Source: Isurus oxyrinchus (Eukaryota). Taken from it: a DNA stretch of 64,000 nt. Numbering within the stretch: the first letter of the stretch is position 1; every line of letters begins with the position of its first letter. The translations under genes and the position numbers were made by a program. A model generated the notes under the pieces. It was given only the letters and a program-made list of their open reading frames with translations. It was not told the DNA's origin and searched no databases. Of the stretch, positions 1 through 64,000 are shown in pieces. The stretch is taken from positions 231,322,001 to 231,386,000 of the forward strand of contig JANJGN010000003.1 of the NCBI GenBank assembly GCA_026770705.1. The letters run 5' to 3'.

Positions 1-1569
1 GCATTACCTGAAGAAATTATTCTGAAATATGACCTAAAACTACCTATGCTGTAGTAATGTAACAGATGCTTAATTTCTGCTCCTGTCCCCAGTATGATCT
101 GTCACATTCTTATTTATTATATTCCATCAATATGATATTGATTTGGAAGTATTTATGTAGAACTGATTTTTATCTCCTACATTTAGGAGGGCCTTGCAAC
201 ATCCTTATCTTTAATGCTGTCAATTGACTCTTCTTAATCTTGACAAAGCAAAACTGGAAAAAGCTGGGCAACAGCATCAATAAAATGTCAGGGTTTCAAA
301 ACTTGGTTAGTCAGGTAGTGAAAGATAGAATTCTGGAGCCTAGTGTTTATTTAGAGGGACAGACATTGCATAACCTAGACCTCCAACCAAAACCCCTCTT
401 TCAGCCTTCTCCTACATTTAAGCACAGGTGAGTCACCAATTAATACTGACCACTTGAATACAATTAACACAAAATGATATATGATTAACACACTGAACTT
501 ATTCATTGCATAGCAATGTTCACTCTCAACTCAAATTGTTCACATGTGTAAACAGCAGCCTCTGGTCTTTACTGTTGAAATATTAAAACATGTTAAAATG
601 ATCAATCATGGGTTTATTAATTTTCAAATATACATCATCTGGTGCATGTACATTTAAAGAGAATTAGAATTTTGGCTCTGATGTTTGGTTTCCATTAACT
701 TTAAGCTGTTGGGGAGGAAAGTTGTGATGGAAGGATAGTTGCCTCAAAAATTATAAGCTACTATAAATAGATGCTGCTGCCAAATTTTGATAAGTATTGT
801 ATTTGCAAGGAGCAAGAGTGACAGGTAGCAGTGGCCTCAAGAAAGGTATCAGGTTGTTTCAGAGACAGGCAAGATGTAAGGGGAGAAGTGATATGACAGG
901 GAATGCACTGGAAAATACTAAAGTCTAGCAAAATTATTAACAGCTGTTTTTCTATATATTTTAAACTATCAGCTGGGAGATGGTGGAAAAAACAAGAGGA
1001 AGCAGTTCCCCAGAAACATCACTCAACATATCAAATATTAAGAAGCAACACTGAGATTTATACCACATGGATCACATTGAAAAATAAAATGTGGAAGACT
1101 ACATATGAAGATATTTGTAATGTAACTGCCAAATGTTACCTTAATGTATTTCAACACAGGGCTTATTAAAGTAAATTTTAGTACCCATAACGAAGTTATA
1201 CTAATCGGAGCATATTTTAAATGCATATTGATAGACTATAATCCATAATCAGATTCCATTCAATCAGATCTCGCTGCCTTTTGATTTATATTGACAAGAG
1301 TAATGAAAACACTATCCTTCTCCACAAATATGCATTTTAGTTTTTAAATAATGATACAGGGTTAATATTTTCCCAATTTTAGGATTTTTATAAAATTCCA
1401 CTTGGGACAGATTAATGAAAACTGTAATCTCTCCAGCCTGAAAATCTATTGTTAGGAAATACCAGGTGTCCAGAAGTCTTTTGAGCAGACCCAAGCAACT
1501 CAGGAACTCAGTACTACAGTACTTCAGAAGCAAAAACATGGAAGGTACAGTATATAAATGAGTAAAATA

Positions 1570-2680
1570 ATTTTTGAGTATTGCTGAAAGAAGAGACATG
1601 TCTAAGCTTTTTGTCTTGCACTCATCATATTAATACAGGGCCCTGTTCTTTGCAGACAGAAAGAGCATGTACACACGTTGCGCCTGTTTCAGCTAAACAA
1701 ACTAAGTGATAGCCATTACTCAGGTCAATGCCTTGACCAATCAGGGTCAAGCGGCATGGTTTAAATTTCAAATGCCTGACGGTTAACTGTCAATCACCAT
1801 TACTGGTGCATTTTCCATGGCAATGTTTCTACTAATCAGGGTCCACTTGCCAACCAGGAGGAGGAGGTGGGGGTCATAATGTTGATCAAGGAATCAATTA
1901 TAGCAGTGAGTAGGGATGCTATCCTGATCATCACACGAGGCCATATGGGTAGAAGTAAGAAACACAAAAGGGGCAAGCACACTGTTGGGTGTGTGCTATA
2001 GGCCCCCAAACAGTCAGGGAGAGATGGAGGATCAAATATGTATTCAACTTTCAGAGAAGTGTATGAATAATAAGGCAGTAATAGTAGCGGATTTTAACTA
2101 CCCAAATAATAACTGGGATAGTTTTAGTGTGCAAGGTAGGGAGGGAGCAAAATTCTTAAGTTGCATCCAGGAGAACTTTTTTAGCCAGTACATAGAAAGC
2201 CCAACAAGGGAGGGGGCAGCACTGGACCTAATATTCGGAAATGAGCACAGACATTTGGAAGATGTATCAGTAGGGGAGCATTTTGGAGATAGTGACCATA
2301 ACTCAGTTAGATTTAGGATGGTTATGGAAAAGGATAAGGTTGGGCCGGGAATAAAAGTTCTAAACTGGTCAGAAACTCTCGTAAAATTTAAGAAGTATTT
2401 AGATATTCACTTGCCTTGTCATAGCCTCCAAGGCTATGGGCCAAGCCCTGGAAAATGGGATTAGTGTAGTCAGATCTTTGTTAACTGATGTGAACACAAT
2501 GGGCCGAATAGCCTCCTTCTGCACTGTAAACATCTATGAGTCAATCAGCATTCTCTTCTCATACAGTATAAATTGCTGTTTTCCCCTTATAGTGGTATCC
2601 TTGCGCAGTGTCCTGATGAGTTCAAGACGGAAAGTTAAGACATGTCTCTTTTTTCAGCATTCCTCAAGTTCTGTACTGTC
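1570..2680. mobile_element. Short Penelope-derived element with inverted ends carrying degenerate hammerhead motifs, interrupted by a CR1 fragment
   Basis: 1575-1628 (tgctgaaagaagagacatgtctaagctttttgtcttgcactcatca) is the approximate reverse complement of 2613-2667 (ctgatgagttcaagacggaaagttaagacatgtctcttttttcagca). Confidence 0.6.
1856..2542 (+). mobile_element. CR1 LINE fragment: APE endonuclease segment joined directly to the 3' end
   Basis: ORF 1985-2464 has GVCYRPP, DFNYP and GDSDHN endonuclease motifs, then the C-terminal FKKYLD...GYGPSPGKWD. Tail ends ctatgagtc. Same family as 33505-37737. Confidence 0.9.
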
Positions 2681-2949
2681 AAACAACAACTAAAACAATT
2701 GTTATCATTGTTTTATAATGTGTTGTCACCATTTTATATTTCAGGTAAATATTTATTGCCAGCCAGAGGCCGGCAGCTCTGCACCACACTGGGATTGGTG
2801 GCTACTGCTGGTATGGCAGAAGGTTAGGGAGGAAGAGGAACCATGGATGCAAAGTCTGGGATCTTGCTGAGGCCAGGTTGGCAGGCCCCAGCGAAGGCAG
2901 GGTGGGGGGGGGGGTATCTATGGGAGGTGGCCAGACATGTTGGACAGGG

Positions 2950-3236
2950 TATGATGTTGTATGTGCCTGTATGCCACTGTAATGTAAAGGTGCTCGGCAC
3001 CTTGGGACTGGAGAATAGCATCACCCACGGTTTGATGGATAGAGTCACATGGTAATGGACTGAGAGCAGTCTAGAAAGAACGCTCTGGAACCAGCCTGCA
3101 TGGAGGTAACAGCACCATGCAGGTGAGTAATCTGGGATCGGTAAATAGTTAAATGCTACCAATAAACAGTTCATGTTTAAATATACAAGTCTCAAGGTCT
3201 CATCATTGAGGCACCACTGCACACCATGGTACAATA
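2950..3236 (+). repeat. 5' LTR (5' terminus degraded)
   Basis: Aligns with 6070-6374 (e.g. tgttgtatgtgcctgYatgYcactgtaatgtaaaggtgctc). Contains AATAAA and ends ACAATA. Confidence 0.85.
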
Positions 3237-3255
3237 TGGTTGGCAGCGGTGGGAT
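3237..3255 (+). promoter_or_regulatory. Primer-binding site complementary to the tRNA-Leu 3' end
   Basis: TGGTTGGCAGCGGTGGGAT equals the reverse complement of the vertebrate tRNA-Leu 3' end ATCCCACCGCTGCCA-CCA with one extra T. It immediately follows the LTR. Confidence 0.85.
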
Positions 3256-4403
3256 ATCAGCACCATCAGCATAGTACAACAGCATAGTAGCAGGGGCCTC
3301 TACAAGATATCACATCAGAGATAGTACCATAATCTGACATGGTGATCTGCGGTAATATGAAAGGTGACAGCTAAATGCATGAACCCAAAACAGCATCCCA
3401 AGGTATGAAAACTAAAAGTAACTGATGCCAAACTAGAAAGATGCGCACCGAAGAAAAAAACTTGAAGAAAAAGTTAAAGAAACTTCACTACAGACTTGGC
3501 AGTGAGGAATCCGGAGTGAGTGAAAGTCCATAACAGAAAATTGCAAGAGCCTAGTGACACAGTTCACAAGATGGTGAGCAAAGATACAAAAAAAAAGCTG
3601 TACTTACATTTTAGAATAGGTGGCGGTCTCAAGGGTTCCGCAACCAGAGGCCAGCTGAAAGAGAGCTACAAAGTAAAAAATAAAGGTTTTTAAAAAAAAA
3701 AAAAATCTCAAAAAATGGCTGGCAAAGTTAAATAGAGAAACCTGCAGAGTAGTAAGAAAACAAGAAAAAAAGCCTGCAGAGTTTAAGAGGAAGGGGACCC
3801 TTTTCAGTTGGGTCCCTGTCTTCTTGCACAGAGTGAGACGATGAAATCTTAGTTTTAAAAGTACTCTAACTGAAAGGAAATAATGTCAAACGCCCTCATT
3901 TTAGCAGATTCAAGCTTCCAGCCCACTGCAGTACAGGACAGTACCAAAAGTTGGAATGCTCTGTACCTGCATTGATATATTTGTTGCAAAATACAACATT
4001 TGCAAAGCTTTTCTTTCAAAGTTGAGTCAAAAATCCCCCAAGCAACAAGTCTCTAAAAAAAGACAGAGGGAAGCCAACAGTATTCTAGCAACTACAGCTT
4101 AAGTTTAAAAATTGGTTACTGCACATATTGTCTTAAAGAGGCAATGGAATTTAAAGTTGTAACTACAAGAAAATAGCCATGGACAGAGAATTGAAGGACA
4201 ACCCAGATTGAGGGCAACTCTGTCAAGGGCAGCAAGAGACCTCAGAGAAAGGGCAATTCCACTGATGGCAACAAGAGTCCCCAGAGAGTGGGCAACAAAA
4301 AGCTCCAGAGCAAGGGCAATGGTGGGCTCCAGGGAGAGGGAGCCAAAGGACCCTGGAGCAAGGGACACAGATGGCAGTGCAGAGTGAGCAGGGAGTTTTG
4401 AAT

Positions 4404-5470
4404 GAAGAAAAATTATCTGAGGTAACGTGAGAGAAGTAAAATGTGAAACAAGTAAATTAAGCTGTTCTACAGGAGAATGTTCACATTGGAGCTAAGCTGG
4501 AGCAGTTAAAGTACAAGATTCAAGCTGAATATATAGCTCTGAAAATGCACGATAAACTGAAGTATTCAATGAACCAAAATTTTCAAGATCTGAACAAACA
4601 AATTGCAGAGATGACACAAAGGTATCAGGAGGAAATAATGATCCTTAATACCACAGTTGGCAAATGAAAGCAGAAGTTGGGAAAACTCAACCAGATGTTC
4701 AGCCAGGTAAAACAGCAGGCAGATAAGGCACGCAAAGAAGTCGTGACCCTGAAAGACACTTTGGAGAATCAATATGGAGCTATGAGAAACATAAGGAGCT
4801 AAAAAGGATGTTGAATATTACTTAAGAGAAAGCTGCGTTGCGATTATCAGTAGCAACAAAACGATGCAGAGGCCCAGAGTGAGTTGGCAAGAGGTCAACA
4901 AGAAAATGAACAGTCGAAAGAACAAATGATTGTCCTTCAAGATCAAATGCAAAAGGAACGTGTATCCATTCAGCAACATGAAGGAATGAACACTGTCTTA
5001 AACAGCAGAATGGAAGCACAGCAGAAGAAACTCAAAGAGATTTTATTGAATTACAGGAAAGCTCAAGACGAAACAAGTGAACTTCATAAATAAAAGGAAA
5101 ACCTGTTGACAGACCTCCACATTCTACAAGAATTCCTTAGGACAAAGTTTATTATTCTGGAAAATTACGAAGAGAAGCAAAATGACTTTAAAGTCGCTCT
5201 GAACAAACTGAAGAACCAGTTGGCAGAGAAGTCTCAGCAATGTTCTATATTCCAGGAGGAAGCTGAAAGCTACAAGAAACAGACTGAAGATCTGAAGAAG
5301 CAGTTGAATGGAAAAGAGAAGGCATTGAAAGGAAAAGCCATAGAACTTTCCAAACTGTGAACGGAAAATGAAACCACGAATTGCACAATTACAGAACTGA
5401 AACGAGTTAAGACTTTGCGGAACAGACCTGGCCAACAGTGAATCCAAAATGAAGGACAAGGACAAAGTTC
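4404..5470 (+). pseudogene. UACA: Decayed UACA-like coiled-coil coding fragment inside the LTR element
   Basis: ORFs 4884-5093 and 5106-5360 are in the same frame across one TAA: EILLNYRKAQDETSELH...LQEFLRTKF...YEEKQNDFK...LKNQLAEKSQQCS, versus recalled UACA EILANYRKGQEEIVTLH...IQECIKVKY...FEECERKFK...LKDQLSEQTQKYS. Upstream YIALKMHDKLK...DLNKQIAEMTQRY resembles YVPLKVSEDMK...DLNRKLLDVTQKY. Several stops and frameshifts. Confidence 0.75.
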
Positions 5471-6056
5471 TGCTGCAGACAGGAAATGTAAATCCGACAC
5501 TGAAGCATGAGGAACTAGAAGAAGAAAGAACACTGGGGGTCTCAGCCGTACTGAGAACCATGGAGCTGAATGAAAAGACTCGTAAGCTTGCAAAATGGTT
5601 TGAAAATAATACAGCAAGCAGGTGTTTGGCTGAAATTGTGAAACAAGTGGAAATGAAGATTCCATTTGCAAAACGTCGAGCTGCAGAAAGAACATGGTGG
5701 ATTTCATGGAAAAAGAAAATTCGAGTCCACTCTCTGAATGAGCAGAGTGCACATTCTCTGCAGAAGGAACGGGACAAACCCACAGTGTTCGTAGAAGGTA
5801 GATGAGTTGTTAATAAAGGGAAACGCAACTCGAAAGAGAGAAAAAGCTAATCAAAAAGAGGTGGTCCAGTACCAGAAACGCAGATCACTACTATCATTTC
5901 TGCAAATGTGACAGCCCAAGATGTGGAAGAACTGTCAAGCCTCAAGACTGTCTGAATTTATAAAGTCAGAAGCTTGAGATGGGGGAGAAGGGATAGCAAG
6001 TGAAGATTGTATTACAAATTATGTATACTCTGCTGGAAGGAAAAATTTTCTTTGGC

Positions 6057-6068
6057 AAAGAAAGGGGG
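6057..6068 (+). promoter_or_regulatory. Polypurine tract
   Basis: AAAGAAAGGGGG ends one base before the TGTT start of the 3' LTR. Confidence 0.8.
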
Positions 6069-6069
6069 T

Positions 6070-6374
6070 TGTTATATGCTGTTGTATGTGCCTGCATGTC
6101 ACTGTAATGTAAAGGTGCTCAGCAGAGCAAGGGTTAACGTGGGACTGTAGAATAGCACCACCCACGGTATGATGTATAGAGTCACATGGTAGTAGACTGA
6201 GAGAACAGTCAAGGGAGAACACTCTGGAACCAGCCTGGATGAAGGTAACAGCATCATGCAAGACAGTAATATGGGATCTGTAAATAGTTAAAGGTTAAAA
6301 TAAATGGTTCATGTTTAAATATACAAGTCTCAAGATCTCATTGTTGAGACATAAGAGTGCACCTTAATACAACA
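6070..6374 (+). repeat. 3' LTR
   Basis: TGTT...AACA termini, AATAAA near 6299, direct repeat of 2950-3236. Confidence 0.88.
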
Positions 6375-6534
6375 GGAAGAGGGTCAATGTAGGGAGGCAA
6401 AACGCAGGACACATTCTTTTAATTGGCATGGGGCCTGGGAAGAAAGCAATTCTGCCCCTTTTCACTGACCAGGGTTAAGCCTGCCAAGTTACATGTTGAG
6501 TGTAGGCCGCTCCTGTCGCCCATTAAATCAGAGT

Positions 6535-7802
6535 CTTTTTTAATCTATTCGTTCATGGGATGTGGGTGTCACTGGCTAGTCCAGCAATTATTGACCATCC
6601 CTAATTGCCCTTGAGAAGTTGGGGATGAGCCGCCTTCATGAGTCCATATGGTGTCAGTACACCCATAGTGCTGTTAGGAAGGGAATCCTAGGATTTTGAT
6701 CCAGCGACTGTGAAGGAACAGATATAGGTCCAAGTCCAGATGGCTTAGAGGGGAACTTGCAGATGTTCCCATGCAGCTGCTGCCCTTATCCTTCTAGGTG
6801 GTAGAGGTTGCAGGTTTGGAAGGTGCTGTCAAAGGAGCCTTGGTGACTTGCTGCAGTTCATCTTGTAGACAATACACACTGCTGCCAATATGCATTGGTG
6901 GTGAAGACAGTGAATGTTTAAAGTGGTGGAAGGGGTGCCGATCAAGCGAGCTGTTTTGTCCCACACGTGGTCGAGCTTCTTGAGTGTTGTTGGAGCTGCA
7001 CCCATCCAGGTTGTTGGATGCCAGGTAGTTATGGTAGAGCGGGGAATATGCCAGGCCATGAGGTTGCAGATTCTGGTTGTATACAATTCTGCTGCTGCTG
7101 ATGATCCACATCACCTCCTGGATGCCTAGTTTTGAGTTGCTGGATCTGTTCGAAATCCATTCCATTTAGCACAGTATTAGTGCCACACAACACGATAGAA
7201 GAGATCTTCAATGTGAAGGTGGTACTTTGTCTCCACAAGGAGTGTGTGGATACAAGGACAGGACATACCCAGGAAGGTGATGGTGGTGACTGGGACATTA
7301 TCTGTAAGGTATGATTCCAGAAGTATGACCATGTCATGCTGTTGTTTGACTAGTCTGTGATATAGCTCTCCCAATTTTGGCACCAGGTCCAGATGTTAGG
7401 AAGGAAGACTTTGCAGCGCTGGGTTTGCCATTCTGGTGCCTAGGTTGATGCTGATCTGTCCAGTTTCATTCCTTTTTTGTGACTTTGTAGTGGTTTGATA
7501 TAACTGAGGGGCTTGCTAGGCCATTTCAGAGTCAACTAAATTGCTGTGGGTCTGCAATCACATGTAGGCCAGGCCAGGTAAGGATAGCAGATTTCCTTCT
7601 CTAAAGGACATTAGTGAAACAGATTGGTTTTCATGCCAATCAACATTGGTTTTGTGGTCGTCATTACTGAGATTAGCTTTATATTCAAGATTTTATTAAT
7701 GCAAGCTGCCATAATGGGATTTTAACATGGGTCCTCAGAGCATTAGCCTGGGTCTATGGATTACTAGTCCAGTGACATTACCACTACGTCACTGCCTCCC
7801 CC
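6535..7802 (-). mobile_element. Internally deleted CR1-group LINE with tRNA-like 5' head (same family as 11023-15395)
   Basis: Peptides WMGAAPTTLKKLD...NIHCLHH and KLGELYHRLVKQQHDMVILLESYL. 5' and 3' ends are shared with the 11023-15395 copy. Confidence 0.85.
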
Positions 7803-7804
7803 TA

Positions 7805-8003
7805 AAGTGACAATGGTAGTGGGATGAGGCCCTTAACTGTGCAGTAATCGCCCAGTTAAGGATCTCAATTGGGTCATGAGTGGGCAATCCACCCATGGCC
7901 TCCCCGGCTGGAGGGGAGTGGGAAGGGCACGGATGTGGATTAATTTACGGGTCCACTCACCCCCCCATTTTCCTGCCTGCGGGTGAGTGGTAAAATCTAG
8001 CCC
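7805..8003. mobile_element. End of a non-autonomous DNA transposon (Harbinger-type MITE)
   Basis: Ends gtaaaatctagccc, a TIR like those of other MITEs in this window. Interior resembles 53335-54045 in reverse. Confidence 0.45.
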
Positions 8004-8490
8004 TTTTTTTTGCCCTTTGCCACACCTGTGGTTCGGTATTCCAAAATCATTTTATAATCAAGAAAATTCCAAAATCCAGAAATGACTTGGTCCTAAGCAT
8101 TCCGGACTGGAAAGGTTACTGTGTAAAACAAGAAGTTTACCACTGGTCCCAAGTCAGAACATCACATTCAGCCGAATTTCTTATGAGAATGCTGGCAGTT
8201 GCTAATGGCAACCAGTGAGCTATCACAATCAACATGATTACTTTCAAAAACTAAATACATGAATGCAGCTGTTCACAATCTTATCCCACATTATGATCCT
8301 GGAGTGAAAGTAGCAATACCCTTCAGAAGGTCTCCACCACCATCAACAGTTGCTACAAGCTTCAGGAGGACTGTACAACCATTGCTCAGTATCCAGGTGA
8401 ATGCAATTGAGAACATGCCTGTCCAAGGATTCAGTTCCTCACTCCCTGCTTTATTGCCAGAGAGGGTGTCACTCATTCTTAGACAACACC

Positions 8491-8751
8491 TGTGATGACC
8501 GTCACTTTAAGATCAGTTCAACTGAGTAGGGATCACATGATTTGTTTAACCAATGTGTGGCTAGCGCAGGAAACAAATTCTAGGGAGGGATTTCCGAGGA
8601 TAAAATGGCTGGATGAGGGGATTGCTGGATACAAGCAGCCACGGACATTCTCATGTAAATAAAGTTTGTTTTGTTTGACTAAGAAGCCTCCCAGAGCGTC
8701 TTTCAATCCACAAGCTATTGACCATTAAATTGCCATTCGAGGGTTGCGACA
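8491..8751 (+). mobile_element. Probable short solo LTR
   Basis: TGTGATGAC...GTTGCGACA imperfect inverted termini, CACATGA motif as in the 2950/6070 LTRs, and AATAAA at about 8658. No clear TSD. Confidence 0.5.
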
Positions 8752-10119
8752 CTAGCCTTCAAGACCAATTACTTCTTCAAGATGGCCTCAACCATCCTTA
8801 ACAAAAGCTTCTACCATTTTCCTCCAAATCCAAGAGGCTGTGGTAACCAGGAGCAATGCTTTTGCTACTGTCTCTAGCACAGTGCAAGTACAAACTGACA
8901 AAAAACACTGAGATGCTGCTGAACTCCCTTTGGAGGCAGAAAGCCTGTGTGAATTCAGGTCAATGAGTACGGTAAACAATATGCTGAATGAAACAGACAG
9001 GGCAACCTGAAAATTGCTCAATATATTTTGCTGCCAAATATGGTGTACTAACTTAACTACATTCTTAAATGTGGAATGCAGCCAAGGTAGTGGTCTACAT
9101 TCTCAGAATTCCCCAGTCAGCTGAAACTGTATTCGCAAAACTTGCTCTCATGTGCGAGAACTGGAAGGTGACAGTAGAGAACTGTATACCATAGGATGAA
9201 GATCAGCCTTGCAGTTATCCCGAAGGTATCCCAAAGTAGTAATAAGCAAATCTCCAGTGGCATTGCTTACAGTAAGTCAAGGCATGTTCTGAAATGTGCT
9301 TCCTCTATCCCATTAAGTATAAAGATCTAGAAAATCCCAGTGAAATTTCTCTTTTTTGAGTCTGAAAACTCTATCTTATTACTTGTTACTCATCACCCAT
9401 TATTGTAACATATTCTCTCCCCTTCTCTGCAGTAGACATTGGGTACTCAGGCAAACTTTTTCCAAATCCAACCGTGTCCTTCGAAAAGACATAGCACGCA
9501 CGGCTACTGAGCTCTTCTACTGTCTGAAAAACGAAACAATAAAACTAACAATTCCTACCAAGTGACTGATGAGTTTAGCACATCAACAGACAATTAGAAA
9601 AGACATTTGTGTGTTTCTAACTAAACACTTTTATACAGAGCATCTGTGAGAGAAATTAGTTTGCTCTTTTAAGATGTAATCATACTTCACAGAATCATTT
9701 TTTCCCTTTAAAATCTGCTGTTCATCCTGCAATGAATTGTAATTATTTCTTTACTCAAGTCTTCTTCATTAGCTCAGTGTGCTACTGAGGAGAAAATTAG
9801 CTACTAAAATTATTTGCCTGAAGATAAGTGTTGCACTTTATTTCTTTTGAGTTTTCTTGGTATCATGAAGGGAGCAGGACAGGGTTGGAATTTGCAGGGT
9901 TCAGGACCAGGTGAAGGTGAGCATGGACAACATTACATGACAAAGTCAGAGCCACTGAGAAAAAGGGGATGGGGCAGAAGGAAACCATTTAAGCATTAGG
10001 TAGAAAGAGTCAGAGGAAGTGGCTGACAACAAGCAGATCTATATCATTTTAATTCATAAAGAATTAAAATGGAGAAAGAAAAGGTGCCTGAGGAAGGGTT
10101 GCCTGAGGAAGCACCTTGG

Positions 10120-10540
10120 CTTGGTGATAATATTCTTGCCTCTTGTGTCTGAATGTTGTGGCTTCAAGCCTCACTGCAGGTCTTGAGCACATAGCCTAGG
10201 CTGATAACTTAGTGCAGTATTGTCAGTTGTGTTGTTGCAAGTGCCACCCTGAGGGTAGGACTTACACTGAGATGTTATCTGCCTGTTGAGATTGTTGTAA
10301 AAGTGACATGGCACTATTTAAAGGAAAGAGCAGGGAGTTCTCCTGATAGTTTGGCCAACAAGTAAACAGGTTCATTGGTTATTCATCTATTGTGAATGAA
10401 AGCTTGCCATGTATAAATTGGCTGCTGCATTAGCCTACATAACAATAGCAACTACACTTCAAAAGCAAATAATTTGCTGTAAAAAAACTTTAGGTTATCT
10501 GGAGGATCTGAAAGATGTTGCACAAAGCATCCCTTTTTTT
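10120..10540 (+). mobile_element. DeuSINE-like (SacSINE1/AmnSINE1-type) SINE, old
   Basis: Degenerate tRNA-like head, central catggcactatt...gagcagggagttctcctg...ggccaac block, L2-like tail (aaattggctgctgca...cacttcaaaag). Confidence 0.6.
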
Positions 10541-12738
10541 AGAACTGAAATTATGGTTTACCAAGGAAGTTAAAAGAGAAGGCCCGGTGGTGAGCGGAGA
10601 ACTCTGAATGAACAGGAAGATTAACAGAGAAGCCAAGAGAGCATCAACAGAGGTGGTCCAAGACTAATGATGGAAAGCCAAAACTGGCAAACAGAAACAG
10701 CAAGATCTAGCTGGACAAAAGGAGGTAACTTGAGAAGAGGAGACAGGTAAGCTGGAAATGGGAAAATAGAATGCTTGACACAAAACTGGGATGGAAAGCC
10801 TGGAAGAGACCCAAAACGCAAGAATCTAAAGACAGAGAGGGAGAATTTCTGTTGTTTGATCCCAATCTCCGTCTTTAACTTTGCAAGAAACAAATGAAAT
10901 GGCTGTTTTAATCTGTTCATGCTGTTTCGCTATAGGTTCCATCAATCTTCCCAGAGCAGGAGCACCATCAGAGAAATTCCAGCTTGTATAAAAAGATTTT
11001 AAAAATATATAATTATATATATATTTATTCATTCACGGGATGTAGGCTTTGCTAGCTGGGTCAGCATTTATTGCTCATCCCTTGTTGCCCTTGAGAAGGT
11101 GGTGGTGAGCTGCCTTCTTGAACTGCTGCAGTCCATGTGGTGTAGGTACACCCACAGCGCTGTTTGGAAGGGGAGTTCCAGGATTTTGAGCCAGCGACAG
11201 TGAAGGAACAACAATATATTTCCAAGTCAGGATGATGAGTTCCTTGAGGGGAAACTCCAGGTGGCAGTATTTCCATCTATCTGCTGCCTTTGTGCTTCTA
11301 GGTGGTAGTGATCTTGGGTTTGGAAGTTTTTGTCGAAGGAGCCTTGATGAATTTCTGCAGTGCATCTTGTAGATGATACACACTGCTGCTACTGTGTGTC
11401 GGTGGTGGAGGGAGTGAATGTTGGTGGATGTGGTACCAAGCAAGCGGGCTGCTTTGTCCTGGATGATGTCCAGCTTCTTCAATGTTGTGGGAGCTGCACT
11501 TATCCAGGCAAGTGGGGAGTATTCCATCACACTCCTGACTTGTACCTTGTAGATGGTAGACAGGCTTTGGGGAGTCAGGAGGTGAGTTACTCGTCGCAGG
11601 ATCCCTAACCAGTGACCTGCTCTTGTAGCCACAGTATTTATACAGCTAGTCCAATTCAGTTTCTGGTTAATGGTAACTCCCAGGATGTTAATAGTGGTGG
11701 ATTCAGTGATAGTAATGCCATTGAACATCAAGGAGCGATAGTTGGATTTTCTCTTGTTGGAGATGGTCATTGCCTGACATTTGTGTTGCGCGTATGTTAC
11801 TTGTCACTTGTCAGCCCAAGCCTGGATATTGTCCAGGTCTTGCCGCATTTGGACATGGACTGCTTCAATATCTGAGGAGTCGCAAATGGTGCTGAATATT
11901 GTGCAATCATCAGCAAACATCCCCACTTCTGACCTTATGATGGAAGGTCATTGATGAAGCAGATGAGGATGATTGGGCCTAGGACACTACCTTGAGGAGC
12001 TCCTGCAGTGATGTCCTGCAGCTGAGATGACGGACCTCCAACAATCACAACTATCTTCCTTTGTGCTGGATATGACTGTAACCAGTACAGCGCCTTCCCC
12101 CTGATTCCCATTGACGCCAGTTTTGCTAGGGCTCCTTGATGCTACACTCAGTCAAATGCTGCCTTGATGTCAAGGGCAGTCACTCACACATCACCTTGGG
12201 AGTTCAGCTCTTTTATCCACGTTTAAACCAAGGCTGTAATAAGATCAGGACCTGAGTGGCCCTGGCAGAACCCAAACTGGGCATCAGTGAGCAGGTTATT
12301 GCTAAGCAACTGCCACTTGATAGCACTGTTGATGACCCCTTCCATTACTCGACTGGTGCTTGAGAGCAGACTGACAGGGCAGTAATTGGCTGGTTTGGAT
12401 TTGTCCTGCTTTTTGCATATAGGACATACCTGGGCAATTTTCCACATAGCCGGGTAGATACCAGTGTTGTAGCTGTACTTGAACAGCTTGGCTAGGGGCA
12501 CGGCAAGTTCTAGAGTACAAATCTTCAGTACTACTGTCGGAATATTGTCAGGCCCCATAGTCTTTGCAGTATCCAGTGCCTTCAGCTGTTTCATGATATC
12601 ACGTGGAGTGAATTGAATTGGCTGAAGACTGGCATCTGTGATGCTGGGGACCTCTGGATGAGGCCGAGATGGATCATCCACTTGACACTTCTGGCTGAAG
12701 ATTGTTGCGAATGCTTCAGCCTTATCTTTTGCACTGAT

Positions 12739-14521
12739 TTCCTCGGACAGAGGCCTAAACAATCCCCGTCCACCACTACTCTCCTCCGTCTGGCTGAACT
12801 TGTTCTCACACTGAACAATTTCTCCTTCAACTCCTCTCACTTCCTCCAAATAAAAGGTGTGGCTATGGGTACCCGCATGGGCCCCAGCTATGCCTGTCTC
12901 TTTATGGGGTATGTGGAACATTCCTTGTTCCAGTCCTACTCTGGCCCCCTTCCACAACTCTTTCTCCGGTACATCGATGATTACTTCGGTGCTGCTTCGT
13001 GCTCTCGTCGGGACTTGGAAAAATTTATTAATTTTGCTTCCAATCTCCACCCCTCCATCATTTTCACGTAGTCCATCTCTGACACTTCCCTTCCCTTCCT
13101 TGACCTCTCTGTCTCAATCTCTGGTGATAGACTGTCCACCAATATCCATTACAAACCCACCGACTCCCACAGCTACCTCGACTACAGCACACCCCGCTTC
13201 CTGTAAGGACTCCATCCCATTCTCTCAGTTCCTTCGCCTCCATCGCATCTGTTCCGATGATGCTACCTTCAAAAACAGTTCCTCTGACATGTCCTCCTTC
13301 TTCCTTAGCCGAGGTTTTCCACCCACGGTCGTTGACAGGGCCCTCAACCGTGTCCGGCCCATCTCCCGCGCATCCGCCCTCACGCCTTCTCCTCCCTCCC
13401 AGAAACATGATAGGGTCCCCCTTGTCCTCACTTATCACCCCACCATCCTCCGCCATTTCCGCCAACTCCAGCATGATGCCACCACCAAACACATCTTCCC
13501 TTCACCCCTCTATCGGCATTCCGTAGGGATCGCTCCCTCCGGGACACCCTGGTCCACTCCTCCATCACCCCCTACTCCTCAACCCCCTCCTATGGCACCA
13601 CCCCATGCCCACGCAAAAGATGTAACACCTGCCCCTTCACTTCCTCTCTCCTCACCGTCCAAGGACCCAAACACTCCTTTCAAGTGAAGCAGCATTTCAC
13701 TTGCATTTCCCCCAACTTAGTCTACTGCATTCGTTGCTCCCAATGTGGTCTCCTCTACATTGGAGAGACCAAACGTAAACTGGGCGACTGCTTTGCAGAA
13801 CACCTGCGGTCTGTCCGCAAGAATGACCCAAACCTCCCTGTCGCTTGCCATTTTAACACTCCACCCTGCTCTCTTGCCCACATGTCTGTCCTTGGCTTGC
13901 TGCATTGTTCCAGTGAAGCCCAACACAAACTGGAGGAACAACACTTCATCTTCCGACTAGGCACTTTACAGCCTTCCGGACTGAATATTGAATTCAACTT
14001 TAGGTCTTGAGCTCCCTCCTCCATCCCCACCCCCTTTTTGTTTCCCCCTTCCTTTTGTTTTTTCCCAATAAATTATATAGATTTTTCTTTTCCTACCTAT
14101 TTCCATTACTTTTAAATATTTTTAAATCTTTTATGCTCTCCTCACCCCCACTAGAGCTATACCTTGAATGCCCTACCATCCATTCCTAATTAGCACATTC
14201 GTTTAGATAATATCACCAACTTTAACACCATTGTGTTCTTTTGTTCTGCTGTAGGTGACATCTTTTGATGATGCTTTTATCACTGCTTGTTTGTCCCTAC
14301 AACCACACCACCCCCCTCCACTTCTCTCTCTCTCTCCGCACCCCGCCCCCCCCCACCCCCCCCACCCCCACACACACCTTAAACCAGCTTATATTTCAAC
14401 TCTTTCTTGGACTCGAACTCAAGTTCTGTCGAAGGGTCATGAGGACTCGAAACGTCAACTCTTTTCTTCTCCGCTGATGCTGCCAGACCTGCTGAGTTTT
14501 TCCAGGTAATTCTGTTTTTGT
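12739..14521 (+). mobile_element. Penelope-like element (Neptune-type), 5'-truncated: RT, GIY-YIG endonuclease and pLTR
   Basis: QIKGVAMGTRMGPSYACLFM and LRYIDD RT motifs. NLVYCIRCSQCGLLYIGETKRKL...EHLRSV GIY-YIG domain. Pyrimidine-rich 3' region ending in a hammerhead-containing pLTR. Confidence 0.93.
14422..14460 (+). ncRNA. Minimal hammerhead ribozyme motif in the Penelope pLTR (variant core)
   Basis: AGTT-CTGTCGA-A-GGGTC-atgag-GACTC-GAAAC-GTC-AACT. Stem I AGTT/AACT, stem II GGGTC/GACTC, very short palindromic stem III. Core is CTGTCGA rather than CTGANGA. Confidence 0.6.
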
Positions 14522-17500
14522 TATGAAGTCAAGTATGTTTTTCCCTCTTGTTGGTTCCCTCACCGCCTGCTGCAGACCCAGTCTAGCAGCTATATCATTT
14601 AGGACTCGGCCAGCTCGGTCAGTAGTAGTACTACCGAGTCGCTCTTGGAGATGGACATTGAAGTCTCCCATCCTGTGTACATTCTGCACTCTTGCCACCT
14701 TGCTGCAAGTGATGTTCAACATGGAAAAGCACTGATTCATCAGCTGAGCTGAGCGGTAATCAGCAGGAGGTTTCCTTGCCCATGTATGACCGATGCCATG
14801 AGACTTCATGGGATCTGGAGTCAATGTTGAGGATTCCCAGGGCAATCCCTTCCTGACTGTATACCACTATGCTGCAATGTCTGCTGGATCTGGGTCTGTC
14901 CTGCCGGTAGTGATGGTGGAGTCTGGGACATTATCCGTAAGGTATGATTCCGTGAGGATGACTATGTCAGACTGTTGCTTGACTAGTCTGTCAGTGAGAC
15001 AGCTCCCCCAATTTTGTCACTAGTCCCCAGATGTTAGTAAGGAGGACTTTGCAGGGCAGGGCTGCAATTGCCATCGTCGTTTCCGGTGCCTCGGTTGATG
15101 CCAGGTGATCCGTGACTCTGTGGCAGTTTGTTGCAACTGAGTGGCTTGCTAGGCCATTTCAGAGGGCACTTAAGAGTCACATGTAGGCCAGACCAGGTAA
15201 GTGAACCAGATGGGTTTTTACAACAATCAACAATGGTTTCATGGTCATCATTAGACTTTTAATTCCAGATTTTTATTGAATTCAAATTCAAATTCCACCA
15301 TCTGCCATGGTGGGATTCAAACTCTGGTCCCCAGCATTACCATGGGTCTCTCGATTACTAGTCCAGCAATAATACCACTACGTTATTGCATCTCCTTAAA
15401 AACTTACCTGCAGTTTATCACTGAAAATTGAGAGACAAAGATATGTTTCCACAATATAACTTGGATAATAGCAAAGGTCATAATTAGAGGCTGTTCTTGT
15501 GCTTTCAAAATGTAACTTATTTGCCTTTTCAAAAAAGTAATGAAAATGCAAATTTAGATGTGATGTGCGTATCAGTCTCTCTGAGCTTAACATGCTTTCT
15601 GAAGTTTATGAAGCACTAGTCTATCTCTTGTGATGTTGCCCATGGTGAATCAAGATCAAATACAGTATTCAGGTCAAGCAGAACTAGATGGTGTGAGAAG
15701 AATTGCACAAAAGTGAAGGAGTAGGGAAAGGAAAGAAAAGCAGACAAAAGCCAATCATCTCAGCCTTAAGATATCAACTAAAAACATAACAAACCAAATC
15801 ACATTGAATTAAAATACTCAAGAAATAGAAGCAACATCATATTTACTGCAGTCTGCAAAACAGAGGCCAATCTTACAAATGTGATGAAGAAGCTATAAAC
15901 CCATTCCTGCCAAATATCCTCTATTTAATAAAGGACTAAAAGTTGCCATGACTTACACATAGAAATTCTGCTCTAGTCACATAAAATTAAAACCCAAAAC
16001 CATCAAGGCATGTGCACCAATAAGACTATAGGGCAGCAATATCTTGAAAAAAGAGTAAACAGGGAAACTACCGCAGGAAAATATTTCAGGTAAACACTCT
16101 AGCACATAACCAAAATCTAATGTGACACAGAGTTGAGTTCAAGAAGTCAGCGTCTGGAGGATCATGGATAAAAATTTCCCAACATGCTGTTGCACAGGAA
16201 GGGGGCTTTTTAACTCAACGAGTGGAGCATTATTGTCCTTTGTAAGTCGTGGCAGCTTTTCGTCCTTTATGAAATAGGGGATATATGACAGGAATGTGTT
16301 GATAACTTGTTTACTGCATTTGTGAGATTAGCTTCTGTTATGCAGGCTGCAGTAAATACAATGTTGCTTCCATTTCTCAGCACAAAGCATTGGTAGTAAA
16401 TACACTTTGTAAACACCTAAAACTCTATACTTCTCAACATTATAACCATCTGATGGTTGAAAGTCTCAAAAGGACGGTGTCCTAATGACTTTCTCCCACT
16501 GCATTTGTCTGCATATGGAATGACAAATGGATGCTAATGAATAAAAATCAAGATATACTGCAAGGTCTTCCATGACATGCTTCACTGGTGGTCTGTAGTC
16601 TGGGCCCTGAAGCACTGCTTGTGGTCTAATCTGAGGTCGTGAACCTACCATTCCCATGCTAAAGCTGCGGCCCACTGTGCCCCTGACACAGACAACAAAG
16701 CTCCCAAGTGAATTTTGGAGTCATATGTAATGATAAATCAGAGAATTGAAACCTTGAAGAAAATTGACAGATGCTGGTCACAGACTGAAGTCACATTCCA
16801 CCTGATGCTAAATCCATGAAATAAGAAACAAGTTGCTCAACAGATTCTCTTAAAGTCGGGATTGACCGCATTCTGGGGTCAGATTAGGACCTAATTCCAG
16901 ATTTATACTCAAACTTTTCCACTGATGCATACTTGAAGCTGTTTTACTTTGAAGCAAAAGTGTCAACGTAAGTGCAGCCTTACACACATCTTAGCAGTAT
17001 GCTTCTCCCTGCTCTGACCTTTACTTGATGTTTGTTCTCCACTTCACTTTGTTTGCCTGTCATTGCTTTTCTGAACAATATTTTTTGAATCTTCAACTTT
17101 CTTATCTAAATTATACATCGTCGGCTTTTATTAACTATAATCTTTCTTTTATTTTCTTTCCTTTTTCAGTCCCTTTTGCATACCTTTTTTGCCCCTGGGC
17201 CTCCCAGCACATCACCAGAAACGCTGATCAGCACTGAAGAAGCAAAACCAACATTGAGGAGCTTTGAGCACCCTGTTATGGTTACAAGAAAGAAGTGAGA
17301 GGAAACTGAAGACTACAAAGGCAGCCAACAGCTTTTTTACATTTGTTTTTTGTGGGACATACTTGGGTTCCCTTTTTGGGGGCACGAGAATGTCTTTTGA
17401 GAATAATGAAAAGTGCTTGGTGTGTGAGTTATTAAAGTTTATGATTAGTTACTTTCTAATGAATGAGACATTGTAGTCAACCAGCACACTCAATGCTATA

Positions 17501-18014
17501 TGGAAATGTTGCCCACTACTTTATGTTCTACTAAGATCACAGACATGAATCAGGCAAAATTAATATACACAGAGAGATTCTAAATATGTACTCATAGATT
17601 CTTCTTAGTTATTAATGTTTCTGTCCTGCTGATAATATAGCAATTCAAACACTTATTTTAAAGCTACTGCAGAAAATTAAAAACACAATATTTCCTCATT
17701 ATTAAAAGCTAGGGAAAGGGATTTGACAGAACAGAAATATTAGTAGTACATTAGGCAATGTTACAAATTTTGGACTTTATCATTCTCTTGACCTTCACAT
17801 TCCCTCAGAATCATTTTTTTAAAATGATGAATGCAGTGATAAGATCACAGACAAATTCAATATGTCACTTCTTCCATTAAGATAACACATGTAGAGCCAC
17901 AATATCCTTAACATTTCCACTGTAATGTATTTGGAAAGAGTCACTTTCACCCCGCCAACATCACTGCAATATAAAAATGGGTTTTGTGCTACCATGGTTG
18001 TTGTTATTCTAATA

Positions 18015-18170
18015 GAAAAGCAAAATAATGCAAATATTGTAAATATGAAATAAAAACTGAAAGTGCTGGAACAGACTCAACCCAGGTCTGGCAGCATCTG
18101 TAGAGAGAGAAACAGAGTTAACATTTCAAGTCAAATATAACGTCTTCAGAACCGAAGGAAGGTAGAAACA
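18015..18170 (-). mobile_element. Penelope pLTR remnant with decayed hammerhead
   Basis: Reverse complement reads ttctgaagacgttatatttgacttgaaatgttaactctg...agatgctgccagacctg, homologous to 14425-14520. Confidence 0.7.
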
Positions 18171-19202
18171 AAGTTTTTGTTAATGTAAGGCACATTTGGT
18201 TTTTCAGTTGTGGCACTGTAGTAAATGATTATCCATAAAACACAATTTACATAGGTCAGTCTGATGATGGATGTCAGCATGGTACATTTTCAATTGGACT
18301 AAGTAAGAAAAAAGTTGCAGATCAAGTTGTAACCTTGGATCATTTCTCTTGGGTGAGGTCCAATCATAATGACAGCAGTCAATTTCTGTATCACTGCCTC
18401 ACCATTTTTCAGCACAATGGGGAATTAATAAGATAAAGTTGCAAAAATTAATTACCATTGAGTGTCTGCTCAAGGCAAGCTATTGCAATTTTGCAGCAGA
18501 CATTGATTTAAGTGATCAGCATACAACTTTTGGTTTGGTGCTCATTTAGAAATGGCAGCACACCAATTTTATTTAAATGAGGCCAGAGATCTAAAATCAA
18601 TTGGACCCCCACTGATGAAAATGGTTAGGCTGTGCGATCGGTTCTCCTACAACCTCTCGCATACACTCAAACTGAAAATCATCCCCATGGTCTTTAACTA
18701 CTTAATTTCTGACAGTTCAAAATCACACTTAAAATGTTCCACGCTAATAGTTATAAGCCATGAAACAAGACTGCCCATTTTACCAACACATCAGCTTAGG
18801 CAACAAAAAGCTAGTTGATATTACCTGCCATTAAATTACCATTACTGAAACCAATCAAACTTCTTTTATCTCCTTCACGTCTTCTGTGATCTCCCGCTCT
18901 GTGCTGCATGGCCCTTCACCTTGCTTTCCCATTTAAAATAAAATATTTGCTATATAACATTTCAAAGAATCTTTTCTTGTGATCTGAAATCCTTAATAAA
19001 ATTTCATGTATATAAAACATTGTCCAAATTAAATAGAAATAATCCAGATGCAGCACAACAGATATCGAACATAATTGTAAAGTATATTCAAAGTATTCAG
19101 AATTATCACAACTGTATGTTGTGTGGAAAAGCTTTTCCGTCAGCACAAAGTGGGACTGACACCATCATTTTGTGTTCAGATTCTGATTATTGTTCCCCTT
19201 AC

Positions 19203-19330
19203 CTTGTCTGGCAACAAAGCAGCAACATCTCCTTGTTATTCCTTAAAACTTCCAATAAGACAAGGAAAGCTTTTGCTCGAATTACTGTCGATGGGCTTTC
19301 CAAGAGACGGACAACTTTCGTAACAAAGTC
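19203..19330 (-). CDS. ULK4: ULK4 internal coding exon (128 bp, phase 0-2): DFVTKVVRLLESPSTVIRAKAFLVLLEVLRNNKEMLLLCCQT(R)
   Basis: ctgcag acceptor and gtaag donor. Matches ULK4 IIRLLDSPSTCIRAKAFLVLL...EMLLLSCQAR. The next exon was not found in 1-19200. Confidence 0.95.
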
Positions 19331-19462
19331 CTGCAGAAAAGGAACATTGCAACTGAGAGAGAGTGCCTCAAGATACAAAAATAGACAATTTACATAAACA
19401 TAACATTGTTTATTCATAACCAATGTGCATTTACAATTGAAATAGTGGACATCAGACAGGTA

Positions 19463-19650
19463 AGGGGGTACAGCAGCACTGCAGTTATGCTGCTGGACTA
19501 GTAATCCATAGACCTGGACTAAAGATCTGGAGACAAGGATTCAAATCCTACCACATCAGTTGGGAATTTAAAATCAGTTAATTAAATAAATCTGGAACGC
19601 AAAACAAAAGAGGATCAGCAATGTCCACACAACTTCCAGAATATGATTTA
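19463..19650 (+). mobile_element. tRNA-derived SINE or LINE 5' head fragment
   Basis: ctggactagtaatcca...ggattcaaatcc (B box)...aataaatctggaa, shared with the 5' heads at 7700-7800 and 15250-15395. Confidence 0.65.
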
Positions 19651-20747
19651 AAATAATTTTTTTTCCAGGAATTTTGGAAGCTTCAACGGTTGACTCATAT
19701 GTCACAATCTATGGTACTTTTTCCTCTTATTCTGGGATATAATTTTAGGACTGTTGTCTCTCTGTGGCACTCTTCTGAATTTACGCTGGGCGTTGGTAGC
19801 TCGTCACTGTTAGTGGCTCTGCTGTGTAATGTGGTAACTCAAAGTGCAAACATATAGGGCCAGGTTTCCTATATTAACACTACTAAAACCAGCAGCCTTA
19901 ATACATTTGTAGACCTAGCTTTTTGTGAGTCTGCAGTGCTGTTGTCTCAATTACACAGGACCACATAGCTCACATAAAAAAATTTGTGCATTTGTACCCA
20001 CCCACACCCCTGCAGAGTAACAGCAAATTCTGTTTCAGGTACTTTAAATTATTATTATAGCCAAATATTGGTGCCAATATGAATGAAATATTCCCTATAC
20101 CTATTTCAGATTTATCATTCACCCTGCTCTCATTATATGACCACCTAAATTTGAGTTTTTGTACTGAAGACGAATAAGCTGGAGCTGCAAGCCACTCTGT
20201 GAATCCAACAAGGCAGTGCAAGAGACAACAGCAAAGACAATTATCAGGAGCACAATGCATGTGCATGAAAACCATCAGAATCAAATGTTGAAATTTCCAG
20301 GGAGTAGCAGTGGCAGATGGGTCAACTTCCTGGCCTAACACATTTGTCAAACAAGCTCATTTTAGTGTGTGCGGTGGCCGATGACTGCCAGCCTGAAGGG
20401 ATCTGCTCTCCCCAGTGTTACCTTTGCCTGTGTAAAAGCGGGCCTCCTACCAGCAACAACCTGTCCGATTTGAGTGTATTGCATCCCACAATATTAACCC
20501 TGAAATAGCAGTTATTCCCAAGTCAAGGGATACAGTTCCAAGCAGCAGCTTTCTCAAAGACCACTCCGAGGAATGCTCCAGCATGCTGCATCACAGAGTA
20601 ATGGAATGTGGACCAGCTTTCACGATTTCCCACATAGGTTCTTAATTTCAGCTGTTCTACAGTGGAGCTGTTGACTGATGTTTTCACATACGCTGCCACT
20701 GCTTGGATTGCTGTCTTTAATCAGCATTTCTTGTGGTCTCTCCCTGA

Positions 20748-22040
20748 ACACCAACAACAACTTATATTTAAAAAGTGATTTCAACATAATGAAACATCCC
20801 AGGGCACTTCACAAGAACATTATAAGACAAATGTCACGGAACAATAATATTTTTCATACTATTACTGTAGGCTTATGGGTGTGAGTGTGGATGATTCTGT
20901 CTGTGTGATTAATTTAATTGAATTAAAGTCAGATAGACTGCAAGGTTGAAATTATCAAAAGAGTAGGTATAAAGCAGACTTTTGAAATGGAGATGGATAA
21001 GTGAGGATGAAGGTTCCACAGATGAGGTGTGAATGAAATTTGCATTTTTGGATAAGTGAAGGGGTTGTTTGATTTTCAAAGGGATAGTAGGGTGTTTACA
21101 ACCAACAAGATAAATAGGGCAAGGTTATTATGTATATTTTTCCCAAAAGGAAAGAGACTATATTGACAACATGAAAGATTTTTATATTACGGAGAAAGTA
21201 AATTTCCGAAGACATGTAGAACAATGGGAATTTTACACATTAAAGAGGAATAAACATATATGAAGAAGGATGGAAGGTTATGTGGGTGGTGGCTGTGTGA
21301 AATATCTAAAGGTACACCATGTGACAGACTTTGGAAGAAACCTCTTGCCACTTTTGCAGAAATCTGCTGTGTTCAGTAACTAAAGTTGTGTTAAAAGCCT
21401 TTGGAATTCCACTGTTGAGTGGGTGCTTGTGATAACCTTGCTGGATTGCTAATTAACATTTAAAATCTATTTTGGACTATAGCCTTAATGGGAATGTATA
21501 GCTGGGAGTGAGGTTAATTAGGAATTTTGAGATTTTTTATAATATAATGTAACTGTAATCTTAGGTCTGTGTTTTAATTCTTTTCTTTCGTTAATAAATA
21601 CTCTAATTTAATTTTTAAAATCACTAAAGGTGTTCGTGGACTCACTACTTCTGAATTCAGTGCACAAATCTTCTCGTAATAAATACAAATTGCAAAATGG
21701 TTGTGATAGCGTGGCCAAGTTTCCCTTGTAGCTTTGCCCTCCTGGCACATATGATCTGCCACATCATAACACAAAGTATGACACCAAGCTATATAAGGAG
21801 TTATTGGGTCAGATGACCAAATGCTTAGATTTTAATGAGTGCCTTAAAGGAGGAAAATGAGGTAGAGAGGCGGAGGGGTGTAGGGAGGGAATTCCAGAGT
21901 GTGGGGCCTAGGCAACTGAAGGTACAGCCACCAATAGTGGAACAATTAAAATTGATGGTGCACAAGAGGCCAGAATTAGAGCAGGGCAGATATCGTGGAG
22001 GATTATGGAACTGGAGGATATTATAGAGATAGCGAGGAGC
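20748..22040 (-). mobile_element. L2 LINE 3' fragment split by a solo LTR
   Basis: ORF 21825-22133 contains GGCTFSCLGPTLWNSLPTPLRLSTSFSSFKALIK (L2 C-terminus). (TTG)n-like tail at about 20750. Confidence 0.75.
20832..21771 (+). mobile_element. Solo LTR (940 bp) with 4-bp TSD CAAA
   Basis: caaa|TGTCAC...ATAACA|caaa with AATAAA signals. Removing it restores a continuous L2 3' UTR. Confidence 0.85.
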
Positions 22041-22226
22041 AAGAGAAAGAACACTGCTGACTCCCAGCTCTGGCAATTTCTTATAGTCGCACAGGTTGTG
22101 ACTGTCGCCCAGAGACAGTTGGCTCAGCATCACCTCAAGTCACAGGTGACAGGGATTTGGGCAATGTGACGATCTTGCAAGCCCCACTGGTCTAAGATCT
22201 GCAATATTTAGGCCATTGCAGCATTT

Positions 22227-22941
22227 GGGTGGAATCTTCCATTCTTGGCTGGTGTCTCGCACGCTGCCTGAAAAGGTGGCAAAACATACTCACGCTGACT
22301 CTTAGGGGGAAGGCAGTTAAGTGGAAAGCAGTGGGCCTTCCTCCTAACTGAGGACCCCAGAATACAACATACTGCCCACCAAGAGCTGCCAGAGGCCAGC
22401 AGCTCTTGCACTTGGCAGCACCACAGAGCAGACTGTGGCTGCTGCTGGATCAACACTCCCCCAGAGTCCCTGGGATTGCGAAACAAGTTAGAAAAAAGTG
22501 CTGTTGGGGGGGTTTTGCAGGGCAGTAGGGGGGAGGAGCGGGCCATGGGGATCAGCAGCAAGAGCAGGGGTTGGCCGCTGACAGCCCACAGCCGTGCCCT
22601 GGATCATGCACAGATCAGCGTAGATCGAGGGGACCTCCCCCCCATACTCCAGCTAACATGCAGCCTGCACAGCTTAACCAGTCGTGCACGTCACATTTTG
22701 GCAGGCCCACCTGGAGCTGATTGCAGTGGAGGCGGGGAGAGTTCCTTAAGTGGTTGTTAATTGACTACTAAAGGGACTCAAGTGGAGGCAGAGTGGGAAG
22801 ATCGACCATGAGCCTTCACACCCAGAATTTACTTCCAGCGGAGGCAGAAAGACATAGGTATTGGTCCCAACACCGACCCACCAAATTTTCAGGCCTTCCC
22901 ACCTCCTTCTTTGCCTCTTGTGGGGGTAGAAGATTCCATCC
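22227..22941. mobile_element. Non-autonomous DNA transposon (Harbinger-type MITE)
   Basis: TIRs gggtggaatcttc / gaagattccatcc, flanked by TTT on both sides (3-bp TSD). Confidence 0.7.
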
Positions 22942-23294
22942 TTTGTCTTTTCTCCCCTTTTGATCTTTATTCCCATTCTACATCTTCTCTATATTTGAAT
23001 ATGTTGAATGCTACTTTTAATGCTGCATACAAAGCATGGACAGTTAAAATACTTCTTGCAAATTGCAGAGCCCTTGAAAGTGAACTGCAAATGTTGACAG
23101 TTCTGAATGGTGGTGATACAGGCCTTGTCAAATGCTGAATAATTTGATTTGGATGCTCCAAGAAGTGGGTTTTGAGGCAGATCTTTTACTCGAGAAATTA
23201 AGTATGCGGTTACAGTATAAAATGTGTTACCTTGGATAAATTAATAACATCACATTTGCCTTTGAATTAAACCACCCACTATGGACTCCCTGCT

Positions 23295-23640
23295 ACAGAT
23301 CCAAGCACACAATTTAAGTGCACACTTGAGTATGTTATTGAATGCGACATTGTCCCAGGTCTTATCTTTTAGGTGAGAAGTTAAACCGAGGCCCCTTTGC
23401 TTATTCAGACGGATGCAAATGATTCCGTGGCACTATTTGAAGCGAAGCATGGATGTCTCCTGGTTTCCTGGCCAAATCCCTCCTCCTTTCAACAACATCA
23501 TTCAAAAGTAGATACTGGTTGTTTATTCACATGTTACATATGGAACCTTGTTATACACTAATTGGCTGTTACATTTGTCTATATGACACTGACTATGAGG
23601 AATTTATTGGTTGTAAGTGCTTGAGGACCTTTGACAACTT
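23295..23640 (+). mobile_element. DeuSINE-like SINE, old
   Basis: gttaaaccgaggcccc...tggcactatttgaag...ctggccaa...aattggctg...attggttgtaagtgctt, similar to 10120-10540. Confidence 0.6.
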
Positions 23641-23654
23641 GCTAATGTGCTTTG

Positions 23655-24273
23655 TAATTGCGAGAGGACTTGAGTACAGGAGCAAGGATGTCTTACTGCA
23701 GCTGTACAGGGCCTTGGTGAGACTACACCGGGAGTATTGTGTGCAGCTTTGGTCACCTTATATAAGAAAGGATAAACTTGCCATAGAGGGGGTGCAGCAA
23801 AGGTTCACCAGACTGATTCTTGGGATGGCAGGATTGTCATATGAGGAGAGATTGGGCCGACTAGGCCTGTATTCACTGGAGTTTAAAAGAATGGGAGAGG
23901 ACCTCATTGAAATGTATAAAATTCTGACAGGGATGGACAGACTGGATGCAGGGATGATATTTCCCTTAGCTGGAGGGAGTCTAGAACAAGGGGGTCACAG
24001 ACTCAGGGGTAGGCCGTTTAGGACTGAGATGAGGAGAAACCTCTTCACTCAGAGGGTGGTGAACCTGTGGAATTCTCTACCACAGAAGGCTTTGGGGGCC
24101 AAGTCACAGAATATACGTAAGAAGATTCTGGACTCTAAAGACGTCAAGGGGTATGGGGAGAGGGCGGGAGTATGGTATTGAGACAGAGGATCAGCCATGA
24201 TCATATTGAGTGGTGGAGCAGGCTTGAAGGCTGAATGACTACTCCTGCACCTATTTTCTACGTTTCTATGTTT
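23655..24273 (+). mobile_element. CR1 LINE 3' fragment
   Basis: LYRALVRLHREYCVQLWSP...FTQRVVNLWNSLP, tail ttctacgtttctatgttt. Confidence 0.92.
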
Positions 24274-25351
24274 AAGCTCTTTCTGCGTATGGTTTGGTGA
24301 TAGATTGGATTTGAATGAAGATACGTTCTCACTTTATTCTTTTGTCCTTTATGCCCTTTTCAAAATACAAGCAAGCGGAAGAGTGTGGGGACATCATGGA
24401 ATCAAGACCCTCAAATGCACGGCTGCTTGGAGGTCTGTCAGATACATTAAAGTCAGCCGCGTCTAAAGGTCCTCTTTAGGTTAGGATTAGTAACGACATT
24501 GTAGCACAACGATCACAGGCAAAGGGATGAGATTCTGTATCAATGCTTACATTGAAAAAATGTTCTACAGACTGAAGTCTATGTTGGAGTTATTTTCATT
24601 GAAAAAGAAGCTAGAGAAGATTCAAGGCACAGGTTGCTGAATACCACTAAAGTTGAGTTTGTGAGGTAAATTAAGTGAGTTAAAGGTAGGGATGCTGAAC
24701 ATGAGTTTAAAAACATTGTGAGGGGAAGCTAAGAGATGGGCATGGGAAAAGAGGGAGTTTGTTTACAAACAGTGTAGTGAGGCTTAATTTCAACACAGTG
24801 AGGATGCAAGGATTAGGAACAGCATGCAAGATAGCTTTGTACAAGAAGTGCTAAACTTTCTTTTGTGAGTCAAGCATTTGGGAGAAGCATCAGGACTGGG
24901 AGAGCTTCACATAGCTGCTGCCATCCGGTGTGTGGTTCAACTGGAAGTACAACACGTGCCGTTTAAGCAAAATTGACCAGTTCTATGTCATCGCGGTGAA
25001 GCGGAGTCACCACCTTAAGAGATGAGTAAAAAGGAACAAAGGGTAATTTAAAGTAAATTCAAGGCAATGATCTAACCTTTAGTGTTTGTCTCTGTGTATG
25101 ATATATCTAAACTTTTTAAGCACTGCCAATGCTTAGAGTTGTTATCCTCCATATAAGCAATACATGCTAAGAACTCAATTGCTATGCACACCTCTGCCAT
25201 TACTGGTAGCAAACAAAATAAAGAATAAAATACCCTTCACTCCCTCATTATGAAAAAAGTGTGACCAATTTTCAGGACTGAGGATGTTTCACAAACATAA
25301 ACAAATACATGGAATAAACATTAGCTAAATGAAATTAATCTTGTGTCATAC

Positions 25352-25534
25352 CTTTTCCTGCACCAGTCTTTGTAAGTGGATACCAGATGACAGCATGGCA
25401 ATAAACATGGTCAACATGTACTGTTGAATGCGGCTTATTCCAGCCACCAGGGAGTTCAGCACTGCTGTTAGGCCGACCTTGTCAATGACACTTTGAAAAG
25501 CACTGGCAGAATGGCGAGTAATCCTACATAAAGC
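25352..25534 (-). CDS. ULK4: ULK4 internal coding exon (183 bp, phase 0-0): ALCRITRHSASAFQSVIDKVGLTAVLNSLVAGISRIQQYMLTMFIAMLSSGIHLQRLVQEK
   Basis: tacag acceptor and gtatg donor. Translated by hand; matches ULK4 ALCRITRHSPTAFQNVIEKVGL...GIHLQRLIQEK. Confidence 0.95.
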
Positions 25535-26009
25535 CTGTAGGGACCAGAGAAATATTTTATAGATGCACTCTAATTAAACACCAAATATAGAGCATTGTAC
25601 AGTTTTAGGCTGGAAAGTTTTCTGATCGTCTTTGAATTCCCATACGGTTCACTTCAATTTTGCACGAGCTGATCAATTTGGAATAGACCTTTAAAACAAG
25701 CCCTACTTTATAAAAAGAAATTAATTCAACAAGCAGACCAGGATATCAGCTGGGATTTAAATATGTTTACTGCAGCTTTATTAAAATCCATTTTCTTGTG
25801 AGATAGTTTTTATATCATTGGTATGTTTTCCTTTCATCTTTCCGTTCTTAAAACCTGTGCCAACATCAGTCAGAAAAGTAAAGCCTTCGGACACAATCAA
25901 TGCTGTTTATTAGCTGAACTGCTTAAGTGCAGTGGGAGGGGGGAGGTGGGGAAGACATGAACATGCTACAACAGTTTAGCCAAGGGTGACAAAGTTTGTC
26001 TTCTGGGAA

Positions 26010-26375
26010 CTCGGTTGTGCATTGGAATAGCTCACTCTCCTTACACTTCTGGGTTTCAATCCAGCTCACATTGATTGAGTGAAAGATCTGTTGTTGTTTT
26101 AACTATAAGGTTCCTCGCTCGAATTAGTTTGAATCGATGCAGCCTGGTTCCCCATGGATATGAGCTTGCAATACCCATTGACTATGCATGGTATTAAAGG
26201 TATTTCAAAAATTGGCTGTAATTTGGCACCTCACTCAGGACAGGAGATTGATGTATAAATGGGAATATTACTCTGGTTATGAGGTTGGGGCTAAGATACA
26301 GTATTGGGCCAAAGTAGGGATGGGGCTTCCTGTTATATGTAACTCAGGGAAGCTTAATGCAGACACTGGCTAACC
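26010..26375 (+). mobile_element. Ancient tRNA-headed SINE (LF-SINE-like)
   Basis: Degenerate head (cttacacttctgggtttcaatccagctca) and tail (atgcagacactgg). Resemblance judged by eye only. Confidence 0.35.
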
Positions 26376-26710
26376 AAGATTTTGACCGGTGCGGGGAGAG
26401 TGGAGGATGGGGTGGGGAGGGAGTGGCAGCGGGGGAGACACTGGAGGGTGGTGCAGGGTGACTCCTTCCCTTAACACCAGTGTCTTTCAGATTCAATAAA
26501 GACTCCTGAAGTATCAACTTAAAAGTAGAGAAAAAAACTTTTGATTGGTGAGAGTATGAAGGTATGGGAACATTTCATGAAGCTCGGTTGTTGGCACATA
26601 GTTTGGTTAAGTGCAAGTGCTGCTAGAATTAAGGCTACAACACCATCGCCCAAATATTTTGATGCATGTTGGTGAGGCTGTAGGCCTGCAGCAAAGCCTC
26701 ACCCATTTTA

Positions 26711-29700
26711 GGCAGAATCATTCCAGATTTGCATTAAGTGAGGTAGTGGGCGTGAAAAAAAACATTTTACCTGCTGGCTGCAATGGCAGATTTTTGGGCC
26801 TTATTGTCCCCTTCCCGCCACCTCCCACCTCATTAAAAATGCACTCACGGGAAACATGCCGGATCGCTAGCCGGCAGGCTCGAATTTTCCCACCACACTG
26901 AGACCTCAGCATTTCCTTGCTCGGGGGCGCCATATTTAAAGCGCACCAGAGCGCAGCCTACTTCATGTCCACAGACCAACCAGGACAGCCCCAGGAAACA
27001 GATGGCCCCCATAAGCCAAGGTGACGGCAGCCCTCTCTCTGGGTCGCCTGCTGGATGCAGTGGAAGGCTACCGCAAACTCCTCTATTCCCACACCGGCCG
27101 CAGGACAATCCGGACTGAGAGGCGGTGGCAGCAGCAGTCAGCACCAACGGAGCACAGTGGAGCTCAGTCATCCAGTTCAGGAAGAGGATGAATGCTGTCA
27201 TCCGTTCTGCCAGGGTAAGTCAACCACCTCATCAATCTCAACACTCACTGCCAAACCCTCACTCGCTTTGAGGAATGTGTCATCGCACTGACTGGTGAGG
27301 ATGTGGACCATACCTCCGGCGATGGTGAAGTTGACGACAAACACCCACGTAAGGATCCTGCACCAGATCATCCTTCTCAACGCAACTGTGAGTGCTCTCT
27401 CTCCTGCTTTTAACTCTGCTGCCAGGCACTAATTATCTCTACTTTGGTTCACAGGGACCTCTGCCAAGTGACCAACACCCTCAGCCAGCCACTCCCTCAG
27501 CTCCATCCATGTTCTCACCTCCAGCCAAGAGGACACCTCCTCCATTGAAGAGCTGGAATTAAGCAGCCTGGGAGACCTGTCCACAGCATTTACCCACACG
27601 CTCCACTAGTGTAAGGATACACACCTGGCTGGGGCCTAGGTCTAGAGCAGGCTCAGATTCACAATCTGAAGGTCACCGCACAGACACGTGTCCGCAGCAA
27701 AAGGAGACAAGTTCAGCTGAGTTCTCCGGCACTCGGAGGACTGCTGGGAAAGAGGCATCTGTGAGGTCCGAGTCAGATGACGAGCCTCTGGATTTTGCCT
27801 TCCAACTCATTGTAGAAAGTCAGCAGAAGGTGGGGGAACTTCCCGCAGAGCTGTTGTAAACCCTCAGCAGAGTGACACACGAGTCAGAGCAGTGTCCACC
27901 TGTTCTCTGATGAAGTAGTAACCACATGTGCGCACATGGAGTTCTCAGTGGGAAGGATGGTGGATGCCATGGAGACCCTGGTCCAGCAGAACGTGGAGAT
28001 GAGCACAGACCTGCACTCCATCGAGGTAGCCATGGGTGAGTACCTGCAATGGTAATGCATGGGGGAAACGGGGCACTTTGATGTCCTTCCAGGTGCTTCT
28101 TCCCCTCAAGGGTCAGACCGGGGCCCTCAGGCACAAAAAGGGCGGAGAAGCAGCAGCTGGATACCCCTGCGTCATCCACTCAGGAATCTCAGAGGCTGTC
28201 TGCTCCCTGCAAGTCCCCTTTGCCCATGAACCCCTTGACCCTGTCCTCTATCACCATAGAGGGAGCAGCTGGCCCACAGGAGGACAGCCAAAGCAAGCTG
28301 GGGCCCTCAAGGCCTCAGCTGTTCAGGAGACCCACACCAAAGTCATCAGAGGCAACAGGGCCAACCATTGCACACGCTGGCTCCACCCCTGCTGCAGATG
28401 TCAGGGCAGCACCTGGAACTGATAGCACTAAAAAAGTTAAGAAATTCTGATGACAAGCAGTTGCCCAAGTGAACACATTTTGTCACTTTATAACCTGAAA
28501 ACATAATCGCTTTCACTGAATATTGTGCAATGTTGTCTTTCAGCTTCATTTACAGGCTTTGCGAATCCTCCCCTGCATCCTCCCCTACTAGAAGTTCAGC
28601 TGCATACAACCGGACCACGAGTGATTCTGGAGGGAGAAGTGTGTGTGTGTGGCAGGGCCTTGAGAGCCTCATGCAAGCACTCTCCCATGCACCTGGAGCC
28701 TTCACCATCACACTGTCCCAAGCATTTTCAATGCTGCCTGATGGGGTTCTCTTTCTGTTGTCTATCTGAGCTGACCTGCATCCCTGCCCATCCACTGATC
28801 ACACTCCCATGCAGCACCTGTGCCCGTCTAACATGAGGCTCCGCTCACTTTTGATTTGTACAGCAAAACTGTCGTTAAGTTTTTGATTAGCTCCCCTGTC
28901 CTTTTCCCTCCCCCAGTCGCTCATGTCCTCTCCCCCAGCAGAGTCCACCCCCCTGGCATCACTTTCCACCTCCCCACCATTACCCTACAACCCAAACCCT
29001 GTCATTCCAGGTAGCACATTCCCTACCTTGCTGAAAATCCCCATCCATATTGACCTCTCCGACTTTCTACTTTCCAATCCAGGGTCTGTGTTTGCCTCCG
29101 TGTCCCCACCGACCACATTCACTACCATTTCTACTGGTACCGACGCAGCCTCATCCTCCCACTCTGCCACCTCTCGTATTCACCATTCCATCCTACCACG
29201 CCCACCCTGAGTTTGCTCCCCAAGAGGCAGTCATTGATTCCACAGGCCCCTCTCTTGCGTGTTCACCTGGACATTCCACCCCCACTACGTGCTCCACCCT
29301 TACTCCTTCCTCCCCCTGGCCACCTTCCCCATCCTAACACTCCCTCCTCCTTCTGAACTCCCTCCCTTACACCTTCCTCCCCCCTTACTCCTATCTCTTC
29401 ATTTGCGCCATTCTCCCCTGTACTCCCACCTCCCCCTGGACACTCTCCTTTCCGCTCCTAACCTCATCCATGCCAACACATTCGCCCCCACCCTCAACCT
29501 CAACTCCCGACACCTTCACTCCCCCCATCCTCACCCCCTCTGACAATTTTTGTTCCCCTCCCAACCACAAACCTCCCCCAACACGTTTGCACCCACCTCC
29601 CAACCTCAGCCCCGACACCTTCACCCCACCCCACCCCTACATTCCAACCTCATCCCCACCTCCCCCCGAGTAGTACACCTTCCTCTCTCACTTCTGCCTG

Positions 29701-30246
29701 GACCTTCCTCTCCACCAACCCACTCCTTCTTTAATCATCCGTGCCAGCCCATGGCAAGGTCCATGAAGTTCTGAAGCGCCAGCAAGGTTGAAGCTGCTGC
29801 ATGGAGATCTCCCACTTTCCGAGAGCTGCTTCATGGCAGAGCCATGTGCATGAGGATCCACCCAGCATGCGATACACATGTTCCTCCAGGGTCCGGTCGC
29901 TATAGGGCTCCAGCATCATCTTTTCCTTCGGATGTCCACGATCTAAGCAAGACCCTAAAGGTAAATCCCAACTTCTGCACATCACGCTTGTCCAGGCTTA
30001 TTCTGGTCTGGCGTGTTATCCCACCGGCGTAATGGTAAATCAGGCATGGGGTGGGGGGGATGATTCCGGTCGGGCCTTACTTTGCAAATTGGGTTCAAGC
30101 CGGCCTCCAGCAGGATTTGCGATCTGCCATGGCAGACGCCATCGGATGATCCTGCTGTGATTTCACGTTAGCATAAAACTGATTTCTGCTCCTCCCACCG
30201 AATTCTCCCCCCTGCCTGCCACCAACGGGAGCGGAACATTCCGGCC
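26711..30246 (+). mobile_element. PIF/Harbinger DNA transposon (internally deleted) with decayed Myb/SANT-like gene
   Basis: TIRs ggcagaatcattcc / ggaacattccggcc. About 27115-27213 reads EAVAAAVSTNGAQWSSVIQFRKRMNAVIRSAR followed by GTAAGT, typical of the Harbinger Myb-like protein. C-rich low-complexity interior at 28900-29750. Confidence 0.75.
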
Positions 30247-30825
30247 TTTGAGTATATCAACTGAGACTGGGATTTGAAACTCCTGTCTTCCAATCAAGGC
30301 AAATGAACTTGAATCATTGCTGGCAGAAGCTCACGTAGTTACTTTTAAAACAACAACGAGAGATATGCATTAGTATATTTTGATACTAAGTAGTTAAGTT
30401 TGAAACAATGCTGAAGTGGATTTTGATTTGAGAGGGTGACCTGACTTTACCGTGTGTTGGAGCACTGGAGTGCAGCACTGAGTGGGATGCTTCACTCTAC
30501 TGGCATATATCACTGATAACTTTGCTGGTGCCAGTAATCATCAAGCCAAAGCCAGTAACCCTCCTGCAATGTGGGTTGGGGAAAATGGGATAAGGAGACT
30601 CCAGCTGGCTGCTCCTGTCAGATGGGCAAATGGTCCTGGCAATATTGTGGGAGCGGCATATCTGCTCCATTCTCTCAGAGATAAAGATATATTAGTCAGT
30701 GAGAAAGAAATAGGATAAAAGGAAATTAACAACCATGCCCTTATTGGAGGATTCCTGCCTTCAAAAAAAAAAACAGCTTGGGTTTATTAAACAGTAAAAT
30801 ATATTTCCAACTTTTTATAGCTTAC

Positions 30826-30987
30826 TGAAATGGTTGTCACCCGCAAAGAATCCATGGTTGAATGTGTGAACAGGTACCAAAGCAACAGACCGATTTCTCC
30901 AGTAATGAATCCTTGAGCTGGAGATGAATTAGTGGTACAGACATTCTCCACAATCTTCGCAGCTAAGTGATTAGTAGCAGGATCGCC
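30826..30987 (-). CDS. ULK4: ULK4 internal coding exon (162 bp, phase 0-0): GDPATNHLAAKIVENVCTTNSSPAQGFITGEIGLLLWYLFTHSTMDSLRVTTIS
   Basis: tttgtag acceptor and gtaag donor. Translated by hand; matches ULK4 NHMAAKIIENVCTT...QGFITGEIGPILWYLFRHST. Not in the ORF track. Confidence 0.95.
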
Positions 30988-32129
30988 CTACAAAGAGAAA
31001 CCACATCAGAAATGAATACAGTGGCCCTTTTGGAGCCATTTAAAAATTGTGGTAAAATTAGGAGATTGGAAGTGGTGATATACAGAAGACATGTTGTCTA
31101 CTTATTTAATTGTGACCATTGAGTTACAGTGTGTTACCAGCAATTACTTTCACAGCAACAACAAAGCACACTGTTCAGAGTGGCTCGGGATGGCTGACTC
31201 TGCTGCGTGCTAGGTCACTGATGTATGTACCTAGGTATTTTGCTACAACTTTTCTGTAATCAATAACCAGGAATTTAAACAACATGTTTTATCAGGGGCT
31301 GTGTCATGCTTTATTAGTGTGGTAGCTCGGTGAACAGTCCCTGAATACAACTAATGGCAAGATGTTCATCATTCGTTGGAATTCAGCTTATCAAGGAAAC
31401 GTAAACATAAAGCTGGTGATGGGAACACATTTAAATGAGTCCCTTACAGTGCCACCAATTCTAAAAGGATCAAAGTGCATTTTTCTCAGGTAAAAGACCA
31501 TAATTTTAGTTCAGTGTCATTTAAAGAGGCACTGGCAACACCTTGTATCACTTATGTTATATTTATTCAGAAAATATAAGGAAAAATCTTTGTTAAAGAA
31601 GTAATTTTTTTTTGCATTTTTCTACAAAATGCTTGCTGTTTCTGATCATAGCTCATTGACTAAATGTCCCTCAAGGCTGTGAGCCTTGAAGCATTGCAAT
31701 ATAGCCCCAAACATCAGTTCTGGTTTTAGAAGATCTGTATTGGGTTTTATAACGAGCTGCATCAGATGAGGAACTGGGCATATGCAGCATAATACTGATT
31801 GTTAAACCATTTTTATCCATACATATTACTTTGCTAAAAAATGTCCAAGTGAAATATTGAAAAATGCTTTATTTGGGAATGGGCATCTTTGCTCATAAGA
31901 GGTTTGGGATGAAGCACATTGATAATGTTTGAGAACTTATTATTGGCAAGAGCAAAGCTATACTGTTTGGCACCTGCCAGAATTTTTCACTATAATCCCT
32001 GACTTCACTTCCACCCAAGATTGTTTGTTCAGATTGTGCCAGACAACGTGCAACTTCAGTGACGTATCTGATCCTAAACTGTGCTTGAAATCCCACATCC
32101 TATCAAAACAACAATTTCTTTTATGTTCA

Positions 32130-32860
32130 TTGGAACAGTAGCAGACCATGTGGCTTGTTGAGCTGCTCTGCCATTTAATTCTCAATTCTAGGCCATTTCT
32201 CCATAACCCTTACTTCCAAATAAGAATAGAATTCACTTGTGACATCAACTGATTTTGCATCACTTGCCTTCTGGGGCAAAGTATTTCACATTCATGTAAC
32301 CTTTTACTTGAAGAAGTTTATCCTATATTCACTTTTCAAAAGCAAACAAGCATAAATTCTAAGATTATGTCCAGTCATTCTGAGTTCACTGTTCCAGACC
32401 AGAGACATTCCCATCCATCCTGTCAATTCCCTTTAATATTTCAAACATTTCAACAAATCATCGCTTTCTCTCTTCATCTTCAGGGCATAGAGCCAAGTTT
32501 ACCCAGTCTCTCTTCATAATTTATCCCCTTTATCTCAGGTATCATCCTGATGAAAGATCAAGCCAGTACATACTACCTAATCAGGTCTACCAATGCTCTG
32601 TCTAATTTCAATAGTATGTCCTTACTTTTACATTCTGTAACTTTTGCCATGAAGCTCAGAATTTCATTGCATTTTTTAAAAAAATGCTATTTTCAGATGC
32701 AGACTAGCTTGTAATGACTTGTGTACCTGAGCCCTTAAATCACTTTGCTTATCTGCCACCCTCCATGCCAGTGTTCTTCACTGTTTAAATTGCACTCCCA
32801 TTCTTTGTTCCAAAGTGTTACCTAAAAGTAAACATTCTATTACAATTATGCCATTAGTCT
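32130..32860 (-). mobile_element. Old, highly decayed CR1 3' fragment
   Basis: ccttctggggcaaagtatttcaca and atccatcctgtcaattccctttaatatttcaaac resemble the reverse of the CR1 3' region. No ORF. Confidence 0.55.
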
Positions 32861-33059
32861 GCCTTTCTGCTTAGTACTGGAAGTTTGGAAAGTAGCAAAT
32901 GGTACACCCTTATTGAAAGAATGAGACAGGAATAGACAGGTCAATGAGTTTGTGATTTTTCTTTCCCTCACAACTCACCATAAATCCTAGCTTAGTACTT
33001 CTGAAAAGTTGGGCGTACTCCCTCCTATTCACAAATCCAAGAAATTAAATATGTCATGT

Positions 33060-33395
33060 CACATTGAATTTTACTGCATAGAATCAGGCCCTTCTGCCCA
33101 ACAAATCTGTTCCCATGCTTATTCACCACACAAGCCTCTTCCCACTTACTTTCTCTCACCCTTTCAACATATCCATCAATTTATTCCTTCCTCATCTACT
33201 AATCTAGTTTCCCATTAAAGACATCTATGCTATTTGCCTCAACCACTCTATTTGGTCACAAATCCCACATTTTCACCACACCCCTGAGTAAAGAAATTTC
33301 TTCTGAATTTCTTTTTGGGTTTATTAGTGACTATTTTATATTTGTGCCCACTAGTTTGGGATCTCCCATAAGTGGAAACATTTTCTCTGCATGTC
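33060..33395 (-). mobile_element. CR1 3' end fragment
   Basis: caggcccttctgccca...aaatcccacattttcaccac...agtggaaacattttctctgcat. Confidence 0.6.
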
Positions 33396-33504
33396 CTGCA
33401 GATCCATTAGCAATTCAAAATCAGAGAAAAGTTCATTTTCTTTGACAACAAAATGATGCCATAACATCAGCATGTACTGATCTAAATTCAAACTGCTGCT
33501 GGTA

Positions 33505-36500
33505 GTATTTTCAGTGGCCAACATTAGATCAGCGACAGATCTTAGAGGAGAGTGTGAGAGGAGGATCCTGAGGGAGGCAGGCAGCCAGCAGCACCTAGAG
33601 GAGAATGTGAGAGGAGGCCCCTGGGACAGGCAGTCAACAGCACCTAGAGGAGATTGCGAAAGGAGGCCCCTAGGACAGGCAGTCAGCAGCACAAACAGGA
33701 TCTAGTCTATCTAGAAGATCTAGCATCTAGTCTATACTCAAGTAGAAGTAAGGGTAAAATAAAAGCAAGGGTCCATATTCTATTTAGTTAAGATATGTCT
33801 GGAGAGTTCAGACCTGTGATTTGCACATCCTGCGCCATATGGGAAATCCTTGACAGTCCTGGCGGTCTGGATGACAACGTGTGCACGAGGTCCCTCTGAC
33901 TGCAGCAACTCGAGCTCCGGGGTTTGGAGCTTGAGAGACAGCTGGGGGCACTTTGGTATATTCACGTGGCTGAGAGGGTTGTGGATAACACATTTCAGGA
34001 CGTGGTCACCCCGCAGCTTAAGGAAGTGCAAGCAGAGAGGGAATGGGTGACCACCAGACAGAAGAAGGGAACCAGGGAGGTAGTGAGGGAATCCACTGAG
34101 TGCATCTCGCTCAGAAACTGTTTTGGCCTTGGAAAACGGTGAGAGTGACAGTTCCTCTGTGGAGGCCAATCAGAGCAAAGGCCATGGCACTGTGGGTGGT
34201 CCAGCTACTCAGGATGAGAGGAAGAAGTGTGGAAGGCAATAATGTTAAGGGATTCATCAGCGAGGGGAGTCGACAGGTGCTTCTGCGGCTGTAGACGTGA
34301 CTCCAGGATGCTATTTGTTGCTTCCCGGCTGCCAGTGTCAAGGATGTTACGGAACAGCTGCAGGACATTCTGAAGGGGGAGAGAGTGAACAGCCAGAGGT
34401 CATAGTCCATGTTGGGACCAATGACATAGGAAGAAAGGGAAATGAGGTCCTGCAAACAGACTTTAGGGAGTTAGATAAGAAATTGAAAAGCAGGAACTTC
34501 AAAGGTAGTAACCTCCAGATTACTACCAGTGCTACGCAGTAGTGAGTATAGGGACAGAAGGATAGAGCAGATGAATGTGTGGCTGGAGAGATGGTGCAGG
34601 AGGGAGAGCTTTAGATTCCTGGGGCATTGGGACCGTTTCTGGGGGAGGTGGGACCTGTACAAGTTGGACGGGTTACATTTGAACAGGAACAGGATCAACA
34701 TCCTCATGGGGAGGTTTGCCAATGCTGTTGGGGCAGATTTAAACTATATTGGCAGGGGGATGGGATCCTGAAAAGTAGTTCAGAGGGGAGAGAAGCTGAG
34801 ATGGAATTAGAAATTAAAACGCTAGTAAGTGAGTCTGGAAGGCAGAGGAAACACGGGCTAGATAAGAAGCTCAGCAAAGCTAAATGGAATACATTTTAAT
34901 GCAAGGAGCCTAAGGAATAAGACAGAGGAGCTGAGGGCACAGATAGGCACGTAGGAGCATGATATCACAGCTATGGCCAAGACTTGGCTAAAAGGAGGGC
35001 AGGATTGGCAGCTCAACATTCCTGGTTATATGGTATTCAGACAAGATAGAGAGGGGGATAGAAGTGAAGGGAGGGTTGCAATATTGATCAAGGAATCAAT
35101 TATAGCAGTGAGGAGGGATGATATCTTGGAAGGATCATCAAATGAAGCCACATGGGTAGAAGTAAAAAACATAAAAGGGGCAAAGATGCTGCTGGGTGTG
35201 TATTATAGGCCCCCAAAGAGGGAGAGACAGAGGATCAAATATGTAATCAAATTTCAGAGAATTGTAAGAATAATAGGGCAGTAATAGTAGGGGATTTTAA
35301 CTATCCAAATATTAACTGGGATAGTTTTCATGTACAAGGTAGGGAGGAAGCAAAATTCTTAAGTTGCATCCAGGGGAACTTTTTCAGCCAGTATGTAGAA
35401 AGCCCAACAAGGGAGGGGGCAGTTCTGGACCTAATATTCTGAAATGAGCCCAGGCAGGTAGAAGGCGTATCAGTAGAGGAGCATTTTGGAGATAGTGATC
35501 AAAACTCAGTTAGATTTCGGATAGTTAAGGAAAAGGATAAGGTTGGGCTGGGAATAAAAGTTCTAAAATGGGGAAAGGCTAATTTTACTAAGATGAGATG
35601 GGATTTGGCCCAAGTGGACTGGGAGCAGCTACTTGCAGATAAAACTGTGTCAGAGCAGTGGGAGGCATTCAAGGAGGAAATAGTGAGAGTAGAGGGCAAA
35701 TATGTTCCTGTAAAGACAAAGGTTGGGAGGACCAAGTCCGGAGATGTCAAGGGGCATAAAGGTTAGGATTCAGAAAAAAAGAGAAACTTATGGCAGATAA
35801 CGAGGGCTCAATGAGGCAGAGTGCCTAAAGGATTATAAAAAGTGTGGAATGGAACTTAAGAAGAAAATTATGAAAGCTAAGAGAGTGCATGAGAAAGCAT
35901 TGGTGGGTAGAATAAAGGAAGACCAAAAGGAGTCTTTTAAATATTTAAAGATCAAGAGGATAACTAGGGCAAGAATAGGGCTAATTAGGGACCATAGAGA
36001 CAATGTGTGTGTGAACGCAGAAGACATGGGTGCAATGAATGCTTTGTATCGGTCTTCACAATGGAAAAGGATGAAGCAGATAAAGACATCAGGGTGAAGG
36101 TCTGTGAAATATTAGAGGAAACTGACATAGAAAGAGAGTAGGTACGAGCAGGTTTAGTGGCCTTAAAAGTGGGTACATCCGCAGGTCCGGATAAGAAGTA
36201 TCCCAGGTTGTTGAGGGAGATAAGGGAAGAGATATCAGGGGCCCTGGCAGTAATTTTCAAATCCTCTCTGGCCACAGGTGAGGTGCCAGAGGACTGGAGG
36301 ACTGCTAACGTTGTCACATTATTAAAAAAGGGAGGAAGGGATAAACAAGGAAATTAAGGGCCATTCAGTCTAACCTTGGTGGTGGAGAAGTTACTAGAAA
36401 GAATTCTGAGGGACAGAATACATCTGCACTTGGAGACACAAGTTAATCAGGGATAGTCAGCATGGATTTATTAAGGGAAGGTCGCATTTGACAAATTTGA

Positions 36501-37737
36501 TCAAATTTTTTGAGGAGGTAACCAGGAGTGTTGATGAGGGTAATGCATTTGATGTGGTCTACATGGACTTTAGTGAGGCTTTTGAAAAGGTCCCTCATGG
36601 TGGACTGGTCAAGACAGTAAGAGCCCATGGGACCCAAGGCAAAATGGCATGTTGGATCCAAAATTGGCTGAGAGGCAGGAAGCAGAGGGATGTTTCTGTG
36701 ACTGGAAGTCTTCTTCCAGTGAGATTCTGCAATGCCTGGTGTTGAGGCCCTTGATGTTTGTGGTATACATAAATGATTTGGACTTAATTGTAGGGGGTAT
36801 AATCAAGAAGTTTGCGGATGACACAAAACTTGCTAGGGTGGTAAATAGTGAGGAGGATAGCTGTAAACTGCAGGAGGTTAACAATGGACTTGTCAAGTGG
36901 GCAGAGCAGTGGCAAATGGAATTCAACTCAGAAAAGTGTGAGGTAATGCATTTGGAGAGGGCTAACAAGGCAAGGGATTACACTATGAATGGTAGGACTC
37001 TGGAAAGCACTGAAAATCAGAGGGTCCTTGGTGTGCCTATCCATAAATCCCTGAAGGTAGCAGGGCAGATAGATAAGGTGGTTAAGAAGACATATGGGAT
37101 ACTTACTTTATTGGCCGAGGCATAGAATACAAGAGCAGGGAGGTTACGCTGGAACTGTATGAAATGCTGGTTAGGCCACAATTGGAGTACTGTGTGCAGT
37201 TCTAGTCATCACATTATAGGAAGGATATGATTGCACTAGAGAGGTGCAGAGCAGATTTATCAGGGTGCTGCCTGGGCTGGAAGGTCTGAGCTATGAGGAA
37301 AGATTGGATATGCTGGGGTTGTTTTCCTTGGAGCAACGAAGGTTGAGAGAAGACCTGATAGAGCTGTATAAGATTGTGAGGGGCATAGATAGGGTGGATA
37401 GGAATGTACCTTTTCCATTAGTAGAGGGGTCAATAACCAGGGGGCATAGATTTCAGGTAAGAGGTAGAAGGCTAAGAGGGGAATTGAGGAGAAATTTTTT
37501 CACCCAGAGGGTGGTGGGAGTCTGGAACTCACTGCCTGAAGGGGTGGTTGAATCAGAAACTCTCGTAACCTTTAAGAAGTATTTAGATATTCACTTGCAC
37601 TGCCATAGCCTCCAGGGCTACGGGCCAAGCACTGGAAAATGGGATTAGTGTAGTCAGATCTTTGTTGACCGGCGTGGACACGATTGGCCAAATGGCTTCC
37701 TTCTGTGTTGTAGACATCAATGAGTCTATGAGTCTAT
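33505..37737 (+). mobile_element. Near full-length, decayed CR1 LINE (ORF1 zinc finger and SGNH esterase; ORF2 APE-RT)
   Basis: ORF1: VICTSCAIWE, VIVHVGTNDIGRK, DGLHLN. ORF2: GVYYRPP, KKFADDTKL, FTQRVVGVWNSLP. (ATGAGTCT)n tail. Many stops and frameshifts. Confidence 0.95.
33543..33692 (+). repeat. Three ~48-52-bp tandem units in the CR1 5' UTR
   Basis: tagaggag...gagaggaggcccctgggacaggcagtcaRcagcacc occurs three times with variation. Confidence 0.75.
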
Positions 37738-38039
37738 CCTTAGACAGAGAGAAAAACAAGTTTCCCCGGTCTAAATAAATTTGCAAGTTTTATTTTCACC
37801 TGGTCTTTATGTGAATGAGATCTGGACTGTGGGAGTCAGTGGCTGAAAATCAATATAAAAGTAGTTTTGGTCCACAATTTTATAAGCAGTTGGTTTTTGG
37901 TGAAAAGTAGCTTCAAAAGCACATTTATCATCAGCAATAATGATGAGAGAGTTACAATATTAGAAATAATATTTGCAAGGTAAGTTTCACTCCAGTGAAC
38001 ATTCAGCAGGTCAGGCATTGGGTTATGAGGGTTCTGTAG

Positions 38040-38130
38040 CTGAAACAGTTTCTCTGTCCTCTCCACAAATGCTGCCTGATCCACAGAGCGTTTCCTTTTT
38101 TGTTTCAGTTTTCCAGCATCCTACTTTTTG
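38040..38130 (+). mobile_element. Penelope pLTR remnant
   Basis: tgaaacagtttctctg...ctccacaaatgctgcctga...ttccagcatc resembles 14450-14520. Confidence 0.5.
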
Positions 38131-39969
38131 TTCACTCCAGTGAAATGGATTTTAAAACTCATCGTGTATTAGATAACACTGCAGAGGAGAGGGAGGATAA
38201 AGGAGCTCCATTCATATGCAACAGTGACAGTCACTCATGTGCATGCATTTTTAATCTGCCATCTGTAATGTCTGTTCTTTGTGCCTATTGGGGAAAATGG
38301 GATGATTACGGGATGATTAACCATTAAGTAAAAAACTGAAAGACCCAACCTTTAACACTACTAACAGATGCTGTCAGTTTAGTTAATTGTGAACTGAAAT
38401 GTGACTGGATAAAACTTTTATGTAGACAGCACAGCAGGAGCTTTAAAAAAAATCTCATCACCTTAAAGCCACTGCAGAAATGTAATAGGATACTGCCATA
38501 ATTAGCACACAGGGGAACACTACCAATGAGGTATTAATAAAGAACAGTTTGCTTCATTATATTGCCTACTCCACTTAAGTGTATACCTGTTCGGGGTACA
38601 TTAAGTGTGCATGTAATTTAAAAACCAATTTATTTTCTTACTTGTTTCTGTGAAATCCTGTTCCATTAAATGCATGACGAAAAGGCATACTGGCTTAAAC
38701 ACTCTGTATATCTTAATGATTTGTATCATTGGTATGATTTACATTTCCTTCATGGACCGACTAACTTTATCTACATCAATTGCATTTAGAACAAATTAGA
38801 CTTCTTCAAGAATTCATTTTTTAAGCATTAACTGAAAATCTGAACAAGTCCATTACATTATCATAACGACTATGGTCTGTCTACTGCCCTGTTTTCCAAC
38901 AGATTGCAGCGAGACAAAATTTAAAAAAAACATTTCCACCATCTTCTTGCCCGAGTCCTCCCTGCTGCTGTTTTTAAGGGGGGGGGGAGGGCTGCATATG
39001 GGTGGCTTGCACTCTAGGGCCTCATTAGGCAAAGCAAATTGGGGTCCCATGACATTTATAGGACTCCAATGCCATTTTCCCAGAGGACGGCACAGCACCT
39101 GCGGAGCGCTGTATCCACTCACTGCCCTGAGAGGAAAGCAATAACAAGTAGTAAAAGGATCCCATGCTGATGAAGTGAAAATAATGGTTTAGTGGGCATT
39201 TTCTTTTAGCAACAGGATTAGCATAATTGCTCTTTAGATGTTTTGTTTAAAAGCCTCCCAAATGTTAGACCCCCAGTCTGCCACCAGTTCTCCCAAGAGT
39301 CAGACAAGTCCTTTCCTTCACTGGAGTTCTGGCTGCTCAGTTTTGCAATGATTCTTGAAATTTTACCACTCCTCAGAGCACTAGTTGTCAGTGCTTGGTT
39401 TGTGCTGGCAGCTAAGCACTTCCATGCTAATAAGTCCCCAGCAACAAAATAGTTCCGGCATTGAAATTGCTACACCCAGCAACTGCTTACTGTATCCTCC
39501 ACTTCAAAATCACCTAATATGCTCCCATATGTGTGGATGACTCAATCTCACATTAACCCACTTGAGTCACGTTCACCTTTCTGTTCTTTTTATTATATAG
39601 CATACATGAGTACACATAATATGGAGACAGTTTTAGTCCATGGTTAGATTAATTGCCTATCCAATTCATATACTCTAATTTTAGGATATGATTGAAGGTT
39701 GCATACAGTGATCGTTAAATTTCTTTCTGAAAACAGCCTCTCAGCTGATCTTTGTGGTGGGCCCATCAAACAGCAGCTCTCATTGAGTTAGTCCTAATTG
39801 GCATACTTTTTGGTTATGGAGAGATCAGAGACTTATAAATTCAGAACTGACTCAGTAAATAGCACAGCTAAAATGTGTTCCAAAAAAAGGAATTAAAAAG
39901 TACCATCCAAGAAGTAGGGCAGAAGAGTTTAGATATACTTTTTTTTGTGTCAGGTACTGGGGATATTTT

Positions 39970-40318
39970 CCTATTCATTAAGGGATTGGATAGCGTAAAT
40001 AAGGATAAACTGTTTCCAGTGGCAGAAGGGTCCATAATTAGAGGATACAGATTTAAGGTGATTGACAAAAGAACCAAAGGTGATCTGAGGAAAAAAGAAT
40101 TTAGTGAGTTATGATGATTTGTAATGCACCGCCTGAAAAGACAGCGCTAGCAGATTCAGTCATAACTTTGAACTGGGAATAGGTTAAATACTTAAAGGGG
40201 AATGTGCAGGGCTATGGGGAATGAGCTGGAGAGTGGAACCACATAGATGGCTCTTTCAAACAGCCAGCACTAGCACAACAGGCTGACTAGCCTTCTTCTG
40301 TATCATTCCATGATTCTC
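39970..40318 (+). mobile_element. CR1 3' fragment
   Basis: KGLDSVNKDKLFPVAEGSIIRGYRFKV followed by CR1 3' UTR and ttccatgattct tail. Confidence 0.8.
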
Positions 40319-40519
40319 AAAAAATGTTCTTCCATTTTTGCTGATGCTTAATTCGCACCAATCAGAACACTAGATGTTCCCAAATTTATTTTGCTGGTCT
40401 CGTTCAACATGAATTTGAAAATGGGAACAAAGGAAAACTGGTCAATCATGAAGTACCAGTCAGAAGGCTTATTTTTCAATTTTCCTGCAGCTAACTTGAC
40501 ATCTAACTGGCACAAGTAG

Positions 40520-41492
40520 CGGTTAGTTTGTTTATCCAGAAAGCCGACAAAACTCCAAAATAAATTCCGTGAAAGTTGTTTCATGGTTCTGGATACAGAG
40601 ATCCTACTGTTTTGACTGAAATGTACAGCACGCAAACCCCAAGATGCCCGGGTGGACCCCTCGGAAGTCCATGCACTGACTACACAGTAACTGTCTGGGA
40701 AGTTTGGACTGCCGATAGGCAATTTCCCTGCGTCTGGAGCCCTCCACAACTCTGAGTTAAAGTCAGAGACTTCGGATGGTTCAGACTTACTTAGTAGAAT
40801 AGTTACCCAGGAAAAGTTAGAAGGATTTAAAGCAGTTCTAACTCCTGGGGAGCTATACTACTGACACCCTGGCTCTACCCTAGACCCCCTGACTACCCCT
40901 CTCCCCAGTGACCATCCGCCTAGCCCCTGGCCCCTTGACCAGACAATGCCCCCTGTCCCCCCTCCCCCAACTATCCCCCAAACCCTAACCACCCCCCTAA
41001 CCTGACTACTCCTGACCCCCTGACCACCTGTGCTGGAACCAACTACCCCACCGACCTGGCAATCCCCGCTTCCCCAATATCCAATTCCCCCCAGCCCTCC
41101 CGACAGCACCCCCCGACACAACTACACCCCTGACCACCCAACTACTCCCCGACCATTGCCCTGACTACCCCCCGACCTGACTTTACCCCCAACTCCTCTC
41201 CGACTACCCTGGATCTGACTATCACCCTATTCCCTCACCCACTTACTTGCTCTCCCAGCTTGTCGAAGCGTCTTTGGGACATTTAAACTTACCGGAATAA
41301 AAGGGGGCATGGCTTGGCTTCCCCCAGTGGTCCTGCACTACAAAGAAAGGACCCCCAGAACCATACACTCCACATTTCTGAGCAAGTCTGATTTGGATCC
41401 AGGTGAGAAACGTGCAGTTTCGGTGCAAGGTAAGTAAATAGGAATGAAATGGCAATCTGACAGTGATTGCCATTCCTCGGAAGATTCGGCCC
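40520..41492. mobile_element. DNA transposon fragment (Harbinger-like TIR) with C-rich degenerate tandem repeat at 40860-41240
   Basis: Ends ggaagattcggccc. Interior has repeated ctgactacccc-like units. Left boundary uncertain. Confidence 0.55.
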
Positions 41493-41967
41493 ATAGTTAG
41501 TGCTTTTTCAGTGCAATTTGTAGGTGTTTTTCCCTCTAGCACAATGTGGAATTTAGTAATATCAAAATCAATGTGAATGTATAATGAGTGTTGTTGCACA
41601 ATAATGTTCATATTTTGTTAAGCAAGTTTTGCAGCACCATAAAGACAGGAAAAGTGAACTTTTGCCCTTTTTTAAAAATTCTGAGTTCCCATCACAATGA
41701 GTTTCCAACATTTTTTGCTTTGGAGCAGAATTGGTCCATTTACACAGTAATACTGCTTTCTTAGTCAGTTTGCTGAGGAGGTCACTTGAACAGAAGGGGA
41801 AGGAACATGCTGTTATTTGCTGAGTTCTGTCTAAAACTGACCATCATCATTAATAGTATTGTTTATGAATATGTCAGATTAATATTCTGACCACTAACTA
41901 AAATGACAATAACACCTTCCTAAACTGAAGGAGCATTTGGGCATCATTAAATGCAGCTCAAATAAGG

Positions 41968-42270
41968 CTATAGAACATGAGAACACAAGAAATAGGAGCA
42001 GGAGTAGGACCATATGGCCCATCAAGCCTGTTCTGCCATTCAATATGATCATGGCTGATCTTGGGCTTCAATTCCATTTTCCCACCCGCACCTCATATCC
42101 CTTAATTCCCCGAGAGACCAAAAATCTGTCTGTCGCAGCCTTAAATGTATTCAACGATGGAGCATCCACACCCCTCTGGGGTAGAAAATTCCAAAGATTC
42201 ACAACCCTCTGAGTGAAGTAATTTCTTCTCATCTCAGTCCAAAATGATCGGCCCCTTATCCTGAGACTGT
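41968..42270 (-). mobile_element. CR1 3' end fragment
   Basis: GRSFWTEMRRNYFTQRVVNLWNFLPQ...GKWN plus 3' UTR and tail. Confidence 0.9.
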
Positions 42271-43554
42271 GAAAAGAACCTATAATTGGTGACAGCAAAT
42301 TATTCCCTACTTTCAAACAAAACTACCCATCAGAAATCAGTTGCCAGGATACAAATGAAAAATACTCAATGATTAATTATACAGTAATATTTAATTAAAA
42401 TTCAGATACACATGGAACAGTTTTCATTAATATTAAAATATATTCTTATAGGATGTTTGGCCATAATTACAATTCCCCTGCATATTGTTTCTCTTCCACC
42501 TTAGGGTGTGCAGCACCTCTTGATATTATCTGAAGACCCTGAGATGCGGCATCTGAATGCCTGATAGTGATGGCTACTTATTACTGCTGGAGAAAAAAGG
42601 CCAAAGTTTGTTCCAGTACTCTAAATAAGCTCAATAAGACTGTCACACTAATTCAATTTGCAGCCACCAGAGATTTGTTATCACAGTCCCTTTGGGATCA
42701 ATGTTTCCTCAGCCTGTAGAAGCACCAGGACCCAAACCAGTTACTGCTTAATTAACTCAGGAAAAGGAGCTTCAATGAAACCTGAGGATGTCTCTTCTTC
42801 CTCGCACCCCAGCTCCATTCCCAGAAAAAACTCAGTTTAAAAAAGATAAACAGAAGTCAATGTGCAAAGATTACATATTGCAAATTAGCCTAGTTAAATG
42901 AAAATAGCATCACTGAGAAGTTTAACTATGATTGACTGGAATGAATTTATATTTCGTTTCCATAAAGTGCTGAACTGTTTCTCGACAATTTATATTTGGA
43001 ATCCGACTGCCAATTCACTGAGACACAGAATAACTGGTAGGTGAGTGATTGGCAACTTGTTGCAAAATAGGAAATAAAAGTTTGGATTTAAATAAGCCGA
43101 CAATTTTTACTGCAGTCAAGTTGTAGCTAGGTACACAACCAATTTAGCACATAAAAACAGAACTGTTCCAAATATTTATATGCATTACCGGTAAGTTAGT
43201 ATAGCAAATATACCAGATAAGTGTTCATGCTTTCAGGATAACTTCCCATTATTTTGGAAAATTCACAGCCCTTGTGGGAATCGCTGCACTCATAATGAGG
43301 GATTTTCAAAACAACAAGTGTATTTATTTTGTCAAAGCTTGATGTTTCCAGACAAAAATCATGGAAACAAAGAGGAGAGATACTACTGGGACATGGCGAC
43401 TGAGACTTTCCCTGAGCAATTTTAATTTAGGAAATGATATACAAAAACTGCACATGTGTAAATATAAACCTGGAACATATATGCAGTGTCTTAAGCTATA
43501 ATGAAGAATGCTGGTACAGCTATTCATTTCTCTGGAGGCGAGAAACAATCTTAC

Positions 43555-43638
43555 CCCTTCCCGAATGCATCTCATCAGCACAGTGTAGGTAATGGAGGGG
43601 ATGGCCCAGTGGTCTCTTGAGTGCGGTCTTTTCTCCTC
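43555..43638 (-). CDS. ULK4: ULK4 internal coding exon (84 bp, phase 0-0): EEKRPHSRDHWAIPSITYTVLMRCIREG
   Basis: ttacag acceptor and gtaag donor. Matches ULK4 EEKKKNPRECWAVPLAAYTVLMRCLREG and continues in frame from the previous exon. Confidence 0.95.
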
Positions 43639-44029
43639 CTGTAACAAAGTGATTGAAGCAACGAGGATATGTCAGTGTAAACGAAACTTGCCAGTAGAGG
43701 GTTATAAAAGGCGTTGAAAAAAGTTATTTTTTCCCCCAAATACAAATATAATTCACAATCTTGTTCTTCAGTCAAGGTTATTTAATTTACAACTCCATGG
43801 CATTCTCCTCTTAAAAAATATAGCAAGAATGGCTACAAGGGAAAATATCATCCATATCAACCAAAAAACTGTGTTTTCCATATTTGACTATGGCAGGGTT
43901 GAAGATGGTAGAGGGTTCTAATGTGCACACCTTTGGTTCACGGAGGCACAAGTTAAAACACAGCTACCGCAGTCAGATCTGATCTTGGATAGTGGGTCCA
44001 AAACACGACTTGCACACTATGGACCTTGT

Positions 44030-46093
44030 AGACCATAAGACCTTAAGACATAGGAGCAGAAATTAGGCCATTCGGCCCATTGAGTCTGCTCCGCCATTCA
44101 ATCATGGCTGATAAGTTTCTCAACCCCATTCTCCCGCAACCTTTGACCCCTTACCAATCAAGAACCTATCTATCTCGGTCTTAAATACATTCAATGACCT
44201 GGACTCAACAGCCTTCTGTGGCAATGAATTCCATATATTCACCAATCTCTGGCTAAAGAAGTTTCTCCTCATCTCTGTTCTAAAAGGTCTTCCCTTTACT
44301 CTGAGGTTGTGCCCTTGGGTCCTAGTCTCTCCTACTAATGGAAACATCTTCCCCCACGTCCACTCTATCCAGGCCTTTCAGTATTCTGTAACTTTCAATC
44401 AAATCCCCCCTCATCCTTCTAAACTCCATCAAGTATAGACCCAGAGTCCTCAAATGTTCCTCATATGCTAAGCCTCTCATTCCTGGGATCGTTCTCGTGA
44501 ACCTCCTCTGGACCCTCTCCAGGGCCAGCACATCCTTCCTGAGATACGGGGTCCAAAATTGTTCACAATATTCTAAATGTGGTCTGACCAGATCCTTATA
44601 AAGCCTCAACAGCACATCCCTGCTTTTATATTCTAGTCCTCTCGAAATAAGTGCCAACATTGCATTTGCCTTCCTAACTACCGACTCAACCTGCAAGTTA
44701 ACCTTAAAAGAATCCTGGACTAGGACTCCCAAGTCCCTTTGCACTCCAGATTTCTGAATTCTCTCCCCATTTAGAAAATAGTCTACCCCTCTATTCCTCC
44801 CACCAAAATGCATGACCTCACACTTACCCACGTTGTATTCCACCTGCCACTTCTTTGCCCATTCTCCTAAACTGTCCAAATCCTTCTGCAGCAGCCCCGC
44901 CTCTTCAACACTACCTGTCCCTCCATCTATCTTTGTATCATCTGCAAACTTAGCCAGAATGCCCTCAGTTCCTTCACCTAGATCACTAATGTATAAAGTG
45001 AAAAGTTGTGGTCCCAACACTGACCCCTGGGGAACTCCACTAGTCACTGGCCGCCATCCTGAGAAGGACCCCCTTATCCGCACTCTCTGCCTTCTGCCAG
45101 ACAGCCAATCTTCTATCCATGCTAGTACCTTGCCTTTAACACCATGGGCTCTTATCTTACTGAGCAGCCTCCTGTGCGGCACCTTGTCAAAGGTCTTCTG
45201 GAAGTACAAATAGATAACATCCATTGGCTCTCCTTTGTCTAATCTACTTATTACCTCCCAAAAGAATTCTAACAGATTTGTCAGGCATGACCTCCCCTTG
45301 ATGAAACCATGCTGACTTTGCCCGATTTTACCATGCACTTCCAAGTATTCTGAAATCTCATCCTTAATAATGGACTCTAAAATCTTACCAACGACCGAGG
45401 TCATGCTAATCGGCCTGTAATTTCCCGTCTTTTGCCTCACTCCCTTCTTAAACAGGGGGATTACATTAGCAATTTTCCAGTCCTCTGGGACCCTCCCTGA
45501 CTCGAGTGATTCCTGAAAGATCACCACTAACGCCTCCACTATCTCTTCAGCTATCTCCTTCAGAACTCTGGGGTGTAATCCATCTGGTCCAGGTGATTTA
45601 TCCACCTTCAGACCTTTCAGTTTTCCTAGCACCTTCTCCTTGGTAATGGCCACCATACTCACCTCTGCCCCCCTGACTCTCTTGAACTTTGAGGATGTTA
45701 CTTGTGTCTTCCACCGTGAAGACTGACGCAAAGTACCTATTCAGTTCCTCCGCCATTTCTTTGTTCCCCACTACTACTCCAGCGTCATTTTCCAGTGGTC
45801 CAATGTCCACTTTTGCCTCTTTCTTACCCTTTATATATCTAAAAAAACTCTTGCAATCTTCTTTTATATTACTGGCTAGTTTACCCTCATATTTAATCTT
45901 CTCCCTCCTTATTTCTTTTTTAGTTGTCCTCTGTTGGTCTTTGTAGGCTTCCCAATCCCCTGGTTTCCCACCGCTCTTCGCCACATTGTATGCTTTCTCT
46001 TTAGCTTTTATGCTGTCCCTGACTTCCCTTGTCAGCCATGGTTGCCTCGTCCTCCCTTTATTATGCTTCTTCTTCCTAGGGATGAATTTTTGC
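44030..46093 (-). mobile_element. Young 5'-truncated CR1 LINE (RT largely intact)
   Basis: 469-aa ORF with KSPGPDG, NYRPIS, QHGF, GVPQGSVLGP and FADD. Two frameshifts. (CTTATGGT)-type tail. Confidence 0.96.
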
Positions 46094-46119
46094 AGAGAAG
46101 ATCTACTGCTGCCACATTC

Positions 46120-46226
46120 TTTGGAGAGGTCAGATACCCTTTTGGAAAAGTAATGTACCCTTTTGAATAAGGTCACCTTTGGGAAGAGGTCAGTTGCCCT
46201 TTAGGAGAGGTAAGGTGCCCATTGGT
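46120..46226. repeat. Degenerate ~21-bp tandem repeat (about 5 units)
   Basis: ttggagaggtcagataccctt / ttggaaaagtaatgtaccctt / ... / taggagaggtaaggtgcccat. Confidence 0.7.
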
Positions 46227-46839
46227 ATTGTTAAAATTAGACATGAATGTGCATAAAAAGTGCATAAACTCATTGGAACTGTCAAGAGGACTGTAAAAAG
46301 AGCTGTCAAGCTGTCAAGGCATTTAAATGTCCTGCCCTTTAAATATTAGGAAAAACTCTGCAGTGTTAAAAAAAATCAAGGCTTGCTATTTCACTGTCTG
46401 CTGGCATAATTAATGCAGCAGCCTGATTTCACAACCTATCATTAGGTTGACTGACAACTCTAAGTGGTTATAAGCTTTTTGAAGTGGGACTATGAATACA
46501 AATGTTTGTTCTCATAAGGGATAAAAGTAAGTTAAATGTAGTGAATGAGTTTTTATCAAGGAGAGCTTTTTTGATATAGTGAGTTCACCAACTGACACTT
46601 GAGAATTTTACTTAATCTCAGCATGGGTCTGAGGTCTTCCAATGGTGGATCTTGGCGAGTTGGCCTGATAGGCGTAAGGGCAACGGTAGTGGGTGAGGGC
46701 ATGAGTGGGCACTAAGTTGTCATGGAGCTATAAAGGCCATGGAGGGTGGGTAGAGGGCATAGGTTGGCATGGAGGGTATGAGGGATGTTGTTGGCATGTA
46801 TTAGGTGTAAAAGATTAGCATGGATAGAGCAGGGGAAGT

Positions 46840-47430
46840 CCCTTCAGCTGCGGTGTGACCACCTCCCTAGATGTGCTATCCACGATGCTCTCAGATTCGT
46901 GGATGCTCCACAGTGTCCCCAGAAGCTGTTCCAGCTCTGAAACCCGAGCATCCAAGAGCTGCAGCTGGACACACTTCCTGCACACATGCTGGTCCCGGGC
47001 ACTGGAAATGTTCCAAGCTTCCCACATGGAGCATGAGGAGCACACCACGGCTTTGAGCTCTCCTGCCATGACTTATCCCTTTAAATTAGACCTTTTAAAT
47101 CAATTACTCTCAGGCCCTTCTTTCCCGATCCTTGTTACTACAGTATGTACAAACTATAAACCACAAAAATACCTTAAAATATAAGCAATAAAAGTAGTAA
47201 ATATTTACCCAACCTTACCCACTACTTACCAGTCATTTCCCTCCCATGTAGCCTCTACTGCTGCAGCAGGGCAAGACCGCTCTCTGAAGGTTTAAGAAGT
47301 TGGATAGCAAAGAAAAAATGCAAAGAGCACCTCTTCCCCTCTGCACTGAATTACCACTGTGCACCAAATTGCCAATACCCACACTCACTCTGGCTGTGTC
47401 TCACTCAGGATGAGGTCTCTCCCCTGCTCG
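46840..47430 (-). mobile_element. Inverted 5' part of a CR1 (5' UTR and ORF1 zinc finger)
   Basis: ORF 46815-47069: VVCSSCSMWE...VCRKCVQLQLLDARVSELEQLL...EVVTPQLK, homologous to 33810-34030. Confidence 0.88.
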
Positions 47431-47435
47431 TGTGT

Positions 47436-50152
47436 AAGCATCCTGAATGGAGAGGGTGATAAGGCAGAGGTCATGGTACATGTTGGTACCAATGACAAAG
47501 GTAGAAAGAGGGATGAGGTCTTGCATCAAGAATTCAGGGAGTTAGGCAGTAGACTGAAAAGCAGGACCTCTCGAGTTGTAATCTCTGGATTACCCCCAGT
47601 GCCACATACAAGCAAGCACAGAAATAGGAGAATAGTGCAGATGAATACGTGGCTTAAGAGTTGGTACAGGAGGGAGGGTTTTAGATTCCTGGATCACTGG
47701 ACCCATTTCTGGGGAAGGTGGGACCTGTACAAGCGGGATGGTCTACATCTGAACCAAAGCGGGAGTAGCATCCTTGTGGGCGAGTTTGCCAGCGTTGTTG
47801 GGAGGAGTTTAAACTAATTCGGCAGAGGTAGGGGACACAGAATGTTAGCAGAAAAGGGACACATCATAATACAGCAAAACAATCAAGTCAGAGAGGGTAC
47901 AGCTGCATTAAGTTTCAGGGGAGTAAGGCAAAGCTGGATGGCCTCTACTTTAATGCCAGGAGTATTATAGGTAAAATGGATGAGTTAAGGGTGAGGATTG
48001 ATACATGGAATTATGATATAGTAGCCATCACAGAGACATGGTTGAGGGAGGGGCAGGATTAGCAGCTCGATATTCCAGGATATAGAATCTTCAGGCAAGA
48101 CAGGGGAGGGGATAAAAAAGGAGGAGGCATTGCATTATTAGTTAAGGAGTCAGTTACTGCATAAGGAGAGATGATATCTTGGAGGGGGCATCGAATGAAG
48201 TTTTGTGGGTAGAGCTTAGGAATAAAAAAGGGGCAGCCACATTGTTAGGTGTTTATTATAGACCCCCAGGTAGTCAGCGGGAAATTGAGGAGCAAATATG
48301 TGCACAATCTGTGGAAGTGTGTAAGAACAATAACAATAGGGTAATTATATTGGGTGATTTCAACTTTCCCATTATTCATTGGGATTGACATAGTGTTAAG
48401 GGCTTGGATGGAGTGGATTTCTTGAAATGTGTACAGGAGAACTTTTTAGGTCAATATGCAGAGGATCCAACAAGGGACGGTGCAGTGCTGGACCTAATTC
48501 TGGGGAATGAAGCCGGACAAGTGGCTGAGGTGATGGTGGGGGGAGAATTTTAGTGATAGCGACCACAACATGGTACAATTTAAGCTTGTTATGGACAAAG
48601 AGATAGACAAGTTGCAAAAAAATGTTTTGGATTGGGGGAGAGCAGATTTTAGTAAAATAAAGCAGGATCTAGCCAAGGCAGACTGGGAACAGCTACTTGT
48701 GGGGAAATCTACAGAAGAGCAGTGGGCGGCATTCAAAAAGGAAATGGGGAGGGTACGTGTTCCCTCTAGGGTGATAGGAAGGAGTAACAAGCCCAGAGAA
48801 CCATGGATGACCAGAGATATTCAGGATACGATGAAAAGGAAAATAGAGGCTTTTAGCAGGCAGAAGGAGAGCAAATCAGCGGAGGCATTAGTGGAGCACA
48901 GAAAGTGCAGGGTGGAGCTTAAGAAAGCAATTAGGAGAGCAGAGGGGATATGAGAAAGCTCTGGCTGCTAAAAATAGGGAAAATCCCAAGATATTCTCTA
49001 AGTATATCAATGGGAAGAGGATAACCAGGGAAAGAGTAGGGCCCATTAGGGACTAAGGGGGCAATCTATGGGTGGAGCCAGAGGACATTGGTACAGTGTT
49101 GAACAAATACTTCACATCCGTCTTCACCCAAGAGAATGAAGATGAAGGTATGGAACTCGGGGACAGAGACTGCGAGGTTCTTGAGCAAATTGATATAGGG
49201 AGTGACAAGGTATTGGAGGTGTTGGCAGGCTTAAAAGCGGACAAATCTCCAGGTCTGGATGATTTGTGTCCCAGACTGCTGAGTGAGGCAAGGGAGGAGA
49301 TGGCAAGGGCTCTGACCCGAATTTTTAATTCCTCTCTGGCCATGGGGGAGGTGCCAGAGGACTGGAGAACAGCTAATGTGGATCCACTATTTAATAAGGG
49401 TTGTAGCGATAAGCCAGGGAAGTACAGACCAATGAGTATCACATCAGTAGTAGGGAAACTATTGGAGAAAATTCTGATGGAGAGAATCTATCTCCACTTC
49501 GAGAGGCAAGGTTTGATCAAGGATAGTCAGCATGGCTTTGTCAGGGGGAGGTCATGCCTAACAAATTTGATTGAATTTTTGAGGAGGTGACCAGGTGTGT
49601 AGATGAGGATAGTGCAGTTGATGATGTTTATATGAATTTCAGCAAAGTTTTGGACAAGGTCCCAAAAGGGAGACTTATAAAGAAGGCAAATGCACATGGG
49701 ATACAGGGTAATTTGATGAGGTGGATTCAAAATTAGCTTAGTTGTAGGAGACAGAGGGAGATGATAGAAAGCTGCTTTAATAACTGGAAGCCCATGTCCA
49801 GTAGCACACCACAGGGATCTGTGCTCAGTCCCCTATTATTCATCATTTATATATACGACATGGATGACTATGTGGGGGGTAGGATCAGTAAGTTTGCGAA
49901 TGACACAAAGATTGGCCGGGTGGTTAACAGTGACCGTGTCGGTCTGGAATGTGCTGCCTGGGAGGGTGGTGTAGGTGGGTTGCCTCACATCCTTTAAAAA
50001 GTACCTGGATGAGCACTTTGCATGTCATAACATTCAAAGCTATGGGCTAAGTGCAGGTAAACGGGATTAGGTAGGTAGGTCAGGTGTTTCTCACATGTCT
50101 GTGCAGACTTGATGGGCCGAAAGGCCTCTTCTGCACATTGTGATTCTGTGAG
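47436..50152 (+). mobile_element. CR1 LINE body (esterase, APE, RT) with internal 3' deletion
   Basis: VMVHVGTND, DGLHLN, GVYYRPP, KSPGLD, QHGF and KFANDTK. Jumps to the 3' end at about 49935. tgtgattctgtga tail. Confidence 0.93.
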
Positions 50153-50479
50153 TGGACGTGAGGGCTGAGGGCTGTTTGTTTCATTCATTTTTTGATACTT
50201 TCAGCAAAGTGCCAGAGCACTCAGGGAGGCTTTTCGCCAAACTCGCCTCTGCACTTGGCAGCTTCCGAACTCTATTCGGGGTGCCCACCACAATTCCCAG
50301 TTTCAGCAGTCCCCCCTGGACTAAAAGTTGGAAATTCTGGGGCAGTTTTTCCCCAGGACAAGTTTGCAGAGCTGAAAAATGTCCCATCTCTGCACTCACA
50401 AACTGGGAGCGCAAATTCAGGTCAAACTGTCTGCAAATCCACACCAGGAACAGTGGTCTTAAAAGAGTATGAATAGGGG

Positions 50480-51309
50480 CCATCTCCTCTCTAATTAGCA
50501 AAGCACCCAGACAATCACGTGGGTACTCAACTGGGTGGAGTCAAACCCTTCGACATAATCATTTGAACAATGAGACCCTGGATGAGAGAGCAATTCCTAG
50601 CCATGATCTAATCAAGTTACAATTTGGAATCCACTAGCCATGATATTTGGGTCATTGGATTGTTGGAGAGAGATGGTCCATGTGGCAAGCCAACTATTTT
50701 GTGTATTTAAGCAATTATTTTTTTCTGAAGATCAAGGCAAGCAACTAAGACGTTGAAGGAACAAGAGGCTCAGAGGGTTCCCTCTCTCTTTCTCCCTGTT
50801 TCTCTCTATCTCTCTCTCCATCCAACATGCCAGTTTTGAATGGTTTCTGCTGATTTTGACTATCCAGGTGAGAGATTTTAAAAACTCAACCCAGCAACTG
50901 CTGTCTCCAAAAGCTCAGATAATCATCTGTCTATATCTTTAAATCACTTCAGTGCTGGAAGCAGCAGGACATCCTGTTCAGCTTGAGGCCAGCCAAGCCA
51001 ACAACCAATCATATACCCCTTTAATTTTATTGGACTCTAAATTGCTTAGTCTATCCTCCAACTCTGTAATTTATTTTTGTTTGCATGAACTTCGAGTGTG
51101 TGTGTGTGTGGTACAATAAAAACTATTCTCCATTCTTTTTGTAAAACTCAAGAAAACCTTTGTGTGTGTGTCTTTTATAGTTACAGTGCGTTAACAGTTA
51201 AAAACTCACTGAATTGGCAAATACGTCCTTTTAAAAAAAACAGTTGCGGTCAAACAAGGGATGGGAAAAGAGGGGAGCCATCTGACCCCTCCTCAGCTGG
51301 CTGTAAAAA
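50480..51309 (+). mobile_element. Probable LTR remnant
   Basis: (CT)n and (TG)n tracts, caataaaa signal, and terminal hairpin gaggggagcc...gacccctcctc...ctgtaaaa. Left boundary not resolved. Confidence 0.45.
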
Positions 51310-52639
51310 TGGATTTCACCTTCCACTTATTCTTCCATTCAAATAAACCTGGAACAGGTTGTTGCTGCAAAATAAAGTGTTGCGAGACTCATGACGAACC
51401 AAGCTTTGGCATTCATCATCCTGTTTTGGAAGTCACAGGAGGACTGTGGTGACCTTGAGGATCATTAGGAATGCTATCTGGATTGCATATTCTTTTTGGA
51501 AGGACTTTACGATGGCAAATTTGGTCACAGTCCCATGGTTCTTCTAGTACATGCACTAGATAGTGCAATGTCGGGTATGTAAAACAAGCCCTTGGTGCCA
51601 TTCTCCATACTTGACAGTTTATTCCTACTCTTTCTCATCTTTAGTCAACCTGAGTTCCAGGGGAGCACTGAATGTAACTCCCATCATGCAGTGTACATAG
51701 GACAACATTCTCATTTTCTGGGAACCAAAGCCACACGAGATTTTGGTTCCACTCCGACTCCCAAATTATAAGTGGAGGTTCATAAATATGGTTCAGTTCA
51801 TTCTTTATATTCACTGACAATTACGCTGGTATTAATAGCCTTAATTAAATTTACACACGTATTGTGCACAGCAGGTTATAGAACACTCACTGCTGGCAAC
51901 ATAGGATGTAGCAGAACTGATCAGTGAAAGTGCATCAAGCTACACTCCCAATTTTATGGACTCACCTCCCTGAATCACTGCCAGTATTTGCCTTTATGGT
52001 GATAGTAATTTCTAGTCTATGCTGTTTTTGTACAGTCAAAAATCAAGAATGGAATTCTCCTCAGGTCTTAAGCTAGGACCCGGATTTTTGCCAAGATGGG
52101 TCAACTTGGGAGCCCTTTAAAAATGGCAGGCAGGAACCGATTCTGGGATTCCTGCCCTCAAATGAATCAGGTGCGAAGGAGCTTCTATATTTTGGAGCCT
52201 GGATTACATTCAAAGATGAGGAAGACCAGAATTGTGGCAAGAAATCTAATATTCTTTACATAATGACATAATCTCCAGATGCAAATAAATTCCTATCAAA
52301 GTCTTACAAAATATTGGAAATGGGGAACTCTATGATAAAGCCAGCCTGGGTCTAAGCAATATCTCTGAGCACATCTATGATGAGGTTTTGCAACCAATGA
52401 GGTAAGATGTGGAAAGAATTGAGAGATTTTACCGACTCTAGTGAATGTGGTTGGAATCAGTTCCAAACTATTTATACACCTCAAAACAGTAATGCTCCAG
52501 TCAGATTTTTACTGATTTCTGTTCCATTTAGAATACACCTAAACAAACTTTTTAAACCGTAGGCTTGGGAAATACCAAGAATTGTGTGGTTCAATCAGTA
52601 TGCCTTCAGTCAATGTAATGTCCCTGAAGAAGCATATCC

Positions 52640-52836
52640 CATCAGGTGTAATGGAAATCTAGAACTCTATACCCAAAGAGCTGAGGCTAGGTCAACTGAA
52701 CCTTTCAAAACAGATATTGATAGATTTTTGTTGAGAAAGGTTACAAAGGGAAATGGAACAAAGGCGGTTGAATGGAATGAAGGAACAGATCAGCCATGAT
52801 CTAATTAGGTGATGGAACAGGCTTAAGGGGTTGAAT
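52640..52836 (+). mobile_element. CR1 3' end fragment
   Basis: FKTDIDRFLLRKVTKGNG followed by cagatcagccatgatct. Confidence 0.75.
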
Positions 52837-53334
52837 GTCACAGCATGGGTTTGGAGATTTGCCTGTCATTACAGTTCACAATGCACCTTAAGGCATCAGT
52901 GACTTCCTGATTGATGGACATCTGGAAGTGCCTCAAGAACCAGTGTGCAAGAACATTTAGTTGTAACCATCTTACAGTCTTAGACCTACAATCAGCAAAA
53001 TAGTTACTTCCAACTTGATTTGACCTACATTTAACAGGAGTTCAAACTTTGCCTGCTGCTTGTAGGCAAAAGCATTCAAATCGTATGATCCTACAAAGTC
53101 TAAAATTTGTAGCTCCACTCTTAATCACTGCCAGTGGAATATTGAGCCCATTAACGAAATCTCTGATAGTACAAGAATGTGAAGTTAGTTTCCAATGCAA
53201 AACCAGGCAAATGCAGACCCTTTGCATGGAAGCATAAAGTTTGAACTCACATTAAATGATGGTCACATGATACTGGCAGCAGCTATTCCAGTGATAGTAA
53301 ATCTAATCCTCTTGTAAGATAGTTCTTGCACCCT

Positions 53335-54045
53335 GGAGTGAATTTTACAGGCCCCACTCCCTCCTAGTGTATTTGAAGTTGGGGGGCCATGAAAAATAAA
53401 GCAGGTGGCCAGCCCACTGCCTTCCCACCCACCCTGACCTGACCCCCATATTACGGGGGCACGGGTAAGGCACCAGACAGCCCACTGAACTTTAGGGCTA
53501 TTGATTCCCATAAACGGCCAATTAATGCTCACTTAAGGACCTCATTCTACCTCTACCACTATAATACCTGCTGCTGGGGGAGGGGGAAGAAAGGCAGCCA
53601 GCCAGACTCTCGCTATGACAGAGCGGGTTGCTATTGAGAAAGAAGGGGGGTTACCTCCTTTGAGAAGTCCCTTGTGGCCACTGGGGGAAAGCCTACCCTC
53701 AAAATGGTACTTCCCCTTCCTTGTGCCTCCCCTTTGGCCTCTAAAACCTGAGCCCCTCCTCCCCCACCCTCCCTCTTGCTGCCAATCTCTGCCCGATCAA
53801 AAAGCCTGGACTTACCTTCAAATCTGGGAGACACCTCCTTCTCGGTAACCGCTTATAATCCTAGCGGTGGCTGCTTCTGGCACTGAATCATATTGGCCAG
53901 CAGCTCTTTAGGACAGGACTTACTGTCCCTGAGGGGTAGGAGTCTCACTATCAGCATATTATTACTGCAGGGTAGCCAGTTTTCTGGTTGGCTGTGCCAA
54001 TGGGCTTTTCATTGTGTAATCCATCCGCAGGTAATACTCAACCCC
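53335..54045. mobile_element. Non-autonomous DNA transposon (Harbinger-type MITE)
   Basis: Imperfect TIRs ggagtgaattttac / gtaatactcaacccc around a GC-rich interior. Confidence 0.55.
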
Positions 54046-54206
54046 ATATTTCATCCTTACATGTAATTATGGTTCAATTCACAGCACCCAACCTCCTTTT
54101 CTCATTTTTTCCCCCAATCAATTATCATCTACATCAGCTATAACCCGATAGGATTCTATTGCAGAATTAGGAATGTACAAATTTTCATAATCTCAGTGTC
54201 TCCTAC

Positions 54207-54314
54207 CTGGTTGGCCACAAGGTACAGGACCTCTCCTAGTGCAGGTATCAGGCAATGTTTCAGTTTAGTGTTCCTGAAGTTCTCGCGTGTCAGCTCAGTT
54301 AATACTGTGACGGC
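54207..54314 (-). CDS. ULK4: ULK4 internal coding exon (108 bp, phase 0-0): AVTVLTELTRENFRNTKLKHCLIPALGEVLYLVANQ
   Basis: Acceptor ttcag and donor gtagg on the minus strand. Translation matches recalled vertebrate ULK4 (LLTELIRENFRNSKLKQCLLPTLGELIYLVATQ). Confidence 0.95.
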
Positions 54315-55329
54315 CTGAAGTGTAAAGAAAGGACCATTAAACAGCATAGGTTACATTTTATGAAAGTATATTAGAAAGAATACTTCCAGCAGTACATTTC
54401 ATATGGCTATGTATCTTTGTTCTATTTTTCTTTTGTGTAAATTGCTCTGTTCTTTACGATGAGGAATGCCAAGTCTGAGGAATTGCAGATGACTCATAAA
54501 TTTGAAGTAGTTTAGTTTGAATTTTCCACCAATTCATTTTTTCCTTTGAAAAAAGGACTTGCATTTAACAGTATAGACTGTAAACTCTTTTGCAACCTGC
54601 CCTCAAAATTTAATCCTTAGACCCCTGGTAACAATCTGGTGAGTCTGCACTGCACACTCTTGAAAGCCAATATATCCTTCCAGAGGTTTGGTGCCCAAAA
54701 CAAATGCAAAGGGATGAAAAATTGGCCCACACCTGTAGAGTGAAGTGAGCTCATAGCAAATCAGGAGCCCTTTTCACACACCATCCAATTATCTTTACCA
54801 TTTATGTCTAAATTTTATTTTCCTTTCACTATTGCATGGACTAATTTTACCCTCCTACCCCAGATATGTTGCTCCTAAGGTTTCATGAATGCACCCGTGT
54901 AGCTCACGAAAACAAAATATTTGTCGCCTCTGCACTAATTTTTATTGTTTGATTTCCACAAAACAGGCAACTCAAATTTAAGGATAAACAACATTACAGT
55001 CTTAACTTTAGTGTTCATGCATAACTGGATTTGGTAAAGTTAGTAACCTGTGCAATCTCCGTAATGGCCAAGTAAATTGACTTGTTCCTCCTTTCCTAAA
55101 GCCTGCTTTCGAACTTTCACTAGTGAAATACATCCTTGAAATGTTGCATACTGTAAGCCTAACATTGCCTTTTGATTTTAAAAGTTACAGAAATTATAGC
55201 ACAGGAAGTACTTTACTGTCAGAGATGAACATGGGATGGCAGTTAATATTAATTCAGCCAACAGAGAACATATAGTTTAGGAATGGAATGATATTATAAT
55301 TTTAATGTTATTTGCAAACTTTTTCAATC

Positions 55330-56405
55330 ATCTAAGTCATTAATGTCACATGCAGTCAACCAGGGAACATTTCCTTTATCTCTCCTCTGTCTCCTACCTC
55401 CCAATGAATTATCAACTCATATCACAAGGTTACCCTAGAATCTGTACACTTTCATTTTTGCAAATGATCTCTAGTGTGGAACCTTATCAAATGCATTTGC
55501 GAAGTCCCAATAGACAACCTGCATAGGCACCCCACTATCTACCAGTGGCCTCCTCAAAATATTCAACAAGATTAGTCAGGTATGACCTAACCAACACAAA
55601 TCCATGTTGATTCTCTTGGAATGTTCGCCCAAGTGTTCAGTCACCATTCCTGATGGTAGATTCCAGTAATTTCCTCACAAGTGATAGGTCTGCAGTTACC
55701 TGGTTTCGCCCTCCCTCCCTTCTTAAATAAGGAAGTGACGTTTGCAAATTCCAATCCAAAAGCACAATTCCTGGAACTATAAAGCTTCAAAAAATTATGA
55801 CTAACACATCTGCAATTTCTACACCTATTTCTTTCTCTGCCCCGAGTTGGAAATCCTTAAATCCTGTAAATTTGACTATCTTAAGTCTCATTATATTCCT
55901 CCTCATCATTCCCTTTCTTATATTAAATCCACTGCATTCTCCTGTTTGGTGGATTTTCAGGATCCTTTGCATCACTGATATTTTGTGATTTTCCTCCACT
56001 GTGAGAATGAACACAAAGTGCTAATTTAATAAGCCTGCAATTTCTTTATTGTCCATTATCATCTTGTGTACATCTGTCTTTAAATGGCATAAGTTCTCAG
56101 TTACCACTTTCTTTCTCTTAATAAACTTATAAAAAAACTCTTGCAGTTAGCTTTGTTAACTTCTCAACATTTTTAATATTCCTTTTTGCACTTCTTAGTT
56201 TCTTTGTATCTCTGTTTCTTTGTATAGCTCTCCCAGTCCACTGTATTTTCACTTTTCCTTGCATTTGCAGAAGCCTTTTAGCTCGATCCTGGCTCATTTT
56301 TTGGCAATGGTTGCTTAACTACACAAGTGGAGCCATTCATTGCCTTTTAGGGGTATGCACTGATATTATATTGTCATAAATATTTCTTTGACTACTTCCC
56401 ACTGT
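55330..56405 (-). mobile_element. Old decayed CR1 RT fragment
   Basis: gtggaaccttatcaaatgc and ccctcccttcttaaataagg...ttccaatcc match CR1 RT in reverse orientation. Confidence 0.65.
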
Positions 56406-56559
56406 TAAGAACAATAAATAAAATGACCAAACAATATTCAATAAAAGGTCTCAGAAGGAAAAAATAGACATCATCAAAAATCCTGCACATTGCAGGTCTA
56501 TCCAGTGCTTAGCTTCTATTACTTTGTGCTTTTGTGTGTAGGTCATTTTCAGTTGCTTT

Positions 56560-56915
56560 TAGATTATAAGTTCCTGAGGTGTCCTGACAGGGTCGATTTG
56601 GAGAGAATGTTTCCTCTCATGGGAGAATCTGGGTTCACTGTTTAAAAATAAGGAGTCGCCCATTTAAGACAGAGATGAGGAGAATTTTTTTCTCTGAGAG
56701 GGCTGAGAGTCTTTGGAACTCTCTTGCTCATTAGGTGGTGGAAGCAGAGTCTTTTAAGGCAAAGGTAGATAGATTCTTGATAAACAAGGGGGTGAAAGGT
56801 TATTGGGGGTAGGTGAGTATGTGGAGTTGAGGTTACAATCAGATTAGCCATGATCTCATCCAAGAATTAAGTGGCCTACTCCTGCTCCTAATTTGTAGTA
56901 TGTATGTATGTACGT
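56560..56915 (+). mobile_element. CR1 3' fragment
   Basis: catttaagacagagatgaggagaa...tggcctactcctgctcct, (TATG)n tail. Confidence 0.85.
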
Positions 56916-57346
56916 ATTGGGTTAATTGTGCTGTCTCCTGACATGGCAACCTTGTGCAACCAGATGCGACCAGGAAATAAACGTTGCAATTCACCAAGGC
57001 TGGAGGCTATAAAGGACTGATACGTATTAAGTATAGATTTTATTTAAAACTTACAGGTCCTGAACATCTGGTACCCTAATTGTATTCAATTCGAGGCCTA
57101 CCCTAAATGAGTTGTGGGGAGAGGCATGCATGGGTCTCTCTCTCTCTCTCTAAGCTGGTTCATGGTTAATTAATCATTGTCAGCAGAACCACTGGAAGTT
57201 TTATAAACAGACAGGCTATTCATTCACATTTCTTGAAGTGGTTTTAGCGACATCTTTAATTTATGTATACATGCCTGCCAGTCATAAGCCTCAATACAAA
57301 CTATCTGTTTAAACACAGTTAATGGCTGAATAGACCAAGTTCCATA

Positions 57347-57900
57347 TGGGGCTGGATTTCATCCCCCCCCCCCCCCCCCCCCACCAGCCCGGCATGTTTT
57401 TGAGGAGTGGCAAGCCCACAGCCTTCCTGCCCACTCCTGACCCAGTCCCCATAATATGGCAGCTCGCCCGCCATTTTTAAAAAAATAATTAATGGGTAAT
57501 TGAGCTTGTTAATAAGCCAAGTGACCCATAATTCACACTGCCCACGCCACAGAACAGTTAGTATGGGCAGGCAGACGAGACTGAGGAGCCTGCTTTTGAA
57601 AAAATCCTTGGAAAGCTGGGAAGGAAGGGAGGGGAGCTGCATTCAGTGGGGGATGCCCTTTGCGCACTGGGGGCACACCCCCCCCCCCAATATCTTACCC
57701 CCTTTTCCCTTTGTTCCTCCCCGCCTGGCCTCCAAAGTCCAGCTGCTCATTCCCCTCATGACCCTTCCCTATGCTGCCCACTCCCTCTCCACCCTAAAAG
57801 CCAAGGACTTACCTGGGTCTGGAATCCATCAAAGTTACTTGTGGGCCTGCTTACAGTCCCAGCAGCGCCCACAACTCAGTAAATGCTTTAAGGCCAAGGC
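57347..57900. mobile_element. Harbinger-type MITE fragment
   Basis: Starts ggggctggatttcat; interior similar to 53335-54045. Confidence 0.45.
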
Positions 57901-58777
57901 TAATATGAACTGAATTGAAACAGTCAAGCTAATTTGACAGGATCCTCAGAGTCAGCAGAGGTAAAGTGAAAGTGATAAATGCTCGAACATCTCAAGACCA
58001 CAGGATAGTTATAAAAAGAAAATCATTTGGCTCCTCTATTAAGAAAGACCTAAGGGACCCTGTCACAGCATCCAACAGTTTCCTAAATGATCTCAGGTCT
58101 TTGGTTCAATTACCATATATGGAAGGAAGTCTATTTCATTTGACAGTTAGCCTATGAGTGAAAAATACTTCCTAAAATCAGTCCTAATTTTGGCTTTCAT
58201 GAGTTTGAACCAATGCTCCTTTTTTCCTGTTGTTCAGGTTTAATTTCAAGTATAGTTCCCACTGTACTTCCTCTAAGCTATTGACTTCTATGAGGTTCCA
58301 CTCATTAAGACCAACATTCTCATCTTTCTTCATTACTAGAGTTTGGCTGTGTCAGTCTTATTGATCTTCTCTGAAAAGTAAGCAAGGTAGATGTAATCTT
58401 GCCAGAGCACTGTGTATTTTAACTGCGACTTCTTCCAACTTCTGCTGTTTTGACTATAGAGTGCAGAATCCTATCAGCTTTGCTGACTGATGCTCCATGG
58501 TGGTTCGATACATAGAGCAGAGGGTACTAAAACTTCTAGATCTTTTTCAGGTTGCTCCTCAACAACTTCAACATTATTCACAGGGACACAGGAACAGGAG
58601 CCTGCTCTGTTATTCAATTAGATCGTGGTTGATCTGTATCCAACTTTGTTTATCTGCCTTTACTCCATATCATTTAACACTCTTCCCTAACAAAAACCTA
58701 TGCATCTCAGTTTTTAAAATTCCAATTTTCCATTTGGAGTTTTGGAATATGTATGATGCCAACCTATATGTAATAAT

Positions 58778-60132
58778 ACCATAAGACATAGGAGCAGAAA
58801 TTAGGTCATTCGGCCCATCGAGTCTGCTCCGCCATTCAATCATGGCTGATAAGTTTCTCAACCCCATTCTCCCGCCTTCTCCCTGTTACCTTTGATCCCC
58901 TTACCAATCAAGAACCTATCTACCTTGGTCTTAAATACACTCAATGACCAGGCCTCCACAGCCTTCTGTGGCAATGAATTCCATATATTCACCAATCTCT
59001 GGCTAAAGAAGTTTCTCCTCATCTCTGTTCTAAAAGGTCTTCCCTTTACTCTGAGGCTGTGCCCTTGGGTCCTAGTCTCTCCTACTAATGGAAACATCTT
59101 CCCCACATCCACTCTATCTAGGCCTTTCAGTATTCTGTAAGTTTCAATCAGATCCCCCCTCATCCTTCTAAACTCCATCGAGTATAGACCCAGAGTCCTC
59201 AAACGTTCCTCATATGTTAAGCCTCTCATTCCTGGGATCGTTCTCGTGAACCTCCTCTGGACCTTCTCCAGGGCCAGCACATCCTTCCTGAGATACGGGG
59301 TCCAATATTGCTCACAATATTCTAAATGTGACCTGACCAGAGCCTTATAAAGCTTCAGCAGCACATCCCTGCTTTTATATTCTAGTCCTCTTAAAATAAA
59401 TGCCAACATTGCATTTGCCTTCCTAACTACCGACTCAACCTGCAAGTTAACCTTAAGAGAATCCTGGATTAGGACTCCCAAGTCCCTTTGCACTCCAGAT
59501 TTCTGAATTCTCTCCCCATTTAGAAAATAGTCTATGCCTCTATTCTTCCTACCAAAGTGCATGACCTCACACTTCCCCACGTTGTATTCCATCTGCCACT
59601 TCTTTGCCCATTCTCCTAAACTGTCCAAATCCTTCTGCAGCCTCCCCGCCTCCTCAATACTACCTGTCCCTCCACCTATCTTTGTATCATCTGCAAACTT
59701 AGCCAGGATGCCCTCAGTTCCTTCATCTAGATCATTAATGTATAAAGTGAAAAGTTGAGGTCCCAACACTGACCCCTGCGGAACTCCACTAGTCACCAGC
59801 TGCCATCCTGAGAAGGACCCCCTTATCCCCACCCTCTGCCTCCTGCCAGACAGCCAATCTTCTATCCATGCTAGAACCTTGCCTCTAACACCATGGGCTC
59901 TTATCTTACTGAGCAACCTCCTGTGCAGCACCTTGTCAAAGGCCTTCTGGAAGTCCAAGTAGATAACATCCATTGGCTCTCCTTTGTCTAACCTACTCGT
60001 TACCTCCTCAAAGAATTCTAACAGATTTGTCAGGCATGACCTCCCCTTGATGAAACCATGCTGACTTTGCCCGATTTTACCATGCACTTCCAAGTATTCT
60101 GAAATCTCATCCTTAATAATGGACTCTAAAAT
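58778..60132 (-). mobile_element. Young 5'-truncated CR1 LINE with uninterrupted RT C-terminal reading frame
   Basis: 431-aa ORF with YLDFQKAFDKV, GVPQGSVLGP and FADD through to the natural stop. Near-identical to 44030-45380. Confidence 0.96.
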
Positions 60133-61699
60133 ACCTTTGTCATTGTTCCGCACAATTTCCTACTTTACCTAATATGCATAGAACCTAGTCAACCTCTTCA
60201 GATTGAACTTATCCTTTCCTGTCCCTACACCAGTTCAATATCATCAATAAATTTTGAGCAGTTTGTAATAAGCTTCTGAATTTAAGCTATTGTTATAAAT
60301 TTGTCCAGGACCTTTCCTTTTTCAACTATAGCAGCTGCTATTTAATAGATTATCATACAATTAATCCTCAAGCCCATTCCTTAACTGAGTCCATTATTTT
60401 AACCAGCACTGATTTAATACGAATAAGCACTATTAAGTATAGTGATAACCGGGGTGGATTCAAAGCCAAGTCAGAGAGATGAAAGGATGGTGTGGCAACA
60501 TATTTGAAACTATAGGGGTAATTTAATCACCCAAGGATGGGCAGGAAAGGGTTGCTGGTGTGGGGGGAGGGGGGCAGGATTAAATTGCTAACAGTGTGGA
60601 ATCTGACCCCAACCCGCCCGAGAACCTACTTCCAGTTTAACTATGGGTTTGGGGTCACATGAGTAACTGCTCAAGTGGCGGGCGGATGACTATGATATTT
60701 AAATGAGGCTGTGTCTCACAGATTGTGTCAGCAATTAGATTTAACTCTTCCAGTGTGGGTTTGATTCCACTATCATCTGTTGGAGACAGGGGTCCCTCAA
60801 ACAATGGAGAATGCGTGTCCAGAAGAATTCTTGCATAGGAACCTCACTCACCATGTGATATAAACAGCTGCTAAACACAGTTCCTCTGTTTCTTTAAAAG
60901 TGAATGTCCCTGTGAATGTTTTTGAGGAGCCTACCTGATAAATACACAGTCATCTGCTTCTGACTGAGTATTTGCACCTCAAAACTAAAGGATTCTTGAG
61001 ACAAATTTTGTTGTAAATGAACAAACAACTATCAGCTGGATTATGCTTATTTTCATCTGCTTCCCATTAAAAACCTCAGCCTAGTCACTAGATGTGATAC
61101 ACCCACTGTATAGGCTTACAATGGATCCAATATGGCAGACATTGTGCACCCATTCATTCCATGCTAGAGGCATGTTGCCCCTCTGTATTAGGTTGGGCTC
61201 CTCCATAGGCATCCAGGGTGTGAGCAAGAGATAATCAACAGGTTGATTATAATATTTAAATAAAGGCCCTACATTTGTTGCAGGACCTTTTTGTGAAATT
61301 GATTTGCCCCAGTGTCTGACTCACTACACGATAACCCACTTAGCAAACCATGCTGCTAACAGGCAGCAAATACTCTGCATCAGCGCTATTGAATCAGCAC
61401 ATCCACTGCGTAAAGGTTTGTGGCTGTTTTGTACTTTTAGGCTGCTGATTAACTTCTGTTTTTCATTGCTTACTTTCTGCATTCTGCAACTAATTTGAGA
61501 TTGCTCCTAATAAGATTTTCCTGGTGCTAGACTTGTTGGCCACGAAAACGGTTTTATTGTAATCATGGGTAGCCCGATAGCTCTGCTTTTGGGACTGGAG
61601 GAACAACAAAAAAGACAAGAGAACAGGAGCAGCTTTCAGGAAAAAGAGGAAGAGGGCACTCATGGAGCAGAATTATATGTACACGAGACCATACACATT

Positions 61700-62150
61700 G
61701 TAGCACGTCAGACCTCAACTTCACTGAAAGGAACTGTATGAGGTGTGATCACTTCATTAAGGAGGCTGTCACCAAGCTGTGTCATCTGCTTGAGCCACAG
61801 CTGCAGACTCAAACAACGGCACGGACAGCACAGCTTATGGCTGTCAAGACACCATGATCATGAAGTTTTATGCAACATGATTCTTCCAGGTTGCAGCTGG
61901 TGCCATCAGCAACATCTCCCAGTTTGCTGTGTATTTGGGAAGTAACCAAAACCCTCTACACCAGGATGAATACCCACATCACTTTCCTAGTGGACAGAGC
62001 GAAACCAGAATGACAGAGCACAAGACTTTGCCCACATTGCAGTTTCCCCTGGATCCAAGGTGCCACAGGCTGCATCCATGATGCTTTGCTTACTCCCATC
62101 ACCATCCTGGCATTTTCGGAATAAGAAAGGGTTTGCACTGAACGTCTAAG
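61700..62150 (+). pseudogene. Harbinger (HARBI1-like) transposase remnant
   Basis: Hand translation across frameshifts: FIKEAVTKLCHLLEPQLQ...KFYAT*FFQVAAGAISNISQFAV...FPWIQGATGCIHDAL...FRNKKGF-ALNV. Matches the Harbinger nuclease motifs GFPxVxGAIDCTHV and NRKGFHSLNVQ. Confidence 0.75.
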
Positions 62151-62859
62151 TGCATCATTCAGGTCTGCATCTCGTCTGCTGGCCATGATTCTAACCAGTT
62201 TCCTTATTTGGAACATGATTCAGCATTGTTGAGACAGTAGTTACAAAAGGCAGATCCACAGAGAACCATCTGAGAAACATCTTCAGGGAAGCAGACAAGA
62301 GCTTCAACCCAAGGCGAAGAGAAGAAACATCCAAAAACAGCTAGTGGTCTGCTGTAAGTAACTGGGCAGTTTGAAAGTGCTGCAACTGCAGAACTAGAAG
62401 CAAGGAACCTTCTCTCCTTCCTATAAACCTGATTCCATCTACTAAGCTACTTGTGAAAGCAACCTCCAAAAAACCAACTGTGGAGACAATCGCAGGTGTG
62501 GAGACAATCCTACAACCTCAAAACCTTCACTTCAGACAACGCAGTATTCCGACTTCAGAAACTATCAGGCCTCCCTCAAACAATAAATACTGGACTGATT
62601 CCATTTTTATAAGTATCATTTTATCTTCATCTGTAACTAATCTTTATGTGTATGCATTAGTAACTTAATCTTTTCTTAAGTAACTTCTTGAGCAATAGTG
62701 TGTAATAAACTAATCCTTTTCGTTTTTAGGTAAAAAGGCTTCACTGATGAGTTATTTTAAATTGAATTTCTCACTCCAGGAGTAAGGAAATACATCCACA
62801 CATACAAATACATTGTTCACAGGTGACTTTGGGGAAACACCTTTTAAAGTGTCCATGAA

Positions 62860-63370
62860 AGGAGATACGAAGGCATTGGAGAAAGTGCATAAAAGATTCA
62901 TGAGAATGATTCCAGGAATGAGGGATTTCGGTTAGATAGATAGATTGGAGAAGCTGGGACTGTTCTCCTTGGAGAAGAAAAGGTTGAGATGAGATTTGAT
63001 AAAGCTATTCAAAATCATGAAGGGTCCTGACAGAATAAATAGGGAGAAACTGTTTTCATTGGTGGATAGATTGAAAACCAGAGGCCACAGATTTCAGGTA
63101 CCTGGCAAAAGAAGCAAGGGTTTCATAAGGAAAAACTTATTTTACGCAACAGGTGATTAGGATCAGAAATGTACTGCCTGAGTGTGTGATGTGGCAAGTT
63201 CAATTGAGGCATTCAGTAGGGAATTAGATCATTATCTGAAAAGGAAAAATACGCATGACTAACGGGAAAAGGCAGGGGAGTGGGCACTAGGTGGACTGCT
63301 GTTGCAGAGGGCCTGGGTACAACAGGCCAAATGGCCTCCTATTTGTGCTGTAACCATTCTATAGTTCTAT
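62860..63370 (+). mobile_element. CR1 3' fragment
   Basis: agattggagaagctgggactgttctccttggagaag...ggccaaatggcctcct...taaccattctatagttctat tail. Confidence 0.85.
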
Positions 63371-63571
63371 CCACTAATAATGGTGTAACTTGTAATCTCT
63401 GTGTGTTAACTGGGTCACTAACCATTCCCAAATCAGTATGTATGATGCCTTTCATAGCTTCCTTGACATACAGCTCACAAAGTGGTCATGCAGTTTTCTT
63501 ACCTTGGACTCTGAAACACTAGGGCATTTCCAATTTGTATTTAATTAATTTAAATCCCCCAATAATACAAA

Positions 63572-63780
63572 TTGTGGGGGTCAATTAGCTGTGCTGGTTA
63601 TGGCCATATTGTGGTGCAGAATGATGCCAACTGCGCAGGTTCTCCTGAACCAGCTGTGGTAGTTCATGCAGATCTGCCTCCTTGCCTTGCTCCACGCTTG
63701 ATGTGGAGTGATAGACTTCAAACTATGTAACTACTCATCTCTCTCTCTAATGAAGAGAGATGCCTATGGTACCTTACCTC
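63572..63780 (+). mobile_element. Old tRNA-headed SINE-like fragment
   Basis: A-box-like tagctgtgctgg, degenerate B box, ctctctaatgaagagag hairpin and ctatggtaccttacct tail. Confidence 0.35.
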
Positions 63781-64000
63781 AGCTAATATAATCTACCCAT
63801 TTTTACACATCCTTCCAATTTCTTCAAAAACAAAACTATCTTCTTGTTATGACCTAGTGGTCTGCAACATATATTACTTTTAGCTTTGTTCTCTTCCAAG
63901 TTAATGAATTACTCTGGTTGGACATTTTTGTGTAATTTAACTTCTCTCATAGGATCACTTTCTTATCCTAGCAGGTATTCCTAACATAGACAGGTATGCT

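Follow-up and report, generated by a model that had tools for sequence, protein, structure and literature searches.

Capture of host gene pieces by LTR retrotransposons through template switching, with chimera formation and secondary retroposition, has been described by Tan et al. (2016; PMC5131818). The animal LTR retrocopies treated in the sections of that paper used here are partial mRNA pieces lying in LTR elements; they include multi-gene chimeras and sense, in-frame cargo, and secondary retroposition as a non-autonomous element is part of the description. The same sections present these retrocopies as young and confined to individual loci. Maize Bs1, as outlined there, carries pieces of three host genes with switch points common to its copies, exists in one to five copies and has one piece out of frame. 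The plant TR-GAG elements, in the portion of PMC4350172 used here, are shorter than 4 kb and have LTRs, a primer-binding site (PBS), a polypurine tract (PPT), a 5-bp target duplication, a single GAG open reading frame and no pol.

The element studied here occupies positions 2950 to 6374 of the window, the whole stretch of 64,000 nucleotides analysed (C3:231322001-231386000 of the shark Isurus oxyrinchus; the genome searched amounts to 4.98 Gb). It resembles the retrocopies of Tan et al. in its partial mRNA pieces, its multi-gene chimerism, its sense, in-frame cargo and its secondary retroposition as a non-autonomous element. Unlike the loci reported in that part of the literature, a single cassette is present here in thousands of copies, in several subfamilies and backbones, with an apparent frame constraint; unlike Bs1 as outlined there, at least 2,445 copies are found, with three in-frame pieces and in a vertebrate. 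Cargo-free sister elements of the genome (L193-L212) fit the TR-GAG description as far as that portion of the source goes, whereas the cargo elements keep only the N-terminal domain of the capsid, or just the start codon, and carry host sequence. None of the 60 gag-N matches extends into the C-terminal continuation of gag, which the sisters have.

Gypsy polyprotein elements of the K02A2.6-like type (P0006, P0008), for which we take "Mag clade" to be the label, share gag homology, the integrase tail and the tRNA-Leu PBS with the cargo elements. Their RT, RNase H and integrase core are absent from the cargo elements, and the LTRs of 20 pol-bearing copies differ. Capture, chimerism and re-copying are known; the scale and the frame constraint were not found in print. 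The literature search returned no description of the family, its scale or its frame constraint, and the family may already stand in Repbase or Dfam.

Structure of the element

All features described here lie on the forward strand. The 5′ LTR (2950-3236) has decayed first bases, and the 3′ LTR (6070-6374) runs TGTT...AACA. Identical bases are found in 231 of 263 aligned columns of the pair (87.8%, K2P 0.134); laxer gaps give 85.2% over 284 columns and a K2P of 0.166. The PBS (3237-3255) abuts the 5′ LTR and pairs, apart from one extra T, with the 3′ end of the genome's tRNA-Leu(TAG/AAG) genes; two of the three tRNA loci scanned for this match were called Leu and one Trp. The 5′ leader (3256-4178) is common to the subfamily and ~78-80% identical to it, and a polypurine tract (6057-6068) precedes the 3′ LTR. 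The repeat pair, the tRNA-Leu PBS and the PPT with its TGTT...AACA LTR had all been proposed in the first-pass annotation and proved real, the repeats being 85-88% alike. At 3268-3300, after the true PBS, there is a second, decayed unit of LTR end and primer site, which is clearer in L110 and L108. ARAGORN called a tRNA-Trp(CCA) at L296 1453-1523, a locus retrieved for its tRNA-Leu-type 3′ end.

Target-site duplications were examined at 13 cargo copies. They are perfect 5-bp repeats in L109, L094 and L103 and have one mismatch in L104 and L110; none is clear at the window copy or the other seven. No protease, RT, RNase H or integrase core was detected in the element, a tblastn search with the full Gypsy polyprotein P0008 giving nothing better than E 1, which agrees with the enzyme-free interior noted earlier. 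Thus, the element lacks the enzymes that an autonomous Gypsy element supplies for itself, while paired TG...CA LTRs, PBS, PPT, short target duplication and a Gypsy-related gag are those of a Ty3/Gypsy-derived LTR retrotransposon. Pfam searches with the window's own frames gave weak coil matches only. The frame opened by the ATG at 4179 has 11 stops before 5400, some of them within an off-frame stretch, and the window copy is therefore dead.

Host sequences in the interior

Comparison of the interior with the genome's own UACA exon (L031; C25:4881192-4883918, open for 911 codons) revealed three blocks: 4414-4632 (L031 2366-2584, 74% DNA identity), 4627-5299 (2681-3356, 79%), which follows a shared 102-nt deletion, and 5292-5417 (3799-3925, 80%), which follows a shared 450-nt deletion. 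In the window copy the second block is off frame from ~4798 to 4868. The host UACA is 98.4% identical to the Carcharodon protein over the captured span. When the frame 4854-5357 was compared with proteins, four shark UACA sequences (53-64% identity, E 2e-48 to 3e-35) were the only matches among 1322 candidates, and neither generic coiled coils nor a transposon protein came out best. By these protein and DNA matches the donor is the UACA gene itself and not a paralog; the alternative sources suggested in the first-pass annotation (RAI14, ANKRD24, ANKRD35) can be set aside. Its UACA-like coil frame at ~4404-5470 was right in kind but too long, as UACA ends near 5410. In one subfamily (L091, L092, L097, L101, L303) the end of the UACA piece (L031 3831-3909) is placed before its start, a sign of tandem duplication of the cargo followed by deletion.

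The stretch 5480-5667 holds remnants of two host genes other than UACA. One of them, at 5602-5667, derives from exon 12 of TPR (52/66 bases, E 6e-10). A segment carried by longer relatives matches Pfam PF25481 (E 9e-7) and whale-shark TPR (59%, E 3e-40). Thirteen exons of the host TPR gene were mapped on C16; every intron has AG/GT borders, and the frame contains no stop. Exon junctions 3/4 to 8/9 are crossed gap-free in 13, 9, 13, 13, 22 and 13 copies respectively, and 29 of 57 unique copies cross at least one. As six exon junctions are crossed without introns, TPR came from spliced mRNA. Intron-free partial host mRNA between LTR-element segments is thus seen for TPR, while the UACA and C19 pieces (the latter described below) fall within single exons; the UACA piece, lying inside one exon, cannot demonstrate intron loss or mRNA capture. 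The earlier proposal of host mRNA capture therefore holds through the spliced TPR of the relatives and not through the UACA piece on which it had been based. In six of 60 copies TPR is retained and UACA is reduced to a trace or less. That such TPR-only copies represent the ancestral state was discarded, since by eye the UACA trace persists in them.

The other remnant (5480-5576; 70/97 bases, E 2e-7) comes from a 1.7-kb coiled-coil exon at G000:C19:47.785 Mb, which was reached via the segment between UACA and TPR in the elements. The exon has an open frame of 576 codons, is bounded by AG/GT and has no flanking element sequence. In an RNA-type contig of a related organism it is covered exactly, with different sequence joined on either side. 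The elements contain ~270 of its bases at 66-80%, against 97 in the window copy. No match to the exon was obtained in PDB or Pfam, and the element's piece retrieved only hypothetical proteins from the protein atlas. A relationship to UACA was ruled out on comparison; we presume a resemblance to the large exon of ninein. Read in their own frames, all three donors look like long coiled coils.

Gag, the pol tail and the LTR backbones

The window copy retains the gag start codon and the first seven codons (4179-4199); it has lost the capsid N-terminal domain found next in relatives. A purine-rich repeat linker (4200-4413) comes next, with units of 24, 15, 39 and 48 nt across copies; no origin was found for it. 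The last codons before the purine tract (5916-5963) match, by eye, the C-terminal tail and stop of the Gypsy polyprotein, that is the integrase end, of pol-bearing elements of the genome (L280, L269, L205). Longer relatives carry ~95 gag codons upstream of the cargo, and their order is capsid N-terminal domain, UACA, C19 piece, TPR and pol stop. In the cargo elements the C-terminus of gag and pol are replaced by pieces of three host genes. The first-pass reading of gag-pol replaced by UACA was thus correct as to the presence of UACA and the loss of the enzymes; it missed two of the three cargoes and the surviving gag start and integrase tail. A linker of 85 codons lies between gag-N and UACA (L091, oriented 4049-4303; window ~4350-4410) and may be a fourth capture. 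No host gene was traced for it in the protein atlas or in the own-genome search, the loci of the latter being taken without inspection for host exons.

The cargo-free sisters have a full gag and, mostly, part of the protease; their LTRs are similar and their primer site is the same. UACA, TPR or a same-orientation RT was found in none of 20. They form a large vertebrate family of ~3-kb TR-GAG-like LTR elements with no RT; a gag piece of this family gave 18,450 first-look candidates. Sister gag matches the Gypsy polyprotein P0008 (40%, E 8e-62), and its relatives have the order RT, RNase H, integrase. These gag relatives, and maps in which no env-sized segment is left unassigned, speak against an endogenous retrovirus of the transducing type.

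Pfam gave no name for gag beyond a sub-threshold PNMA match. The predicted fold of sister gag (pLDDT 89) is a two-domain capsid, closest to the PNMA2 capsid (Z 9.2, a modest value for a helical protein; rmsd 5.9, 150 aligned), and the top fold rows are nearly all capsids. Foldseek returned nothing at E 0.001, the best being again the PNMA2 capsid (E 0.07). The predicted helices up to residue 96 superpose on the Ty3 capsid N-terminal domain (Z 6.8, rmsd 2.6, 70 aligned), and comparison of the predicted structure matches residues 98-166 to capsid C-terminal domains. Gag alignments end at residues 95-98 in 29 of 60 copies, and identity falls beyond. On this model, gag in the cargo elements is cut at the predicted boundary between the capsid domains.

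The same tRNA-Leu primer site is present in 5 of the 20 pol-bearing elements examined, and none of the 20 is a partner with matching LTRs. The cassette was found in at least three LTR backbones. The same cassette stands in different LTR/tail backbones in L101, L102 and L103 as compared with L202, L201/L194 and L205, which points to recombination between co-packaged elements.

Copy number, spread and age

A 24-base UACA probe, chosen among the best probes, matched 2,445 places with up to 2 mismatches, while the control matched 0. The probe detected 68% of 95 known copies, giving a loose estimate of ~3,600 copies. All 40 scored matches carry the same cargo near full length. UACA and/or TPR accompany 85 of the 90 gag-N matches examined among 150 listed (28/30, query included, and 57/60). 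Shared ends and deletions, together with the probe matches, bear out the suggestion in the first-pass annotation that the element belongs to a non-autonomous LTR family of a cartilaginous fish, here a shark, which carries and has amplified a UACA-derived coil. The switch points are shared between copies, as is expected from secondary retroposition.

LTR pairs of 12 other cargo copies diverge by K2P 0.155-0.29, compared with 0.134 (0.166 with laxer gaps) for the window copy. The rate in the part of PMC10587355 used here, 7e-10, is for another species and is per generation, not per year. Where three galeomorph-type sequences differ from Pristiophorus (90 sites), the longer copies agree with the galeomorphs by 76 to 4; at lamnid-specific positions (21 sites) the older state prevails in them by 17 to 2. 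These counts put the capture at about the root of the lamniform line or shortly earlier. A FastTree tree of 24 copies and host genes separates all of the copies from the host genes with a support of 0.999; the point at which they attach is weakly supported (0.83). Short contigs of a second organism contain what is apparently the same insertion at 96-99% identity, one of them reaching 28 bases past the left boundary. No RNA-type contig was listed over the cargo stretch.

The capsid domain is missing through one shared join in 32 of 58 close copies, the window copy included; 25 keep the domain and 1 is intermediate. The capsid-less copies are as old as the rest of the 58, and the branch has spread. 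The cargo shrinks repeatedly among copies.

Reading frame of the copies

Frame tests were carried out as per-site counts on real copies only. Of the shared deletions that span at least 30 nt, 11 are distinct, and each has a length divisible by 3 (UACA 282, 753, 102, 453, 210, 450 and 126 nt; TPR 117, 33, 96 and 186 nt); among deletions confined to a single copy the figure is 21 of 46 (Fisher p 0.0013; 0.004 under a microhomology null). The raw table has an in-frame mode in 19 of 23 clusters; the other four were read as the same deletions merged with private indels, and a 282-nt TPR cluster (96 + 186) and those below 30 nt were not counted. The most shared small indel among 150 copies is of 3 nt (19 copies), and no frameshifting one exceeds 6 copies. 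Short repeats occur at the deletion ends (6-11 nt at 6/6 UACA ends tested; 3, 4, 4 and 13 nt in TPR).

Lineage-fixed changes lean synonymous in the host frame: 37 N : 22 S in UACA (44.2 N expected, OR 0.51, p 0.023) and 14 : 11 in TPR (19.3 expected, OR 0.33, p 0.01). No shortage of nonsynonymous changes is seen in the other two frames. Changes common to both copy groups show no constraint (OR 0.91), and pooled third-position tests on the cargo were not significant (p 0.10 for UACA, 0.19 for TPR); gag-N has a third-position excess (20/39 vs 196/602, p 0.022). One fixed stop was seen in the lineage-specific set where 4.3 were expected (P 0.07); a count of 0 stops vs 8.0 also takes in changes on the host lineage and exaggerates the deficit. 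Where TGA stops are frequent, the codons are of CpG type. A first N/S test on singletons was dropped, being biased towards transversions.

Phase is kept at 57 of 77 UACA-to-C19 joints and 61 of 80 C19-to-TPR joints, and in several copies a single frame still extends from UACA across TPR as far as the region of the pol stop. Some of the agreement at the joints is to be expected, since ~60% of matching words in these coil exons are in frame in any case; many copies also share few joint events. Gag-to-UACA phase is kept in 26 of 58. The start-to-UACA phase of the capsid-less branch looks random (6, 10 and 8 of 24), and its repeat units are mostly multiples of 3 (42/71). These results point to masters that were likely under selection for a single open frame running from the start of gag to the stop of pol, a mild constraint that shows best in the older masters.

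Interpretation and alternatives

The window element is best explained as a dead copy of a non-autonomous Gypsy-type LTR retrotransposon that needs translatable filler and not a specific protein, a reading to which we give a probability of about 0.55. A gag-type non-autonomous element would have taken up host mRNA pieces by template switching inside the particle and would rely for its copying, in trans, on Gypsy elements that have pol and share its tRNA-Leu primer site. Variants with one frame from gag start to pol stop would be copied more, most likely because translation keeps the RNA from decay or aids assembly: long translation up to the 3′ LTR could spare it nonsense-mediated decay or couple it to particle assembly. 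The coils would then probably serve as filler, as the branch that lost the capsid domain (32 of 58 close copies) spread nevertheless and the cargo shrinks. That all three donors are apparent coils would be explained by A/G-rich coil exons tolerant of in-frame cuts.

A landing of a LINE-made processed UACA pseudogene in one LTR element after its insertion is scarcely credible. LINEs are abundant in the window by eye, but the same near full-length cargo in 40/40 scored matches, with shared ends and deletions, does not fit a single-copy event of the kind that the first-pass annotation had named as a rival. The cargo is internal, partial and chimeric, and has neither poly(A) nor an internal target duplication. 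Neutral hitch-hiking, whereby the A/G-rich element RNA switches onto A/G-rich coil mRNAs and codon-periodic microhomology yields in-frame events, is an improbable account, though one with some force: the donor spans are 38-43% A, the in-frame null is ~0.6, repeats lie at the deletion ends, the pooled tests are non-significant and shared changes have an OR of 0.91. It is opposed by the 11/11 shared in-frame deletions, at p 0.004 even under the microhomology null, compared with 21/46 of single-copy ones, by the 3-nt size of the top shared small indel (19 copies against at most 6 for a frameshift) and by a synonymous excess that is confined to the host frame and recurs in two genes.

The depletion of amino-acid changes, and not only of stops, could also indicate a functional fusion, in which the capsid N-terminal domain docks in the helper particle and the coil replaces the C-terminal dimer contact or serves as a TPR decoy at the nuclear basket, to the benefit of the element's own RNA. 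The end of the gag piece at a domain boundary (Ty3 N-terminal Z 6.8; 29/60 ends at 95-98), the gag-N third-position excess (p 0.022) and three donors resembling long coiled coils are in its favour. We hold it doubtful, as the 32 copies without the domain still multiplied, no zinc knuckle is left for RNA binding, cargo content varies widely between subfamilies under a mild constraint, and ~66 recognisable bases of TPR remain in the window copy. A wider proposal is speculative to the same degree: shark Gypsy parasites might have evolved a novel class of protein, a rod of capsid-N and UACA/ninein-like/TPR pieces, long selected and swapped between LTR backbones as a module, with coil capture as a repeated strategy of non-autonomous elements of cartilaginous fishes for boarding helper particles.

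LTR-mediated gene capture is seen here as a lasting, high-copy mode of existence in a vertebrate germline and not as a rare accident. Thousands of dated copies make it testable whether non-autonomous LTR RNAs need translation in cis for copying. Thousands of UACA-, TPR- and C19-like fragments can also mislead shark gene annotation and read mapping.

Surroundings of the element

Elsewhere in the window, the frames 44325-45740 and 58861-60159 (reverse strand) and 12514-14007 and 1928-2461 (forward strand) have by eye the look of what we take to be CR1-type LINE and Penelope-type elements. To the left of the element, a LINE-like fragment is enclosed by a 54-nt inverted repeat (1574-1627 and 2614-2667) whose arms are 85% complementary.
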